From positions 9,307 through 73,306 of the forward strand of contig CAKPMB010000002.1 of assembly GCA_934167885.1 (NCBI GenBank): DNA of 64,000 nt. The letters run 5' to 3'. The DNA comes from an uncultured Bacilli bacterium (GTDB lineage Bacteria > Bacillota_I > Bacilli_A > RF39 > UBA660). Positions 1 to 64,000 of this stretch are shown in pieces; within the stretch, counting starts at the first letter, position 1, and every line of letters starts with the position of its first letter. Both the position numbers and the translations under genes were made by a program. The notes under the pieces are model-generated. The model was not told the DNA's origin. It worked only from the letters and a program-made list of their open reading frames with translations, and did not search any database.

Positions 1-5
1 CACTA

Positions 6-353
6 TCAGTCACTTACCATATTGTTGATTTTTTTAAAAATAAATTTAATACTATATTTGAGACCATCTTCAATTTTTTTAGAAATTTTAAGGGTTAACT
101 TTGTAAAATTATTACTATAATCAGCTTTTTTAACACTATAATCATTAAGAGACACATCAATACCATTTTTAAGATCTTCTTCATACTTTAAAACCATGCG
201 TTCCATCTCTTCTTTTTCCTTACGCACTCGATTATCATAATAGCCATTATTGTAAAATATATAAAGGCCAAGAAAGGAAAAAACGATAACTAACGCTAAA
301 GGTTTAAGCATTTTTTTAATATTTTTTTGCAAGAATATCACCATAGCAATCAT
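6..353 (-). CDS. small hypothetical membrane-anchored protein (start codon uncertain; an internal Met at 311 gives an N-terminal TM helix)
   Basis: ORF of 115 aa with a hydrophobic stretch LKPLALVIVFSFLGLYIF followed by a charged coiled region; no recognizable domain. Confidence 0.3.
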   Translation of the reverse strand: MIAMVIFLQKNIKKMLKPLALVIVFSFLGLYIFYNNGYYDNRVRKEKEEMERMVLKYEEDLKNGIDVSLNDYSVKKADYSNNFTKLTLKISKKIEDGLKYSIKFIFKKINNMVSD

Positions 354-1167
354 ATAATGCTAAAGCTAAAACCGCTGTCGAATTTTGAACTTCTTCTTTG
401 GTGTTGTCAACACCACCAATTTCTACTAATAAAGTATTAGGATGAAAATCTTGATTATATACTCCATTCACACCACTTCCTTGTTTTTTATAAATACCAC
501 GTGATATACCTGGATAATTTTTATTTAAATAATCATTTAATTTTTGCATTACTTTCTCGTTTTCCTGGTAGTTTTTATTTTCAAGACCTAAAACAAACAT
601 AATTTTAGCATAATTTTTATTATTGATAGAAGCCCTAGTATATTTAGATGAAACACTATCACGATGAATATCCAAAAAGAAGGTATAACTATTATCCTTT
701 AATATAGCCTTTTCTAAAATGGAACGTGATACTTTGTATGAATCTTTATTTTTAGTATCACTTACTCTATCTATAGATACATCATTTAAAATATTATACT
801 TTAATAAACCAGCTGATAGCATCATACTAGCATCTAAAACGCTTGCATCCTGATACTTTTCAGCATCATGGGTATTATATATAAAAACTTTATTAGTAAC
901 CTCTACTTTGGTTTCCGTTTTATCATTAATAAACATATAATTACTAATTAATATATCTAAATTACCCATTAGATAATTAAAGATATTAGGTTTTTCATCT
1001 TTAACCATTTTTAAATCCATACATAAATACTCAATTAAATGGCTATGACTGTTTTTTAAATTATTGGAACTTAGCCAAAAAAGCAGAAAAATAGCCAAAA
1101 TTAACATAATTATTGGCAAAATTAATAAGCGATAATTAGGGCGATGCTTCGTTTTAAATTTTTTCAT
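316..1167 (-). CDS. spoIIP: SpoIIP-family sporulation amidase-like protein
   Basis: N-terminal TM anchor; motifs VFIYNTHDAE and FLDIHRDS match the SpoIIP family signatures (IYHTH..E, DIHRD); 283 aa. Confidence 0.65.
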   Translation of the reverse strand: MKKFKTKHRPNYRLLILPIIMLILAIFLLFWLSSNNLKNSHSHLIEYLCMDLKMVKDEKPNIFNYLMGNLDILISNYMFINDKTETKVEVTNKVFIYNTHDAEKYQDASVLDASMMLSAGLLKYNILNDVSIDRVSDTKNKDSYKVSRSILEKAILKDNSYTFFLDIHRDSVSSKYTRASINNKNYAKIMFVLGLENKNYQENEKVMQKLNDYLNKNYPGISRGIYKKQGSGVNGVYNQDFHPNTLLVEIGGVDNTKEEVQNSTAVLALALYDCYGDILAKKY

Positions 1168-1201
1168 ACTTAAATATATGAAAAAATGATGAATTTATGC
1201 T

Positions 1202-1531
1202 TTATGAAGCCTTATTTTCATCATATCCTTCTGTTTCATATTCATCGCCACATTTAATATAAGCCCTCTTTTCACGCATGGACACATACCCTGTGCATTC
1301 TTCCGTAAATGTTAAGCCGTGTTCTTTTAAAGCACTAAGACCAACAACCGTTGTCTCATCCTCAAAATATGCTTTAGCATATTCAACACTACTTCTTTCA
1401 TAAGCTTGGTATTTTTCCTTTTTATTATCATTTATCATTCCTAAAATTGAAGGAATAGCAAATGACATAATTATTGTCATAAGTGCCATTGTAGCTAGTA
1501 ATTCAATTAATGTAAAACCCTTTTTATTCAT
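1202..1531 (-). CDS. type IV pilin / competence pseudopilin (ComGC-like)
   Basis: N-terminus MNKKGFTLIELLATMALMTIIMSF is a classic prepilin peptidase cleavage/methylation motif (G|FTLIE); 109 aa; no other com/pil genes nearby. Confidence 0.7.
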   Translation of the reverse strand: MNKKGFTLIELLATMALMTIIMSFAIPSILGMINDNKKEKYQAYERSSVEYAKAYFEDETTVVGLSALKEHGLTFTEECTGYVSMREKRAYIKCGDEYETEGYDENKAS

Positions 1532-1541
1532 ATATATCCTC

Positions 1542-3020
1542 CTATTTAATACGATGCACTGTTTTAGTTTCTTCTTCTAAAAAGGCCATATTATAATATG
1601 CCACAACGTCTTCGAGCATTTTATATTGCATTAAAAGGCGCATTATTGGATGAATAATCACATCATCTCGTTTATAAGCAAAATCTCTTGCATCAACAAT
1701 AAAGCGTTTATCATTATCATATATTCCAGAAACACCATCTATAGTTTGAATCTTTTCCTTGCATTCAGAAGGAATACTAATCAAACGGTTATGAACTCTA
1801 TTTGATCCTAGAAAGAAATATAATTCATTAAGCGGATCAACCGTCATTTGAGTTCCTGTAAAACCAGCCCCTGCGAATGATAGACCTGATAAGGCATGAA
1901 AAACCTCACTATACTTTAAAATAGGATGTTTAGAATATGTCATATAGCCAAAATATTGCACATACTTACTATTACCATTTTCATCATAATATTTCTTGCC
2001 ACGTCTATTTTTAACAAATTCTCTTAAAAATTCATCCGATAGAACCTCATGATTTATAATGCCCTTCATCAAAGAAGTCATATCGGAAGCTGTTGTAAAT
2101 AAACCAGCATGTCCCATTAATCCTGCATTATATTCTAAAAGGCGGGCCTTAGGATCATGCACTATTCCCTTATCAACACCACTATCAATAAAAATATGGC
2201 CATCTTTCATAACTGATGTTGCAAAGTTATTTGAAGCAACACGATTAAGTTTATAAGATGGAATCAAATAATTAGTATCAACCATCGCAAATTTTTTTAA
2301 AATAGTATCATCTAAGTATTGATAATATGACTCCTTAGTAACCGCTTCAATAACATACTTTAAAACCATAATTCCTAAATCAGTATAAGGATTTAGATTA
2401 GAGCTTGCATGATTAATAGAAACATTAAAGAAAGCTTCCATCGCCTTTTCATAAGGCATTTCATTAAGTCGACCATTAGTTATTAAAGGAACGTTAAATG
2501 ATAATAAATCTTCGATGGTAACACCTTTTAAATTAACAAAACGCTTATCATATTTTAGTATTTCATCATCTAAATTAATAAAACCTCTTTCTACTAGATT
2601 CATAATGCAAAGACTTGTAAAAATCTTTGTAATACTTGCTAAATCAAAAATAGTATCAGCTTGCATTTCATTAACATTTGGAACGATACATCCATTTTCA
2701 AGTTTTACTTCTTCACTATTTCCAACAATAATTGTCTCTTGATGCTTTGGTGTTCCATAACTCATAACAGCCCCTGAAACAATCTTTTTTTGAAGAAAAA
2801 AATCTCTTATTTCATTTTCAATACCACTTTTTTGATAAAGTTCTTCGCGCCACTTAGACATAGAAGATGCAGGAGACGCTATAATAACATCACACACAGG
2901 CTTTAACATTGTATAGTAATCTTTCTTACTAAACAAATTCTTTCTATCTTCATCTAGACTTTCATTTTGTTTTTTCATTAAATCATCAATATACTTATCT
3001 AAAAATTGTGTAAACATCAT
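1542..3020 (-). CDS. serine hydrolase, beta-lactamase / PBP4*-like family
   Basis: SxxK active-site motif in DLASITKIFTSLCIMNLVERG typical of class C beta-lactamase-fold serine hydrolases; 492 aa. Confidence 0.65.
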   Translation of the reverse strand: MMFTQFLDKYIDDLMKKQNESLDEDRKNLFSKKDYYTMLKPVCDVIIASPASSMSKWREELYQKSGIENEIRDFFLQKKIVSGAVMSYGTPKHQETIIVGNSEEVKLENGCIVPNVNEMQADTIFDLASITKIFTSLCIMNLVERGFINLDDEILKYDKRFVNLKGVTIEDLLSFNVPLITNGRLNEMPYEKAMEAFFNVSINHASSNLNPYTDLGIMVLKYVIEAVTKESYYQYLDDTILKKFAMVDTNYLIPSYKLNRVASNNFATSVMKDGHIFIDSGVDKGIVHDPKARLLEYNAGLMGHAGLFTTASDMTSLMKGIINHEVLSDEFLREFVKNRRGKKYYDENGNSKYVQYFGYMTYSKHPILKYSEVFHALSGLSFAGAGFTGTQMTVDPLNELYFFLGSNRVHNRLISIPSECKEKIQTIDGVSGIYDNDKRFIVDARDFAYKRDDVIIHPIMRLLMQYKMLEDVVAYYNMAFLEEETKTVHRIK

Positions 3021-3111
3021 TTCACATCCTTAAAATTAATACAATTTTCATAAACATCATAATTATAGCATACTACCTTCATGTTTTCTATAGTAAGATG
3101 AATTAAGACAC

Positions 3112-3141
3112 AAAAAAACCCTTAAAATAAGGGTAATTTTT
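3112..3141 (-). terminator. rho-independent terminator downstream of tRNA-His (hairpin accctta/taagggt plus T-run on minus strand)
   Basis: 7-bp perfect inverted repeat flanked by A7 (T7 on minus strand) and TAATTTTT; the hairpin could function bidirectionally. Confidence 0.5.
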
Positions 3142-3145
3142 AATC

Positions 3146-3222
3146 TGGGGCGGAATAAGGGGATCGAACCCTTGCATACCAGAGCCACAATCTGGCGTGT
3201 TAACCACTTCACCAATACCGCC
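3146..3222 (-). tRNA. tRNA-His (GUG)
   Basis: Reverse complement folds as a cloverleaf: anticodon stem ccaga/tctgg, loop ttGTGgc; extra 5' G(-1) pairing with C73 directly before CCA, which is a His-specific feature; T-loop TTCGATC. Confidence 0.85.
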
Positions 3223-3287
3223 ATAACAATGGTTATTATAGCATATATTATTTTTTAATGCAACCATTTGTTAATTATTTTTTTTAA

Positions 3288-4058
3288 TTATCGTAATACC
3301 TTTTTCAAAGACATAATAGCTCCTTTTTCAATACGTGAAACTTGAGCCTGGCTTATACCTAATTCTTGCGCTATTTCCATCTGCGTCTTACCAATTATAT
3401 ATCTCTTATCCAAAACATCACGTTCTCTATTATTTAATTCTTTAAACGCTTCTTTTAAAGCAATATTCATAATAGTATCAGCATTCTTACCATCTTCTAA
3501 CTGCTCATACAAATAAATAGTATCTCCCCCATCATTATATATAGGTTCAAATATTGATACTGGATCATACATAGATTGCGTGGCAATTACAATATCATTT
3601 TCTTTAACGCCTAATTCTTTAGCAAGAACTTCATCGCTTGGAACATATCCTAATTTATTTGTTAATAACTCTCTTAATTGCATAGTCTTATATGCTAAAT
3701 CCTTTATCGAACGACTAACTCTCAACATACTATTATCACGCAAATATCTACGTATTTCACCAGCAATCATTGGACAAGCATAGGTGCTTAATTTTAAGTT
3801 ATAACTCAAATCAAAATTATCAATAGCCTTAATTAACCCAATAACCCCTATTTGAAATAAATCATCCAAATTATCCGTTCTATTGCTATATTTTTGTAAA
3901 ATACTTAATACTAATTTCAAATTACCATTTATTAATTTTTGTTTAGCGCTCTCGTCACCACCTTGCAATCTTAAAAACAATTCTTTAGTCTCTTGTTCAC
4001 TTAAAACTTTAATATTATTAGTATTTATTCCTGAAATCTCTACTTTATGCTTTGCCAT
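3288..4058 (-). CDS. sigG: sporulation sigma factor sigma-G (SigF/SigG family)
   Basis: Near-colinear similarity by eye to B. subtilis SigG: KVEISGINT...LQGGDESAKQKLINGNLKLVLS...DDLFQIGVIGLIKAIDNFD...IAGEIRRYLRDN...DPVSIFEPIYNDGGD...GKTQMEIAQELGISQAQVSRIEK. Confidence 0.85.
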   Translation of the reverse strand: MAKHKVEISGINTNNIKVLSEQETKELFLRLQGGDESAKQKLINGNLKLVLSILQKYSNRTDNLDDLFQIGVIGLIKAIDNFDLSYNLKLSTYACPMIAGEIRRYLRDNSMLRVSRSIKDLAYKTMQLRELLTNKLGYVPSDEVLAKELGVKENDIVIATQSMYDPVSIFEPIYNDGGDTIYLYEQLEDGKNADTIMNIALKEAFKELNNRERDVLDKRYIIGKTQMEIAQELGISQAQVSRIEKGAIMSLKKVLR

Positions 4059-4063
4059 ATAAA

Positions 4064-4096
4064 AATCCTTTCAAAATTATATTGTTTGAAAGGATT
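4064..4096 (-). promoter_or_regulatory. 12-bp perfect hairpin between the murC stop and sigG start that contains the sigG Shine-Dalgarno sequence (translational block / terminator-like)
   Basis: aatcctttcaaa / tttgaaaggatt inverted repeat with a 9-nt loop; on the minus strand the 3' arm carries AAAGGA 7 nt before the sigG ATG. Confidence 0.55.
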
Positions 4097-4107
4097 AATT
4101 TTATACA

Positions 4108-5406
4108 TTATTTCTTTAATAATTCTTTATATTTATCAATCATTGGACTTATATTAGCACAACTCATAAAACATATTACAGCATCTTTATACGCTAATAA
4201 CTTTGAACACGTTGATAAATCAATCATCTCACTATTTGGAATATTTAAAACTAAACTAGTGGATGATATATTAGGGTAATCTCTGCTTGACTCACGATCA
4301 CACTTTATTTCCATTAAATAAACTTTATCGTATAAACGCAATGATTTACAAAAGTCATCAAATAAGGCTTCAGTTCTTGAATAAGTATTTGGCATAAAAA
4401 CAGCGATAACGGGTTTATGAGGATATTTTTGATGAGCTGAATCATATGTTACCCTTATTTCAGTAGGATGATGAGCATAATCATCAACCAAAACGACATC
4501 CCCAATAACTTCTTCATTAAAACGACGCTTAGCTGGATGATAATCATCTAACACTTCTTCGATTGTTTCCTTAGGAACATTATATAATATACCAATCATA
4601 ATCATGGCTAAAGCATCTCTTAACAGATGATCCCCAAACATTGGCACACTATAATGATCATAAAAATTACCATGATAATATACATCAAAATGCGTTTTAT
4701 TAGCAAATACTTGTTTATTCTTAATTACTAAATCATTGTCATCATTAAAACCATAATAAAAAACTTTCTTAATTTTTAATTTACGAATATTTTCATCATC
4801 GCCACAAGCAATAACTAAATTTTGACATTTGGAAACAAATTCTTGATATGCTTCAATCATACACTCAATATTAGGATATGTTTCAGTATGATCAAGTTCA
4901 ATATTCGTAATTACTACATTATATGGATGATATGATAAAAAATGTTTATTATATTCACATGACTCTAAAACAAATAAATGGCTATCCTTATTACCATGAC
5001 CACTACCATCACCAACAAAATAATTACAACCCTTTAATATTTTAGATATGAGCAAACTAGTTGTTGTTTTACCATGCGTTCCACATACACATATACTTTC
5101 CATATTCATTGTTAAATTGCCAATTAATTCATGATAAGGAACTATTCTGTAACCCATATCATGCATTCTTTTAACTTCATGATGTTCTAAATTAATTGCG
5201 GCTGTATAAGTAACAATTGTATCCTTTGAAAGTGTTGGCAAATTATCTTTATCATATATTTTGATTCCACGTTCTAATAAGCCACGCATCGTAAATTTAT
5301 ATTCTTTGCAATCATCATATCCGATAACTTCATTACCAAGATCATAGAGAATACTTGCAAGAGTACTCATACCCGCTCCCTTTATACCAATAAAATAATA
5401 CTTCAT
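4108..5406 (-). CDS. murC: Mur ligase family, UDP-N-acetylmuramate--L-alanine ligase (MurC-like)
   Basis: N-terminus MKYYFIGIKGAGMSTLASIL (MurC-type nucleotide-binding Gly-rich motif); TGTHGKTTTS P-loop; 432 aa. Confidence 0.75.
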   Translation of the reverse strand: MKYYFIGIKGAGMSTLASILYDLGNEVIGYDDCKEYKFTMRGLLERGIKIYDKDNLPTLSKDTIVTYTAAINLEHHEVKRMHDMGYRIVPYHELIGNLTMNMESICVCGTHGKTTTSLLISKILKGCNYFVGDGSGHGNKDSHLFVLESCEYNKHFLSYHPYNVVITNIELDHTETYPNIECMIEAYQEFVSKCQNLVIACGDDENIRKLKIKKVFYYGFNDDNDLVIKNKQVFANKTHFDVYYHGNFYDHYSVPMFGDHLLRDALAMIMIGILYNVPKETIEEVLDDYHPAKRRFNEEVIGDVVLVDDYAHHPTEIRVTYDSAHQKYPHKPVIAVFMPNTYSRTEALFDDFCKSLRLYDKVYLMEIKCDRESSRDYPNISSTSLVLNIPNSEMIDLSTCSKLLAYKDAVICFMSCANISPMIDKYKELLKK

Positions 5407-5467
5407 GGTGCCTCCTTAAAGTATTATATCAAATTCCTAAGAAGTTGTATCATCTTTTTCAAAAATT

Positions 5468-5475
5468 ATGTATAA
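5468..5475 (+). promoter_or_regulatory. extended -10 element (TGTATAAT) 17 nt upstream of the plus-strand radical-SAM gene
   Basis: TGnTATAAT consensus in the murC/radical-SAM divergent intergenic region; no convincing -35 element. Confidence 0.4.
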
Positions 5476-5491
5476 TAAATCACGGTGATTT

Positions 5492-6397
5492 ATGAAAAAT
5501 GTATTAAAAGACTGTTGTCTATGTCCAAGAAAATGTCATGTTAATAGATATATAAACAAAGGATTTTGTGGTGAAAGTGATAAAATAAGAGTAAGCCTTG
5601 CTAAACTATTTTTCTATGAAGAACCACCTATTAGTGGTCAAAACGGTAGTGGCGCAATATTCTTTTCAGGTTGTAACTTAAAATGTTGTTTCTGTCAAAA
5701 TCATGATATTTCTTTTAATAATTATGGTATAAATATCACTATTAAAAGATTAAGCGAAATAATGTTAGAATTACAAAATAAAAAGGCTCATAACATTAAT
5801 TTAGTAACACCCACTATTTATGTTCCTAAAATTATTAAAGCTGTAAAATTAGCAAGAAAAAATGGTTTAAAAATTCCAATAATTTATAATAGTAGTGGTT
5901 ATGAAAATATCGAAACAATTAAAATGTTAAATGGCATAATTGATGTATATTTACCAGATTTTAAATATTTTGATAATAGTCTTGCTATAAAATATTCAAA
6001 AGCATCAAACTATTTAGAAAACGCTAAAGCAAGTCTTGAAGAAATGTATAGACAAACTGGACCATGTCAATTTGATGAGGATGGCATGATTAAAAAAGGT
6101 TTAATTGTGCGCCACTTAATACTACCAACCCATATTAATGATACTAAGAAAGTTCTTTCATATCTTTATAACACTTACCACGATAATATTTATATGAGTA
6201 TTATGAATCAATATACACCTAATAAATATGTATCATTTGATGAATTAAACTCTCCTCTTAGTAAAAGTGAATACAATGAAATAGTTGATTATGCCGTTTC
6301 TTTAGGGATTGAAAATGCTTTCTGTCAGGAAGATGAGACTGTAAGTGAAAGTTTTATTCCATCCTTTAACTTAGAAGGTATTAAAAAAGATAAATAA
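5492..6397 (+). CDS. radical SAM protein, PflX-like (pyruvate formate-lyase activating enzyme homologue, COG1313-like)
   Basis: N-terminal CCLCPRKC cluster followed by the radical-SAM motif GCNLKCCFCQN; 301 aa. Confidence 0.55.
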   Translation: MKNVLKDCCLCPRKCHVNRYINKGFCGESDKIRVSLAKLFFYEEPPISGQNGSGAIFFSGCNLKCCFCQNHDISFNNYGINITIKRLSEIMLELQNKKAHNINLVTPTIYVPKIIKAVKLARKNGLKIPIIYNSSGYENIETIKMLNGIIDVYLPDFKYFDNSLAIKYSKASNYLENAKASLEEMYRQTGPCQFDEDGMIKKGLIVRHLILPTHINDTKKVLSYLYNTYHDNIYMSIMNQYTPNKYVSFDELNSPLSKSEYNEIVDYAVSLGIENAFCQEDETVSESFIPSFNLEGIKKDK

Positions 6398-6409
6398 GCC
6401 GATTAAAGT

Positions 6410-7255
6410 TTATTTATCTTTTTCTATCTGATTAAGACATGCTTCAATAGTATTCTCCATAAGCATAACAACAGTCATTGGCCCTACACCACCAGGAACA
6501 GGAGTTATTTTTGATACCTTATCATAAACATCGTCAAAGAAAACATCCCCATATAATTTACCATCCACGCGATTAATACCCACATCAATTAAGACAGCTC
6601 CACGTTTTACCATATCTCTTTTAATAAATTCCTTTTGACCAATAGCTACAATCAAAATATCAGCTTTTTTGGTTATTTTCGCTAAATCACGGGTTTTAGA
6701 ATGGCACATAGTAACAGTAGCATTAGCATTTATTAATAAATTCATCATTGGTTTACCAACTAAAATACTTCTTCCAACAACAACTGCGTTCTGTCCTTCA
6801 AGCAAAACGTTTTCTTTTTTTAATAAATACATAATTCCTTTAGGCGTGCAACTAACTAAGCCTTTTTTATTATTCAAAAGATAGCCAGCATTAACAAAAG
6901 TTAGACCATCAACATCTTTTTCGGGTTTTATTGTATTAACTATTAAATTTTCATCCATGCCTTTTGGAAGAGGCAATTGCACAATGATACCATGAACTCG
7001 ATTATCATTATTTAATTTATTTATAACCTCACATAAATCATGTTCACTAATTTCATCATAATGCAAATGTTGATAATTGATACCAATCTCATTAGCACAC
7101 TTTTCTTTACTTCTAACATATACACGACTTGCAGCATTATCACCAACGCTAATAACTGTTAAAGATGGCTTAATATCCATATTAGAAACTTTAGCTTTTA
7201 ATTCTTCTTTTAAAAGCTTACTATATTTTTTACCATCAATTATTTTACTTCTCAT
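6410..7255 (-). CDS. folD: bifunctional methylenetetrahydrofolate dehydrogenase / methenyl-THF cyclohydrolase
   Basis: Whole-length FolD pattern: IIDGK..., YVRSKEKC, IIVQLPLP, VVVGRSILVGKP, ITPVPGGVGPMTV; 281 aa. Confidence 0.9.
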   Translation of the reverse strand: MRSKIIDGKKYSKLLKEELKAKVSNMDIKPSLTVISVGDNAASRVYVRSKEKCANEIGINYQHLHYDEISEHDLCEVINKLNNDNRVHGIIVQLPLPKGMDENLIVNTIKPEKDVDGLTFVNAGYLLNNKKGLVSCTPKGIMYLLKKENVLLEGQNAVVVGRSILVGKPMMNLLINANATVTMCHSKTRDLAKITKKADILIVAIGQKEFIKRDMVKRGAVLIDVGINRVDGKLYGDVFFDDVYDKVSKITPVPGGVGPMTVVMLMENTIEACLNQIEKDK

Positions 7256-7886
7256 ACCGTAATTCCTTCCTTATTTGTTTACAATCTGGCATAATTTCCA
7301 TTACCAGATTCCAAAAATCTTTTGAGTGATTAGCATATATTAAATGACATAGTTCATGCACTATAACATAATCTAAATATATTAAATCCTTCCTTATTAA
7401 AGAAAGATTAAGCGTAACTTTTTTATCTTTAGTATTACATACTCCCCAACGTGTCTTCATTTCTCTTATTGTTAAACTAGGATATGGAATATCATAAGGA
7501 AAACTACGGTATATTTTATCAAGTTCCGCTTTAAAAACTATTTGAGCCTTCTTTTTATACCATTTCTTAATATCAATATTTTTGTCAATAAACACCTTAT
7601 CCTCGCCTAGAGTAATATCATTATTATTCGTATAAATAACATCATATTCCTTGCCTAAATAAAAAAACTTAGAATTATTAGCATTTTTCCTATTAACATT
7701 ATCAATCATCTTAATTAAAGCTTTTTCATTCTTTTGAAGAACCATCAAGATATATTTAGATGGCGTTAATTTATTAGCTGTTACATATATTTTTAAATCA
7801 TCCTTAACACGCATATAGATGTTCTTATTACCACTTTTTCTTGTAATGACAACATCATACTCTTTATCATTTAATTCAATTTTCAT
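7245..7886 (-). CDS. YgjP-like metal-dependent hydrolase (DUF45 / M48-like, HExxH)
   Basis: C-terminal VIVHELCHL HExxH motif and the typical ~210-aa DUF45 size. Confidence 0.6.
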   Translation of the reverse strand: MKIELNDKEYDVVITRKSGNKNIYMRVKDDLKIYVTANKLTPSKYILMVLQKNEKALIKMIDNVNRKNANNSKFFYLGKEYDVIYTNNNDITLGEDKVFIDKNIDIKKWYKKKAQIVFKAELDKIYRSFPYDIPYPSLTIREMKTRWGVCNTKDKKVTLNLSLIRKDLIYLDYVIVHELCHLIYANHSKDFWNLVMEIMPDCKQIRKELRYEK

Positions 7887-7936
7887 AACATCACTTCTTA
7901 ATTATACAAAAAAAAGAACACTATTACTAGTATTCT

Positions 7937-9256
7937 TTACTTACAAACATTATATTTGTATGAATATTGCGTTATTTCACTACCATCTACTTTAGTATAA
8001 CCATTTGGTAATGTTTCAACATAATCTGTATAATCAACAGTATCACGTTCTTGAACTTTAATAATTGCTCTACTACGATACTTAGTAATAGTAGTGCTAA
8101 TTAATTCTTGATAAGTATATGTTGTAACTGTTGGATTAGTAGAACATTTCTTAGTATATTTTTTATAGGTTGTATCATACAATAAAACATATTTACCATT
8201 AACTTTTTTATTATAAACTTTATTTAATTTAACAACTAAACCACTAGCCATATATTGTTGATAAGTGCTTGCTGTTAAATCAGCACGAACATTGGTAGAA
8301 ACATTACTACAACTTTGACCACCACCAGTTGTTTGAACATCTAAAACTTTAAGGGTATCAGATGCTGTAACAGGATTAGTTGTTGTTTTATTTTCACTCC
8401 AAGCACTTGCTACTTCACTATTAGTTTCAACTTCAAGAGTTTCATTTGGAACAATTAAAGTGTCACTCCAATCACTCCATTTGCCATAGTTAATAACAAC
8501 ATTACCAGGTGTCTTTTTATAACCTTTAAATATTACTCTTGTTTTAACTAAAACATTATCATCATTAATCTTGTTTGTTGTCCATGATGACCAATCATCA
8601 CATGATATGTTAACATTGTTATTATTTGAATTGTTAGAATTATTTGAATTATCATTTTTATCATCATCTAATGACAAACTACCATCCATCTTAGTATTAC
8701 CATTGCATGATAAACATTTACCATTTTTTAAATCATAATAGAAAACAATGTTTTTAACCTCTTCTGGACAAGTTAAATTAATGGTTAATTCATAAGCAAT
8801 ATCACTTTTTAATAATTTAACATATGTTGAAGAAGTATCATTATTACATACTTTACCATTATAATCCTTTACTTCTTGAATACCCAAATCGCTTATAGAA
8901 ACAGTTTTTTCATCTTTTTCCTTTGTAGGATAATTTTTACCTATAAAGAAATATTCTTCACTCGCTAAACGTATCTTTTCAATATTACTTTCTAAAACTT
9001 GACCATCATTTAAAACAACCGATTTCTTACCACCTTTTACTAATGAAACTAGCCATATAACAAGTAATAAACAACCAAAAACTATTAAAACTTTAATAAT
9101 AACATCTTTAAATGGAAATTTCTTTTTATCATCTTCTTCATATGGTTCACTTGCCATTTCCATACTATTATATTCATTATCATAATTTCCATTTTGATTA
9201 TCATCATAAAAATTATTATCTTCCGTAAACATCCAATATTCCCCCTTAGATGGCAC
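7937..9256 (-). CDS. hypothetical single-pass membrane protein with an N/S/T-rich extracellular region
   Basis: Acidic cytoplasmic N-terminus, TM helix VIIKVLIVFGCLLLVIWLVSLV, low-complexity NNSNNSNNSNNNN tract; no recognizable domain. Confidence 0.35.
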   Translation of the reverse strand: MPSKGEYWMFTEDNNFYDDNQNGNYDNEYNSMEMASEPYEEDDKKKFPFKDVIIKVLIVFGCLLLVIWLVSLVKGGKKSVVLNDGQVLESNIEKIRLASEEYFFIGKNYPTKEKDEKTVSISDLGIQEVKDYNGKVCNNDTSSTYVKLLKSDIAYELTINLTCPEEVKNIVFYYDLKNGKCLSCNGNTKMDGSLSLDDDKNDNSNNSNNSNNNNVNISCDDWSSWTTNKINDDNVLVKTRVIFKGYKKTPGNVVINYGKWSDWSDTLIVPNETLEVETNSEVASAWSENKTTTNPVTASDTLKVLDVQTTGGGQSCSNVSTNVRADLTASTYQQYMASGLVVKLNKVYNKKVNGKYVLLYDTTYKKYTKKCSTNPTVTTYTYQELISTTITKYRSRAIIKVQERDTVDYTDYVETLPNGYTKVDGSEITQYSYKYNVCK

Positions 9257-9275
9257 ATATTATAACATAAAAGGC

Positions 9276-9815
9276 CTAATTTGTCAATTTTTTCGTTTTA
9301 TGATCAGCAAATATGTCACTTAACACATCATGATATTCTTTATATAAATTCATTTTTATAAATAACTTTTCTTGAACATCATGTAATTCACTGACAAAAA
9401 GATGCAAATTATTATTAATATACTTCTTAGATTTTTGCTTACTTGCATTAGCTTTAGAAATAATTACTTTATTTTTTTCTATTTCCATCGTTAATAATTC
9501 AATTTTTTGACTATTAGCAAAAGTTTGCCTATCATAACTTTCAATTTCAGTTTCAAGAACACTTTGTAATGATGAACTTTCAACTTTAGTCATATATTTA
9601 AAACTATTAATAATACGTTGTGATATCATTTCAATCTTTTTTTCAATCTCTTGCAATTTTATATTTAATGAAAAATCATTTGACTTATACTTAACATTTT
9701 TCTGCATTTTACGATATGTTTTTTCATTATCTTCTTTAATTTTCTTTTCTAAATCACTTTTTGTTAATAGCAACAGATAGTGATTATTTATATCTTTTAA
9801 AATTTCTTCTTGCAT
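9276..9815 (-). CDS. hypothetical coiled-coil protein
   Basis: 179 aa, K/E-rich heptad-like sequence, no motifs recognised. Confidence 0.3.
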   Translation of the reverse strand: MQEEILKDINNHYLLLLTKSDLEKKIKEDNEKTYRKMQKNVKYKSNDFSLNIKLQEIEKKIEMISQRIINSFKYMTKVESSSLQSVLETEIESYDRQTFANSQKIELLTMEIEKNKVIISKANASKQKSKKYINNNLHLFVSELHDVQEKLFIKMNLYKEYHDVLSDIFADHKTKKLTN

Positions 9816-9893
9816 AACTACCTCACGAATATTCTCTTATTATACCATTTTATGTGAAAAAAGCAAATTCGCATTATATTTCCTAATAAAGCC

Positions 9894-10775
9894 TCATTTA
9901 ATTCTTGCTTTGATAATATCGTCACTCATAATATTACCAATTAGTAATGACGAATTTGGAGCATGCTGTTGATAATTATTTCTTACCTTTTTCTCATCGT
10001 AATTAGCATAACAATATTTACAGAAATGTGGACATGAATTATAAACGCCAATATCAACCATTTGAGCACAAGAACAAATTTTATCTTTACGAGCTGTCCA
10101 TTTTTTATATAACCTACCAGTTAGGCGATAAGCCATTTCAAGTGATGAACATTCTCCTTTTTCAAAGCCATATTCATATAAATTTATCTTTTCAAAACAA
10201 GTTTGCACTCTCATACCATTTTCCTTAGCACTAAAACTTTGCCCTATTTCTTTATAATCTTCCTCCGTAAAATCTCTTATTTTTAGTGAACTTTGATGTT
10301 TCAAAACATTTTTATACTCGTCTAAAAACGATACAATTATTGTTGAAACAGAACCATTTAACAATGAACAGAGTCTTGCAAAAGCTCTTTTATGATATTC
10401 AATATTATATTCATCATTTAAAAATATTGGATCATAACGAACAGCTAAATTATCAATACCAATAATTCCCGATAGTTCTTTTATAGCCTCAATTATTTTT
10501 ATTTTAGAAATAACATTTGGTTCAATATCCTTTTTATAAGGTGTTAAGGTAACGTGAAATATCATCGGTTTATCAATTTCTTTTAAGTATTTTAATATAG
10601 GAATAGGATTTTTAGTGCAGAAAAAAATAGCATCAACAAAATTAAAATCAATGCGACTAATCATCTTAGGATTAAAAGGATTTCTAACATCCACAAAACC
10701 TTCTCTGTATCTTTTCATAAACCATTCTGTATAAAAAGCAATTATATCCGTCCTACCGCTTACATTTAATATCAT
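9894..10775 (-). CDS. DUF1848-family protein (putative Fe-S cluster protein)
   Basis: N-terminus MILNVSGRTDIIAFYTEWF resembles the DUF1848 start (SASRRTDIPAFY); C-terminal Cys cluster CSCAQM...CPHFCKYCYAN. Confidence 0.45.
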   Translation of the reverse strand: MILNVSGRTDIIAFYTEWFMKRYREGFVDVRNPFNPKMISRIDFNFVDAIFFCTKNPIPILKYLKEIDKPMIFHVTLTPYKKDIEPNVISKIKIIEAIKELSGIIGIDNLAVRYDPIFLNDEYNIEYHKRAFARLCSLLNGSVSTIIVSFLDEYKNVLKHQSSLKIRDFTEEDYKEIGQSFSAKENGMRVQTCFEKINLYEYGFEKGECSSLEMAYRLTGRLYKKWTARKDKICSCAQMVDIGVYNSCPHFCKYCYANYDEKKVRNNYQQHAPNSSLLIGNIMSDDIIKARIK

Positions 10776-10788
10776 ATTCCACCTATAA

Positions 10789-10832
10789 ACAAAAAAACTT
10801 ATTCAATATAACTTGAATAAGTAAATATCAAA
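10789..10832 (-). terminator. palindromic terminator element, copy 1 (10-bp perfect stem acttattcaa/ttgaataagt, 6-nt loop, T7 on minus strand); identical 44-nt copy at 12755-12798
   Basis: Perfect inverted repeat followed on the minus strand by TTTTTTT; lies between the stop of the 10916-11914 gene and 14 nt before the DUF1848 start codon. Confidence 0.6.
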
Positions 10833-10915
10833 CTGATACCTGCTAAGAATATATAAAATAACTTATCTTATAAACAATTAATATAATATTCATAACGCAA
10901 CTCATTTAAACTTCA

Positions 10916-11914
10916 TTAATCAACTGGCTCAAACTTTATTTGTAACGTACTAGTCACTTCTATAGTGCCACCAGCTGTTAAAACAACATTTTTATAATTA
11001 TCTATAGCCCAATCGTCTCCACCAGGTGTAAACGTTTCTATAACCTTAGAACTGCTATAAACAAAGCAATTTCCTCTGCCTGCTATTGCAATCATATTAT
11101 ATTTTCCTGGTTCAATGTCAATCCCTACTGTATAAGTGCCAGCCGTAAAAGTTTTTTCTTTTTGTGCTAACTTTTTCTTTTTTTCATTTTTTAATACTTC
11201 TTGAAATTCCTCGTTCGTTTCCTCTTTTGTTGGCTTAATAATTAATGTTGCATTATTAATATAATCATTTGAATATCCAAAAGTTAAATGCATTTCGTAT
11301 AATATATGTTTATAAACATATGATGTTTCTTCTTCTTTAAATAAATTATCTAAAGATAAAAAATCATCATTTATACAATTTTTAAAGTCATCATATAAAA
11401 TATTTGGAAGTGCATTTGCTGAAAATACACCAATAAAAAAGCCTAATTCCATCCCATCCAAATTTTTTGAAAAATCATATTTTATTTCAATAACTTTTTT
11501 ATTTTTTGTTTTAATATATATAGCATCACCATTAGATAACTTTATTACATACTGATAACCACCTTCGTTATATTCTCTCAAATTTGCATTAATATTTTCA
11601 TCTCTATATCTATATTTTACTTTATCAAATAAATCGTCAATAGTAGTGTCAAAATATGAATAATCATTTGAAACAAAAAATGTAATATTGTTTATCCTTT
11701 CTTCATTTTTTTCTTCACTTATAATCATCACGGCTAAAAGACCACCAACTATTACAACAATAGCAAATAAAATCAAAATTATTTTTGCCATTTTTTTACT
11801 ATCTCTTTTATTTTTAATACCTTTTTCTATATTTTTATCACTCATATTATACACACGTCCTACGCTTTGTATTATAGCATGTATAATGAAATTAGTAAAT
11901 GAAAACAAAGTCAT
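10916..11914 (-). CDS. hypothetical membrane-anchored protein
   Basis: ORF of 332 aa with a TM helix AKIILILFAIVVIVGGLLAVMII followed by a soluble domain; no motif recognised; start codon uncertain. Confidence 0.35.
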   Translation of the reverse strand: MTLFSFTNFIIHAIIQSVGRVYNMSDKNIEKGIKNKRDSKKMAKIILILFAIVVIVGGLLAVMIISEEKNEERINNITFFVSNDYSYFDTTIDDLFDKVKYRYRDENINANLREYNEGGYQYVIKLSNGDAIYIKTKNKKVIEIKYDFSKNLDGMELGFFIGVFSANALPNILYDDFKNCINDDFLSLDNLFKEEETSYVYKHILYEMHLTFGYSNDYINNATLIIKPTKEETNEEFQEVLKNEKKKKLAQKEKTFTAGTYTVGIDIEPGKYNMIAIAGRGNCFVYSSSKVIETFTPGGDDWAIDNYKNVVLTAGGTIEVTSTLQIKFEPVD

Positions 11915-12171
11915 TTCAATTTAATTTTTGTCTATTTTAAGTGATTTATATTAAGTGTCAAACTAAAGTATAGTCAATGATCTTGACAGTGCTTTTATTC
12001 CATGATATTCTCTTATTTTTCATTGATTTAGCTCTAGATTAAATAATAATTTATATATGAATAAGAAATCAAAGAAAACCTAAAATTAGAAAGGATTATG
12101 TATTTGCTGAATATAGAGAAGTTTTAATTAACTAAGCAAAACATTGTCTAAACAAATTCAATTCATTATTA

Positions 12172-12525
12172 CTAATCTTTTAGACAATAATCATTTTTTT
12201 TACTCTCAATTACTTTTTCAAGAAAAATCTTATCATTAAATGCTCCACGCTTAGCCTTTTTTTCACTAGCAATTTTCATAATTTCTTCTATTGTTGTGTT
12301 TTCAAGTTTTCCTAATGCTCTTATAACTTCAAGCATATCTGCTAGTTCTTCAATACGTTCAATACCATTTGCTGCAACTACTTCTTTACATTCTTCAAAT
12401 AATTTTCTTTCCAACTCTTCTTTATAATCCGTTTCATTTAAAACTCTTGTTATTGGGGTTTATCCTTGAGCTATAATAATTTCAGGTATTTTATCTCTAA
12501 CTAGTTTATTATAAATTCTTTCCAT
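12172..12525 (-). pseudogene. MazG-like nucleotide pyrophosphohydrolase (small all-alpha NTP-PPase) interrupted by an in-frame TAA
   Basis: GGAGGA RBS then ATG at 12525; MERIYNKLVRDKIPEIIIAQG-TAA-TPITRVLNETDYKEELERKLFEECKEVV...KRGAF; the stop (12459-12461) splits what reads as a single MazG-type domain. Confidence 0.5.
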
Positions 12526-12754
12526 TATTCCTCCTATTCAGCAATTTCTTATTTGATCAACCTAACTTCATTATTTTTTAAATTTAAATAAATATCAGTT
12601 CTATATATAGAATAACATAAATTTATTAAAGTTTGTTTATTCATTTTAAGGTGATGTGATTCTAAATAAGAATTTGCTTATCACTCAACCTCTAATTGAA
12701 AGTTAAAATTATCCATTATCTATATGTATCAAAATTATTCATTTCTTCCACATA

Positions 12755-12798
12755 ACAAAAAAACTTATTCAATATAACTTGAATAAGTAAATATCAAA
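12755..12798 (-). terminator. palindromic terminator element, copy 2 (identical to 10789-10832), immediately downstream of tRNA-Leu
   Basis: Same 44-nt sequence acaaaaaaacttattcaatataacttgaataagtaaatatcaaa; hairpin then T7 on the minus strand. Confidence 0.6.
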
Positions 12799-12799
12799 T

Positions 12800-12882
12800 T
12801 GGTGCGGGTAACAGGAGTTGAACCTGCACACCGAAGTACTGGTTCCTAAGACCAGCGCGTCTGCCAATTCCGCCATACCCGC
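12800..12882 (-). tRNA. tRNA-Leu (UAG), long variable arm
   Basis: Reverse complement gcgggtatggcggaattggcagacgcgctggtcttaggaaccag...cacca: acceptor stem gcgggta/tacccgc, anticodon loop ctTAGga, long extra arm; 83 nt. Confidence 0.85.
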
Positions 12883-12885
12883 AAG

Positions 12886-12962
12886 TGGTGGACCCTATAG
12901 GACTCGAACCTATGACCGCCCGGTTATGAGCCGGATGCTCTAACCAACTGAGCTAAGGGTCC
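12886..12962 (-). tRNA. tRNA with CAU anticodon, most likely lysidine-type tRNA-Ile2 (alternatively Met)
   Basis: Reverse complement GGACCCTTAGCTCAGTTGGTTAGAGC...CTCATAA...GGTTCGAGTCC...GGGTCCACCA; closely resembles Bacillus tRNA-Ile(LAU) as recalled, whereas the other CAU tRNA (38503) resembles elongator Met. Confidence 0.8.
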
Positions 12963-13054
12963 GTATCACTTACTTGAATATAATACCATACATTAATGAA
13001 AAAAATCAATATCAAAAGTGTAAAATTGCAAAAAAATAAAGCCCTACATAGACT

Positions 13055-13504
13055 TTATTTTTGTAACATATTCAACAAGTTAATCTTGAACATATCTTTT
13101 TCTGGATTTTGCTTAGATATCATTACACCTTTATATGCTGTTAATTCGGCACGATGTCCTTCTTCTAAGATTCCTTCTGGCGTAATGTTAGTTAAAAGAA
13201 TAATGTTTTTATCAGTATAAACAACATAATGTAATGTTATTTCACCATGAACTTTTACAAACATTTCATCTGTTGGTAAAACTAATTCGTAGCTTTTCAT
13301 ACCTTCTTCTTCCTTAACTAACTTACCTAAAAAATTACCATTACGTAATTCAGGATAATATTCAAATGTCAATTTTTTGTATGCTAACATATTATACTTT
13401 CTTACGGAACGTTCTTTTTTACGAAAATCATTTTCATTCTGATATTCGAAAATATATCCTTGTTTCATCAAAACCACCCCTAGTTTTTCGGATACTCTAT
13501 CCAT
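13055..13504 (-). CDS. hypothetical protein (very weak RelE/ParE-like C-terminal pattern)
   Basis: 149 aa; the LHYVVYTDKNIILLTNI stretch is loosely reminiscent of RelE/ParE toxins, but no adjacent antitoxin-like gene is visible. Confidence 0.3.
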   Translation of the reverse strand: MDRVSEKLGVVLMKQGYIFEYQNENDFRKKERSVRKYNMLAYKKLTFEYYPELRNGNFLGKLVKEEEGMKSYELVLPTDEMFVKVHGEITLHYVVYTDKNIILLTNITPEGILEEGHRAELTAYKGVMISKQNPEKDMFKINLLNMLQK

Positions 13505-13595
13505 TTCGTATTAAGATTATAGCACAGTAAACATCAAAAGTCAAGTTTTTTTATTTTATCCACTAGCTGTGAAAAAATTTTTATGTCTTAAAACA

Positions 13596-14099
13596 TTAAA
13601 ATCCTATTCTTAAAATATCAAAATTAACATACTGACATCCAAAGTCACTAGTATCTTTTTCACTTTTATATAATAAATCAAAATATGATTTTTTACTAAA
13701 ACTAATAGCACTTCCCCTATCTAAGACAATAGCAGTTATTGTTTTTTCTTTTTTTAAACCTGATATTCTTATAATAGTTCCAAAAGGAATAGTTCTATCG
13801 GCTGCTAAAATATGCACATTGCCATATTCCTTATCATAATACGTTGTTCTATTAACAACATTATAACCACTAGCAGTTATCCCACTACAACCATAACAGT
13901 CAGGACCATAAGCTGTCATCGGACCACTAAATGACCTTATAACCATAAGTTTGTCGGAGGCTTTTGTTTGATTATCATTCAAAACTAACGTATCACTATA
14001 ATTAAAAGCTAAAACGCTATTAAGTGTTTTATCCTCGCTCATTGTATTTCTAATAGGCATGACAATTGCCAAAATTAATAAAATTATTTTATAAACCAT
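13596..14099 (-). CDS. secreted 3D-domain protein (MltA-like fold; YuiC/YocH-like cell-wall binding)
   Basis: Signal-peptide-like N-terminus; C-terminal 3D-domain pattern GITASGYNV...ILAADRTIPFGTIIRI...AIVLDRGSAI with spaced Asp residues. Confidence 0.55.
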   Translation of the reverse strand: MVYKIILLILAIVMPIRNTMSEDKTLNSVLAFNYSDTLVLNDNQTKASDKLMVIRSFSGPMTAYGPDCYGCSGITASGYNVVNRTTYYDKEYGNVHILAADRTIPFGTIIRISGLKKEKTITAIVLDRGSAISFSKKSYFDLLYKSEKDTSDFGCQYVNFDILRIGF

Positions 14100-14143
14100 A
14101 AACCACCCAAGCTAATATATTATCACAAAAAGAAAATAATTAC

Positions 14144-14168
14144 AAAAAAAGACCAATTGGTCTTTTTA
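14144..14168 (-). terminator. bidirectional rho-independent terminator (gaccaa/ttggtc hairpin flanked by an A-run and a T-run)
   Basis: aaaaaaagaccaattggtcttttta lies immediately after the stop of the 14166-14405 ORF. Confidence 0.5.
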
Positions 14169-14405
14169 GCGACTACGCTTCTTTGTTTCAAATTCTTCAG
14201 CTATACCATATCCATTTCTTAATAGATTAGGATCTGGATTATGGTAATAGTGATTATCATTTATATCATGTGTTAATCTTGATAAACTATATTCGCACAT
14301 AATATATGAATTGTAATCACCAAAGCCACTGCGTCTTCTTAGCATAATCTTGTTGATTAAAGTCTTAAGAATATTTTGTTTTTGCAATTTTACTCTTGCA
14401 CTCAT
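14166..14405 (-). CDS. small hypothetical protein (79 aa)
   Basis: ORF only; basic, His-rich; coding status uncertain. Confidence 0.25.
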   Translation of the reverse strand: MSARVKLQKQNILKTLINKIMLRRRSGFGDYNSYIMCEYSLSRLTHDINDNHYYHNPDPNLLRNGYGIAEEFETKKRSR

Positions 14406-14469
14406 TAATTTCCTCCAGCGAGAATATTATAACATATTGGCATTTAGTGTCAATATACTTTGAGCCTTT

Positions 14470-17365
<2,896 letters not shown>

Positions 17366-17366
<1 letters not shown>

Positions 17367-19489
17367 TACACCTTCCTTAAACTTTTATGATTTTTCATTA
17401 ACGTTTTTACTCCATATGGCATTTTAAAAGCCACTTTTACTATTGTATCTGTAACTGTTAATACTTTACCTGTTCCAAAATTATCATGATAAACAAAATC
17501 CCCAACTTGATAGTCATCGACTACTTCCTTAGTCCAATTGCTATTAGCAACTTTAACTACCTTGTTTAAATTATTATTTGTTTTTTCTCTATAAGCCTCC
17601 CTTTCATTACTACTAACGATATCTAAATCATCTTTATTTATTTCATTTATAAAACGACTAACACCATTAACTTGATCCATACCATATAAAACACGCATAC
17701 AAGCATTCGTTAAATAAAGTTTTTTACGAGCTCTTGTAATAGCGACATAACAAAGACGTCTTTCTTCTTCTATTTCACTTTCATCATTTAAACAATTACT
17801 ATGTGGGAATAAATTCTCTTCAAGGCCTGTAACAAAAACATAGTCAAATTCAAGGCCCTTAACAGCATGCACCGTCATTAATGTAACTCTATTAGATGTA
17901 TCAGTAATTTCCGTATTATCACTAATTAAACCGACTTCGTATAAAAAGTCTGAAAGTGAAATAACACCATATTTTTCTTCAAAAGCTTTCGTAATAGATT
18001 TAAATTCTTCTAGGTTATCAAGTCTTAAATCGGCTTCGAGTGATTTTTCATCTTCTAATTCCTTCTTAAGGCCTGATTTTTCTAAAACAAGGTCAACAAG
18101 TTCGGTTAAACTTAAATCACTACTAGCATCGATTAATTCATTAATTAATTTTTTAAATTCTAACGCCTTACCACTTTCAATAACGTCAAATAAACTAGTT
18201 TCATTCCCCTCGGCTTTCTTTGTTAAATCTTCAATCGTTTTTTGACCAATACCTCGCTTTGGAGTGTTAATAGCTCGAAGAAGACTTATAGAATCGCGTG
18301 GATTATTAATTAATTTTAAGTAAGCAATCAAATCTTTTATTTCTTTACGTGAATAAAAGTTAACACTACCAATAATTCTATACGGTATATTATGCTTTAA
18401 TAACGCTTCTTCAAACGCTCTTGACTGTGCATTTGTTCTATATAATATGACAATATCATCATACGATACATTATTTTTGATAATACCATTTATTTCATTA
18501 ATTATATAATTTATTTCATCAAGACCATTACGAGCGCGATAGTATGTTACTTTATCCCCATCGCCTAAGACAGAAATTAAATACTTGTCATAGCGATTAA
18601 CATTATTTTTTATTACACTGTTAGCAACGTCTAATATATTTTTAGTGCTTCGATAATTCTTATCTAAAACAATCGTTGAACATGTTGGATAATCTTTTTC
18701 AAAATTTAAAATATTTTTAAAATTAGCGCCTCTAAAACCATATATTGTTTGATCAGAATCCCCAACAACACAAATATTTTGATACTTTTTACTTATCATT
18801 TTTGTTAAAACATATTGAGCTTCATTGGTATCTTGATACTCATCAATCAAAATATATTTAAATTTATCTTGATAATGTTCAAGTATATCTTTATTTTTTC
18901 TAAATAAAATAATAGGCATAACTAATAAATCATCAAAATCAACCCCATTATTATCTAATAGTTCTTTAGAATATCTTTTATATACTTCTTGCAATAATCT
19001 ATCATAATCATTCTTAATATATTTATTAAATCCTTCCCAATCCATCAATTCATTTTTAAGGGAACTTATACTATTTTTGAAATTTTTAGGTGGAAACTGT
19101 TTAGTATCTACATTCATATTTTTTAAAATTCGCTTAATAATGGCAAGACTATCTTCACTATCAAAGATAGTAAAGTTATTTTCAAGTCCTAATTCTTTAT
19201 AATTTTCGCGAATTACTCTAAGACCAAAGGAATGAAATGTCGAAATTTGCATGGTTAAAGCAGCATCCCCTACTAGTCCAATAACTCGATCACGCATTTC
19301 TTTAGCCGCTTTATTGGTAAATGTTATTGCTAAAATATTAAAAGGACTTATTCCTTTTTCAATCATGTAAGCTATCCTGCTTGTTAATACTCGTGTCTTA
19401 CCACTTCCAGCTCCTGCTACAACAAGCAAGGGGCCATCTATCAATGTGACAGCTTTTCTTTGTTCATTATTTAGCATATCTAAATTCAT
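17366..19489 (-). CDS. pcrA: ATP-dependent DNA helicase PcrA (UvrD family)
   Basis: Helicase motifs: Walker A AGAGSGKTRVL, DEYQDTN, VGDSDQTIYGFRGA, TVHAVKGLEFDYVFV; conserved pcrA-ligA linkage. Confidence 0.9.
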
Positions 19490-19550
19490 ACTTTATACCT
19501 CTAATATATTATACTATATCAAATCAAACTTTAAAATATCTTTGACAAAA

Positions 19551-20654
19551 TTATTTATGAACCAAAACTTTAGTGCCAACACTAACATTATCATAGATAG
19601 TTGGCACTAATTCTTTAGGAATATTAACACATCCATGACTACCATGCATAATATAAATATCGCCACCAAACTTCTTACGCCATGAAGCATCATGTAAGCC
19701 AATACCTCCATCAAAAGGCATCCAATAATTAACCCAACTCTTATAATCTTCACCAGTTAAATAACGACCTTCTTCTTTAGCATAAATTTTAAATAAACCT
19801 ATATTAGTAGGCGTATCACTTTTACCAGTCGTAACGGAAGTTTCAAGGATAACTTCATTATCATGATAAAGCCATAATGTTTGTTCACTTATATCAATTA
19901 AGACAAACACCCCTTCCATCTTTTTAGTCCATTCCTTCATAACATAGCCAAAATTAAAACCATTATATTGCACAAAATACCAATCATCTAATTCTTTTAA
20001 AACAATCATACTCTCGTATTTGCTTAACGCTCCTATTTTATATGACTCTTTACTATTACTAATCCTAACATTTAATCCACTTGTAGCGTATGCAATATAA
20101 AGAGGCTTTATTTCATTAAGGTTAACCTCTGGAAACAATGTATTAACATAATCTGTAACTGATATAAAGAATTCGCAAGATGAATAACCAATTTTGTTTT
20201 GATACTTAATCAAATACCAACCATTACTTGTCTTAGCAAGCACTGAACAGACAGCGGAAGGAGCAACACTACCTATTTTTTGACTATCAAGACTTGGCGA
20301 TATGCGCATATTAACTTTGCAAGTTGCCATTATTTTATCTAAACATGAATAGTGTTCAACGTCTTCCACCGCTATGCCAGTCTTTTCAATAAAATCGCCC
20401 AAAACATAACCTAATTTATTGTTGTATAATATTAAATTCCAATTATCATCCCTAAAAATTCTATAAATAACTTCATCTTTATTAATGTGTGATATTATTT
20501 GACCATCAAGAGAAGGTGAAAGTCGCATATTAACATTTTGAATAGTTCTAACCTCATCATTGGTATTGACAATTTCACCATATGAAGAAGATGTTAGTGC
20601 AATAGAAGAAGCCATTAATAAAGAAAAAAGTTTCTTTCTAATATGTAAATTCAT
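19551..20654 (-). CDS. L,D-transpeptidase with N-terminal signal peptide and two SH3b-like repeats
   Basis: Catalytic YkuD motif IMHGSHGCVNIP; repeated NMRLSPSLDGQ / NMRISPSLDSQ SH3b-like modules; signal peptide MNLHIRKKLFSLLMASSIALTSSS. Confidence 0.75.
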   Translation of the reverse strand: MNLHIRKKLFSLLMASSIALTSSSYGEIVNTNDEVRTIQNVNMRLSPSLDGQIISHINKDEVIYRIFRDDNWNLILYNNKLGYVLGDFIEKTGIAVEDVEHYSCLDKIMATCKVNMRISPSLDSQKIGSVAPSAVCSVLAKTSNGWYLIKYQNKIGYSSCEFFISVTDYVNTLFPEVNLNEIKPLYIAYATSGLNVRISNSKESYKIGALSKYESMIVLKELDDWYFVQYNGFNFGYVMKEWTKKMEGVFVLIDISEQTLWLYHDNEVILETSVTTGKSDTPTNIGLFKIYAKEEGRYLTGEDYKSWVNYWMPFDGGIGLHDASWRKKFGGDIYIMHGSHGCVNIPKELVPTIYDNVSVGTKVLVHK

Positions 20655-20688
20655 ATTCCCTCCATAAAATAAAAAGACCTATATAGGC

Positions 20689-21279
20689 CTATCTTTCATC
20701 AAATTTTTTTCTTGTTTTAAGACGAAAACATCTAGCACATGCAACGGTATAAGTAACTTTGCCTTCACCATCTATAGCTACACTATCGCCTTCTGTTTGC
20801 ACTACCCCATCAATTAAGCGCACATTAAACATTGCCTTCTTACCACATTCACAAATAGTTTTAATCTCGGTTAATTCATGTGCAATATCTAAAAGTCTGC
20901 GACTACCAGTAAAAGGCTTTCCTTGAAAATCAGTTCGTAAGCCATAACACATTACTGGAATATTTAAATCAATAACAACATCCATTAATTGATTAACTTG
21001 CTTCTCACTTAAAAATTGAGCCTCATCCACAATAAATAAGTCAACATTAGTATATTTTTCAACAATAATATCATAAATATTAGCCTTAGCATCAATCAAT
21101 AAATCAACTTTCTTCTTAGCACCAATTCGTGAAACAACATAATCATTACCCTTAGTATCAACTTTAGGTTTCATTAATATAGCCTTCATGCCTTGTTCTT
21201 CATAATTGTATGCACATTGAATAATTCTTGTTGTTTTGCCAGAGTTCATCGCTCCATAAAAAAAGTATAATTTTGCCAC
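20689..21279 (-). CDS. tdk: thymidine kinase
   Basis: FYGAMNSGKTT P-loop, DEAQF, C-terminal Zn-ribbon CECGKKA...CARCF; 196 aa. Confidence 0.9.
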   Translation of the reverse strand: MAKLYFFYGAMNSGKTTRIIQCAYNYEEQGMKAILMKPKVDTKGNDYVVSRIGAKKKVDLLIDAKANIYDIIVEKYTNVDLFIVDEAQFLSEKQVNQLMDVVIDLNIPVMCYGLRTDFQGKPFTGSRRLLDIAHELTEIKTICECGKKAMFNVRLIDGVVQTEGDSVAIDGEGKVTYTVACARCFRLKTRKKFDER

Positions 21280-21351
21280 TACTCATCACCAAGTTAAGAA
21301 TAGCAAAAGTTATATGCCTAAACAATGTTTTTGACATTTTTTTACTTAACA

Positions 21352-21594
21352 TTAATCATTAAGTTTAAAGCCCAATATTTTTTTACACTTTCTTATTTCT
21401 TTTTCTAATTTATTTATTTTTTTATCGCCTATTTTAATCATTTCAAGATTCTCTTCTTTTTCTTTATTTAAATCTCTTAATAAATCATCATACAAATTAT
21501 GTTCATATTTTCTTAAATGAAACATAATCACCGCGATGACAGTAAGACCACTTAAGAATAAAAAGATTATTTGCCAAAATACTACTTCTTCCAT
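21352..21594 (-). CDS. small hypothetical membrane protein
   Basis: 80 aa, single TM helix IIFLFLSGLTVIAVIMF followed by a K/E-rich tail; coding status moderately uncertain. Confidence 0.3.
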   Translation of the reverse strand: MEEVVFWQIIFLFLSGLTVIAVIMFHLRKYEHNLYDDLLRDLNKEKEENLEMIKIGDKKINKLEKEIRKCKKILGFKLND

Positions 21595-21833
21595 GAAAAT
21601 GCTCCTTTTACCCTTACCAACATTTTAAGATAAAATAATTGCCACCATCTTTTTAAAATGACTATTCTCTGCCTTTTTAACATTGTTTGATACTTACCAT
21701 ACTCTGTATCCCATGACAATATTTTTTTATAATAAAAGACTTTCTTACGCTCATCGATAATGACATACACGCAATAAACCACTAACAAAATGGTTAGTAT
21801 AGAAACCAACACAATATACTTAATAACATCCAT
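21582..21833 (-). CDS. small hypothetical membrane protein
   Basis: 83 aa, TM helix IVLVSILTILLVVYCVYVII; overlaps the downstream ORF by 13 nt. Confidence 0.3.
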   Translation of the reverse strand: MDVIKYIVLVSILTILLVVYCVYVIIDERKKVFYYKKILSWDTEYGKYQTMLKRQRIVILKRWWQLFYLKMLVRVKGAFSWKK

Positions 21834-21916
21834 AACTACTACCTACTACTATGATAATATATCACACAAAAGGGTAAAAGAAAACATAATCGTTAACATT
21901 TTCAAATAATATTTTG

Positions 21917-22789
21917 CTAGTTGCCTACAACATAATCATATACTTCTTGAATGGTTTTATCAAAATCATCAAAGTTAACATTAAACCATTTAACATCCAT
22001 TTGATGATTAAAAAAGGTCCATTGACGTTTAGCGAAATTACGTGAATTTTTACGAATTAAATCAAGACTTTCCTCAAGAGATAATTCCTTATCAAAATAG
22101 CGATATAATTCTTTATAGCCAATACCAGTCATAATAGCTTTACTATAAATATTATTTTTATATAACGCCAAGACTTCTTCAACTAGGCCTTCACTTACCA
22201 TTTTATCAACACGTTTATTGATAACATCATATAATTTTTCACGATTACTCGTAAGACCTATCGTTACAAAATCATACATTTTTTCATTAATTGTCTTGCA
22301 TATTTGATTATTATTTCTAATTTTATTAAGTTCACGCACTAAGCGTTTACGATTATTAACATGAATGTTAGTCTCATAATATTTTGCTATTTCTTGTTTT
22401 AATTCTTCATTTGTCATATTAGTAAATTCTGAATGAAATTTTTCATCTTGAAATTGATAATTATATAGAGCGCTTTTAATATATAGACCACTACCTCCTA
22501 CTAAAATCGCACACTTACCTCTTTTTAAAATATCATCAATAACGCTTCTTGCATCGCTTTGATAATTATAAATATTGTAATCAAAAGTTGGTGAACATAT
22601 ATCAAACAAGTGATGGGGAACACCTTCTTTTTCACATTCTTTTACTTTAGCGGTTCCTATATCAAGTCCTTGATATACTTGCATACTATCGGCATTTATA
22701 ATTTCACCATTTAACATTTTAGCAAGTGAAACACTTAACTTTGTTTTACCAACACCGGTTGGCCCTACTATAACAATTATTTTTTTCAT
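21917..22789 (-). CDS. miaA: tRNA dimethylallyltransferase
   Basis: IVIVGPTGVGKTKLSVSLAK P-loop, INADSMQVYQGLDIGTAK, ILVGGSGLY; overlaps the mutL stop by 4 nt. Confidence 0.9.
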   Translation of the reverse strand: MKKIIVIVGPTGVGKTKLSVSLAKMLNGEIINADSMQVYQGLDIGTAKVKECEKEGVPHHLFDICSPTFDYNIYNYQSDARSVIDDILKRGKCAILVGGSGLYIKSALYNYQFQDEKFHSEFTNMTNEELKQEIAKYYETNIHVNNRKRLVRELNKIRNNNQICKTINEKMYDFVTIGLTSNREKLYDVINKRVDKMVSEGLVEEVLALYKNNIYSKAIMTGIGYKELYRYFDKELSLEESLDLIRKNSRNFAKRQWTFFNHQMDVKWFNVNFDDFDKTIQEVYDYVVGN

Positions 22790-24594
22790 ATTGACCTCTT
22801 AAATAATTTTTCTAAATCATATTTTGAATAAGTGATAATCGTTGGTCTACCATGAGGACAAGTCCAAGGATTATCCATAGTAATTAACGTATTTAATAAA
22901 TATTCCATATCATCTTGGGTAAGGGCGTCATGCGCTTTAATACTCATTCTACAGGCCATTGTCATGGATAAACGTTCATTAAACTTACGAGCTGAAAAGT
23001 CCTCTGTATGAATAATAATATCAATTATCTTTCTAATTGCCTCATTTAAGTTATAATCTTTTAACCATGTTGGATGACTTCTAATAACCAACGTATTTAT
23101 TCCAAACTCTTCATATTTAAAATTAAGTCTATCTAATATATCAAAATGTTCTTTTAAAATAATATAATCGTTTGATGGCAATTCTATGGTAATAGGAATT
23201 AATAAATCAATAGTATTGGCACTATGATTAGTTAAAGCCTTATAACATTTTTCATAGTTAATACGTTCAGCTGCAGCATGTTGATCAATTATATACATAC
23301 CATCTTCATTTTCACCTATAATATATGTATTATAAACAACACCAACCGGATGAATGGGTTTTATGGCACGCACATTTTTATTAATAACCAAAACATCACC
23401 ATCTTGCTTAATGCCAATATCACTTTTTTTAACATCATTTAATTCTTCACGATTTTTCAAATATGTTTCATTTTCGTCATTAACCGAAAAAGCAAATTTT
23501 AATTCTTCCACATTTTTATCATTAGGACTTTCATAATAAACTTCTGGAACCTTTTTTGAAGAAATATCCTTAAGCACATTCTCAGTATTAATATCAATTT
23601 CTGGAATTAGTAACATATGTTGTAATTCTTTTTGAATAGTTGTAAAGATAAGATTTTTTAAATCATCTATTTTTGAGAATTTAACATCCATTTTGGTTGG
23701 ATGAATATTAACATCAATTAAATAAGGATCAGCGATAATATTTATAACAAAGACCGGGAAACGATCTTCTGGAATATATGTATGATATCCTTCACAAATA
23801 GTTTTAATAACTTCTTGATTTTTAACGACCCGATTATTTACTAAAATAGTTATACTGTTACGATTACTACGACTAACTTCGGGATATGACATATAACCTA
23901 CTATTTGAAAATCATCATTTTTTCCTTCAATTAAAACCATCTTTTTCGTCGTAGCAAGACCATATATGGCATTTATAACCTTTAATAAATTACCACTGCC
24001 ATCCGTATTAAGTAGTTCTTTTTCATTATTTACAAGAACAAATTTAATATTAGGATAAGATAGGGCCATTTTATTAACATAATCTGTAATGTTAGCAAGC
24101 TCTGTCCATAAACTTCTTAAATATTTAAGTCGCACGGGTGTATTATAAAACAAATTGCTCACAGTTATGGATGTTCCCTTACGAATAGGTGAATCTCCTA
24201 CTTGTAAAAGTTTTCCGCCATTTATTAAAACTTCCGTTCCTACTTCGCCATTACTAGTTTGAAGCAAAACTTTAGAAACACTGGCAATGGATGGTAACGC
24301 TTCCCCACGAAAACCAAGAGACGAAATATTAAATAAATCATTTAAACTATGAAGTTTAGATGTAGCATGTCTTGAAAAACAAAGCGTCGCATCTTCTCTA
24401 TCCATACCAACACCATCATCAACAACTTTTATTTCTTTAACACCACTATCAATCAAACTAATTTTAATAATTGTCGCTTGGGCATCAATTGAATTTTCAA
24501 CCAATTCCTTAACAACATTCATTGTCTTTTCAACAACTTCACCAGCGGCAATCTTATTCGCTAAATCCTCACTCATTATATTAATTTTACTCAT
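22786..24594 (-). CDS. mutL: DNA mismatch repair protein MutL
   Basis: GHKL ATPase motifs (ELVENSIDA, DDGVGMD, GFRGEAL) and C-terminal dimerisation region (DQHAA.ER, ...CPHGRP). Confidence 0.9.
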   Translation of the reverse strand: MSKINIMSEDLANKIAAGEVVEKTMNVVKELVENSIDAQATIIKISLIDSGVKEIKVVDDGVGMDREDATLCFSRHATSKLHSLNDLFNISSLGFRGEALPSIASVSKVLLQTSNGEVGTEVLINGGKLLQVGDSPIRKGTSITVSNLFYNTPVRLKYLRSLWTELANITDYVNKMALSYPNIKFVLVNNEKELLNTDGSGNLLKVINAIYGLATTKKMVLIEGKNDDFQIVGYMSYPEVSRSNRNSITILVNNRVVKNQEVIKTICEGYHTYIPEDRFPVFVINIIADPYLIDVNIHPTKMDVKFSKIDDLKNLIFTTIQKELQHMLLIPEIDINTENVLKDISSKKVPEVYYESPNDKNVEELKFAFSVNDENETYLKNREELNDVKKSDIGIKQDGDVLVINKNVRAIKPIHPVGVVYNTYIIGENEDGMYIIDQHAAAERINYEKCYKALTNHSANTIDLLIPITIELPSNDYIILKEHFDILDRLNFKYEEFGINTLVIRSHPTWLKDYNLNEAIRKIIDIIIHTEDFSARKFNERLSMTMACRMSIKAHDALTQDDMEYLLNTLITMDNPWTCPHGRPTIITYSKYDLEKLFKRSI

Positions 24595-24642
24595 ACAGCA
24601 CCTTCTTCTAGTAACAATAGTATATCAAGAAAATAATAATTT

Positions 24643-26184
24643 TTAAATAATTAGTTTTAGTGTTTTAACACTTAAATTTTCCAAATAATTCTTTAAATAT
24701 AAATACATTTTTACATATCTTTCATCATAATTTAAAGAGTTACTGAAAATGAGCTTATTATCCTTTAATATTAAATAAAAATACTTACAATAACATATAC
24801 TATCTATATTACTAACATCCGTAAAAGTTCTATTACTTTCATAATCAATGCCTTTAATAATATTTAATGTATCACTGTCTAATTCATCTTTAAGCTTCCA
24901 TTTAATTGTATCTAGAGGATCTTGGAAAGATACAGAGGGATTTTTTACATATATGTCACGCAAAGCAAAGTTTGGATCTTTATATATTATTTCAACACTT
25001 AAATGATAGATATCGGTATATTGATAGGTATCGTCATCACGCTCATATATTGTTGGTGTTTTTATATCATTAGGCCACAATGTTGTCTTTGGTTTTAGAA
25101 TTGAATCTCTTCCAATAACCACCACTTTTAGTGGTTCACTACTTTCATTACAAGTTTTAATAATATTCCAAATAGCTGCATTAAAAGCTCTAATAATCTT
25201 GTCTTGATAATCCGAATATTTAGTTTTATCATATTCTATACTATTAACAATTAAAACATTACCATTTCTTTTTAAGGATGCGAACGCTAAAACCTTCTTT
25301 CCTTCACGAATTAATAAAATACGTCCATTACGACATAAGGATGCATATAATAAGTGTTCATGTGCAATATATAAAGTCCTAAAGCAACAAGATGTTTGAT
25401 AGCCAAGGGTAAAAAAGATTGGATCATCTAATTTCATCATCTCATATGATAAATTATCAACCAATCCACAAACATAGGGGATACTTGCCTCAACTCTTCT
25501 TTGCATTTTAGTATATATTAAACAAACTTCCTTTAAAATTTGCTTAGCATCATAAATAGTATTATTTCCTAAAATAATATCTTTTAAGATTTCATCATCA
25601 TATAATCTATAACAATTAGGAGGAATAAGCTCCTTACGAAAATCGTTTTTTAATCCATCAAGAACCTTTATAATTTGTTTCATTGAAACATGCTTAGAAC
25701 TAGCATTTAATTCTTTAAAATGATTATAAACATAATCAAAATTTTTATATAATAAACCATTTTTATCATTTAACATATCAATAAAATGATTTTTAGAAGG
25801 TCTTTCAAACATAAAATTTATAAAACGACGATTGATATTAGGAAGATATTTACTTCCTTCTTGAATAAAATCAATATCTGTAACATCAATATTTTCTATT
25901 CTTTCTAAAAATACTCTACCAATTAAACCAAATGAACCTTTTAATATATTAAGCGACCGCTCATAGCCAAAAACGAAGTATAATTTAATACTTATAAGGT
26001 AGCATAAGATATCGTTATCTATATATAACTTTGTTAATTTAAAAATATTATTTATATGGTGAACATTTATTTTAGCAATTTGATAGGCACTAAGACCTGA
26101 TATTAAACTACTATCATCGATTAAAATATTAAATTTTTCATAAAATAATTTAGTTATATCATTTTGTTGCATATAATTCCTCAA
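24643..26184 (-). CDS. hypothetical protein (513 aa), no recognisable domain
   Basis: Long ORF with coding-like composition; sits where mutS would normally precede mutL, but is not MutS-like. Confidence 0.4.
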   Translation of the reverse strand: MRNYMQQNDITKLFYEKFNILIDDSSLISGLSAYQIAKINVHHINNIFKLTKLYIDNDILCYLISIKLYFVFGYERSLNILKGSFGLIGRVFLERIENIDVTDIDFIQEGSKYLPNINRRFINFMFERPSKNHFIDMLNDKNGLLYKNFDYVYNHFKELNASSKHVSMKQIIKVLDGLKNDFRKELIPPNCYRLYDDEILKDIILGNNTIYDAKQILKEVCLIYTKMQRRVEASIPYVCGLVDNLSYEMMKLDDPIFFTLGYQTSCCFRTLYIAHEHLLYASLCRNGRILLIREGKKVLAFASLKRNGNVLIVNSIEYDKTKYSDYQDKIIRAFNAAIWNIIKTCNESSEPLKVVVIGRDSILKPKTTLWPNDIKTPTIYERDDDTYQYTDIYHLSVEIIYKDPNFALRDIYVKNPSVSFQDPLDTIKWKLKDELDSDTLNIIKGIDYESNRTFTDVSNIDSICYCKYFYLILKDNKLIFSNSLNYDERYVKMYLYLKNYLENLSVKTLKLII

Positions 26185-26220
26185 ATGTGTTTATTATAAC
26201 ATCAATTTATCTTTAAATAT

Positions 26221-26247
26221 GAAAAAAAGTAACAATTATGTTACTTT
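26221..26247 (-). terminator. rho-independent terminator after gmk (aaagtaac/gttacttt hairpin plus T7 on minus strand)
   Basis: 8-bp perfect stem overlapping the gmk stop codon, followed by an A7 run on the plus strand (T7 on minus). Confidence 0.5.
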
Positions 26248-26807
26248 GTCATTATATTGTATAATTTTTTACAAGCCTCATCACTTTTGCCATTTTCATT
26301 AACTATTACATAATCATATAAATCTTTGGTTAATAGTTCTGCTTGGGCTGTTTGTAAACGTTTTTGGATGGCTTCTTCGGTCTCAGTTTTGCGATCACGT
26401 AAACGACGTTCAAGATCTTCAATAGTTGGTGGCATAATGAAGACACCAATGCAGTCTTTATAATTTTGACATACTTGTTTATAACCATTAACATCAATTT
26501 CTAGGATAACATCATAACCTTTTTGTAAATAATCAATAACCTTGTCTTTAGGTGTTCCATAATATTTGCCAGTTCCATATTGATTATATTCTAAGAAGTC
26601 ATTGTGCTTTATTTTGTTATTAAATTCTTCTTCACTAATAAAGTAATAGTGAACACCCTCTCTTTCACCTTCACGTGGTGCACGGGTTGTGCATGATACT
26701 GATAAATATAACTTTCTTCTTTCTTCTTGATATTTTTCTTGTAATAACTTAACAACTGTTCCTTTTCCAACACCGCTTGGTCCTGAAATAACAACTAATT
26801 TACTCAT
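26241..26807 (-). CDS. gmk: guanylate kinase
   Basis: ISGPSGVGKGTV P-loop, SVSCTTRAPREGEREGVHYYF; 188 aa. Confidence 0.9.
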   Translation of the reverse strand: MSKLVVISGPSGVGKGTVVKLLQEKYQEERRKLYLSVSCTTRAPREGEREGVHYYFISEEEFNNKIKHNDFLEYNQYGTGKYYGTPKDKVIDYLQKGYDVILEIDVNGYKQVCQNYKDCIGVFIMPPTIEDLERRLRDRKTETEEAIQKRLQTAQAELLTKDLYDYVIVNENGKSDEACKKLYNIMTK

Positions 26808-26815
26808 ATCTCTCC

Positions 26816-27061
26816 TTATTTTAATTTGACAATGGTGCAGCCTGCATTAAAATAATCTATCTTATATTCTAAAACGCGTTTATCATTTTTTAAAACATCA
26901 TAAACGACTTTTTTCAAAACTCCACCACTTATTCCGTGAACAATACAAATGTATTGCTTATGTAGACTTATATTATCATTTAGGAATTCTTCTGTCAACA
27001 CTTTGGCTGATCCAGAATATTCGCCATGCAAATCTAGTGTTGGATATCTATCTTGCATCAT
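26816..27061 (-). CDS. Smr-domain protein
   Basis: LDLHGEYSGSA...ICIVHGISGGVLKKVV pattern of Smr / MutS2 C-terminal nuclease-like domains; 81 aa. Confidence 0.55.
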   Translation of the reverse strand: MMQDRYPTLDLHGEYSGSAKVLTEEFLNDNISLHKQYICIVHGISGGVLKKVVYDVLKNDKRVLEYKIDYFNAGCTIVKLK

Positions 27062-27944
27062 AATTTATAACTTCCCCTAAAGATGGCATACTATTTTTAC
27101 TTCCTATTTTGGTTGTTGACAGAGCCCCAGCGATATTTGATAAGCGCATAACATCATAAAGAGGCATATGCTGACTTAGAAAATAAGCAAACGCTCCATG
27201 ATATATATCACCAGCCCCAGTTGTATCAAAAGTTTTAACACTAATACTTGGCACTAATCTATATTCACCATCAATCAAGCTAAAAGATCCAAATTCTTCT
27301 AGTGTTATAACGACATTTGTTTTAAAATCATTTACCAATTTAGCATGCACTTTTTTTAACTTTTCAAGATCATTATGTTTAAAAGCTATATGGGTATAAT
27401 CTCTAGCGAAATCATAAGAACAAACAACATAATTAACATAACGACATAACTTCACAACGCCTCCCAATATTTTAGAAGCATCTAAAATACTAATAGCTTG
27501 TGGATTGTTTAAAATAGTTTTTAAAACAACTTCATCGTCATTTCCATCACTTATAATGATATCAGGCTTTATATGGGATATATCACCATTAAATTTCATC
27601 AATGGATCTTTATTAGTTATGATGGTTCTTGTTCCTTTACTAAGATTGGCAATAATATAACTTGTTGTTGTTTCAATTCCTTCTAGTTCTATTAAATTAT
27701 CCGTATTAACATTAACACTTTCAAGTTCCTTCTTTAGACGATGTCCATAAATATCTTGGCCAACAGATGTTATAAAATGCACATCACATCCCCATTTACC
27801 AAGCAAATAAGCGCAATTATTAGCTGATCCCCCACCACATTCAACTTTGGTATTACCAATTTTTATTTTATGATTCTCAATGGGATAATTACTAACTGGT
27901 AGTGTTATATCATAAGCTGATTGACCAATACATAAAAACTTCAT
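27048..27944 (-). CDS. PfkB-family carbohydrate / nucleoside kinase (ribokinase-like)
   Basis: N-terminal GG motif (ECGGGSANN) and C-terminal DTTGAGDIYHGAF anion-hole motif. Confidence 0.7.
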   Translation of the reverse strand: MKFLCIGQSAYDITLPVSNYPIENHKIKIGNTKVECGGGSANNCAYLLGKWGCDVHFITSVGQDIYGHRLKKELESVNVNTDNLIELEGIETTTSYIIANLSKGTRTIITNKDPLMKFNGDISHIKPDIIISDGNDDEVVLKTILNNPQAISILDASKILGGVVKLCRYVNYVVCSYDFARDYTHIAFKHNDLEKLKKVHAKLVNDFKTNVVITLEEFGSFSLIDGEYRLVPSISVKTFDTTGAGDIYHGAFAYFLSQHMPLYDVMRLSNIAGALSTTKIGSKNSMPSLGEVINYDAR

Positions 27945-27948
27945 TCGA

Positions 27949-28383
27949 TCACCTCTCTAAAAGAATCGTTATAGGCCCATCATTTACAAGACTGACTTGC
28001 ATTGATTCACCAAAAATACCTTCTTCGACCTTTAAAAATTGTCGCATTTTTTGATTAAATTCTTTATATAACTCAATTGCATCATGAGGATTTAAGGCAT
28101 TAATATAACTTGGACGATTGCCTTTTTTAGTATCGGCATAAAGGGTAAATTGGGAAATTGATAAAACTTCACCATGAACATCTAAAATATTCTTATTCAT
28201 TACACCATTTTCATCATCCATAATTCTTAAATTAATTATTTTCTTAACCATATCATCAATATTCTTACTTGTATCGCCATTTGTAAAACTAACTAACAGC
28301 ATATAACCATAATTAATCTTCCCAACGATTTTTTCTGAAACCTTAACACTTGCTTCACTCACTCTTTGAACTACTACTCTCAT
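27949..28383 (-). CDS. dtd: D-aminoacyl-tRNA deacylase
   Basis: MRVVVQRVSEASVKV start and C-terminal SLVNDGPITILLE; 144 aa. Confidence 0.85.
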   Translation of the reverse strand: MRVVVQRVSEASVKVSEKIVGKINYGYMLLVSFTNGDTSKNIDDMVKKIINLRIMDDENGVMNKNILDVHGEVLSISQFTLYADTKKGNRPSYINALNPHDAIELYKEFNQKMRQFLKVEEGIFGESMQVSLVNDGPITILLER

Positions 28384-30493
28384 ACTCTCTATCTACACTT
28401 TCTACATAACGAAGTTTTGCAATATCATTTATTAATTTATTTAAAGATGCTAAATCTTGAATATAAATATTTATTTTATAATTTAAGCGATTATCCTTAT
28501 ACATTGTATTAACACTATCAACTAAAATATTATGTCCTGATATCTTATTTAAAATATCGCCTATTCTACTTTGACTATTTTTAAGACGAACAATAATACA
28601 TGTCAAATATTTATTCTTAGTTATAGCATTAAAACGAACATCTATTAGACGATCATCTAAATGAATCAGATTATGACATTTATCACGATGGATGGTAATA
28701 CCATTATTCTTAGTAATAAAACCAACAATATCATCTCCAGGGATAGGTTTACAGCAAGATGCTATATGAACATGCACATCACTTAAGCCTGAAACATTAA
28801 TATCTAATTCATTCTTATTAATAACACTTATTCCATTTTCTTTATTCTCTTCTGGTTCTTTATACAAGACATTAATTACAAAACGGGGATTATATTTATT
28901 ACTACCAATATTTATATAGACACTTTCCAAATCTTTAAGTTTTAATTCTTTTAATAATTTTTTAACGGATTTATCACTATAAAATTCTAAAAATGGTATT
29001 TTACGTTTACGAAGTTCTTTATCTAATAAATCTTTACCTAAATTAATTAATTCTTCTTTTCTATTTTTAGCAAAAAAGGCTTTTATCTTATTTTTAGTTT
29101 GTGTTAATTTAACAAATTCAAGCCACCCCATACTAGGACCAGGACTTGATTTACTGGTATTTATTTTTACAACATCATTATCTTGTAAAATATAATTTAG
29201 TGGAACAATGGAATTATTGACCATGGCTCCAATCATAGAATCACCTATTTTAGAATGAACACGGTAGGCAAAATCAACAGGTGTGCTACCACTTGGAAAC
29301 TCAAAAACGTCACCTTTAGGTGAGAAGACATAAATATTGTCTTCACCATTATCTTCGGTTATGGTGTTATAAAATACTTCATCATTAACCTCATTTTGAT
29401 TCATATCAATAACAGCTTTAAAGAAACCTAATTTTAAATCCGTGCTTGATAAATTATAAGCACCGCGATTTTCTTTATAAGACCAATGAGCTGCTAGACC
29501 ATTCTCAGCCACTTCATTCATCGCAAAAGTTCTAATTTGAATCTCAAAAAGTGCATTATTAGCTCCAAAAACAGTTGTATGAAGTGATTGATAGCCATTG
29601 CTTTTAGGCATAGCGATAAAGTCTTTAAAACGTTTAGCAATTGGTTTAAACTTAGAGTGAATAAGTCCTAAAACCAAATAACACTCAGACTCCGTATTAA
29701 CTAAAACTCTAATTGCTAATAAGTCATATATATCACTAAATTTTCTTCCCTTATCTAGTTTATTATAAATACTATAAATACTTTTACTACGTCCCTTTAT
29801 TTCAAAATTTATATTATGATCAGTTAAAATATTCGATACTTCATCCATCATTTCATCAATAATGTTATCGCGATCTTGCTTAGTAGAATTTAATTTTTCA
29901 ACAATATCATAATATACTTGTGGTTTCAAATAACGAAGTGATAAGTCTTCAAGTTCACTTTTAAGTTTATATATTCCTAAGTGATGAGCAAGCGGTGCAA
30001 AGATTTCAAGCGTCTCTTTAGATACCTTTTTTTGTTTATCTTCCGCTAGCTCCGATAATCCTCTCATAATATTAACCCGTTCTGCTAAAGCCACAATTAT
30101 TACCCTAACATCTTCACTCATACCAACAATTACTTTTTTATAATACTCAACTAAGTAATCACTATCCGTTGATAAAGTAATACGATTAAGTTTATAAACA
30201 CCATAAGCAAGTTTTACTAAAGATGCATCAAAATGTTCTTCTAATTCACTACGTTTTACCTTTTCGTTTACAAATAATCGATATAAAAAGCAACACGCAA
30301 TCGTTTCCGGATCAGCATAAACTGTTGTTAGAATATAAGATATATTTAAAACATCCTTTCTATCATTTTCTGATAAATATTCCAAACTATAGTCATAAGT
30401 TTTTCTAATTAACGAAATATCTTTATTAGGTAAATAACCTTTAACAATCTCTTCGATTTCTAAAATAGTCCAATCATTTTTTACTTTTGTCAT
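28355..30493 (-). CDS. relA: bifunctional (p)ppGpp synthetase/hydrolase RelA/SpoT
   Basis: HD domain, synthetase region (GRSKSIYSIYNKL, SLHTTV), TGS and ACT-like C-terminus; 712 aa. Confidence 0.9.
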   Translation of the reverse strand: MTKVKNDWTILEIEEIVKGYLPNKDISLIRKTYDYSLEYLSENDRKDVLNISYILTTVYADPETIACCFLYRLFVNEKVKRSELEEHFDASLVKLAYGVYKLNRITLSTDSDYLVEYYKKVIVGMSEDVRVIIVALAERVNIMRGLSELAEDKQKKVSKETLEIFAPLAHHLGIYKLKSELEDLSLRYLKPQVYYDIVEKLNSTKQDRDNIIDEMMDEVSNILTDHNINFEIKGRSKSIYSIYNKLDKGRKFSDIYDLLAIRVLVNTESECYLVLGLIHSKFKPIAKRFKDFIAMPKSNGYQSLHTTVFGANNALFEIQIRTFAMNEVAENGLAAHWSYKENRGAYNLSSTDLKLGFFKAVIDMNQNEVNDEVFYNTITEDNGEDNIYVFSPKGDVFEFPSGSTPVDFAYRVHSKIGDSMIGAMVNNSIVPLNYILQDNDVVKINTSKSSPGPSMGWLEFVKLTQTKNKIKAFFAKNRKEELINLGKDLLDKELRKRKIPFLEFYSDKSVKKLLKELKLKDLESVYINIGSNKYNPRFVINVLYKEPEENKENGISVINKNELDINVSGLSDVHVHIASCCKPIPGDDIVGFITKNNGITIHRDKCHNLIHLDDRLIDVRFNAITKNKYLTCIIVRLKNSQSRIGDILNKISGHNILVDSVNTMYKDNRLNYKINIYIQDLASLNKLINDIAKLRYVESVDREYESSSSKSE

Positions 30494-30563
30494 ATATCAC
30501 CATTCATAACCATTATATAATAAATAGCATTTATTTTAAACATTAAAAAAAGTTAATTTGACA

Positions 30564-30610
30564 ATTAAACTACGAAAAAAAGCTATAGAACTTTTAATTC
30601 TATAACTTAA
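30564..30610 (-). terminator. terminator-like hairpin after the PFOR gene (agctatagaa/ttctataact with one mismatch, T7 on minus strand)
   Basis: The inverted repeat overlaps the PFOR stop codon; an A7 run on the plus strand precedes it. Confidence 0.4.
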
Positions 30611-33600
30611 TTATTTTGGCTATCATTTTCTAAATTATTAAAATATTCATATCTTAAAATAGCATTATCCCTATTTTTATCAAGTAATTCTTTATACATA
30701 TCAGGATTAATCTTTTCAAGGGTTCTGTATCTATCCTCATTACTTATAAATTCATCATACTTACTAAAATCAGCTTTTGAATCCATAACAAATTTTTTTG
30801 TTTCTGGATTATATCTAAATAATGGAAAATAGCCAGTTTGAGTTGCTAACTTTTCTTCCTCAATACTATTTCCTTTAATAATACCATGAGCAATACAAGG
30901 AGCATAAGCTATAATAATACTTGGTCCATCATATTCAACAGCTTCCCTCATAGCTTTGATTGTTTGATTCATATTAGCACCTAAACTAATAGTTGCAACA
31001 TACACATCTTTATAAGTTAAAGCTATCTTTGTTAAATCTTTTTTATTAACTTTCTTACCAGATGATGCAAACTTGGCAATACTACCAATTTGCGTTGATT
31101 TACTAGCTTGACCACCCGTATTAGAATATACTTCGGTATCTAAAACTAAAATATTAACATTTGCACCGCTTGCTAGAACATGATCTATTCCTGAGAAACC
31201 AATATCATATGCCCAACCATCGCCACCAACAATAAAGAAGGTTTTCTTTTTAATAAAGTTGCGTAGTTCGTATAGACCTTCTATTTTATTATCGACAACG
31301 TAATCATATAAAGTCTCACTATTTTCTTTATTTAAATCTGCACAATAATTTTCATAAATTTCAATTTCATCATCCGATGCATCTTTTAATTTATTTTTGA
31401 TAAGAGCCTTAATACGTTCTTTAATTGTGTTATCAGCTACAAACATTCCCATACCAAATTCAGCATTATCTTCAAATAAACTATTAGCCCATGGAGACGA
31501 ATAAGCCATAGATGGGAAAGATGAGGAATAAATAGATGAACAGCCAGTAGCATTAGCAATGATAAGACTATCCCCAAACAATTGTGTCATTAATTTAAGA
31601 TATGGTGTTTCCCCACAACCAGCACAAGCGCCAGGGAATTTAATTTTAGGTTCAATAAATTGACTACCCTTTAAAGTCCAACGACTATATAATTTTTTAT
31701 CTTTAACATTATTTAGAAGATAATCATTTAATTCAACCATGCCACGTTTTTTTAACTCTTCAATACTCATCATTCTAATAGCTTTTTCACCATTTTTAGA
31801 TGGACAAACACTCTCGCACAAACCACATCCTGTGCAATCGGCAATAGATACCGCTAAAACATATTTATAATCAGTATCCTTATATTTAAAGTCAAGAGAT
31901 GCTTCTTTTACGACACTTGGTGCTTCATTCCATTCATCAATTGATAAAATATATGGTCTAATAACCGAATGTGGACAAACAAACGAACACAAGTTACACA
32001 TTAAACAATTTTCTTTATTACAGAAAGGTGCCCGCATACTTGCAAACCGTTTTTCTCTGCTAGTAGTTGCTGGTGGACATACTCCATTTGCCATATCTTT
32101 AAAACTACTTACTGGTAATTCATTGCCTCTTAGAGCATTCACCATTTCAAGCATTGAAAGTTTTTCTTCTTCCTCTTCTAAAAATATTTCATTTGGAATA
32201 GAAACTTTCTCTATTCTATCTAAAACATTAGCAATCGCTACTAAATTCTTTTCAAGAACATTGCCACCTTTATTTTGAAATTTTAAAGTTAAACTCTTCT
32301 TAATTTCTTCTTTAGCATAATCAAAATCAATTATCTTGCATATTTTAAAAATACATGTTTCCAAAATAGAACTAATTTTATTATTTAAGCCAACATCCAT
32401 AGCAATACCATTCGCATCAATTATATAAAAATTAATATTACGTGATCTTAAAATATTTTTTTCATGATTACTTAAAAGATTAAGCACTTCATTTTTAGAT
32501 GCCGTTGTATTTAGAATAAAGGTGCCATTTTCTTTGATACCTTCAATAATATCATATTTACCAAGATAGCTTTCTTTACTTAAAACAACTGTATTAGGAT
32601 TAGTTACATAATATGCTTCTCTAATAGGTTTACTACCAAATCTTAAATGACATCTGGTAACCCCACCTGATTTTTTAGAATCATATTCAAAATATCCTTG
32701 AACAAAAGCATTTGAACCAGTGCCGGTTATTTTCATAATATCTTTAGAAGCTGATACCATACCATCGCTACCATAACCAAAAATTAACATTTCATAATTA
32801 GGACTTGGAATTTTAAAATCTGGTGTTTTAAGTGATAAATGTGTAACATCGTCATTAATTGAGATCGTAAAACCATTTATTTTTTTGTTTGAAGATAGCA
32901 TGTCATAAACCGCTTTAATATCACATGGTTTGGTATCTTTACTTGATAATCCATAGCGACCACCATAAACATTAATATCTAAGCATTGTTCTTTAATGGA
33001 TGCACAAACATCTAAATAAAGTGGAGCATTCGCACCAAATTCTTTCGTTCTATCTAAAACCGCGATATCGGTAACAGTTTTAGGAAGTGATGATAGGAAA
33101 TATTTAGTAGAAAATGGTCTATATAAATGAACTTCTACTAAGCCATAATCACCCGATAAATTATCAATAGTCTCTTTAATAGTTTCACAAACTGATCCCA
33201 TAGCCACAATAACTTTCGTAGCTTTATTACTACCATAATAATTAAATGGTTTATAATTCATACCAGTTATTTTATTAATATCTTCCATATAAGAATTAAC
33301 AATATCAGGTAATTTATCATAATATTCATTTCGTGCTTCGGTATTTTGAAAATAAACATCATCCATCTGGCTACTTCCAAAGGTTTTAGGATTATCAAGG
33401 GATAAAGCTCTTAGACGAAATTCATCGATAGCCTCATAATCAATTAGCGTTTTAACTTTTTCTAAGTCAATAACTTTAATCTTATCAAGTTCATGTGATG
33501 TTCTAAAACCATCAAAAGCATTAATGAAAGGCACACGACCCTTGATAGCTGATAAATGCGCCACACTTGTTAAATCCATAATATCTTGTACACTACTATT

Positions 33601-34017
33601 AACAAGTATAGCGAAACCGGTAGCGCGGGATGCATAAATATCTTGATGATCCCCCATAATTGAAAGAGCATGCGTTGCTAAACTACGACTAGCAACATTA
33701 ATAACAAGAGGCAATTGTTCCCCCGCAATCTTATACATATTAGGTATCATCAATAATAACCCTTGAGATGCTGTATAAGTTGTTGTTAAAGCTCCCATAA
33801 GCAAACTACCATGAATCATACCAGCCGCTCCGGCTTCACTCTGCATCTCAATAACTGATACTTTATCACCAAAGAAATTCAATCTTCCCTTGCTTGCGTC
33901 CTTATCAACATTCTCTGCCATAGGACTTGCAGGCGTAATCGGATATATGCCAGCTACTTCTGTAAAATTATATGAAACATAACTACATGCTTCATTTCCA
34001 TCCATTATTTTATACAT
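30607..34017 (-). CDS. nifJ: pyruvate:ferredoxin (flavodoxin) oxidoreductase
   Basis: MYKIMDGNEA...GIYPITPASPMAE start, two ferredoxin-like CxxCxxCxxxCP motifs (CNLCSFVCP, CTGCGLCESVCP), TPP-binding GGDGWAYDIG; 1136 aa. Confidence 0.92.
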   Translation of the reverse strand: MYKIMDGNEACSYVSYNFTEVAGIYPITPASPMAENVDKDASKGRLNFFGDKVSVIEMQSEAGAAGMIHGSLLMGALTTTYTASQGLLLMIPNMYKIAGEQLPLVINVASRSLATHALSIMGDHQDIYASRATGFAILVNSSVQDIMDLTSVAHLSAIKGRVPFINAFDGFRTSHELDKIKVIDLEKVKTLIDYEAIDEFRLRALSLDNPKTFGSSQMDDVYFQNTEARNEYYDKLPDIVNSYMEDINKITGMNYKPFNYYGSNKATKVIVAMGSVCETIKETIDNLSGDYGLVEVHLYRPFSTKYFLSSLPKTVTDIAVLDRTKEFGANAPLYLDVCASIKEQCLDINVYGGRYGLSSKDTKPCDIKAVYDMLSSNKKINGFTISINDDVTHLSLKTPDFKIPSPNYEMLIFGYGSDGMVSASKDIMKITGTGSNAFVQGYFEYDSKKSGGVTRCHLRFGSKPIREAYYVTNPNTVVLSKESYLGKYDIIEGIKENGTFILNTTASKNEVLNLLSNHEKNILRSRNINFYIIDANGIAMDVGLNNKISSILETCIFKICKIIDFDYAKEEIKKSLTLKFQNKGGNVLEKNLVAIANVLDRIEKVSIPNEIFLEEEEEKLSMLEMVNALRGNELPVSSFKDMANGVCPPATTSREKRFASMRAPFCNKENCLMCNLCSFVCPHSVIRPYILSIDEWNEAPSVVKEASLDFKYKDTDYKYVLAVSIADCTGCGLCESVCPSKNGEKAIRMMSIEELKKRGMVELNDYLLNNVKDKKLYSRWTLKGSQFIEPKIKFPGACAGCGETPYLKLMTQLFGDSLIIANATGCSSIYSSSFPSMAYSSPWANSLFEDNAEFGMGMFVADNTIKERIKALIKNKLKDASDDEIEIYENYCADLNKENSETLYDYVVDNKIEGLYELRNFIKKKTFFIVGGDGWAYDIGFSGIDHVLASGANVNILVLDTEVYSNTGGQASKSTQIGSIAKFASSGKKVNKKDLTKIALTYKDVYVATISLGANMNQTIKAMREAVEYDGPSIIIAYAPCIAHGIIKGNSIEEEKLATQTGYFPLFRYNPETKKFVMDSKADFSKYDEFISNEDRYRTLEKINPDMYKELLDKNRDNAILRYEYFNNLENDSQNN

Positions 34018-34952
34018 TATTTCCTCCTAAGACCTAAAGGATTTTTTAAATCCTTACTATATTTTAATATTTTATCAACATCATAATTAGCGAACAATTC
34101 ATCATAATTTTCATCCCTAATAAACTGCATGAAATTATCATCATCCACATCATCAGTATAACGATCTAAATGAATAGTGCCCACTGAAGAGATATCCTTT
34201 CCTTCACTTTCTAAACAATAATTACCATTCTTAACTAAAGCACTCTTTAAAATAGGCAAATATTTCTGAATATTAGAAGAAGAAAGTAAAATACGATTAT
34301 AACTATCTAACCATTTTCCCTCGCCTTTTTTTCTTATAATCTTTAACGAATTATAAAAACGTTTAAGGGATGCAACATCATTATGGCAATAAAACTTAAG
34401 CCAATACGAAATAGCCTCTTCCGATAATGGAAAAGTTATACCAGCATTCCCTAATTCTTTTAGGAAGATATCAACGTCTGCAAATGATCTCTCCTTACCA
34501 TAATGTTTTTTATTTTTAGCCCTTGTATTATCATTCACACTCTTCTTATAGGCATTAATATTTAAAGCTATATTCAAAAAAACATCCAAAATATAATCAT
34601 AAAGTTCATTATCTTTTAAATAAAAAACAGCATCGCTCTTATAAGCAATCTTAAAAAAATTCATACTTTTTAAATCTTTTTCACATGCTAATAAATAAGT
34701 AATAGGCATTTTATCTTTATTTTCACGATAATTCTTATTATCACGCAAATCTAAAATAAACTCTTGAATATCACTAGCAAAATAATTTTTTAATGAAGAA
34801 CTATCTGAAAACTTTCTAGTTAAATGATCAAGCTCCATTATGCTCCTAAAACTTACTAAATTAAGGTTAACACTATTAGGTGAATTATATTTTAAGAATA
34901 ATTTTAAGTTATATTTCATAAATCTCTCCACGACAATTATATAACAAAACAT
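34017..34952 (-). CDS. hypothetical protein (start likely at the internal MKYNLK)
   Basis: 311-aa ORF abutting the PFOR start; no recognizable motif. Confidence 0.35.
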   Translation of the reverse strand: MFCYIIVVERFMKYNLKLFLKYNSPNSVNLNLVSFRSIMELDHLTRKFSDSSSLKNYFASDIQEFILDLRDNKNYRENKDKMPITYLLACEKDLKSMNFFKIAYKSDAVFYLKDNELYDYILDVFLNIALNINAYKKSVNDNTRAKNKKHYGKERSFADVDIFLKELGNAGITFPLSEEAISYWLKFYCHNDVASLKRFYNSLKIIRKKGEGKWLDSYNRILLSSSNIQKYLPILKSALVKNGNYCLESEGKDISSVGTIHLDRYTDDVDDDNFMQFIRDENYDELFANYDVDKILKYSKDLKNPLGLRRK

Positions 34953-35040
34953 ATCTAAATACTAGAATTTATTAACGCAATTCCTTAATTTAAAATTCTT
35001 TTTTTATTAATTCATTCATATTAATAATTATGGAGAAAAA

Positions 35041-36306
35041 ATGATTATAGCCTTATTTATTTTTATTTTAACTTATATTGAAATGCTTGCCCTACCAAAA
35101 TACAGGCATTTAATTGCTTTAATAACAGCCATTATTTTTGTTATGATATCTATTTTACCAATTAATCAAGTATTAAACGTTATAGATTTTAACGTTATTT
35201 TAATGATTTTAGGAACAATGGGAACTGTATCACTTTTTATAAGTTCCAAAATGCCTGATTTAATTGCCGATTATTTAATAAAAAGGGCCCAAAACATAAA
35301 ATGGATGACTGTTATCCTTGCTGCTTTTGCTGGAATAATTTCAGCATTTATTGATAATGTAGCAACCGTTTTAATTATTGCTCCGATTGTTTTAACAATA
35401 TCCAAAAAAGCTAACATAAATCCAACTATTCCCATTATTTGCATTGCTATCTTTTCCAATTTAGAAGGTGCTGCCACTTTAACAGGGGATACTACTTCCT
35501 TCCTACTCGCTAAAGAATTAAATATGAACTTTTTAGATTTTTTTACATACCACAATAAAATAGGCCTATTCTTCATTATTCAAATAAGCCTTATATCATC
35601 CTTAGTGATATTATATTTTAAACAACGCAAAGAAACAAAAAAAGTAACCTATCACACTAATGTTATAGTTAATGATTATATGCCAACGATTCTCTTAATT
35701 ACATCCATTATTGGTTTAATAATCGCATCTTTCATTGAAGATAAAATGGAACTTACCAATGGATTAATCTGCACTGGAACCTTTATGATAGGCCTTATAT
35801 TAACAATAATTAAAAAAAGAAGTTTAAAGCCTCTTTCATCATTAAAAGATATTGATTATGAAACGATTATTTTATTAATTAGTTTATTCATTATTATTGG
35901 TGGTATTAAGAATGTCGGTGTAATTGACTATATAAGCCAAATATTTATAAATCTACCAGATAACAATTTCATAATATATAGTTTAATTGTTTTGGTTTCA
36001 GTTATCATTTCATCGTTTGTTGATAATATTCCCTATGTTGCAACGATGCTATCAGTTATTACCACTATTTGTAACAATACCACCATAAATCCCCTCCTTT
36101 TATATTATGGATTAATAATTGGAGCAACCTTAGGTGGTAACTTTACCCCCATTGGAGCTTCAAGCAATATTACAGCTATTGGATTATTAAAGAAAAATGG
36201 TTATAACGTTTCAAATAAAACCTATTTTAGTTATAGCATTCCCATATCCTTAGCCGCCATTTTAACAAGCTATTTTATAGTATGGATACTCTTTAAAACC
36301 AGCTAA
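35041..36306 (+). CDS. ArsB/NhaD-superfamily permease (YbiR-like anion transporter)
   Basis: ~12 TM helices; duplicated FIDNVATVLIIAPI / FVDNIPYVATM motifs typical of the ArsB/NhaD/CitMHS permease fold. Confidence 0.45.
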   Translation: MIIALFIFILTYIEMLALPKYRHLIALITAIIFVMISILPINQVLNVIDFNVILMILGTMGTVSLFISSKMPDLIADYLIKRAQNIKWMTVILAAFAGIISAFIDNVATVLIIAPIVLTISKKANINPTIPIICIAIFSNLEGAATLTGDTTSFLLAKELNMNFLDFFTYHNKIGLFFIIQISLISSLVILYFKQRKETKKVTYHTNVIVNDYMPTILLITSIIGLIIASFIEDKMELTNGLICTGTFMIGLILTIIKKRSLKPLSSLKDIDYETIILLISLFIIIGGIKNVGVIDYISQIFINLPDNNFIIYSLIVLVSVIISSFVDNIPYVATMLSVITTICNNTTINPLLLYYGLIIGATLGGNFTPIGASSNITAIGLLKKNGYNVSNKTYFSYSIPISLAAILTSYFIVWILFKTS

Positions 36307-36370
36307 GTTATTTAAAACCTTTACAAATAAGATAATTTATGCTATAATATGCGCCATAAAAAGGAAGGTT

Positions 36371-37135
36371 TTGGCTATGAATTTTGAAAGTAATAAATTA
36401 TTATCACTATATTTAAAAAAATTAATTCCTATTGGGATGGGATCGTGTGGTGAATGTTTCTTAAATCCTAAAACTAATCAAGTATTTAAAATATTTAATC
36501 ACTTTTTTGAAGAAGAAGAGGGATTTTCTTATGAAGAAGAATACGCTGAATATGACGAGAAAGAAATCCTAAGATTCACTAACATCAAAGCACCATCTTT
36601 TATCTTCGCTAATAACATTATCACTGTTAATGATCACATCGTTGGATATATTTCTAAATACGCTAATGCCAAAAGATTGAATCAAATAAACCCTCTGATT
36701 ATAAGCTTAGAAAAATTAAAACGCGCTATTCTAGAAGTATATAATTCTCTTCAAGTAGTTTCTAATGAGGGGATCAAAACATATGATATGATGTATAATA
36801 TCTTGTATCACAATAAGTTTTATATTATTGACCAAGATGAATATAGTTACAATGATATGGATAATAAAAAACTTTATAATTATAATCGTGCTAACTTCGA
36901 TCAAGAAATATACTATTTTTTAGTTGAGGCATATTTAGATGAATTTATTAACCAAGATGTTAGATTAAAAGAAATGTTTGGTAATAGAGAGGTTGATGTT
37001 TTAACTTTTATAAACGAATTACAAAGTAAACTAAGTGAACAAGTTCAAAAACCCGTTAGCAAATTAAGCGATGCTAAACCCGTTTTAAATAAGCAAAAAG
37101 TTAAAAAACCTTTCTATGTTCGTGACTTGTTTTAA
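36371..37135 (+). CDS. hypothetical protein with a protein-kinase-like Gly-rich loop
   Basis: LIPIGMGSCGECFLNPKTNQVFKIF resembles the IGxGxxGxVy...aiK ATP-binding region of ePK-like kinases; rest undetermined. Confidence 0.35.
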   Translation: MAMNFESNKLLSLYLKKLIPIGMGSCGECFLNPKTNQVFKIFNHFFEEEEGFSYEEEYAEYDEKEILRFTNIKAPSFIFANNIITVNDHIVGYISKYANAKRLNQINPLIISLEKLKRAILEVYNSLQVVSNEGIKTYDMMYNILYHNKFYIIDQDEYSYNDMDNKKLYNYNRANFDQEIYYFLVEAYLDEFINQDVRLKEMFGNREVDVLTFINELQSKLSEQVQKPVSKLSDAKPVLNKQKVKKPFYVRDLF

Positions 37136-37139
37136 TGAA

Positions 37140-37922
37140 TTATTGAAGTTTAAGGATATATGGATTCTCAGTGGTGCCGTCACCTTGAGATATCAATATA
37201 TCTTTTTTTATATTAATAACCGGATGAACTTCTCCGCTGTTTGAAGCCCGATAATCATCTAACAAACCATTATATGAAATAATAAACATGTGTTGCATCG
37301 CAGTAGGTGCATGAAACCTTGTAGGGGTCATCGTCCATTGTGTCCCTTTAGAATATAGGTAAAAGTCAAAATTTTTAGTGTTATATTTGCCACCAGCTAA
37401 CTTGACTTCATCAATCGTAAGCAAGGCAACAGGATATGTTAGATTACTATTGCCATATTCACTAGTTGCACTGAATTTATCACGAATATCTTGGCATTTA
37501 AGCGATACAACCTTGCTAGCCACATAATGATTATAAAAAAGATATTTATTTAACAAAAATTTATCATTTTCACCAATACTCGAAGTATTCCGGTCATTAC
37601 AAAAACAACCATCAGAAATGTATGAAGAATAAGGATTACCATCATTATCTTTTTTAGATACAATGTTACTATAATACCAACTATCAATAACTGTTTTAAT
37701 ATTACTATCATACTCATTGGTTTTAGTATCTTTAAGATTAGTTGAAGTATATGAAATATACTGAACTTTTGCACCATTAGTTGAAGTGTTATAACTATCT
37801 ATTTTAACAATAACCTTGCATTGTTTAACAGAAGAAGCATTAAAACAACTATACTTATACTCATCAAAATTTTTCATATCGGCATATGTGCTACTAATAA
37901 TATCACCAACAAGACTATACAT
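37140..37922 (-). CDS. hypothetical protein (possibly secreted; start uncertain)
   Basis: 260-aa ORF, N/S/Y-rich, several Cys; no recognizable domain. Confidence 0.3.
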   Translation of the reverse strand: MYSLVGDIISSTYADMKNFDEYKYSCFNASSVKQCKVIVKIDSYNTSTNGAKVQYISYTSTNLKDTKTNEYDSNIKTVIDSWYYSNIVSKKDNDGNPYSSYISDGCFCNDRNTSSIGENDKFLLNKYLFYNHYVASKVVSLKCQDIRDKFSATSEYGNSNLTYPVALLTIDEVKLAGGKYNTKNFDFYLYSKGTQWTMTPTRFHAPTAMQHMFIISYNGLLDDYRASNSGEVHPVINIKKDILISQGDGTTENPYILKLQ

Positions 37923-37977
37923 TTCTTCTTTCTCATCAAATGTATAGGATGTTGCAAAATAATATTTATTTAATTAA

Positions 37978-38415
37978 TCAATATTCATTGATATCTTCTT
38001 CACTTAATACCTTAATTCCATGTTCTTTCAATAGTCTTACAGTTATTCCATCACCATCAACTAATTTTTTACTAAACGTGCCATCATAAATCTTGCCGCA
38101 ACCACACGATGGACTTCTGCTTTTCATTATGGCACAATTAATATTTTCGTTTTGGCATATTTTTAGAGTTTCTTCGGCTCCTTTTTTATAATTCAAAGTT
38201 ACATCAATATTTGATGAATTTATAACTTTATCACCAATTATTTCACTTGATAATCTTGGAATACTAAGCCCTCCCAAACATTCTGGACATACTTTTATAT
38301 ATTTTTTATCATTTAAAAATTTACAAACTTTTTCATTATAGTTGTTTCCACCATTATACTTGCAATTATCACCAAGCAAACAGGCACTAACTACATATTT
38401 CATCGATACCTCCAC
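37978..38415 (-). CDS. DUF523-family protein (TudS-like thiouracil desulfidase family)
   Basis: VSACLLGDNCKYNGG...VCPECLGGLSIPR...KSRSPSCG conserved DUF523 Cys pattern. Confidence 0.55.
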   Translation of the reverse strand: MEVSMKYVVSACLLGDNCKYNGGNNYNEKVCKFLNDKKYIKVCPECLGGLSIPRLSSEIIGDKVINSSNIDVTLNYKKGAEETLKICQNENINCAIMKSRSPSCGCGKIYDGTFSKKLVDGDGITVRLLKEHGIKVLSEEDINEY

Positions 38416-38456
38416 TACTTAATTATAATACAAAATGTAAAATTTAAAAAAAATAG

Positions 38457-38485
38457 TTGTAAAATAAAATTATCTATGCTATATT
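38457..38485 (+). promoter_or_regulatory. sigma-A-type promoter for tRNA-Met (TTGTAA, 17-nt spacer, TATATT)
   Basis: Hexamers in correct spacing 17 nt upstream of the tRNA 5' end. Confidence 0.4.
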
Positions 38486-38502
38486 ATTATTGCTTTGTTC
38501 AT

Positions 38503-38579
38503 GGCGAGATAGCTCAGCTGGCTAGAGCGATCGGTTCATACCCGATAGGTCGGGGGTTCAATCCCCTCTCTCGCTACCA
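38503..38579 (+). tRNA. tRNA-Met (CAU), elongator type
   Basis: GGCGAGATAGCTCAGCTGGCTAGAGC...anticodon loop ttCATac...GGTTCAATCC...CGCTACCA; resembles Bacillus elongator tRNA-Met. Confidence 0.85.
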
Positions 38580-38588
38580 TAGAATATT

Positions 38589-38614
38589 ACAAGACTTCTG
38601 TCTTGTTTTTTTTA
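38589..38614 (+). terminator. rho-independent terminator after tRNA-Met (acaagac/gtcttgt hairpin plus T8)
   Basis: 7-bp perfect stem, 4-nt loop, followed by TTTTTTTT. Confidence 0.65.
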
Positions 38615-38636
38615 TATTTTTTTTATAAAATAATGA

Positions 38637-39239
38637 GTGAGGTGTTTTATGAAAAAGAAATGTGTATATATAGTAATTGCAATTTTAATAATGATTTTAG
38701 TAATTGGATATTTAATATTTTTTAATAAATCAAAGGATAATAACGATGCTCAAAAATTTGCTTTAGAATATGGTATTACCACTAATAATGTTTTTGTTTA
38801 TCGTGATCAACAAGAAATAATTAATATTTTAAAGAATGGAACAGGTATTATTTATTTAGGTTTTCCAGAATGTCCTTGGTGTAAAGAGTATGTTAAATAT
38901 TTAAACGAAGTTGCTAAAGAAAGTAATTTTAATAAAATATATTATTTGAATATTTTAAATGATCGTAAGAATAATACTGAAGAATACCAAGAAATAGTTA
39001 GTCTTTTAGATGAATATCTTCATTATAGTGATGAAGGAACTAAAAGAATATATGTTCCTGCAGTGATTGTTGTTCAAAATGGTAAAATTCTTGGTTTTGA
39101 TGATGAAACGTCATATGATACTAAAGGATATGAAACCCCTAGTGAATATTGGGCTAATGAGGATTTAAAAGGTTTTAAAGAGCGTCTTAAAAAGATGATT
39201 AAAGAAATTAATATAAACTACTGCACTGATTGTAATTAG
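38637..39239 (+). CDS. membrane-anchored thioredoxin-fold protein (CPWC motif)
   Basis: N-terminal TM helix; GFPECPWCKEY thioredoxin-like CxxC active site; 200 aa. Confidence 0.55.
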   Translation: MRCFMKKKCVYIVIAILIMILVIGYLIFFNKSKDNNDAQKFALEYGITTNNVFVYRDQQEIINILKNGTGIIYLGFPECPWCKEYVKYLNEVAKESNFNKIYYLNILNDRKNNTEEYQEIVSLLDEYLHYSDEGTKRIYVPAVIVVQNGKILGFDDETSYDTKGYETPSEYWANEDLKGFKERLKKMIKEININYCTDCN

Positions 39240-39247
39240 GAGAATTT

Positions 39248-40147
39248 ATGGATAATAAATATACTAATCGTGAGATTGCTATTTTTACAGATGCTCATGC
39301 CCTTTATGAACCAACTAAAGCTATCTTAGAAGATATAAAGCGTCGTGGCATCACTGAAATATATTCTCTAGGTGATAATATTGGACTTGGTCCTAATCCT
39401 AAAGAAGTGATGGATTTATTAAAAGAATATAATGTTAAATCAATTGCCGGCAATGCTGAAGAATATATTACTTTGGGGAGCGAACCCTTTTTAACATATT
39501 TTTCTTCCCTTGATGAATTTAACCGTATTTGGACTAAAAATTCTCTAAATAAGGAACAAATAAATGAAATTGCCCTATTTCCCCACTCTATTGAATTATT
39601 AGTGGGTGGCAAGAAACTTGCCTTATGTCATTTTGCGAATGATGTTCGTTGCGATTTTATGGAACATAGCACTTGGCGTTATCAATTAGATCTTAAAAAT
39701 GGTCTTGAAGCTTATAAGCAATTTTTATATACCAATAGTGATGAACAAATAAAAGAGATTAATAACATAATCACTAGATTTGGTTTTAATAGTCCTCAAG
39801 TTAAAGGTTATTTGAGTGCCAATGATGATCCTTTATTCAGAAAAAAACGCGTTGATTATTTCGATGCAGTTATTCAAGGACATGTTCACTTTAAAATGTA
39901 TGAAGAAAGTGGTAAAACTAAATTCTGGACGATAAGAGCAGTTGGATTAGGATATGTGAATGCCCCACGTGATGAAGCATCATATGTTATTGTAAAAGAA
40001 AAAGAAAAGGGCTTTGACGTAGAAGAAGTATTAGTAAAATACAATCGTCAAAAAATGATTTCCAATATTTTATCAAGTGAAGTTGATACAAGTAAGTTAA
40101 GAAAATATGCTGATATCAACGAGAATGATATTGAAAAAACCAAATAG
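39248..40147 (+). CDS. metallophosphoesterase (calcineurin-like phosphoesterase)
   Basis: IAIFTDAHA (DxH), SLGDNIGLGPNP (GDxxDRG-like), CHFAND, GHVHF motifs; 299 aa. Confidence 0.7.
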   Translation: MDNKYTNREIAIFTDAHALYEPTKAILEDIKRRGITEIYSLGDNIGLGPNPKEVMDLLKEYNVKSIAGNAEEYITLGSEPFLTYFSSLDEFNRIWTKNSLNKEQINEIALFPHSIELLVGGKKLALCHFANDVRCDFMEHSTWRYQLDLKNGLEAYKQFLYTNSDEQIKEINNIITRFGFNSPQVKGYLSANDDPLFRKKRVDYFDAVIQGHVHFKMYEESGKTKFWTIRAVGLGYVNAPRDEASYVIVKEKEKGFDVEEVLVKYNRQKMISNILSSEVDTSKLRKYADINENDIEKTK

Positions 40148-40189
40148 ATATGTTAGAATGATAATGTTTCGTGTTGAGACATTATTTAT

Positions 40190-40266
40190 GGTCTGTTGGT
40201 GAAGCGGTTTAACACATAACCCTCTCAAGGTTACATACACGGGTCCGAATCCCGTACAGATCACCA
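40190..40266 (+). tRNA. tRNA-Glu with a CUC anticodon
   Basis: GGTCTGTTGGTGAAGCGGTTTAACAC...stem taacc/ggtta, loop ctCTCaa...ACGGGTCCGAATCCCGT...ACAGATCACCA; body closely resembles Bacillus tRNA-Glu as recalled, but the anticodon reads CTC rather than TTC. Confidence 0.7.
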
Positions 40267-40278
40267 ATTTTAAAACTT

Positions 40279-40298
40279 ATCCCAAAAGGGATTTTTTT
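40279..40298 (+). terminator. rho-independent terminator after tRNA-Glu (atccc/gggat hairpin plus T7)
   Basis: tatcccaaaagggatttttttat. Confidence 0.5.
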
Positions 40299-40341
40299 AT
40301 TGCATACAATTAAAATATATATTATAATATGAGTTCTTGAG

Positions 40342-40959
40342 GTGTTTATGAAAAATTATTTAGATTATTCCAAAGAAAACTTTATTGAAAAGTTTGAACT
40401 TAAAGAAGACAAAATTATCGTTTACCTATCAAACAAACAAATAGACGTAATTGATAGAAATGATGATAATGAAATGCATTTATTAAATAAAATGGAAAAA
40501 CAAGCCAAGGAAGCTCATAAAAAAACCATCGATGTTAGTGAAAGCCTTGAAAAAGATAAGAAAAAACTAAAGTATGCAATCTACTTTCTATTAATAAGTA
40601 TTGCTATGATAATATTTCCACAATATGGTTTGACTTTACCAATTGCTTTAACAATACTATCAAGTGGAACTTTAATATATTTTATAAATAAAGCAACTAA
40701 AGAAAAAAAATTCTTAAATGAAGCTGATAAAAATGATTATTTTCTTGATACAATTAAACGTGATATGAAAAATAAAAAAGATGATAAAGAAAATAATAAA
40801 AAAGAAGCATTTATAAGACAAAACGATGAAATAAAATATATAAATATTAATTCAATAGATAAACTATCACTTAAAGAATTAAAAGAAATTCATAATATAC
40901 TTACATCTAATAATAAGGATGAACAATCTAAATCAAAAAGGTTATGCAAAAAGTTCTAG
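40342..40959 (+). CDS. hypothetical Lys-rich protein with two TM helices
   Basis: ORF only; central hydrophobic hairpin LLISIAMIIFPQYGLTLPIALTILSSGTLIYFI. Confidence 0.3.
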   Translation: MFMKNYLDYSKENFIEKFELKEDKIIVYLSNKQIDVIDRNDDNEMHLLNKMEKQAKEAHKKTIDVSESLEKDKKKLKYAIYFLLISIAMIIFPQYGLTLPIALTILSSGTLIYFINKATKEKKFLNEADKNDYFLDTIKRDMKNKKDDKENNKKEAFIRQNDEIKYININSIDKLSLKELKEIHNILTSNNKDEQSKSKRLCKKF

Positions 40960-40997
40960 AAATAGAATTTTTTTTATTTTTTAATATATAATTTACT

Positions 40998-41933
40998 ATG
41001 ATAACTTATATATTAAATATGGCCACTTCTTTTGCTTTATTTTTTTATGGTATTACATCTATAAATAAGATTTTATGTAATGTTAATAAAGAGCGTATTA
41101 AGAAAATGATTATTAATAAAAAAAGCAATATTTTAAGTATTATTAAAGGTATAATTGTTACTATTATTGTGCAAAGTTCTTCTTTTGTTACGGTTTTACT
41201 CACTAATTTAGTTGATACTAGTATTATTTCTTTAAAGGATGCTTCTAATATTATTATGGGTAGTAATATTGGAACTTGTTTTACAGGCTTTTTTATAGCA
41301 CTCTTTTTAAATAATAATTTAGATTTTAATATTAATACGATTATTGGTATTTTTAGTATCATAAGCTTTATTTATAATTATTTACATCATAAAAATAAGG
41401 CCAATTTTATAATGGGTATTATTATTATTTTATTGTCTATTAATTTAATGAGTAGTTCTTCTTCACTCCTTGATGCTAAACATTTAGATTTTATTTTTAG
41501 ACATATTGATAATCCTTTTATTGGCATTATTATTGGTATACTACTCACTTTTATTTTTCAAAGTTCTTCTTTAATTACAGGATTATTATGTAGCATGTCA
41601 ATAACCTTTAATATAAGCTATTTAGGGGCTATAAATCTTATTTTAGGTAGTAACATAGGAACATGTTCAACTGCTCTTATATCAAGTATTACACTATCTA
41701 AAAATGCCCAAAAAGTTGGTATATATCATTTATGTTTTAACATCATTGGATCACTTATTTTTTTAAGCGGTATATTAATTATCAATTATATTTATGGCAC
41801 TAATTTTATATATCGTTATGTTAATACTTATGATATTGCTTTAATTAATATTTCATTTAATGTTTTAACAACCATTCTTATTTTTCCATTTAATAATAAA
41901 ATGTTAAAACTATGCCATTTTTTAGTAAAATAA
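40998..41933 (+). CDS. Na/Pi-cotransporter-family-like membrane protein (lacks a PhoU-like C-terminal part)
   Basis: Duplicated GSNIGTCFTG / GSNIGTCSTA motifs characteristic of the Na+/phosphate symporter family; 311 aa. Confidence 0.45.
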   Translation: MITYILNMATSFALFFYGITSINKILCNVNKERIKKMIINKKSNILSIIKGIIVTIIVQSSSFVTVLLTNLVDTSIISLKDASNIIMGSNIGTCFTGFFIALFLNNNLDFNINTIIGIFSIISFIYNYLHHKNKANFIMGIIIILLSINLMSSSSSLLDAKHLDFIFRHIDNPFIGIIIGILLTFIFQSSSLITGLLCSMSITFNISYLGAINLILGSNIGTCSTALISSITLSKNAQKVGIYHLCFNIIGSLIFLSGILIINYIYGTNFIYRYVNTYDIALINISFNVLTTILIFPFNNKMLKLCHFLVK

Positions 41934-41953
41934 AGTATAATATTCTTGGTGAT

Positions 41954-42508
41954 AAGATGAAAGAAGACATTATAAATTATATTCCCTTAAATGAACAAGA
42001 AAAAAGTGATAAGGAAGTTATGTTAACATATCTTGAAAACTTTGATAATTGTTATACTCGTGATAATATTCTAGGACATTTTACAGCATCATGTTTTATT
42101 GTTAATGAAAACCGTGATAAAGTTTTAATGGCATATCACAATATTTATAAATCTTTTGCTTGGCTTGGAGGACATGCTGATGGAAATACTAACTTACTAG
42201 AAGTAAGTATTAAAGAAGCGAGAGAAGAAAGTTCTATTAAATCATTAAAAATTTTAGATAATAACATTTTTAGTTTAGATGTTATCCCTGTAAAGGGACA
42301 CATTAAAAGAGGAAAATATATTAGTGCTCATATGCATTTAAATGTTACTTATTTATTTGAAGCTAGTGAAAACGATGAATTAGCCATTAAAGAAGATGAA
42401 AATAGTGATGTTCAATGGTTAGAAATTGCTAAATTAGATGAACTAATTAATGAAAAAGATATGCTTTATTATTATCATAAGTTTATTGATCGTATGAAAA
42501 AATATTAA
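41954..42508 (+). CDS. NUDIX hydrolase
   Basis: Nudix box GGHADGNTNLLEVSIKEAREESSI; start chosen at the internal Met because the longer ORF overlaps the preceding gene. Confidence 0.6.
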   Translation, partial: KMKEDIINYIPLNEQEKSDKEVMLTYLENFDNCYTRDNILGHFTASCFIVNENRDKVLMAYHNIYKSFAWLGGHADGNTNLLEVSIKEAREESSIKSLKILDNNIFSLDVIPVKGHIKRGKYISAHMHLNVTYLFEASENDELAIKEDENSDVQWLEIAKLDELINEKDMLYYYHKFIDRMKKY

Positions 42509-42543
42509 AATTATAGGTAATCCATAATTTTAATATTTTTTAT

Positions 42544-44505
42544 TTATGCTAAAAATTTATAAATATTATCGGTTATTTTTCTTATAACATACTTATTTAT
42601 AGCATATGGATAATAACTACCATATGAAATATTAGGACTCATCATACTAATTGCAATTTTGGGATTATCATATGGCATAAACATGACAAAGGATGTTGAA
42701 TTAGTCTCTCTTAAGGCTTTAGAATTTGCAATACTCATAAAACTTTCACTTGTGCCTGTTTTACCAGCTGCTTTATAGGAAGGATTAACATATCCATAAC
42801 CAGTGCCCTCGTTAATAACACTAATAAGACCTTTGGTCACTCTATCAAAATATTTTTTGGGAATAGCGACATTATTTAAAATCTCATCTTCTTGAAGATA
42901 AATATCAGTATAATTATTACTAATCTTTTTTAAAAGATGCATTTTATAGCGATCACCACCCTTAGCAATAGTACTTATATATTGATTTAGTTGAAGAGCA
43001 GTATACGTATCATATTGCCCAATAGCATAATCTAATAATAAGCCTGGTAACCTACTTGTTCCATGATATCCCCTACTTTCATTTAAAAGTTCAATTCCCG
43101 TATTAACACCTAAACCAAAACGATTAAAATAATCTTTATATATATCAAAAGCTGATGATTTAATATTAAGAGGTCCATTATACTTATATACACCTCCACC
43201 TAACTTTATCGCAATTTTAAACTGATACACATTACTACTTTGTCTTAGAGCATCAATATCATTAATTCTTCCCATGGATGTGAATGAACACTTTTTAGGA
43301 GTATTTTTTATTTTTAAACATTCATCATACAAATACTCTCCTACTTTTATAGTATTAGTATCATACCCTACTAACATACTAGCGGCTTTAACAGAACTAC
43401 CAGGTGTCATTGTATCAGTAATAACACCCATACTACGGTCAAATATTTTATTATTAAATATTTCTTTACCAACCATTGATAAAATATTACCTTTAGTATC
43501 ACTAATAACTATATATGAATGATTATAATATTTGGTGCTTGCAACCATTTTAGCCTTTTGCATCTCTTCCATTAAAATATTTTCACTAAACTTTTGAAGA
43601 TTTATATTAATAGTTAAGTAAATATCATTTCCCTTTTCACCATCAGTAACTAAATACTTTTCCTTCTTATAAACTTTATATGTAGCATCCTTTCCTTTTA
43701 AATAATCATCATACTGTAATTCTAAGCCTGATAACCCTACTTTATCATTTAAATGATAACCTCTATTTAAATAATATGCCGAATTTGCTGATGGAATATA
43801 ACCAACATTGCCTAAAATACTCCTTAGAGTATCGCCATACAAATAATCTCTTGTATAAGTATAATCTGCTTTAAAGCCCTTTAAATTATGCGCATTCTCT
43901 GAGAAAAAAATAAATTCATTAATACTACAATTTTCTTTAATTATTTTATCTTCATAACTATAACCATTATTCATTAAATAATATAAATATATAGCCTTTT
44001 TATCAACATCTGTATACTCTTCTAAATCTTCACTTGTTACAAGATCCTTTTTAATTTTATAAAAATCATTATTACTTATTATCCGTTTCTGATATTTATT
44101 TAAATCATCTTCCCTAATTCTTGACCTTATTTCATCTTCATGCATTAATAAAAAGAATTCTTTCATATAACTAAGGGTTAATTTATTATAATTAACATCT
44201 AAATAATCACTGATATAATAGGCTAAACTTATTAATTCATCTTTATCTAGATTATTATCATTATTAAAGAAAATAGTCATTTCTAATTTGTTACTAACCA
44301 ACAAATTACCATTATTATCATAAATATTTCCCCGAGGTGATGAAACACTAATATTTTTAACCATTTTATTATAAAGCTTATTTTTATAGTAATCACGTGA
44401 AATGACTTGTAAATAAAATACGCGAAATATAAGGATTGCAAATAACATATAAGTTAAATATTCAAACACTTTTATTCTTTTTTTCATAATATTATTATTT
44501 ATCAT
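42544..44505 (-). CDS. penicillin-binding protein 2 (class B transpeptidase)
   Basis: N-terminal TM anchor, PBP dimerisation region, SxxK (PGSSVKAAS), SxN and KTGT (AAGKTGTSES) motifs; 653 aa. Confidence 0.8.
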   Translation of the reverse strand: MINNNIMKKRIKVFEYLTYMLFAILIFRVFYLQVISRDYYKNKLYNKMVKNISVSSPRGNIYDNNGNLLVSNKLEMTIFFNNDNNLDKDELISLAYYISDYLDVNYNKLTLSYMKEFFLLMHEDEIRSRIREDDLNKYQKRIISNNDFYKIKKDLVTSEDLEEYTDVDKKAIYLYYLMNNGYSYEDKIIKENCSINEFIFFSENAHNLKGFKADYTYTRDYLYGDTLRSILGNVGYIPSANSAYYLNRGYHLNDKVGLSGLELQYDDYLKGKDATYKVYKKEKYLVTDGEKGNDIYLTININLQKFSENILMEEMQKAKMVASTKYYNHSYIVISDTKGNILSMVGKEIFNNKIFDRSMGVITDTMTPGSSVKAASMLVGYDTNTIKVGEYLYDECLKIKNTPKKCSFTSMGRINDIDALRQSSNVYQFKIAIKLGGGVYKYNGPLNIKSSAFDIYKDYFNRFGLGVNTGIELLNESRGYHGTSRLPGLLLDYAIGQYDTYTALQLNQYISTIAKGGDRYKMHLLKKISNNYTDIYLQEDEILNNVAIPKKYFDRVTKGLISVINEGTGYGYVNPSYKAAGKTGTSESFMSIANSKALRETNSTSFVMFMPYDNPKIAISMMSPNISYGSYYPYAINKYVIRKITDNIYKFLA

Positions 44506-44532
44506 TTATTAAAAAATATTAAATATAATTTA

Positions 44533-44805
44533 TTGGAGGCTAAAATGTATGAATACTTAATTGGTGAATATGTTAAAAATTTAACACTTGTTGATATTTT
44601 AAATTATGCTCGTAAGGAAAATATTAATATAAATAATTTAGATGCTAATACTTTGCTTTACTACATTAAATATCATTATAGCGAACTTATAAGTGATGAT
44701 TATCAAAATATTTTAAAAGAAATTAAAAAGAAAATAGACCCCACTACTTATAGTGAAGTCTATAAATTATACGTTCTTTATAGGAATCGTTATTTAACTA
44801 AATAA
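44533..44805 (+). CDS. small hypothetical protein (90 aa)
   Basis: ORF with an RBS-like GGAGG 8 nt upstream; Y/K-rich; no motif. Confidence 0.3.
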   Translation: MEAKMYEYLIGEYVKNLTLVDILNYARKENININNLDANTLLYYIKYHYSELISDDYQNILKEIKKKIDPTTYSEVYKLYVLYRNRYLTK

Positions 44806-45973
44806 TATCATCAAAATTACGTATTAAATAAATAATTAAGATAGTAAACGGAATAATACTTAAAAACATAATATAATTTAAATACAAAACATTATTTAAA
44901 AGTCCTATAACTAACAATAAAGCATGTCCTGTAACTCTCGATATACCAAGAGATGTTTCTAATATTAAATGATATTCTTCTTTTGATAAGGCAACAAATA
45001 AGTCATTACTTTTATTAGCAATAAAAGAGTCACTACAAAGACTTATAAAAGTTATCCCTGTTGCATAAACAATTAAATAAACAATAAAAGCCCAATTAGT
45101 TGGTTTAATACTTAAAATAACTAACATAATAGTAACTAAAACTAAAGTTAATATACTAAGATTTTTATATTGACTTTTTTTCAGTTTCGTTGCATATAAA
45201 AGACAAGTTATACAAGTAAGAATTCCTAAAGCACTATTAAGAAGACCTATCACAAAATTAGATTTAAAATATAATATTTTATAAATGGTCATAACTGATG
45301 CTAAAACCCCACCGCTTATGGTCCAACCTTTTAAATATTGAATGATTAAAACATCCCTTAGTTTACGATTATGCCACATTCTTTTAAATATTTTTAAAAC
45401 ATTAGATGGCTTTTTTTCTTTATTTTCTTCGCAAACAAAGAAGCTTAGAATAAAGATAATAACCATTAAAACAAAGACATATTTACCAATAGTTATATAA
45501 TCGGTCATCGATAATAAAATACCAAGAATAAGGGGAATTAAAATACTACTAACTTGATTAATACATGATAGAATTCCATCATACTTACGACGATTGGTGT
45601 TCGTTATTTTTTCGGTATTTAAAATATTGCGAGGATAATAATAAAATCCTTCTCCTAATCCCTTAATAATTGCTACTAAATAAACATAGTTAACAATTTT
45701 TTCTTTAAGCAACATAATAAGCGCTAGATATAGGGCTGTAAATGATAAACCGATACGGAAATAAGGAACCTTTAGTGAACCTTTTAGGGAATTTTTTATT
45801 ATCCAAAAGGCAATAACTAGTGATAAATAAACAAATAAATAATATTTAGCAAAAGGCAATATTTCATAATTCGTTAAATTAAAGAAATATATAGCAAAGA
45901 AAGTATCAAAATAAATAGTTACAATATTACGTAAAATATTAATTAACGTAAAGGCTTTTAAATCTCTATTCAT
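44798..45973 (-). CDS. polytopic membrane protein, MFS-like transporter
   Basis: About 11-12 predicted TM helices; 391 aa; no sharp motif. Confidence 0.4.
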   Translation of the reverse strand: MNRDLKAFTLINILRNIVTIYFDTFFAIYFFNLTNYEILPFAKYYLFVYLSLVIAFWIIKNSLKGSLKVPYFRIGLSFTALYLALIMLLKEKIVNYVYLVAIIKGLGEGFYYYPRNILNTEKITNTNRRKYDGILSCINQVSSILIPLILGILLSMTDYITIGKYVFVLMVIIFILSFFVCEENKEKKPSNVLKIFKRMWHNRKLRDVLIIQYLKGWTISGGVLASVMTIYKILYFKSNFVIGLLNSALGILTCITCLLYATKLKKSQYKNLSILTLVLVTIMLVILSIKPTNWAFIVYLIVYATGITFISLCSDSFIANKSNDLFVALSKEEYHLILETSLGISRVTGHALLLVIGLLNNVLYLNYIMFLSIIPFTILIIYLIRNFDDII

Positions 45974-47640
45974 TAAAATAACCCTTCAATACGACCATTA
46001 GCGTGAATCTTCATTTTTAAATAGCTTGGACTCTTAGATAAACCTGGCATAGTCATAATATTGCCCATTAAAACAACGATAAAACCAGCCCCTGCTGATA
46101 ATCTTATATCACTAACGTGCATTGTAAAGTTTCGAGGGGATCCTAATATTTTAGGATTATCGGTTAATGAATATTGCGTTTTAGCAATACAAACTGGTAA
46201 TTTATCAAAATGATATTTATTACAGAAAGCAATTTTTTGAAGAGCCTTATCACTAAATGTTACGTCATCGGCACGATATATTTCACGACATATGGTCTTA
46301 ATCTTATCAATAATGCTTAAATCATAACTATAAAGAGGTTTATAATCAATTTCCTTATCACAAAGAGACACAATAGCACGCGCTAAATTAATTGAACCAG
46401 CGCCACCTAATTGATAAGCATCAGATATTTCAACCAAACATCCCATCTTTTTAACATAATCTAGGACATAAGCAATTTCTTTTTCGGTATCTTTATAAAA
46501 ATGATTTATACAAACAACGATATTCTTAGTATATTTTTGCATATTTTCAATATGCGTTCTTAAATTACCAATACCTTTTTGTAAGGCTTCAATATTTTCA
46601 ACATTAATATCATCACCTTTAACCCCACCATTATATTTAATACTACGAATTGTAGTATTTATAACAATAACACGGGGTTTAATAGATGCAATAGGACATT
46701 TTATATCTAAAAACTTCTCGGCTCCAAGGTCAGATCCAAAACCTGCTTCGGTAATAACATAATCACTTAATTTTAAAGCCATTTTTGTAGCAATAATACT
46801 ATTACAACCATGGGCAATATTAGCGAATGGACCACCATGAATAATAACTGGATTATGTTCAAGAGTTTGCACAACATTAGGCTTAATAGCATCTTTTAAA
46901 AGAATAGCAAGGGCATCAACACATTTTAAATCACGAGCAAAAATGGGTTTAGATGAAGTATTATAACCAACTAAAATATTGCCTAAACGTTTTTTTAGAT
47001 CGCTTAATGAAGTAGCAAGACATAAAATGGCCATTATCTCACTAGCAACTGTTATGTTGTAATTATCCATTCGTTCAAGGCCTTTATTATCATATTTAAT
47101 TAAAACATTTCTTAAAGCCCGATCATTTAGATCAACACATCTTTTAAAAGCCACACGATCTAAATCAAAATGCAATTCATTTCCTTGATAAATATGATTA
47201 TCAATAATCGCTGCTAATAAATTATTACAACTTTCAATAGCATGCAAATCACCGGTAAAATGTAAGTTAATATCATCCATAGGAACAATTTGAGCATATC
47301 CACCACCAGTCGCGCCACCTTTTATTCCAAACACCGGACCTAAAGATGGTTCACGTAATACCGCTAAACTATTGTAACCTAGTGAACATAAAGCATCATG
47401 TATACCAATGCTCATAGTCGTTTTCCCTTCACCAAATGGTGTAGGATTACTTGATGTAACAAGAATTAAATTACCATCAGAATTATTTTTAATTTTTTTA
47501 TTAATATTTAAGGATATTTTAGCCTTATAATTACCATATAATTCTAAATATTGGGAACTAATAGACAATTTCTTTAAAACTTTCTTTATATTCCACAATT
47601 TACAATCTTGACTTATTTCAATATCTGTTTTCATATTCAC
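45973..47640 (-). CDS. fhs: formate--tetrahydrofolate ligase
   Basis: SNPTPFGEGKTTMSIGI P-loop region and FTHS-wide similarity by eye; 555 aa. Confidence 0.92.
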   Translation of the reverse strand: MNMKTDIEISQDCKLWNIKKVLKKLSISSQYLELYGNYKAKISLNINKKIKNNSDGNLILVTSSNPTPFGEGKTTMSIGIHDALCSLGYNSLAVLREPSLGPVFGIKGGATGGGYAQIVPMDDINLHFTGDLHAIESCNNLLAAIIDNHIYQGNELHFDLDRVAFKRCVDLNDRALRNVLIKYDNKGLERMDNYNITVASEIMAILCLATSLSDLKKRLGNILVGYNTSSKPIFARDLKCVDALAILLKDAIKPNVVQTLEHNPVIIHGGPFANIAHGCNSIIATKMALKLSDYVITEAGFGSDLGAEKFLDIKCPIASIKPRVIVINTTIRSIKYNGGVKGDDINVENIEALQKGIGNLRTHIENMQKYTKNIVVCINHFYKDTEKEIAYVLDYVKKMGCLVEISDAYQLGGAGSINLARAIVSLCDKEIDYKPLYSYDLSIIDKIKTICREIYRADDVTFSDKALQKIAFCNKYHFDKLPVCIAKTQYSLTDNPKILGSPRNFTMHVSDIRLSAGAGFIVVLMGNIMTMPGLSKSPSYLKMKIHANGRIEGLF

Positions 47641-47659
47641 CTCAAGTATATTATATAAT

Positions 47660-47695
47660 AAAAAAATGTCTATTACTATAAATAGACATTTTTTT
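47660..47695 (-). terminator. terminator after ftsW/rodA (aatgtctat/atagacatt hairpin; A7/T7 flanks, bidirectional geometry)
   Basis: 9-bp perfect stem overlapping the FtsW stop; lies only about 20 nt upstream of the fhs start codon. Confidence 0.5.
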
Positions 47696-48819
47696 CATTG
47701 TTTTCTTAATGTTTTATTTTCAATAGCGACACGTTGAACAAAGGTTAAGGCTAAAACTAAAGATAAAGCATAACTGCCACCATATGATAAGAATGGCAAA
47801 GGAACACCCGTTAGTGGCATAAGGCCCATTATACCACCTAAATTGATAATAATATGTAATAAAATATACCAAAATACTCCATAGCACATTAACCTCGAAC
47901 TGTCATTATTAGACTGTTTAGCAATAATAAAAATTCGCCATAAAACAATAAATAATAATATCAAAATAGCAAAGCCCCCTACTAAACCTAATTCTTCAAC
48001 AATAATAGCAAAGATAAAATCAGTATAAGCTTCTGGCAAATATAAATATTTCTGGGTGCTATTACCAAGACCTTTACCAAACATTCCCCCGTTATTTATA
48101 GCTATATAACCATTACAAACCTGACTACCAGAATCATAAAACTTCTCTTCACTACATGGATTAAAGAAATCAAATCTCTCTAGTTGACGTTCAAAGAAAA
48201 TTTGAACACCATTATTCATTAACAAAATGAAAACAATCAAGACTAAAGATGCAATACCAAGAAAAATATTTCGCTTAGTTTTCTTAGAAATAGGAAGCGA
48301 TGTAAACATAAAGAAAACAATAAACACATAAATACACATCGTTCCTAAATCTGGTTGAATAAAAATTAATACCGCAATCAATAAAACTAAGGCTATTTGC
48401 ACTAAAAAACTCTTTAACTCAATATTTTTATTATTATATTTATAAGTTGATGCAAGCCATACAATAGTCGCCACCTTCGCAAACTCACTCGGTTGTAAAG
48501 TAACACCTTTAATAATTGTTATCCAACTCTTTGCCTGGTTTGATATCGTTCCATGAATTAAAACAACAATTAATAAAACAATAATCGCAATCATCGCTAA
48601 CCAGCTTATATAAGCATAACTCTTCGTTGGAAACTTAATTAAAAACCATGCTAGGATGAAACTAAAGACTAAGAATATTACTTGTTTAAGACAATATGCA
48701 TAAGGAGCCTTATCTTTAACATAACTAGTAACACTGCTAGCCGAAAAAATCATTACAATACCAATAGCAAAAAGTAAAATACTTGTTATTAACAATATTT
48801 TATCAACTTTCTTTAACAT
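47695..48819 (-). CDS. FtsW/RodA/SpoVE-family peptidoglycan polymerase (SEDS)
   Basis: 10 TM helices; conserved SEDS motifs (FQPSEFAKV, LQPDLGT, GLMPLTGVPLPFLSYGGS); 374 aa. Confidence 0.85.
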   Translation of the reverse strand: MLKKVDKILLITSILLFAIGIVMIFSASSVTSYVKDKAPYAYCLKQVIFLVFSFILAWFLIKFPTKSYAYISWLAMIAIIVLLIVVLIHGTISNQAKSWITIIKGVTLQPSEFAKVATIVWLASTYKYNNKNIELKSFLVQIALVLLIAVLIFIQPDLGTMCIYVFIVFFMFTSLPISKKTKRNIFLGIASLVLIVFILLMNNGVQIFFERQLERFDFFNPCSEEKFYDSGSQVCNGYIAINNGGMFGKGLGNSTQKYLYLPEAYTDFIFAIIVEELGLVGGFAILILLFIVLWRIFIIAKQSNNDSSRLMCYGVFWYILLHIIINLGGIMGLMPLTGVPLPFLSYGGSYALSLVLALTFVQRVAIENKTLRKQ

Positions 48820-48840
48820 AAGACTCCCTTCTTAATTATT

Positions 48841-50097
48841 TTAAATAAGTTCTATATCATCATCCTTCTTGGTAGTCTTAGATTTCTTTGCCACCTTTTT
48901 AAGGTTATTATCTTTTTCTTTTAATTGTAATATAAGTAAGACAACCATTGCGATAATTAAAATAATAATCAAAATAATTAACAACGTTTTATTATACTTA
49001 ACTGTTTCTTTTGAGGCGCTATCTTTCACTACTTTTAAACTATATGTTTTAGAAAGACCATTTTCATGTTTAACAACGATCGAAACAACACTACCATCCG
49101 TTAAATTTTCATTATCAACTACTTCATACTCAGTATCATCATTTGGTGTAATAATAAGGGATAACTTACTAGGAATTTCTGGAAATTTTAAAGTATAATC
49201 ATATTTTTTAGGATTAAAAGATAGCGAACATCCACGCACTTCAAGTTTTTTTAAATTTAATATTGATTCATCAATATCCTCTAATCTTTTTACTTTAATA
49301 ACGTATTCATCAGTTACATTCTCATTAGTTACTTTAATTCTTATTTCATTGTCACCAACAATGAATGATTCGGGATTAATAATTTCTACCTTAGCAGTTT
49401 TAGCATTCGCCAACGCTTCTATTTTAGTGTTATTAATTCGATATGGAACAACCACATTATATTCATATTTAGACGATGAAAATTCCAAATCAATATCACT
49501 CAATGTTAGACTTTTAAGTGTTGTATCAGGTTTATTTTTTCTTTTGATGTTTAAAGTCCAATTCTTTTTAGTGCCATCAGGCGCAGTCACTAAATATTGA
49601 ATCTGCTTACTGCTACTATCGATAGGAAACGCAACTTCAAGTGGTGAACACTTAGCGTTTTTATCATTAGGAACACCTACTATTTCAATTGTTTCTGCAT
49701 CGAATAAAACATCAAAACTATAAACGTAAACATCTTTAATTAATTCAACTTCTTCACCATTAATTTTAAGTGAAGACAAAGTATAATCACTAGAAGGAAC
49801 ATACTTAACAATTTTTATATAATAATTAGCCGGCGTGCCATCTTCTAAAATCATGCTTATATTCACTGTCGTATCAGATGTAAGCTCTATTTGATGACCA
49901 CTATCAGGAGATGCTGATTTAACATTATCACTAAGCTTATATTTAATAGTTGCAACCTTCGCATCAACTAAAACTTCACAATTATATCCACTACATTTAA
50001 CTTCTTGATTATTTACGGTCAATTCTTCAAACTCAGATGCATAAACATTTGTGACAAAACACATAAATAACAAAAATAAAAAACCAAATTTCTTCAT
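48841..50097 (-). CDS. secreted, C-terminally anchored protein with cadherin-like beta-sandwich repeats
   Basis: Signal peptide MKKFGFLFLLFMCFVTNVYAS; repeated YTLSSLKINGEEV / TTLKSLTLSDIDLEF...YEYNVVVP modules; C-terminal TM helix LLIILIIILIIAMVVLLIL plus basic tail; start set at the Met with an AGGATGG RBS. Confidence 0.5.
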   Translation of the reverse strand: MKKFGFLFLLFMCFVTNVYASEFEELTVNNQEVKCSGYNCEVLVDAKVATIKYKLSDNVKSASPDSGHQIELTSDTTVNISMILEDGTPANYYIKIVKYVPSSDYTLSSLKINGEEVELIKDVYVYSFDVLFDAETIEIVGVPNDKNAKCSPLEVAFPIDSSSKQIQYLVTAPDGTKKNWTLNIKRKNKPDTTLKSLTLSDIDLEFSSSKYEYNVVVPYRINNTKIEALANAKTAKVEIINPESFIVGDNEIRIKVTNENVTDEYVIKVKRLEDIDESILNLKKLEVRGCSLSFNPKKYDYTLKFPEIPSKLSLIITPNDDTEYEVVDNENLTDGSVVSIVVKHENGLSKTYSLKVVKDSASKETVKYNKTLLIILIIILIIAMVVLLILQLKEKDNNLKKVAKKSKTTKKDDDIELI

Positions 50098-50304
50098 ATC
50101 ATCCATCCTACAAAAGAAATTATAACATTTTAGTAAAATTTTGTCTATATCCACCATATTCAATGTAAATGTGCAAAAAAACTAATTAACTCTATAAGCT
50201 AACAAAACATAAAAATGATATTGAAATTTATTACAGAAAAAAAGCACAATATGTAATTTATTAAAATTTATCTAAAAATTATCCTTTAAGTAGTTGAATT
50301 TAAA

Positions 50305-50340
50305 AAGTCTAATAAGCAAAATTATGTACTTATTAGACTT
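50305..50340 (-). terminator. 12-bp hairpin terminator immediately after the NUDIX gene (aagtctaataag/cttattagactt)
   Basis: Perfect 12-bp stem, 12-nt loop, T-runs on both sides; marks the lower boundary of the accessory operon. Confidence 0.55.
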
Positions 50341-50343
50341 TTT

Positions 50344-50790
50344 TTAATTAAATTTATACCCTAATTTTTCTAACTCCATTATAGCGATAGGAGATAATTC
50401 CTTTTTAGATAATTTATCAATATCAAAAAACTCTGCACCAAGTGAATCGTCATTCACTTCATCCACTTTTACTTCATTCTTAATTTCATTATTGTAATTT
50501 GAAACTTTAAAGAAAATACCAGTATGATGTACCTTCACTAAAACATCTTCCTTAAATTGCCATTCAAAAGCAACAGAATCGGCATCAAATAATTGACAAT
50601 CAACTACCTCTATGCCAACTTCTTCCATTAGCTCTCTTTTCAAAGCATCTTCTGGTCTTTCACAGAACTCTATTGTACCACCAGGTAAATCTAGTTTTCC
50701 ATCATAAGGACCTCCAAATTTTTTAATAAGTAAAATTTTACCGCCTTGAATAACTAAACCATAAGCACCTAATTGTTTAAAATCTTTCAT
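50344..50790 (-). CDS. NUDIX hydrolase
   Basis: Nudix box LPGGTIEFCERPEDALKRELMEEVGIEV; 148 aa; about 80 nt gap after the radical-SAM gene. Confidence 0.7.
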   Translation of the reverse strand: MKDFKQLGAYGLVIQGGKILLIKKFGGPYDGKLDLPGGTIEFCERPEDALKRELMEEVGIEVVDCQLFDADSVAFEWQFKEDVLVKVHHTGIFFKVSNYNNEIKNEVKVDEVNDDSLGAEFFDIDKLSKKELSPIAIMELEKLGYKFN

Positions 50791-50872
50791 CTATCCTTTC
50801 TCACTTTCTTATTTTTATTTTTTAAACTAATATAGTTATAGCATTATTTTAACTTAATTATATTAGTAAAAA

Positions 50873-52018
50873 CTACTTTTTCTTTCTTAAAACATATCCA
50901 TCGATTTCTTTATCGTTTTTATGATAACCTTCCCAGTCAAACTCTGTTATACTTTCAGCACAATAGTTGCAAAATGGAGTGAAATTATTTAACTTTTTTA
51001 TAGCATCCCAACCACTAGATATTTCTGATAATTCTATATAATCATCTCTTGAAACAACATAATTTGTACCATATCTTTTATTTAAAATTTCTATCAATAA
51101 AGGGTAATAACATTTTGCTATTTTTCCATCTCTCAAAAATCTACAAAATCTTCCAATACATTCTTTACTTACTTTATCGCCTGCGTTATTATTTTCTAAT
51201 GTTAATCTAGTTTGAAATTTTTTTATTGGTTCAATCGGACTAAAGAAATCATCATTTATCAAATATGTGATTTTATTAGCATTTAATATATTTAATATTT
51301 TGTCTATTTTTTTGTTTGTAGGTTCATATAAAGAAATAGATATTATTATATCATTATCTACAAATGATTTAATTACTTTCTTATCTAGCTTATCTAACAA
51401 TAAACCATTTGATACTACTACAATTTTGGTTTTTGGTAGTATTCTCCTTGAAATATTTAATAATTCCGAAAAACTAGGATGTAATAATGGTTCTCCTCCT
51501 AAAATTCTAAAGTAATAGACATTAAATTTTTGCGATATTAATTTTATATCACGTTCATAATCAACCAAATCAACATAATTATTATCATAAATATTCGAAA
51601 AATGAGCACATCCTTTACAATTTAAATTGCAATGATCAACAACATTTGTTTCTAAATAATTTAAAAATGGTAATGATAAATCAATTGAATCTATATAACT
51701 ATTTAATTGTTCATAAGATTCCGAATTAGAATATAATACTCTTTCATCAACAATATTTATTTTCTTAAAACCAACATTTTTTAAATACTCAATTGTATCA
51801 CCCATGATAATTGGCTTTTTTGTTATAAATATATTATCATTTTCAGGATTTAAACATTTCTCATTTAAAAAGATAATAGGAATATCTTTATATAGTTTCT
51901 GTGATATATCTGATTTATTTTCCAATTTAAGAAAACCATCAACTATGATATTGTGTTTTTCTAATTTTTTTGCAAACCCTATAGCAAAAGGTCCTGTTCC
52001 AAATATATAATTCTTCAT
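50873..52018 (-). CDS. radical SAM enzyme with N-terminal Rossmann-like extension and C-terminal auxiliary Cys cluster (SPASM/twitch-like)
   Basis: GxGxxA dinucleotide-type motif FGTGPFAIG at residues 6-14; CNLNCKGC (CxxxCxxC) at about residue 130; C-terminal CIGRFC...C and CNYC; RBS AAAGGAGAA 7 nt before the ATG; starts 12 nt after the kinase stop. Confidence 0.7.
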   Translation of the reverse strand: MKNYIFGTGPFAIGFAKKLEKHNIIVDGFLKLENKSDISQKLYKDIPIIFLNEKCLNPENDNIFITKKPIIMGDTIEYLKNVGFKKINIVDERVLYSNSESYEQLNSYIDSIDLSLPFLNYLETNVVDHCNLNCKGCAHFSNIYDNNYVDLVDYERDIKLISQKFNVYYFRILGGEPLLHPSFSELLNISRRILPKTKIVVVSNGLLLDKLDKKVIKSFVDNDIIISISLYEPTNKKIDKILNILNANKITYLINDDFFSPIEPIKKFQTRLTLENNNAGDKVSKECIGRFCRFLRDGKIAKCYYPLLIEILNKRYGTNYVVSRDDYIELSEISSGWDAIKKLNNFTPFCNYCAESITEFDWEGYHKNDKEIDGYVLRKKK

Positions 52019-52030
52019 AAGTTTTCTCCT

Positions 52031-53005
52031 TTATTTTTTTACAAGTTGCAAATATGACATTCTTGAATCCAAATTTTCATACATCCAATCAAATCTTCCA
52101 TATTGTTTTAATTCACAATCAACTATCATTTTTAAAATAACATACATACGATATATTTCAATTCTAACTTTTTCATCATAATTTAACTTTTTATTATCAA
52201 AGCCTTTCAAATAATAATCACTTGTTATTCCATCAATGGTATGAAAATAAAATGTCATCAATTCATCACAGAAATACAAATCTGAAAAATCAACAATTCC
52301 AGCAACTTTTCCATCTTTTATTAGAACATTTCCATCCCATATATCAGTATGTGCTAAACAAAGATTGGAAATGTTATTTAAACTTTCTTTATTTGATATT
52401 ATTATATTTTTAATATTGTCATAATTATTTTTTCCGAGATTAATATTTTTAGATTTAGCATTTTCTAATAAAAGTTCAAATAAATTCATTGTGAATTCAT
52501 AATTATTTTTAAATTTTTTATTTGGTTGACTTGGTAGAAAAAATTCTTGTCCTTTTATGGAACACATTCTTTTACTTAATATTCCTAATTGATACTCAAC
52601 ATTATTTTTTTCTTCTTTGCTCATCCTTTCTTTTATTTCTAAATAATTCGTGCCATCAACATAACTCATAAAAATATATGGTGATTCACATAACGAACAA
52701 CTGTCATCATAGCATAATAACCTTGGAGATGGGAAGTCAATTTTTTCCATTAATTTTAACATTTCAACTTCCCACCAAAGTATATTTCTATCTGCGATTA
52801 TCATTTTACTTTCATCTTTTGGTGCTATTTTTAATACTACCTTATTGCCATTATTTTCTATTAAATATACAGCATTTTTCATTCCACCACTTAATATTGT
52901 TATTTTAATATTATCAGTATCAATATCATTAAATAATTTTTCGTACATAGCTTTAATATTAGATATATTTTGATAATTCTTAACCGAAGATTTATTTCCA
53001 TTCAT
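52031..53005 (-). CDS. aminoglycoside-phosphotransferase-fold (APH / choline-kinase-like) small-molecule kinase
   Basis: Catalytic loop LAHTDIWDGNVL (HxDxxxxN) and GIVDFSD (DFG-equivalent); Brenner-like ILSGGMKNAVY nucleotide loop; start placed at the Met with a GAGG RBS, overlapping the GT gene end by 14 nt (an alternative start lies further upstream). Confidence 0.6.
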   Translation of the reverse strand: MNGNKSSVKNYQNISNIKAMYEKLFNDIDTDNIKITILSGGMKNAVYLIENNGNKVVLKIAPKDESKMIIADRNILWWEVEMLKLMEKIDFPSPRLLCYDDSCSLCESPYIFMSYVDGTNYLEIKERMSKEEKNNVEYQLGILSKRMCSIKGQEFFLPSQPNKKFKNNYEFTMNLFELLLENAKSKNINLGKNNYDNIKNIIISNKESLNNISNLCLAHTDIWDGNVLIKDGKVAGIVDFSDLYFCDELMTFYFHTIDGITSDYYLKGFDNKKLNYDEKVRIEIYRMYVILKMIVDCELKQYGRFDWMYENLDSRMSYLQLVKK

Positions 53006-60937: not shown

Positions 60938-63810
60938 TAAAACCTCTCCACTTTCGATACAATTATTTGAAAACCATTTCTTTTTTCAACCTTACCACCT
61001 AGTTTTAAAATACTGCCTTTTTCAATCATTCCATATTTTCGATATGTCTCTGGAAATAATACAAAATCCAAGTTTTCTTCTTCATCACTAGCCTTAACAA
61101 AAAGCATCGCATCACCATTTTTAGTTTTTATTTCCTTTACGGAATCAACTAAAACAATAGTTTCTACATATTTATTAAAATATTTAGATACATCACATAA
61201 ATTAATACAATTATCATTTTTTAACTTATATTCCATAACTGGATGATTAGTTAGATACATACCAAACAATTCTTTTTCATTCTCAATAAGCGTCATCTTA
61301 TCATACTCATCATAAAACGTTATCTCAGGCTTTAAGACAAATTCACTACCTAAATCTTTAGTTAAATTACCATAATTAATTAATGTTTCAAGATTATTTA
61401 TAAGTGTTTGATGATTATAATTAAAACATTTTAAACTATCACTATTTATTAATACTTCGTATATATTTTTAGGAAAATTAGCCTTAACCATTTTACTAAA
61501 GAAATCATATATATCACTAAAACCATCTTCTCTTATTTCAACTATTTTCGTTGCAATAGTTTTAGATATACCTTTTATCTTAGTAAATGGTAAAATTATA
61601 TTATTATAATAAATTTTATAATCACTATAGCTTTTATTGATATCTGGTTTTAAAACCTTTATATTCATTCGTTTTAACTCTTTCAAATATTCATTTGTTT
61701 TCACATTATCTAATGTTCCATTATTTAAAATAGCTAGATAAAAATATAATGGATAATTTGTTTTTAAATAAGCCATTTTATAGGCAATCATTGTATAAGC
61801 AATACTATGACTTTTATTAAAGCCATAACTAGCGAAGGATAGAATTAAATCAAAGACTTTAATGGCTACTTCGCGTGAATATTGATTATTAATCGCTCCT
61901 TCAATAAATTTGTCTTTTTCTTTAACTAAAAGCTCTAATTTTTTCTTACTCATTGCTCGTCTTAAAATATCAGCCTCACCTAAAGTATAAGAAGCCATTT
62001 TATTAGCAATTTGCATTATTTGTTCTTGATATACAATAATTCCATATGTATCACTCAAAATATCTTTTAATGATTCATCATAATAATCAACTGGAAGCAC
62101 TCCTTGTTTGCGCTTTATATATAAAGGAATATTAGCGGACGGACCCGGTCTATACAAGGCATTAGCATTCGCCAAGTCCATAAAACTATCAGGGTGCATT
62201 TCCTTTAAAAACGTGCGCATGCCCATACTTTCAAATTGAAAGATACCTTGTGTCTCACCATTTTGAAAAAGTTCAAAAGTCTTGGCATCATTTAATGGAA
62301 TGTCGCTAAATTTAAGATTTATGGATAATTTACTATTAATATTTTTAATTATATCATCAATAATAGTTAAATTACGCAAGCCTAAAAAGTCCATTTTAAG
62401 TAAGCCCAAATCTTCCAAATATGATGCCTCATACGCACTTAAATACATACCGTCATTAAAGACTAACGGCACATAATTATCTAAATCATCATTTGATAAC
62501 AAAATACCAGCTGCATGGATAGAAGTATGTCTTTTCATACCCTCAATAGAACTTGCAATCTCATACATTGACTTTAATTTATTATTACTATCAATTAATC
62601 CTTTTAACTTGATATTATTTTTTAAACTATCTTTAAGGGTTGATTCATCTTTGCCTAACATCTTGCATATTTCATCAACCATAACTAAAGGAACATTTAA
62701 AACACGTCCAATATCTCTTATAGCCATCTTACTACCAAAAGTTCCGAAAGTTGTAATTCCTGAAACTCTTTTCAAGCCATATTTAGAAACAACATAATCA
62801 ATGACATCATCCCGCTTATTATCTGGAAAATCAGTATCAATATCAGGCATGGTAATTCTTTCAATATTTAAAAAACGTTCAAATAAAAGATTATACCTTA
62901 TTGGATCAATTTCGGTTATTCCTAGTGAATAACTAACCAAACAGCCACAGGCACTACCACGTCCCGGTCCAACTAAAATATCATTAGTTTTGGCATACTT
63001 TATAAAATCATATACAATCAAAAAATAGTTGGCAAAACCCATTTTATTTATAATATCAAGCTCATACAATAAACGATTTTTATACGTGCTATTAACATTA
63101 TTACCAAGTCTTCTTGTAAGGCCTAAAACACTAAGATTATATAAATATTCTTCACTACTTAATCCTTTAGTATCATTAAAACTATTATAATTTGGCAAAT
63201 TTAGATGATAATCAACAAGTTTAAATGAACATTTATGAACCATTTCCATTAAATTATCAAGATATTGTTCATCATCATACAAGCAATCTTCATTAAATGT
63301 GTAATCATCACTTACCGTTTTATTATCGCGTAGTAAATTCAAACATTTTAGGATATGTAATTTGTTTTTATCAAATGCTAAAACTTCTTTGGTAAACACT
63401 TTCTTACCATCACAATTTAAGCGATAATCAATATAATAGTCATCATATATATCCTTATACTTGAAAAGAGCATCATCCGTCATAAAAATAGCAATCAAGT
63501 TATCTTTATAGTTTAAATAATCATCAAAAGTTAAAGCATTCGTCGTGCTAATCGTGCTTAATTTTAACAAATTTTGATACCCCTCATAGTTTTTAGCAAA
63601 CAATAAAAGATCACCAAAATCAACACCTATAATGGGCATAATATTGTTTAATTGACATTTACGGATAAATTCCATTGTGCCATACATATTTTTATCACAA
63701 ATAAATAGATAATCAATTTTATTAGTAACAGCATAATTAATTAAATCATCCACTTCAATAACACTACTTAAAAAAGTATAGGTAGTTTTCACATTTATAG
63801 GTGCATGCAT
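60937..63810 (-). CDS. dnaE: DNA polymerase III alpha subunit, DnaE type
   Basis: N-terminal PHP-like region followed by GPGRGSACGCLVSYSLGITEIDPIRYNLLFERFLNIERITMPDIDTDF polymerase signature; 957 aa. Confidence 0.9.
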   Translation of the reverse strand: MHAPINVKTTYTFLSSVIEVDDLINYAVTNKIDYLFICDKNMYGTMEFIRKCQLNNIMPIIGVDFGDLLLFAKNYEGYQNLLKLSTISTTNALTFDDYLNYKDNLIAIFMTDDALFKYKDIYDDYYIDYRLNCDGKKVFTKEVLAFDKNKLHILKCLNLLRDNKTVSDDYTFNEDCLYDDEQYLDNLMEMVHKCSFKLVDYHLNLPNYNSFNDTKGLSSEEYLYNLSVLGLTRRLGNNVNSTYKNRLLYELDIINKMGFANYFLIVYDFIKYAKTNDILVGPGRGSACGCLVSYSLGITEIDPIRYNLLFERFLNIERITMPDIDTDFPDNKRDDVIDYVVSKYGLKRVSGITTFGTFGSKMAIRDIGRVLNVPLVMVDEICKMLGKDESTLKDSLKNNIKLKGLIDSNNKLKSMYEIASSIEGMKRHTSIHAAGILLSNDDLDNYVPLVFNDGMYLSAYEASYLEDLGLLKMDFLGLRNLTIIDDIIKNINSKLSINLKFSDIPLNDAKTFELFQNGETQGIFQFESMGMRTFLKEMHPDSFMDLANANALYRPGPSANIPLYIKRKQGVLPVDYYDESLKDILSDTYGIIVYQEQIMQIANKMASYTLGEADILRRAMSKKKLELLVKEKDKFIEGAINNQYSREVAIKVFDLILSFASYGFNKSHSIAYTMIAYKMAYLKTNYPLYFYLAILNNGTLDNVKTNEYLKELKRMNIKVLKPDINKSYSDYKIYYNNIILPFTKIKGISKTIATKIVEIREDGFSDIYDFFSKMVKANFPKNIYEVLINSDSLKCFNYNHQTLINNLETLINYGNLTKDLGSEFVLKPEITFYDEYDKMTLIENEKELFGMYLTNHPVMEYKLKNDNCINLCDVSKYFNKYVETIVLVDSVKEIKTKNGDAMLFVKASDEEENLDFVLFPETYRKYGMIEKGSILKLGGKVEKRNGFQIIVSKVERF

Positions 63811-64000
63811 ATTAACCCTCCTATATTTATTTTACCACATTTTTTGATTAAATCATTATATTATACAAAAAAGTCCATTGTTTTAAAATGGAACTTCCTT
63901 ATCTATTTCAGTGGAAAATTTATTTTTAATTCATATGGTTCATTAAATGTCCCCAAGCCATTAATAATCGATACATCACTTCTTAAATAAACTGAAGGAC

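Follow-up and report, generated by a model that had tools for sequence, protein, structure and literature searches.

The gene for sporulation sigma factor G, sigG, lies in the DNA analysed here 49 nt downstream of murC and is co-directional with it, an arrangement that makes murC a possible source of read-through transcripts and raises the question of how the synthesis of sigma-G could be confined to transcripts from a promoter of its own. In Bacillus subtilis, several controls are layered on sigG, and premature or misplaced sigma-G activity is harmful (PMC5942855). A sequence-only reading of the present locus had proposed that a hairpin in the murC-sigG spacer sequesters the sigG Shine-Dalgarno (SD) sequence in read-through RNA and leaves it free in transcripts that begin within the hairpin, at a forespore-specific promoter. 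That proposal is considered here in the light of RNA folding, promoter motifs, and the sigG upstream regions of other bacteria, together with scans of the whole stretch of 64,000 nucleotides that was analysed (the window), which has a G+C content of 28%.

The best NCBIfam match of the murC product is TIGR01082 (murC), at 308 bits and under the cut-off of 335, and the Pfam Mur_ligase N, M, and C domains are present in the MurC proteins of relatives. The sigG product is matched best by NF006071 (SigG, 351 bits versus 253 for SigF, slightly under the curated cut-off), and a protein search returned SigG homologues of up to 98% identity; neither sigE nor any other sigma paralog was found within the 64-kb window. 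The features of the locus are as follows, in the order in which they are read on the minus strand.

4108..5406, minus strand: murC, encoding UDP-N-acetylmuramate--L-alanine ligase (432 aa; ORF list, translation, and NCBIfam)
4110-4108, minus strand: murC stop codon TAA, 11 nt ahead of the hairpin 5' arm
4102..4106, minus strand: candidate -35 element GTATA of a forespore-type (sigma-G/sigma-F) promoter, a match to GHATR, 17 nt from the -10 element
4085..4096, minus strand: hairpin 5' arm AAUCCUUUCAAA, which holds the anti-SD UCCUUUC and lies within the promoter spacer, upstream of the predicted start
4076..4084, minus strand: hairpin loop CAAUAUAAU, 9 nt, which holds the candidate -10 element
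4084-4078, minus strand: candidate -10 element CAATATA, in the hairpin loop, matching six of the seven positions of CATnnTA
4064..4075, minus strand: hairpin 3' arm UUUGAAAGGAUU, which holds the SD GAAAGGA (4072-4066) and the predicted start at about 4071
4059..4065, minus strand: U-run UUUUUAU, the SD-AUG spacer and a terminator-type U-tract right after the stem (from the sequence)
3288..4058, minus strand: sigG, encoding sporulation sigma factor G (256 aa; NCBIfam NF006071 and homologues), with its ATG at 4058
3221-3146, minus strand: tRNA-His, beginning 66 nt past the sigG stop codon
3134-3118, minus strand: terminator-like hairpin with a T-run after tRNA-His, the downstream end of the unit

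No terminator was seen between sigG and tRNA-His in the window scan (3118-3288), and sigG transcripts may therefore continue through the tRNA gene. A sigma-A-like sequence, TTAACA-16-AATAAT, is found near tRNA-His at 3274-3247 on the minus strand, and past both genes the same strand carries a PBP4B/beta-lactamase-like gene (1542-3020), a gene for a ComGE-like prepilin (1202-1531), and spoIIP (316-1167). At a distance from the locus, GC skew is near zero between 36000 and 44000 and strongly negative elsewhere in the window; the genes turn to the plus strand in this interval, which also contains tRNA-Met (38503) and tRNA-Glu (40190). An Rfam scan of the window returned tRNAs only, with no family at the murC-sigG spacer.

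The spacer hairpin and access to the Shine-Dalgarno sequence

Read as sigG-sense RNA between the murC stop codon and the sigG start codon, the 49-nt spacer is UAA-UGUAUAAAAUU[AAUCCUUUCAAA]CAAUAUAAU[UUUGAAAGGAUU]UUUAU-AUG, with the arms of the inverted repeat set in square brackets. The perfect 12-bp stem between 4064 and 4096 that had been described from the sequence is exact, for a repeat finder returned two arms of 12 nt (4064-4075 and 4085-4096) that are 100% complementary and have 9 nt between them. The ribosome-binding site had likewise been placed correctly: the SD lies wholly inside the 3' arm, with 7 nt from its GGA to the ATG, and the hairpin ends 5 nt before that codon. The 43-nt hairpin segment folds at -11.7 kcal/mol (z = -4.2), a value equalled by 1 of 200 shuffled sequences. 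Folding with 86-91 nt of context lowers the energy to between -15.4 and -15.9 kcal/mol (z from -3.0 to -3.6) and lengthens the helix by A-U pairs that take in the A and the U of the sigG AUG. Other AU-rich hairpins of similar size and terminator-like appearance occur in the window, so that the hairpin by itself is not unusual there; what sets it apart is that it covers the SD and is conserved.

The fraction of SD bases paired in the minimum free energy structure was dropped as a measure of SD access because it is unspecific, exceeding 0.9 in 15% of the window genes. It was replaced by the SD opening energy, defined as the free-energy cost of releasing the SD core from pairing, computed with 70 nt upstream and 20 nt downstream. 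In read-through RNA, the opening energy of the sigG SD is 10.9 kcal/mol, the highest among the 12 window genes that have a strong SD, of which the next highest stands at 4.3 kcal/mol. For the predicted promoter-proximal RNA, the value falls to 0.1 kcal/mol when 20 coding nucleotides are included, and extending the coding part to 38 nt yields no more than a weak, non-significant fold (-5.4 kcal/mol, z = -1.7). The two RNAs thus differ in folding in the manner that the sequence-only reading had supposed. Among 159 distinct sigG loci taken from public genomes and metagenomes, the opening energy has a median of 7.3 kcal/mol, which drops to 2.6 kcal/mol once the 5' part is shuffled; for 226 other genes of the same loci the median is 1.8 kcal/mol, and just 3.5% of them reach 7.3 kcal/mol or more. 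Chance as the origin of the hairpin was rejected on these two grounds, the folding relative to shuffled sequences and the SD opening energy relative to other genes.

A candidate forespore promoter nested in the hairpin

Promoters recognized by B. subtilis sigma-G follow the consensus -35 GHATR, 17-18 nt, -10 CATnnTA, and those of sigma-F consist of a -35 element, 14-15 nt, and GGnnAnAHTR. In the sigma-G frame, the murC-sigG spacer matches the B. subtilis consensus at five of five -35 positions, with a 17-nt spacer that contains the hairpin 5' arm, and at six of seven -10 positions, the exception being the third -10 base, an A where the consensus has T. In the sigma-F frame, the GG upstream of the -10 element that is the hallmark of sigma-F is absent, and for this reason the promoter looks more sigma-G-like than sigma-F-like. 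The sigma-F/sigma-G promoter that the earlier reading had anticipated thus has a candidate, GTATA-17 nt-CAATATA. With the last -10 base numbered -7, as in B. subtilis (PMC5942855), the predicted +1 falls at about 4071, the A after G4072, which is 7 nt past the last -10 base and inside the 3' arm. The predicted transcript starts AAAGGAUUUUUAUAUG and includes neither the 5' arm nor the loop nor the initial bases of the 3' arm; its leader of about 13 nt, starting 1-2 nt ahead of the SD core, would be unusually short.

Motifs of the sigma-G type are not enriched across the window (7 matches on both strands versus about 4.4 expected), and since so degenerate a motif is expected only about that often in the entire window, a match at exactly the sigG spacer is unlikely to have arisen by chance. 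No SASP gene with which forespore promoters could be calibrated was found in the window. In an alignment of 60 sigG upstream regions, hairpin-less ones included, the most conserved part is TG[A/T]ATA-17/18 nt-CAnnAT; the -35 region TG[A/T]ATA is nearly invariant, the C and the A of the -10 element are invariant or nearly so, and GAAAGGA is also among the most conserved columns.

A separate observation concerns ligA. A perfect sigma-F-type motif, GAATA-14 nt-GGAAATAATA (16462-16490, minus strand), ends 12 nt ahead of the ligA start (16473) and is the sole sigma-F-type match in the window. It lies inside the preceding nucleotidyl-transferase ORF and has an AGGTG SD right past the predicted start, a short-leader geometry similar to that of sigG; its position before ligA is probably due to chance.

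On the reading that we favor and regard as probable, the 49-nt spacer is a compact insulator that merges a promoter, a terminator, and an SD-blocking hairpin, with sigma-G being made from its own promoter only. The forespore-type promoter would have its -35 element just 5' of the hairpin, the 5' arm as its spacer, and the loop as its -10 element, and polymerase carrying sigma-F or sigma-G would start at about 4071, inside the 3' arm. Because of this start, the leader of about 13 nt would begin at the SD (AAAGGA) and be unable to form the hairpin. RNA entering from upstream, here by read-through from murC, would instead carry both arms. The 12-bp stem and the UUUUUAU that follows it would terminate most incoming transcripts at about the sigG AUG, and any transcript that escaped would keep its SD and the A and U of the AUG paired, leaving sigG untranslated. 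The outcome would be that sigma-G is made solely from its own cell-specific promoter.

If the true sigG mRNA began upstream of 4096, it would contain the hairpin as a strong cis-repressor, an enlarged counterpart of the 5-bp leader hairpin of B. subtilis, that would have to be opened by a factor, a nuclease, or ribosome breathing. A leader hairpin is known to dampen sigG translation in B. subtilis, where strengthening it nearly abolishes expression (PMC5942855), and the hairpin of the loci studied here persists where the upstream gene is divergent, as described below. Such repression nevertheless seems improbable, given that in essentially all loci the sole conserved promoter-like motif predicts a +1 within the 3' arm, that the window offers only 11 nt from the murC stop codon to the 5' arm, and that an essential sporulation gene would be silenced if its SD were covered by a stem of -11 to -20 kcal/mol.

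Conservation, covariation, and probable termination

Scans of GTDB species and metagenomes yielded sigG relatives of no more than 63% SigG identity, and murC was upstream of sigG in none of them. Closer relatives (72-98% SigG identity) were obtained by protein search followed by contig retrieval. The hairpin is kept in 12 of 13 of these close lineages, in which the upstream genes differ. The murC-sigG adjacency is preserved in loci L082, L087, L089, and L084-86, and the other close relatives have upstream of sigG a gene for a DUF975, DUF1016/YhcG, Ig-like surface, GtrA-type glycosyltransferase, or hypothetical protein. The SD arm and an anti-SD of the form UC[C/U]UUU[C/U] are preserved in the close relatives, although the anti-SD lies in a promoter spacer that requires no fixed sequence, and the upper stem has undergone compensatory changes (CAAA/UUUG, CCAAC/GUUG, CUAA/UUAG, CAUCA/UGAUG, and CCUC/GAGG). 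The exception is provided by L084-86, in which the promoter is kept as GTTTA-17-CATTATA and the anti-SD is lost; there, murC is followed by a separate small hairpin with T7 and then by the -35 element, a natural example of a stand-alone terminator.

Among more distant loci (56-63% identity, 75 nt of upstream sequence compared), the same layout is encountered across a large group of metagenome-assembled genomes of gut 'Bacilli', 'Tenericutes', and Erysipelotrichaceae. Of the more distant sigG loci of Bacilli type, about 70% keep it irrespective of the upstream gene; the hairpin is absent from about 30% of Bacilli-type and about 40% of Clostridia-type loci. In some Clostridia the version is longer: the stem has 20 bp, and the promoter spacer together with an GGAAATAAT -10 element makes up its 5' arm. 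Clostridium-type metagenome-assembled loci (L029, L033, L039, L110, L125, L137, L148, and L153) carry a hairpin of about 20 bp, ACCTTCTTTTGGAAATAATG / CATTATTTTCAAGAGGAGGT, about 65 nt upstream of sigG. As the 5' arm of the Clostridium-type hairpin is the promoter spacer plus the sigma-F-type -10 element, the leader is exactly complementary to the core promoter, and this hairpin seems to represent the same device in a long, B. subtilis-like form.

The frequency of the hairpin is nearly as high with a divergent upstream gene (57% versus 65%, scored as an SD opening energy of at least 5 kcal/mol; opening energies differ, p = 0.017), and it is higher where no sigE-like gene lies directly upstream (69% versus 51%). 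The hairpin is thus not tied to spoIIG read-through, nor strictly to co-directional neighbors. Its near-equal frequency behind divergent genes implies that protection from co-directional read-through is not the whole story or that the element has simply been inherited. The conserved gating of sigG in a different gene context that the sequence-only reading had put forward is supported by these comparisons, the hairpin, anti-SD, and promoter motif all being retained behind other upstream genes.

When RNAalifold was applied to a plain MAFFT alignment of the 60 upstream regions, it returned no structure because the register of the 5' arm shifts by 1-2 nt relative to the -10 element. A covariance model was then built from 10 gap-free sequences. 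Over 614 kb of sequence that included the whole window, all matches of this model but one were sigG-upstream sites; the single match away from a sigG start (L030:2533-2585) scored 24 bits with an E value of about 0.1 and lies about 420 nt upstream of sigG. The site in the window scores 56 bits on the sense strand and 31 bits on the antisense strand. The 75-row model alignment mixes sense and antisense matches of palindromic sites, and the sense rows were filtered by script. Standard pairs fill 94.6% of the pair cells of the 42 distinct sense rows versus 79% in shuffles (0 of 500 as high), counts that are inflated by the fitting of the alignment to the model, and the covariation score is 0.54 versus 0.23 for shuffled rows. 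For the unfiltered two-strand alignment, the corresponding values are 90.8% versus 77.1% for pairing and 0.425 versus 0.184 for covariation, with 50-69% pairing in slid controls.

In the window, the repeat is a perfect palindrome across the -10 element and both strands fold equally well, as would suit the operator of a dimeric regulator overlapping the sigG promoter, that is, a palindrome selected in DNA. The relatives speak against such an operator, which we judge extremely improbable: they have 78 G.U pairs versus 4 A.C mismatches, their stems contain bulges, and the sequences of the arms vary while pairing stays, where a protein-binding site would conserve sequence rather than complementarity. 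The covariance model, moreover, scores the sense strand far higher. Because the 78 G.U pairs would be mismatches on the opposite strand and in duplex DNA, the constraint acts on sigG-sense RNA and not on a palindrome in DNA, and these patterns point to the sigG-upstream element being an RNA structure on the sigG sense strand.

The same hairpin has the appearance of an intrinsic terminator, in that an A-rich tract precedes the stem and a U-run follows it directly. At -11.2 kcal/mol, the stem falls between the extremes of the other terminator-like hairpins of the window (-6.7 to -17.7 kcal/mol). No separate murC terminator was found, either in the spacer sequence or by a consensus terminator scan. 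The scan did not call the murC-sigG hairpin itself, which departs from the canonical geometry (a loop of 3-8 nt and a G+C-rich stem) in having a loop of 9 nt and G-C at 3 of 12 pairs; the other terminator-like hairpins of the window are just as AU-rich. Perfect AU-rich palindromes of 14-18 bp flanked by A- and T-runs occur at 6384-6423, 42497-42541, 47660-47695, and 50302-50343 (-10.7 to -17.7 kcal/mol); these four are likely to be bidirectional terminators and illustrate the look of a terminator in a genome of 28% G+C. A bidirectional terminator was considered for the murC-sigG hairpin as well and was rejected, as no convergent gene is present and the strand specificity of the G.U pairs speaks against it.

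Placed right after the murC stop codon and with an energy close to that of its counterparts in the window, the stem with its U-run could be an ordinary murC terminator that exerts no control over sigG and overlaps the sigG SD as a by-product of tight packing, an outcome that the sequence-only reading had counted as a refutation. The likeness to a murC terminator holds, but the element accompanies sigG when the upstream gene is any of at least six unrelated ones, or even a divergent one, its anti-SD is in fixed register with the promoter motif in most aligned Bacilli-type loci, and the opening energy of the sigG SD is far above that of other genes, all of which makes a role confined to murC very improbable. 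As the element is conserved with sigG and not with murC, termination and translational locking are better regarded as complementary roles than as competing ones.

Evidence for a probable part in termination was obtained from Bacilli-type loci, divided at an SD opening energy of 5 kcal/mol into those with (at least this value, n = 50) and those without (n = 22) the hairpin. A T-run of at least four between the SD and the ATG is present in 34 of 50 loci with the hairpin versus 3 of 22 without it (Fisher p = 2.4e-5), and a separate terminator upstream of the -35 element in 3 of 50 versus 11 of 22 (Fisher p = 4.9e-5). The separate terminator of hairpin-less loci typically abuts the -35 element, and the intergenic distance is 58 nt in loci with the hairpin versus 118 nt in loci without it. 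The hairpin and U-run therefore appear, from these sequence comparisons, to do the job of a terminator, and the element probably serves as intrinsic terminator and translational lock at once.

This coupling also bears on the reading closest to the earlier proposal, in which read-through from murC is efficient, the hairpin merely hides the SD, and the U-run is no more than AT-rich spacer. The burial of the SD and AUG in read-through RNA would suffice for such a lock, the B. subtilis precedent has been described in these terms and a spoIIGA-sigE-sigG read-through transcript exists there (PMC5942855, PMC3789822), and the 9-nt loop and AU-rich stem, in which the scan called no terminator, are suboptimal for termination. 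A lock alone nevertheless seems unlikely, for it does not account for the company that the U-run keeps with the hairpin, for the separate terminators present just upstream of the -35 element where the hairpin is missing, or for a murC without any other terminator. The interpretation from which this work started is thus supported, and is widened from a translational lock to a dual terminator and translational insulator.

Significance and comparison with known systems

Since the cassette would shut off incoming transcripts at both the transcriptional and the translational level, whatever lies upstream, it may have freed sigG to relocate. We suggest, tentatively, that a self-contained and portable cassette, with terminator, forespore promoter, and ribosome-binding site nested in about 45 nt, could have enabled the departure of sigG from the ancestral spoIIGA-sigE-sigG cluster and its establishment downstream of housekeeping genes, murC among them, in lineages of gut Bacilli, the cassette and the stand-alone terminator abutting the -35 element being alternative solutions. 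If this is true, strict insulation of sigG would be a general selectable requirement of endospore formers and not a peculiarity of spoIIG read-through in B. subtilis. The idea of a read-through-blocking hairpin dates from 1988, and the literature searched still presents it only as a proposal. The compensatory and sense-strand G.U pairing across many uncultured Firmicutes provides first comparative support for that idea, to which are added the retention of pairing regardless of the upstream gene and the trading of places between the hairpin and a stand-alone terminator; together these suggest that what is really required is to insulate sigG from foreign transcription of any kind. A literature search of limited coverage returned no report of broad conservation or of a trade-off with stand-alone terminators. 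The element should be useful for annotating sigG promoters in metagenome-assembled genomes, and the nesting of terminator, promoter, and ribosome-binding site is a tidy natural design for a context-independent expression cassette.

Several known elements can be compared with the murC-sigG spacer. Intrinsic terminators share with it the stem-loop, the direct U-run, the A-rich tract before the stem, the position right after a stop codon, and a similar energy; it is unlike them in its 9-nt loop, its 3 G-C pairs out of 12, its nested promoter, and its use of the SD of the next gene as the 3' arm. The candidate promoter resembles the sigma-F/sigma-G promoters of B. subtilis and of Clostridium difficile (Saujet et al., 2013, PMC3789822) in its -35 element G[A/T]ATA, in its -10 element CA..AT(A), and in a spacing of 17-18 nt in the sigma-G frame or 14-15 nt in the sigma-F frame, and is unlike sigma-F promoters in having no G upstream of the -10 element, the hallmark according to the same study.

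Two hairpins of B. subtilis are relevant. The first is a distinct 5-bp 'RBS hairpin' (-6.2 kcal/mol) in the leader of the PsigG transcript, which dampens translation 2-4 fold and is reported to be conserved among spore-forming Bacilli (PMC5942855). Like the present element it occludes the sigG ribosome-binding site; however, it lies in the promoter-proximal mRNA, and the predicted promoter-proximal RNA of the window has no room for one. The second is the 'very large hairpin' of 20 or more bp at sigG (spoIIIG), which, in the summary that Mearls et al. (2018, PMC5942855) give of Masuda (1988) and Sun (1991), was proposed to block the translation of spoIIGA-sigE read-through RNA and is unable to form in the PsigG transcript. 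The sequence-only reading had quoted this precedent correctly as to its content but had treated as known what is there only 'proposed' (PMC5942855).

The murC-sigG element is a compact form of this control already proposed for B. subtilis and not a new kind of mechanism. Like the large hairpin, it is situated directly upstream of sigG with its 3' arm over the ribosome-binding site, its 5' arm is upstream of the forespore-promoter start, here a predicted one, so that it would form solely in upstream-derived RNA, and its purpose would be the same, namely that no sigma-G is made outside the control of its own promoter. It differs in having murC and not spoIIGA-sigE as the upstream gene, in a stem of 12 bp versus 20 or more, and in a sigG start codon that is ATG and not GTG. 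Its -10 element is in the loop and its predicted start in the 3' arm, giving a leader of about 13 nt, whereas the B. subtilis leader is longer. The murC-sigG element also carries a U-run that, among the Bacilli-type loci compared, statistically substitutes for a separate terminator.

What the first reader, a model, noticed from the sequence alone, without database searches (positions are those of the whole stretch)
50873..52018. Radical-SAM protein with an unusual architecture: Rossmann-like GxGxxA head + CxxxCxxC + C-terminal Cys cluster
The canonical CNLNCKGC motif sits about 130 residues into the protein. It is preceded by a domain that begins FGTGPFAIGFAKKL, which is a dinucleotide-binding-type glycine motif like Gfo/Idh/MocA or CoA-binding N-domains. 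It is followed by CIGRFCRFLRDGKIAKC...FCNYC, consistent with a SPASM/twitch-like auxiliary Fe-S domain. SPASM/twitch radical-SAM enzymes outside RiPP maturation include sugar/aminocyclitol dehydrogenases (BtrN-type) and sulfatase maturases. A fusion to a Rossmann-like head is uncommon. Together with the neighbouring kinase and GT, it suggests radical-mediated oxidation or epimerisation of a sugar or nucleotide-sugar substrate. No precursor-peptide-like small ORF is evident nearby, which argues against a RiPP role.
Basis: seen in the sequence. Interest (0 to 1): 0.6.

Follow-up and report, generated by a model that had tools for sequence, protein, structure and literature searches.

The report
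Head-bearing twitch radical-SAM sugar enzyme
This gene encodes an uncharacterised but widespread radical-SAM enzyme whose catalytic half is clearly related to the sugar dehydrogenase SpeY, carries an extra N-terminal domain of the kind that holds nucleotide-sugars in other enzymes, and sits in a compact, apparently mobile sugar- and nucleotide-handling gene cassette of gut bacteria.

Summary
ORF 50873-52018 (minus strand, 381 aa) has three parts.

- **Head (residues 1-115):** a small half-Rossmann domain of the PglD_N / CoA_binding / C2185-like_N type.
- **Core:** a radical-SAM core with CNLNCKGC at residues 130-137 and a GGE motif.
- **Tail:** a C-terminal twitch domain. C287, C303, C350 and C353 are invariant in 257 relatives, and C292 is kept in 96%.

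C292 aligns with Ser183 of SpeY. More distant SpeY relatives have Cys there. I recall this as the hydrogen-donor position of the epimerase HygY, but could not check it. I therefore favour sugar epimerisation over dehydrogenation.

The head is not rare. The family holds about 2,000 50%-identity clusters, and most top hits carry the head.

The gene lies in a syntenic four-gene cassette: a P-loop/GT2/NDK-like fusion, an APH-type kinase, the rSAM, and a MutT-like NUDIX. Distant relatives sit in flagellin and polysaccharide glycosylation clusters. I found no RiPP, B12 or SPASM features.

Verdict: a new variant of a known kind, of moderate interest. The substrate is unknown.

The parts
50873..52018 (-). 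Whole gene: head + radical-SAM core + twitch domain, 381 aa plus the stop codon at 50873-50875
   Evidence: ORF listing. RBS AGGAGA lies 6 nt before the ATG. The AF2 model has pLDDT 93 and pTM 0.91.
51674..52018 (-). N-terminal head, residues 1-115: a half-Rossmann domain of the PglD_N / CoA_binding / C2185-like_N type, with GTGPFA at residues 7-12
51233..51673 (-). Radical-SAM core, residues 116-262
51608..51631 (-). CX3CX2C motif CNLNCKGC (C130, C134, C137), ligands of the SAM-binding [4Fe-4S] cluster
   Evidence: Translation. C130 and C137 are invariant and C134 is Cys in 256 of 257 relatives.
51491..51499 (-). GGE motif (G174-G175-E176), the SAM-binding element of rSAM cores
   Evidence: 100% conserved in 257 relatives. 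That this motif binds SAM is established knowledge of the superfamily.
50876..51232 (-). C-terminal twitch domain, residues 263-381
51110..51160 (-). Hairpin Cys motif C287-x4-C292-x5-G298-x4-C303. C287 and C303 are predicted auxiliary-cluster ligands. C292 is the candidate hydrogen-atom donor.
   Evidence: C287 and C303 are 100% conserved; C292 and G298 are each kept in 246 of 257. C292 aligns with Ser183 of SpeY, and with Cys in more distant SpeY relatives.
50960..50971 (-). CNYC (C350, C353), the predicted remaining auxiliary-cluster ligands
   Evidence: C350 is invariant and C353 is Cys in 256 of 257. The motif aligns with CRNC of SpeY.
52034..53005 (-). Upstream operon partner: an APH / fructosamine-kinase-family kinase. 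The longest ORF is 52031-53089; the likely start is M29 at 53005.
   Evidence: Pfam APH at E 2.3e-16. Syntenic in every locus where the rSAM is at least 45% identical, apart from the truncated remnant L015.
52992..55001 (-). Upstream operon partner: a three-module fusion of a P-loop CoaE/AAA_18-like domain (about residues 17-175), GT2 (about 180-420) and an NDK-like C-terminal domain (about 500-669)
50344..50790 (-). Downstream operon partner: a MutT-like NUDIX hydrolase
   Evidence: Pfam NUDIX at E 1.3e-13. The nearest solved relatives are MutT, MTH1 and NudI. Syntenic.

Best explanation
The gene encodes a three-domain radical-SAM enzyme of the SpeY/HygY type, that is, a twitch enzyme that modifies sugars.

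**Predicted cofactors and binding (from conservation and fold):**
- The CX3CX2C cluster (C130, C134, C137) and the GGE motif bind SAM and cleave it to the 5'-deoxyadenosyl radical.
- A single auxiliary [4Fe-4S] cluster in the C-terminal twitch domain is held by C287, C303, C350 and C353.

**Inferred steps:**
- The PglD_N-like head caps the barrel and holds the nucleotide handle of a nucleotide-linked sugar substrate.
- The radical abstracts a hydrogen from one sugar carbon.
- The substrate radical is then quenched from the opposite face by the thiol of C292, giving net epimerisation. The auxiliary cluster helps to re-reduce the thiyl radical.
- The product is a rare sugar that feeds the adjacent GT2 in a small cassette. 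The cassette also contains a P-loop kinase-like module, an NDK-like module, an APH-type kinase and a MutT-like NUDIX.

The architecture is close to certain. The stated confidence applies to the whole statement, including the epimerase chemistry and the nucleotide-linked substrate.
For: **Architecture**
- Pfam Radical_SAM and Fer4_12 match the core.
- The AF2 model has pLDDT 93.
- The A1 profile hits SpeY at E 7e-20.
- hhalign of the family against the SpeY family gives Prob 100 and E 3e-51, covering the core and the whole tail.

**One auxiliary cluster**
- Four tail Cys are conserved in essentially all 257 members. They align with the four SpeY Cys.
- There is no SPASM hit.

**Epimerase lead**
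- C292 is kept in 96% of the family.
- It aligns with Ser183 of the dehydrogenase SpeY. The SpeY clade has Ser or Ala there, while relatives at 49% identity or less have Cys.
- The HygY paper's title, cited in PMC10991966, states that mutating a single Cys turns that twitch epimerase into a dehydrogenase. NeoN likewise uses a Cys hydrogen donor.

**Nucleotide-linked substrate**
- The head belongs to the PglD_N / CoA_binding / C2185-like_N group.
- The four-gene cassette is strictly syntenic down to 45% rSAM identity.
- A split-gene version exists at 36-37% identity.
- A GT2-head-rSAM fusion protein exists (P0199).
- Distant relatives sit among DegT, NDP-sugar epimerase, NeuB, CMP-transferase, LicD and GT genes.
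Against: - No substrate is identified and nothing was assayed.
- The HygY residue number (C183) is my recollection. Neither the HygY nor the SpeY paper could be read, and no HygY sequence was aligned.
- The 36-37% subfamily with the same cassette type has Phe at the C292 position, so the thiol is not universal.
- I could not measure Cys-to-active-site distances, because model coordinates are not exposed.
- The window protein's own head has no significant Pfam hit, and it lacks the acidic residue after strand 2 that distant homologues have (GFLK against GF[IV]D).
- No nucleotidyltransferase is present in the cassette to make an NDP-sugar.
- The NUDIX looks MutT-like (NTP-directed) rather than NDP-sugar-directed.
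Confidence: 0.45

Rival explanations
1. It is a twitch dehydrogenase like SpeY or BtrN. After hydrogen abstraction, the substrate radical is oxidised through the auxiliary cluster to a keto-sugar. C292 is structural or a fifth, exchangeable cluster ligand.
For: The closest solved structure is a dehydrogenase, SpeY. BtrN-type oxidation through a fully Cys-ligated auxiliary cluster is the reference twitch chemistry (PMC9012708). The L018-L022 subfamily lacks C292.
Against: C292 is conserved in 96% of the family, whereas the SpeY dehydrogenase clade has specifically lost it. No aminotransferase or reductase that would use a keto-sugar is in the cassette.
Confidence: 0.2
2. The substrate is a nucleotide itself (NMP, NDP or NTP) rather than an NDP-sugar. 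The cassette would make or salvage a modified nucleotide: the APH kinase, P-loop and NDK-like modules phosphorylate it stepwise, the rSAM alters the ribose, and the MutT-like NUDIX removes a toxic triphosphate. It could be a mobile antimetabolite or defence module.
For: The cassette has three phosphotransfer-type modules and a MutT/NudI-like NUDIX. Relatives carry a PnuC/SWEET-clan Imp-YgjV membrane protein. The cassette is 94-97% identical across species-level genomes whose flanks do not align, and it lies next to transposase and integrase fragments. Weak pVip core hits were found.
Confidence: 0.12
3. The enzyme acts on a sugar already built into a lipid-linked or polymeric glycan. The head would be a docking or oligomerisation module shared by the glycan-tailoring enzymes of these clusters, not a nucleotide binder.
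For: The same C2185-like_N head occurs on GT2s, methyltransferases and DUF5672 proteins in related clusters. HygY, SpeY and NeoN all act on assembled pseudo-oligosaccharides rather than NDP-sugars (my knowledge of those pathways). The window head lacks the acidic residue after strand 2.
Against: PglD_N-type domains contribute to NDP-sugar binding in PglD and VioB (my knowledge). The cassette is rich in nucleotide-handling modules.
Confidence: 0.12
4. It is a cobalamin-dependent (class B-like) radical-SAM enzyme, with the Rossmann-like head binding B12.
Against: No B12-binding Pfam hit was found in any of 39 members. The head's specific matches are PglD_N, CoA_binding and 3nkl. The class B matches align 144-162 residues, which corresponds to the barrel rather than the head. 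The catalytic half is homologous to the B12-free SpeY family at E 3e-51.
Confidence: 0.02
5. It is a RiPP maturase acting on a small precursor peptide.
Against: No PqqD/RRE domain or SPASM domain is present. The intergenic gaps hold only 20-23 aa hydrophobic ORFs, two of them outside the conserved block. The conserved neighbours are a GT, kinases and a NUDIX.
Confidence: 0.02

Closest known systems
SpeY (PDB 7WZV/7WZX/7X0B), the twitch radical-SAM dehydrogenase of spectinomycin biosynthesis
   Different: SpeY is about 300 aa and has no N-terminal head. Sequence identity is 18%. SpeY has Ser183 where this family has Cys292. SpeY belongs to actinomycete antibiotic clusters, not to glycan cassettes of gut Bacillota.
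HygY (hygromycin B) and NeoN (neomycin), radical-SAM sugar epimerases that use a Cys hydrogen donor
   Same: The proposed chemistry is the same: hydrogen abstraction from a sugar carbon, then return of a hydrogen from a Cys thiol on the other face. Mutating a single Cys in HygY unmasks dehydrogenase activity (paper title cited in PMC10991966). NeoN uses Cys249 as its donor.
   Different: Neither sequence was available to align here, so the equivalence of C292 to the HygY Cys rests on SpeY numbering plus my recollection. Both enzymes act on aminoglycoside intermediates and have no head domain.
BtrN (PDB 4M7T), the founding twitch dehydrogenase
   Same: It has an rSAM core plus one fully Cys-ligated auxiliary cluster, held by a hairpin and a later CxxC (PMC9012708).
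PglD / VioB / NeuD-type N-terminal domains (Pfam PglD_N, CoA_binding, C2185-like_N) and 3NKL
   Same: The head has the same small parallel-sheet fold, with a G-x-G-x-x-G/A loop after strand 1 and GF[ILV]D after strand 2 in many family members.
   Different: In those proteins the domain is joined to a left-handed beta-helix acetyltransferase or an SDR. Here it is joined to a radical-SAM barrel. The window copy is too diverged for a direct Pfam hit.
Class B (cobalamin-dependent) radical-SAM enzymes
   Same: The layout is analogous: a Rossmann-type domain N-terminal to the rSAM barrel.
   Different: The head here shows no B12-binding signature, and the catalytic half is homologous to a B12-free family.

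Membership tests
Radical SAM superfamily | CX3CX2C motif that binds the SAM-cleaving [4Fe-4S] cluster | tested here: met
   CNLNCKGC at residues 130-137. C130 and C137 are invariant and C134 is Cys in 256 of 257 relatives. Pfam PF04055 scores 50.4 bits against a cut-off of 29.5.
Radical SAM superfamily | GGE SAM-binding motif and a partial TIM-barrel core | tested here: met
   [not shown]
Radical SAM superfamily | Reductive cleavage of SAM to 5'-deoxyadenosine | not testable with these tools
   This needs an anaerobic enzyme assay.
Twitch-domain rSAM enzymes | A C-terminal domain that opens with a beta-hairpin carrying Cys...Gly-x4-Cys | tested here: met
   C292-x5-G298-x4-C303, with predicted strands at 294-296 and 299-301.
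Twitch-domain rSAM enzymes | Exactly one auxiliary [4Fe-4S] cluster | tested here: inconclusive
   Four essentially invariant tail Cys, plus one at 96%, fit one cluster and align with SpeY's four. Cluster content can only be shown by spectroscopy.
SPASM-domain rSAM enzymes | Seven-Cys motif including CX2CX5CX3C, with two auxiliary clusters; matches PF13186 / TIGR04085 | tested here: not met
   Only CxxC follows the hairpin. No SPASM or TIGR04085 hit at E <= 0.1.
SpeY/HygY-type twitch sugar epimerases and dehydrogenases | Homology across the core plus the whole tail | tested here: met
   [not shown]
SpeY/HygY-type twitch sugar epimerases and dehydrogenases | Cys (epimerase) or Ser/Ala (dehydrogenase) at the SpeY-183 position | tested here: met
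   C292 aligns with SpeY S183. The SpeY clade has S or A there, and relatives at 49% identity or less have C. That this is HygY's catalytic Cys is recalled, not tested.
SpeY/HygY-type twitch sugar epimerases and dehydrogenases | Aminoglycoside or aminocyclitol substrate in an antibiotic gene cluster | tested here: not met
   The neighbours are GT2, kinases and a NUDIX in gut Bacilli MAGs. No aminocyclitol genes are present.
PglD_N / CoA_binding / C2185-like_N head domains | Match to the Pfam models above their gathering scores | tested here: inconclusive
   The window protein gives no hit. Aligned homologues do: P0060 scores 31.9 bits on PglD_N (cut-off 23.4) and 25.9 bits on CoA_binding (cut-off 22.3). 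Five of 39 members hit CoA_binding.
PglD_N / CoA_binding / C2185-like_N head domains | Three-layer parallel-sheet fold with a Gly-rich loop after strand 1 | tested here: met
   [not shown]
PglD_N / CoA_binding / C2185-like_N head domains | Binds the nucleotide part of an NDP-sugar | not testable with these tools
   This needs binding assays or a co-structure.
Class B cobalamin-dependent rSAM | N-terminal B12-binding domain (PF02310) | tested here: not met
   No such hit in the query or in any of the 39 family members.
RiPP-maturing rSAM | Precursor peptide gene and an RRE/PqqD-like recognition domain | tested here: not met
   No RRE hit. Only 20-23 aa hydrophobic ORFs lie in the gaps.
Prokaryotic viperins (pVip) | Full-length match to the pVip / viperin models | tested here: not met
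   [not shown]

The most novel reading that the evidence does not exclude
The four-gene block is a mobile unit that makes an unusual nucleotide-linked product. Examples would be an epimerised (arabino- or xylo-type) nucleotide, or a rare NDP-sugar made from the nucleotide side. In this reading the head-bearing rSAM works directly on a nucleotide held by its head. The APH, P-loop and NDK-like modules phosphorylate the substrate stepwise. The MutT-like NUDIX provides self-protection. GT2 attaches the product to the cell surface or to another acceptor. This would be a radical route to nucleotide or nucleotide-sugar epimers in gut bacteria that I do not know to have been described.
Probability: 0.15. 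Interest if true: 0.75.

Novelty: new variant of a known kind. Interest (0 to 1): 0.48.

Why it matters
As far as I know, the characterised twitch radical-SAM sugar epimerases and dehydrogenases (BtrN, NeoN, HygY, SpeY) all come from aminoglycoside-type antibiotic pathways. The evidence here points to a large uncharacterised sister family of about 2,000 50%-identity clusters. It occurs across Bacillota, Spirochaetes, Archaea and other groups, and sits in ordinary surface-glycan, flagellin-glycosylation and small mobile cassettes.

Many members carry a nucleotide-sugar-type head domain. If they are radical NDP-sugar epimerases, they would give an oxygen-independent and NAD-independent route to rare sugars at unactivated carbons. 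That would help to explain unassigned sugars in gut-microbe glycans and would supply new biocatalysts.

The C292/Ser183 contrast gives a one-residue, directly testable predictor of epimerase versus dehydrogenase outcome.

Tried and rejected
- **Single-sequence PDB searches.** Searching with the head alone and the tail alone gave nothing meaningful. Only profiles and structure gave signal.
- **afdb50 Foldseek** was unavailable, so no annotated AlphaFold neighbours were obtained.
- **Literature.** The SpeY and HygY papers are not in the held library. Searches for radical-SAM enzymes in flagellin or polysaccharide clusters found nothing relevant.
- **NDK-like domain.** There is no sequence-level support. 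The A2 profile gave no hits against the PDB. Only 14 mostly fragmentary homologues were found by the word-index search.
- **Defence-system reading.** PADLOC gave only generic-core pVip hits.
- **Phage or plasmid origin.** No real homologues were found.
- **Riboswitch or other RNA** in or around the operon: none at Rfam gathering scores.
- **Promoter and terminator scan.** Promoter-like sites were no more numerous than in shuffles, and no terminator passed the G+C filter.
- **Kinase.** No solved relative was found by sequence. The P-loop module gave only a non-significant match to a dephospho-CoA kinase (2grj, E 0.18).
- **RiPP, class B and SPASM readings** were rejected for the reasons given in the membership table.

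Full report
**1. The observation**

Its ATG lies six bases after an AGGAGA Shine-Dalgarno sequence. That sequence directly follows the stop codon of the upstream kinase gene.

All quoted motifs are present:
- FGTGPFAIGFAKKL at residues 6-19
- CNLNCKGC at residues 130-137
- CIGRFCRFLRDGKIAKC at residues 287-303
- FCNYC at residues 349-353

Pfam recognises only the middle part: Radical_SAM over residues 125-246 at E 3.6e-13, plus Fer4_12. Every NCBIfam hit covers the core only and falls far below its cut-off. The best is MoaA at 47 bits against a cut-off of 284. No curated family therefore describes the whole protein.

**2. Family and conservation**

The word-index search found 543 homologues. 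About 55 of them are full length at 42-93% identity, and almost none are named.

An exhaustive profile search gave 1,992 50%-identity clusters at E <= 1e-30. Of the 150 best, 126 match from within the first 30 profile positions, so they carry the head. This ranking is biased, because the profile was built from head-bearing sequences. Other members are 250-300 aa and start just before the CX3CX2C motif. The head is therefore modular.

In 257 members aligned to the family profile:
- C130, C137, G174, G175, E176, N204, Y231, C287, C303 and C350 are 100% conserved.
- C134 and C353 are each kept in 256 of 257.
- C292 and G298 are each kept in 246 of 257.
- W362 is kept in 253 of 257.

**3. The catalytic half**

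An AlphaFold2 model built from 39 sequences is confident: pLDDT 93, pTM 0.91.

| Comparison | Result |
|---|---|
| Foldseek, SpeY | E 3e-15 |
| Family profile against SpeY | E 7e-20 |
| hhalign, family against a SpeY-family alignment | Prob 100, E 3e-51 |

The hhalign match covers query residues about 115-381 against SpeY 1-285. The whole tail is therefore homologous, not only the core.

The column equivalences with SpeY are:
- C287 = C175
- G298 = G189
- C303 = C194
- C350/C353 = the CRNC of SpeY

The predicted hairpin (strands 294-296 and 299-301) carries the Cys...Gly-x4-Cys signature. Only a CxxC follows it, and no SPASM or TIGR04085 hit appears. This is a twitch domain with a site for one auxiliary cluster, not a SPASM domain. 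Background on twitch enzymes (BtrN with four Cys ligands, MoaA with three) comes from PMC9012708.

**4. The fifth cysteine**

C292 aligns with Ser183 of SpeY in native numbering (S203 in the tagged PDB chain).

I collected SpeY relatives and looked at this column. The SpeY clade, at 56% identity or more, has Ser or Ala there; it includes a protein named SpcY from a spectinomycin producer. Most relatives at 49% identity or less have Cys.

The literature I could reach adds two points through PMC10991966. NeoN epimerises through a Cys hydrogen donor. [quoted passage not shown]

I recall that residue as C183. That would be this exact column, but I could not read the paper or align HygY, so this step is an inference. 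On that basis I favour epimerisation over dehydrogenation.

One caveat applies. The 36-37% subfamily with the same cassette type has Phe at this position and an extra Cys in CxxCxxC.

**5. The head**

The window protein's own head gives no Pfam hit. Aligned homologues do:
- P0060 hits PglD_N at 31.9 bits (cut-off 23.4) and CoA_binding at 25.9 bits (cut-off 22.3).
- P0119 and P0256 hit PglD_N.
- Five of the 39 aligned members hit CoA_binding.
- Precomputed annotations list PF22674 (C2185-like_N) for several relatives.

The family profile reaches 3nkl, the small N-terminal domain of a UDP-sugar 4-dehydrogenase, at E 0.0033 over residues 2-91.

Many distant members show G-x-G-x-x-G after strand 1 and GF[ILV]D after strand 2. 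The window copy has GTGPFA and GFLK.

No B12-binding signature appears in any member. From my own knowledge, PglD_N-type domains help to bind the nucleotide of NDP-sugars. That role for this head is inferred, not shown.

**6. Genomic context**

The gene is the third of four tightly packed minus-strand genes:

| Gene | Window coordinates |
|---|---|
| P-loop (CoaE/AAA_18-like) / GT2 / C-terminal domain fusion | 52992-55001 |
| APH / fructosamine-kinase-family kinase | 52031-53089 |
| Radical-SAM gene | 50873-52018 |
| NUDIX hydrolase | 50344-50790 |

This order is kept in every locus where the rSAM is at least 45% identical (L001-L005, L009-L014, L016, L017). The one exception is L015, a truncated remnant. 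Relatives often add an upstream GT2 and a downstream Imp-YgjV membrane protein.

A subfamily at 36-37% identity (L018-L022) has the fusion's three modules as separate genes directly after the rSAM:
- a 169-aa homologue of the C-terminal domain
- a 199-aa P-loop protein
- a 299-aa GT2

A NUDIX gene lies convergent to them.

One representative, P0199, is a GT2-head-rSAM fusion.

More distant head-bearing relatives sit in clear glycan clusters. One is beside flagellin with DegT, an epimerase, a methyltransferase, GT11 and GT6 genes. Others sit with NeuB, CMP-transferase, NDP-sugar enzymes and GT2s, with PglD-like, DegT, GT and Glyphos_transf genes, or with LicD, GDPD and GT2 genes. In these clusters GT2s and methyltransferases carry the same head.

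No conserved small ORF exists in the gaps, and no Rfam element is present.

The host belongs to uncultured gut Bacilli / 'Tenericutes' MAGs such as UMGS1185.

**7. The neighbours**

The nearest solved relatives of the NUDIX are MutT, MTH1 and NudI nucleoside-triphosphate pyrophosphohydrolases.

The cassette therefore combines three phosphotransfer-type modules, a GT2, an NTP-type NUDIX and the rSAM. This points to a nucleotide-linked substrate but does not identify it. No nucleotidyltransferase is present.

**8. Mobility**

The block 50255-55029 is 94-97% identical at the DNA level in four other species-representative genomes. The flanks of those loci do not align with the window. Among the four loci themselves the match likewise ends at the cassette, except that L009 and L010 align with each other over about 7 kb.

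In the window the block abuts an HTH transposase fragment and a weak integrase C-terminal fragment at 55108-56397. L015 holds a truncated remnant. No phage or plasmid homologues were found.

**9. Verdict**

The architecture claim is confirmed and sharpened. The protein is a PglD_N-like head joined to a SpeY/HygY-type twitch radical-SAM enzyme. The head fusion is common within a large unnamed family, so it is not rare. It is undescribed as far as the held literature shows.

The most likely function is radical epimerisation of a sugar carbon on a nucleotide-linked substrate that feeds the adjacent GT2. The rivals are:
- dehydrogenation, as in SpeY and BtrN
- direct action on a nucleotide
- action on an assembled glycan

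I rate this a new variant of a known kind, with an interest score of about 0.5.

Noticed in passing
[not shown]
   Followed up: partly
window 50255-55029: The four-gene cassette is 94-97% identical in DNA to L009, L010, L013 and L017, which are separate species-representative genomes. Their flanks do not align with the window even with sensitive blastn, which suggests recent horizontal transfer of the block.
   Followed up: partly
window 55108-56397 (+): Directly upstream of the cassette lie an 84-aa ORF with only a transposase-type HTH (HTH_29/HTH_28) and a 97-aa ORF with a weak match to the C-terminal end of a phage integrase. These look like decayed mobile-element remnants. Relatives have a second GT2 gene at this position.
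   Followed up: partly
L015 8001-9367: A relative holds only the 3' two-thirds of the rSAM gene (residues 103-381, about 86% identical) plus the NUDIX gene, with no kinase or GT fusion. This is a truncated remnant of the cassette.
   Followed up: no
window 54477-55001 (-): The Walker A loop of the fusion's P-loop module reads GNSKDGKL, with Leu where Ser or Thr is expected. The standalone version in L019 has the canonical GYGGTGKS. The fused copy may be impaired or non-catalytic.
   Followed up: no
P0067, P0135, P0136; P0199 (L089 512-2611): Some family members are fusions. Three are tandem double radical-SAM proteins of 667-698 aa, and one is a 699-aa GT2-head-rSAM-twitch protein followed by a second head-rSAM gene.
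   Followed up: partly
L008 2055-9275: A distant homologue sits in a LicD/GT2 cluster with a second head-less rSAM, a glycyl-radical enzyme with its activase, and a SPASM protein. That is an unusual concentration of radical enzymes for a glycan locus.
   Followed up: no
window 52992-53089: The longest kinase ORF (TTG at 53089) overlaps the end of the GT fusion by 98 bases. Relatives have a 327-331 aa kinase with a 4-14 base overlap, so the real start is probably M29 at 53005 or M10.
   Followed up: partly
window about 50304-50338: An A+T-rich perfect 11-bp inverted repeat (AGTCTAATAAG ... CTTATTAGACT) with T runs on both sides follows the NUDIX stop and coincides with the end of the conserved block. 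The terminator scan missed it because of its G+C filter.
   Followed up: no
window 56458-59088 (-) and 48841-50163 (-): The cassette is flanked by two putative surface proteins: an 876-aa low-complexity, Asn/Thr/Pro-rich protein with a C-terminal hydrophobic segment and no Pfam hit, and a 440-aa protein with cadherin-like beta-sandwich repeats. Neither is found next to the cassette in relatives.
   Followed up: no
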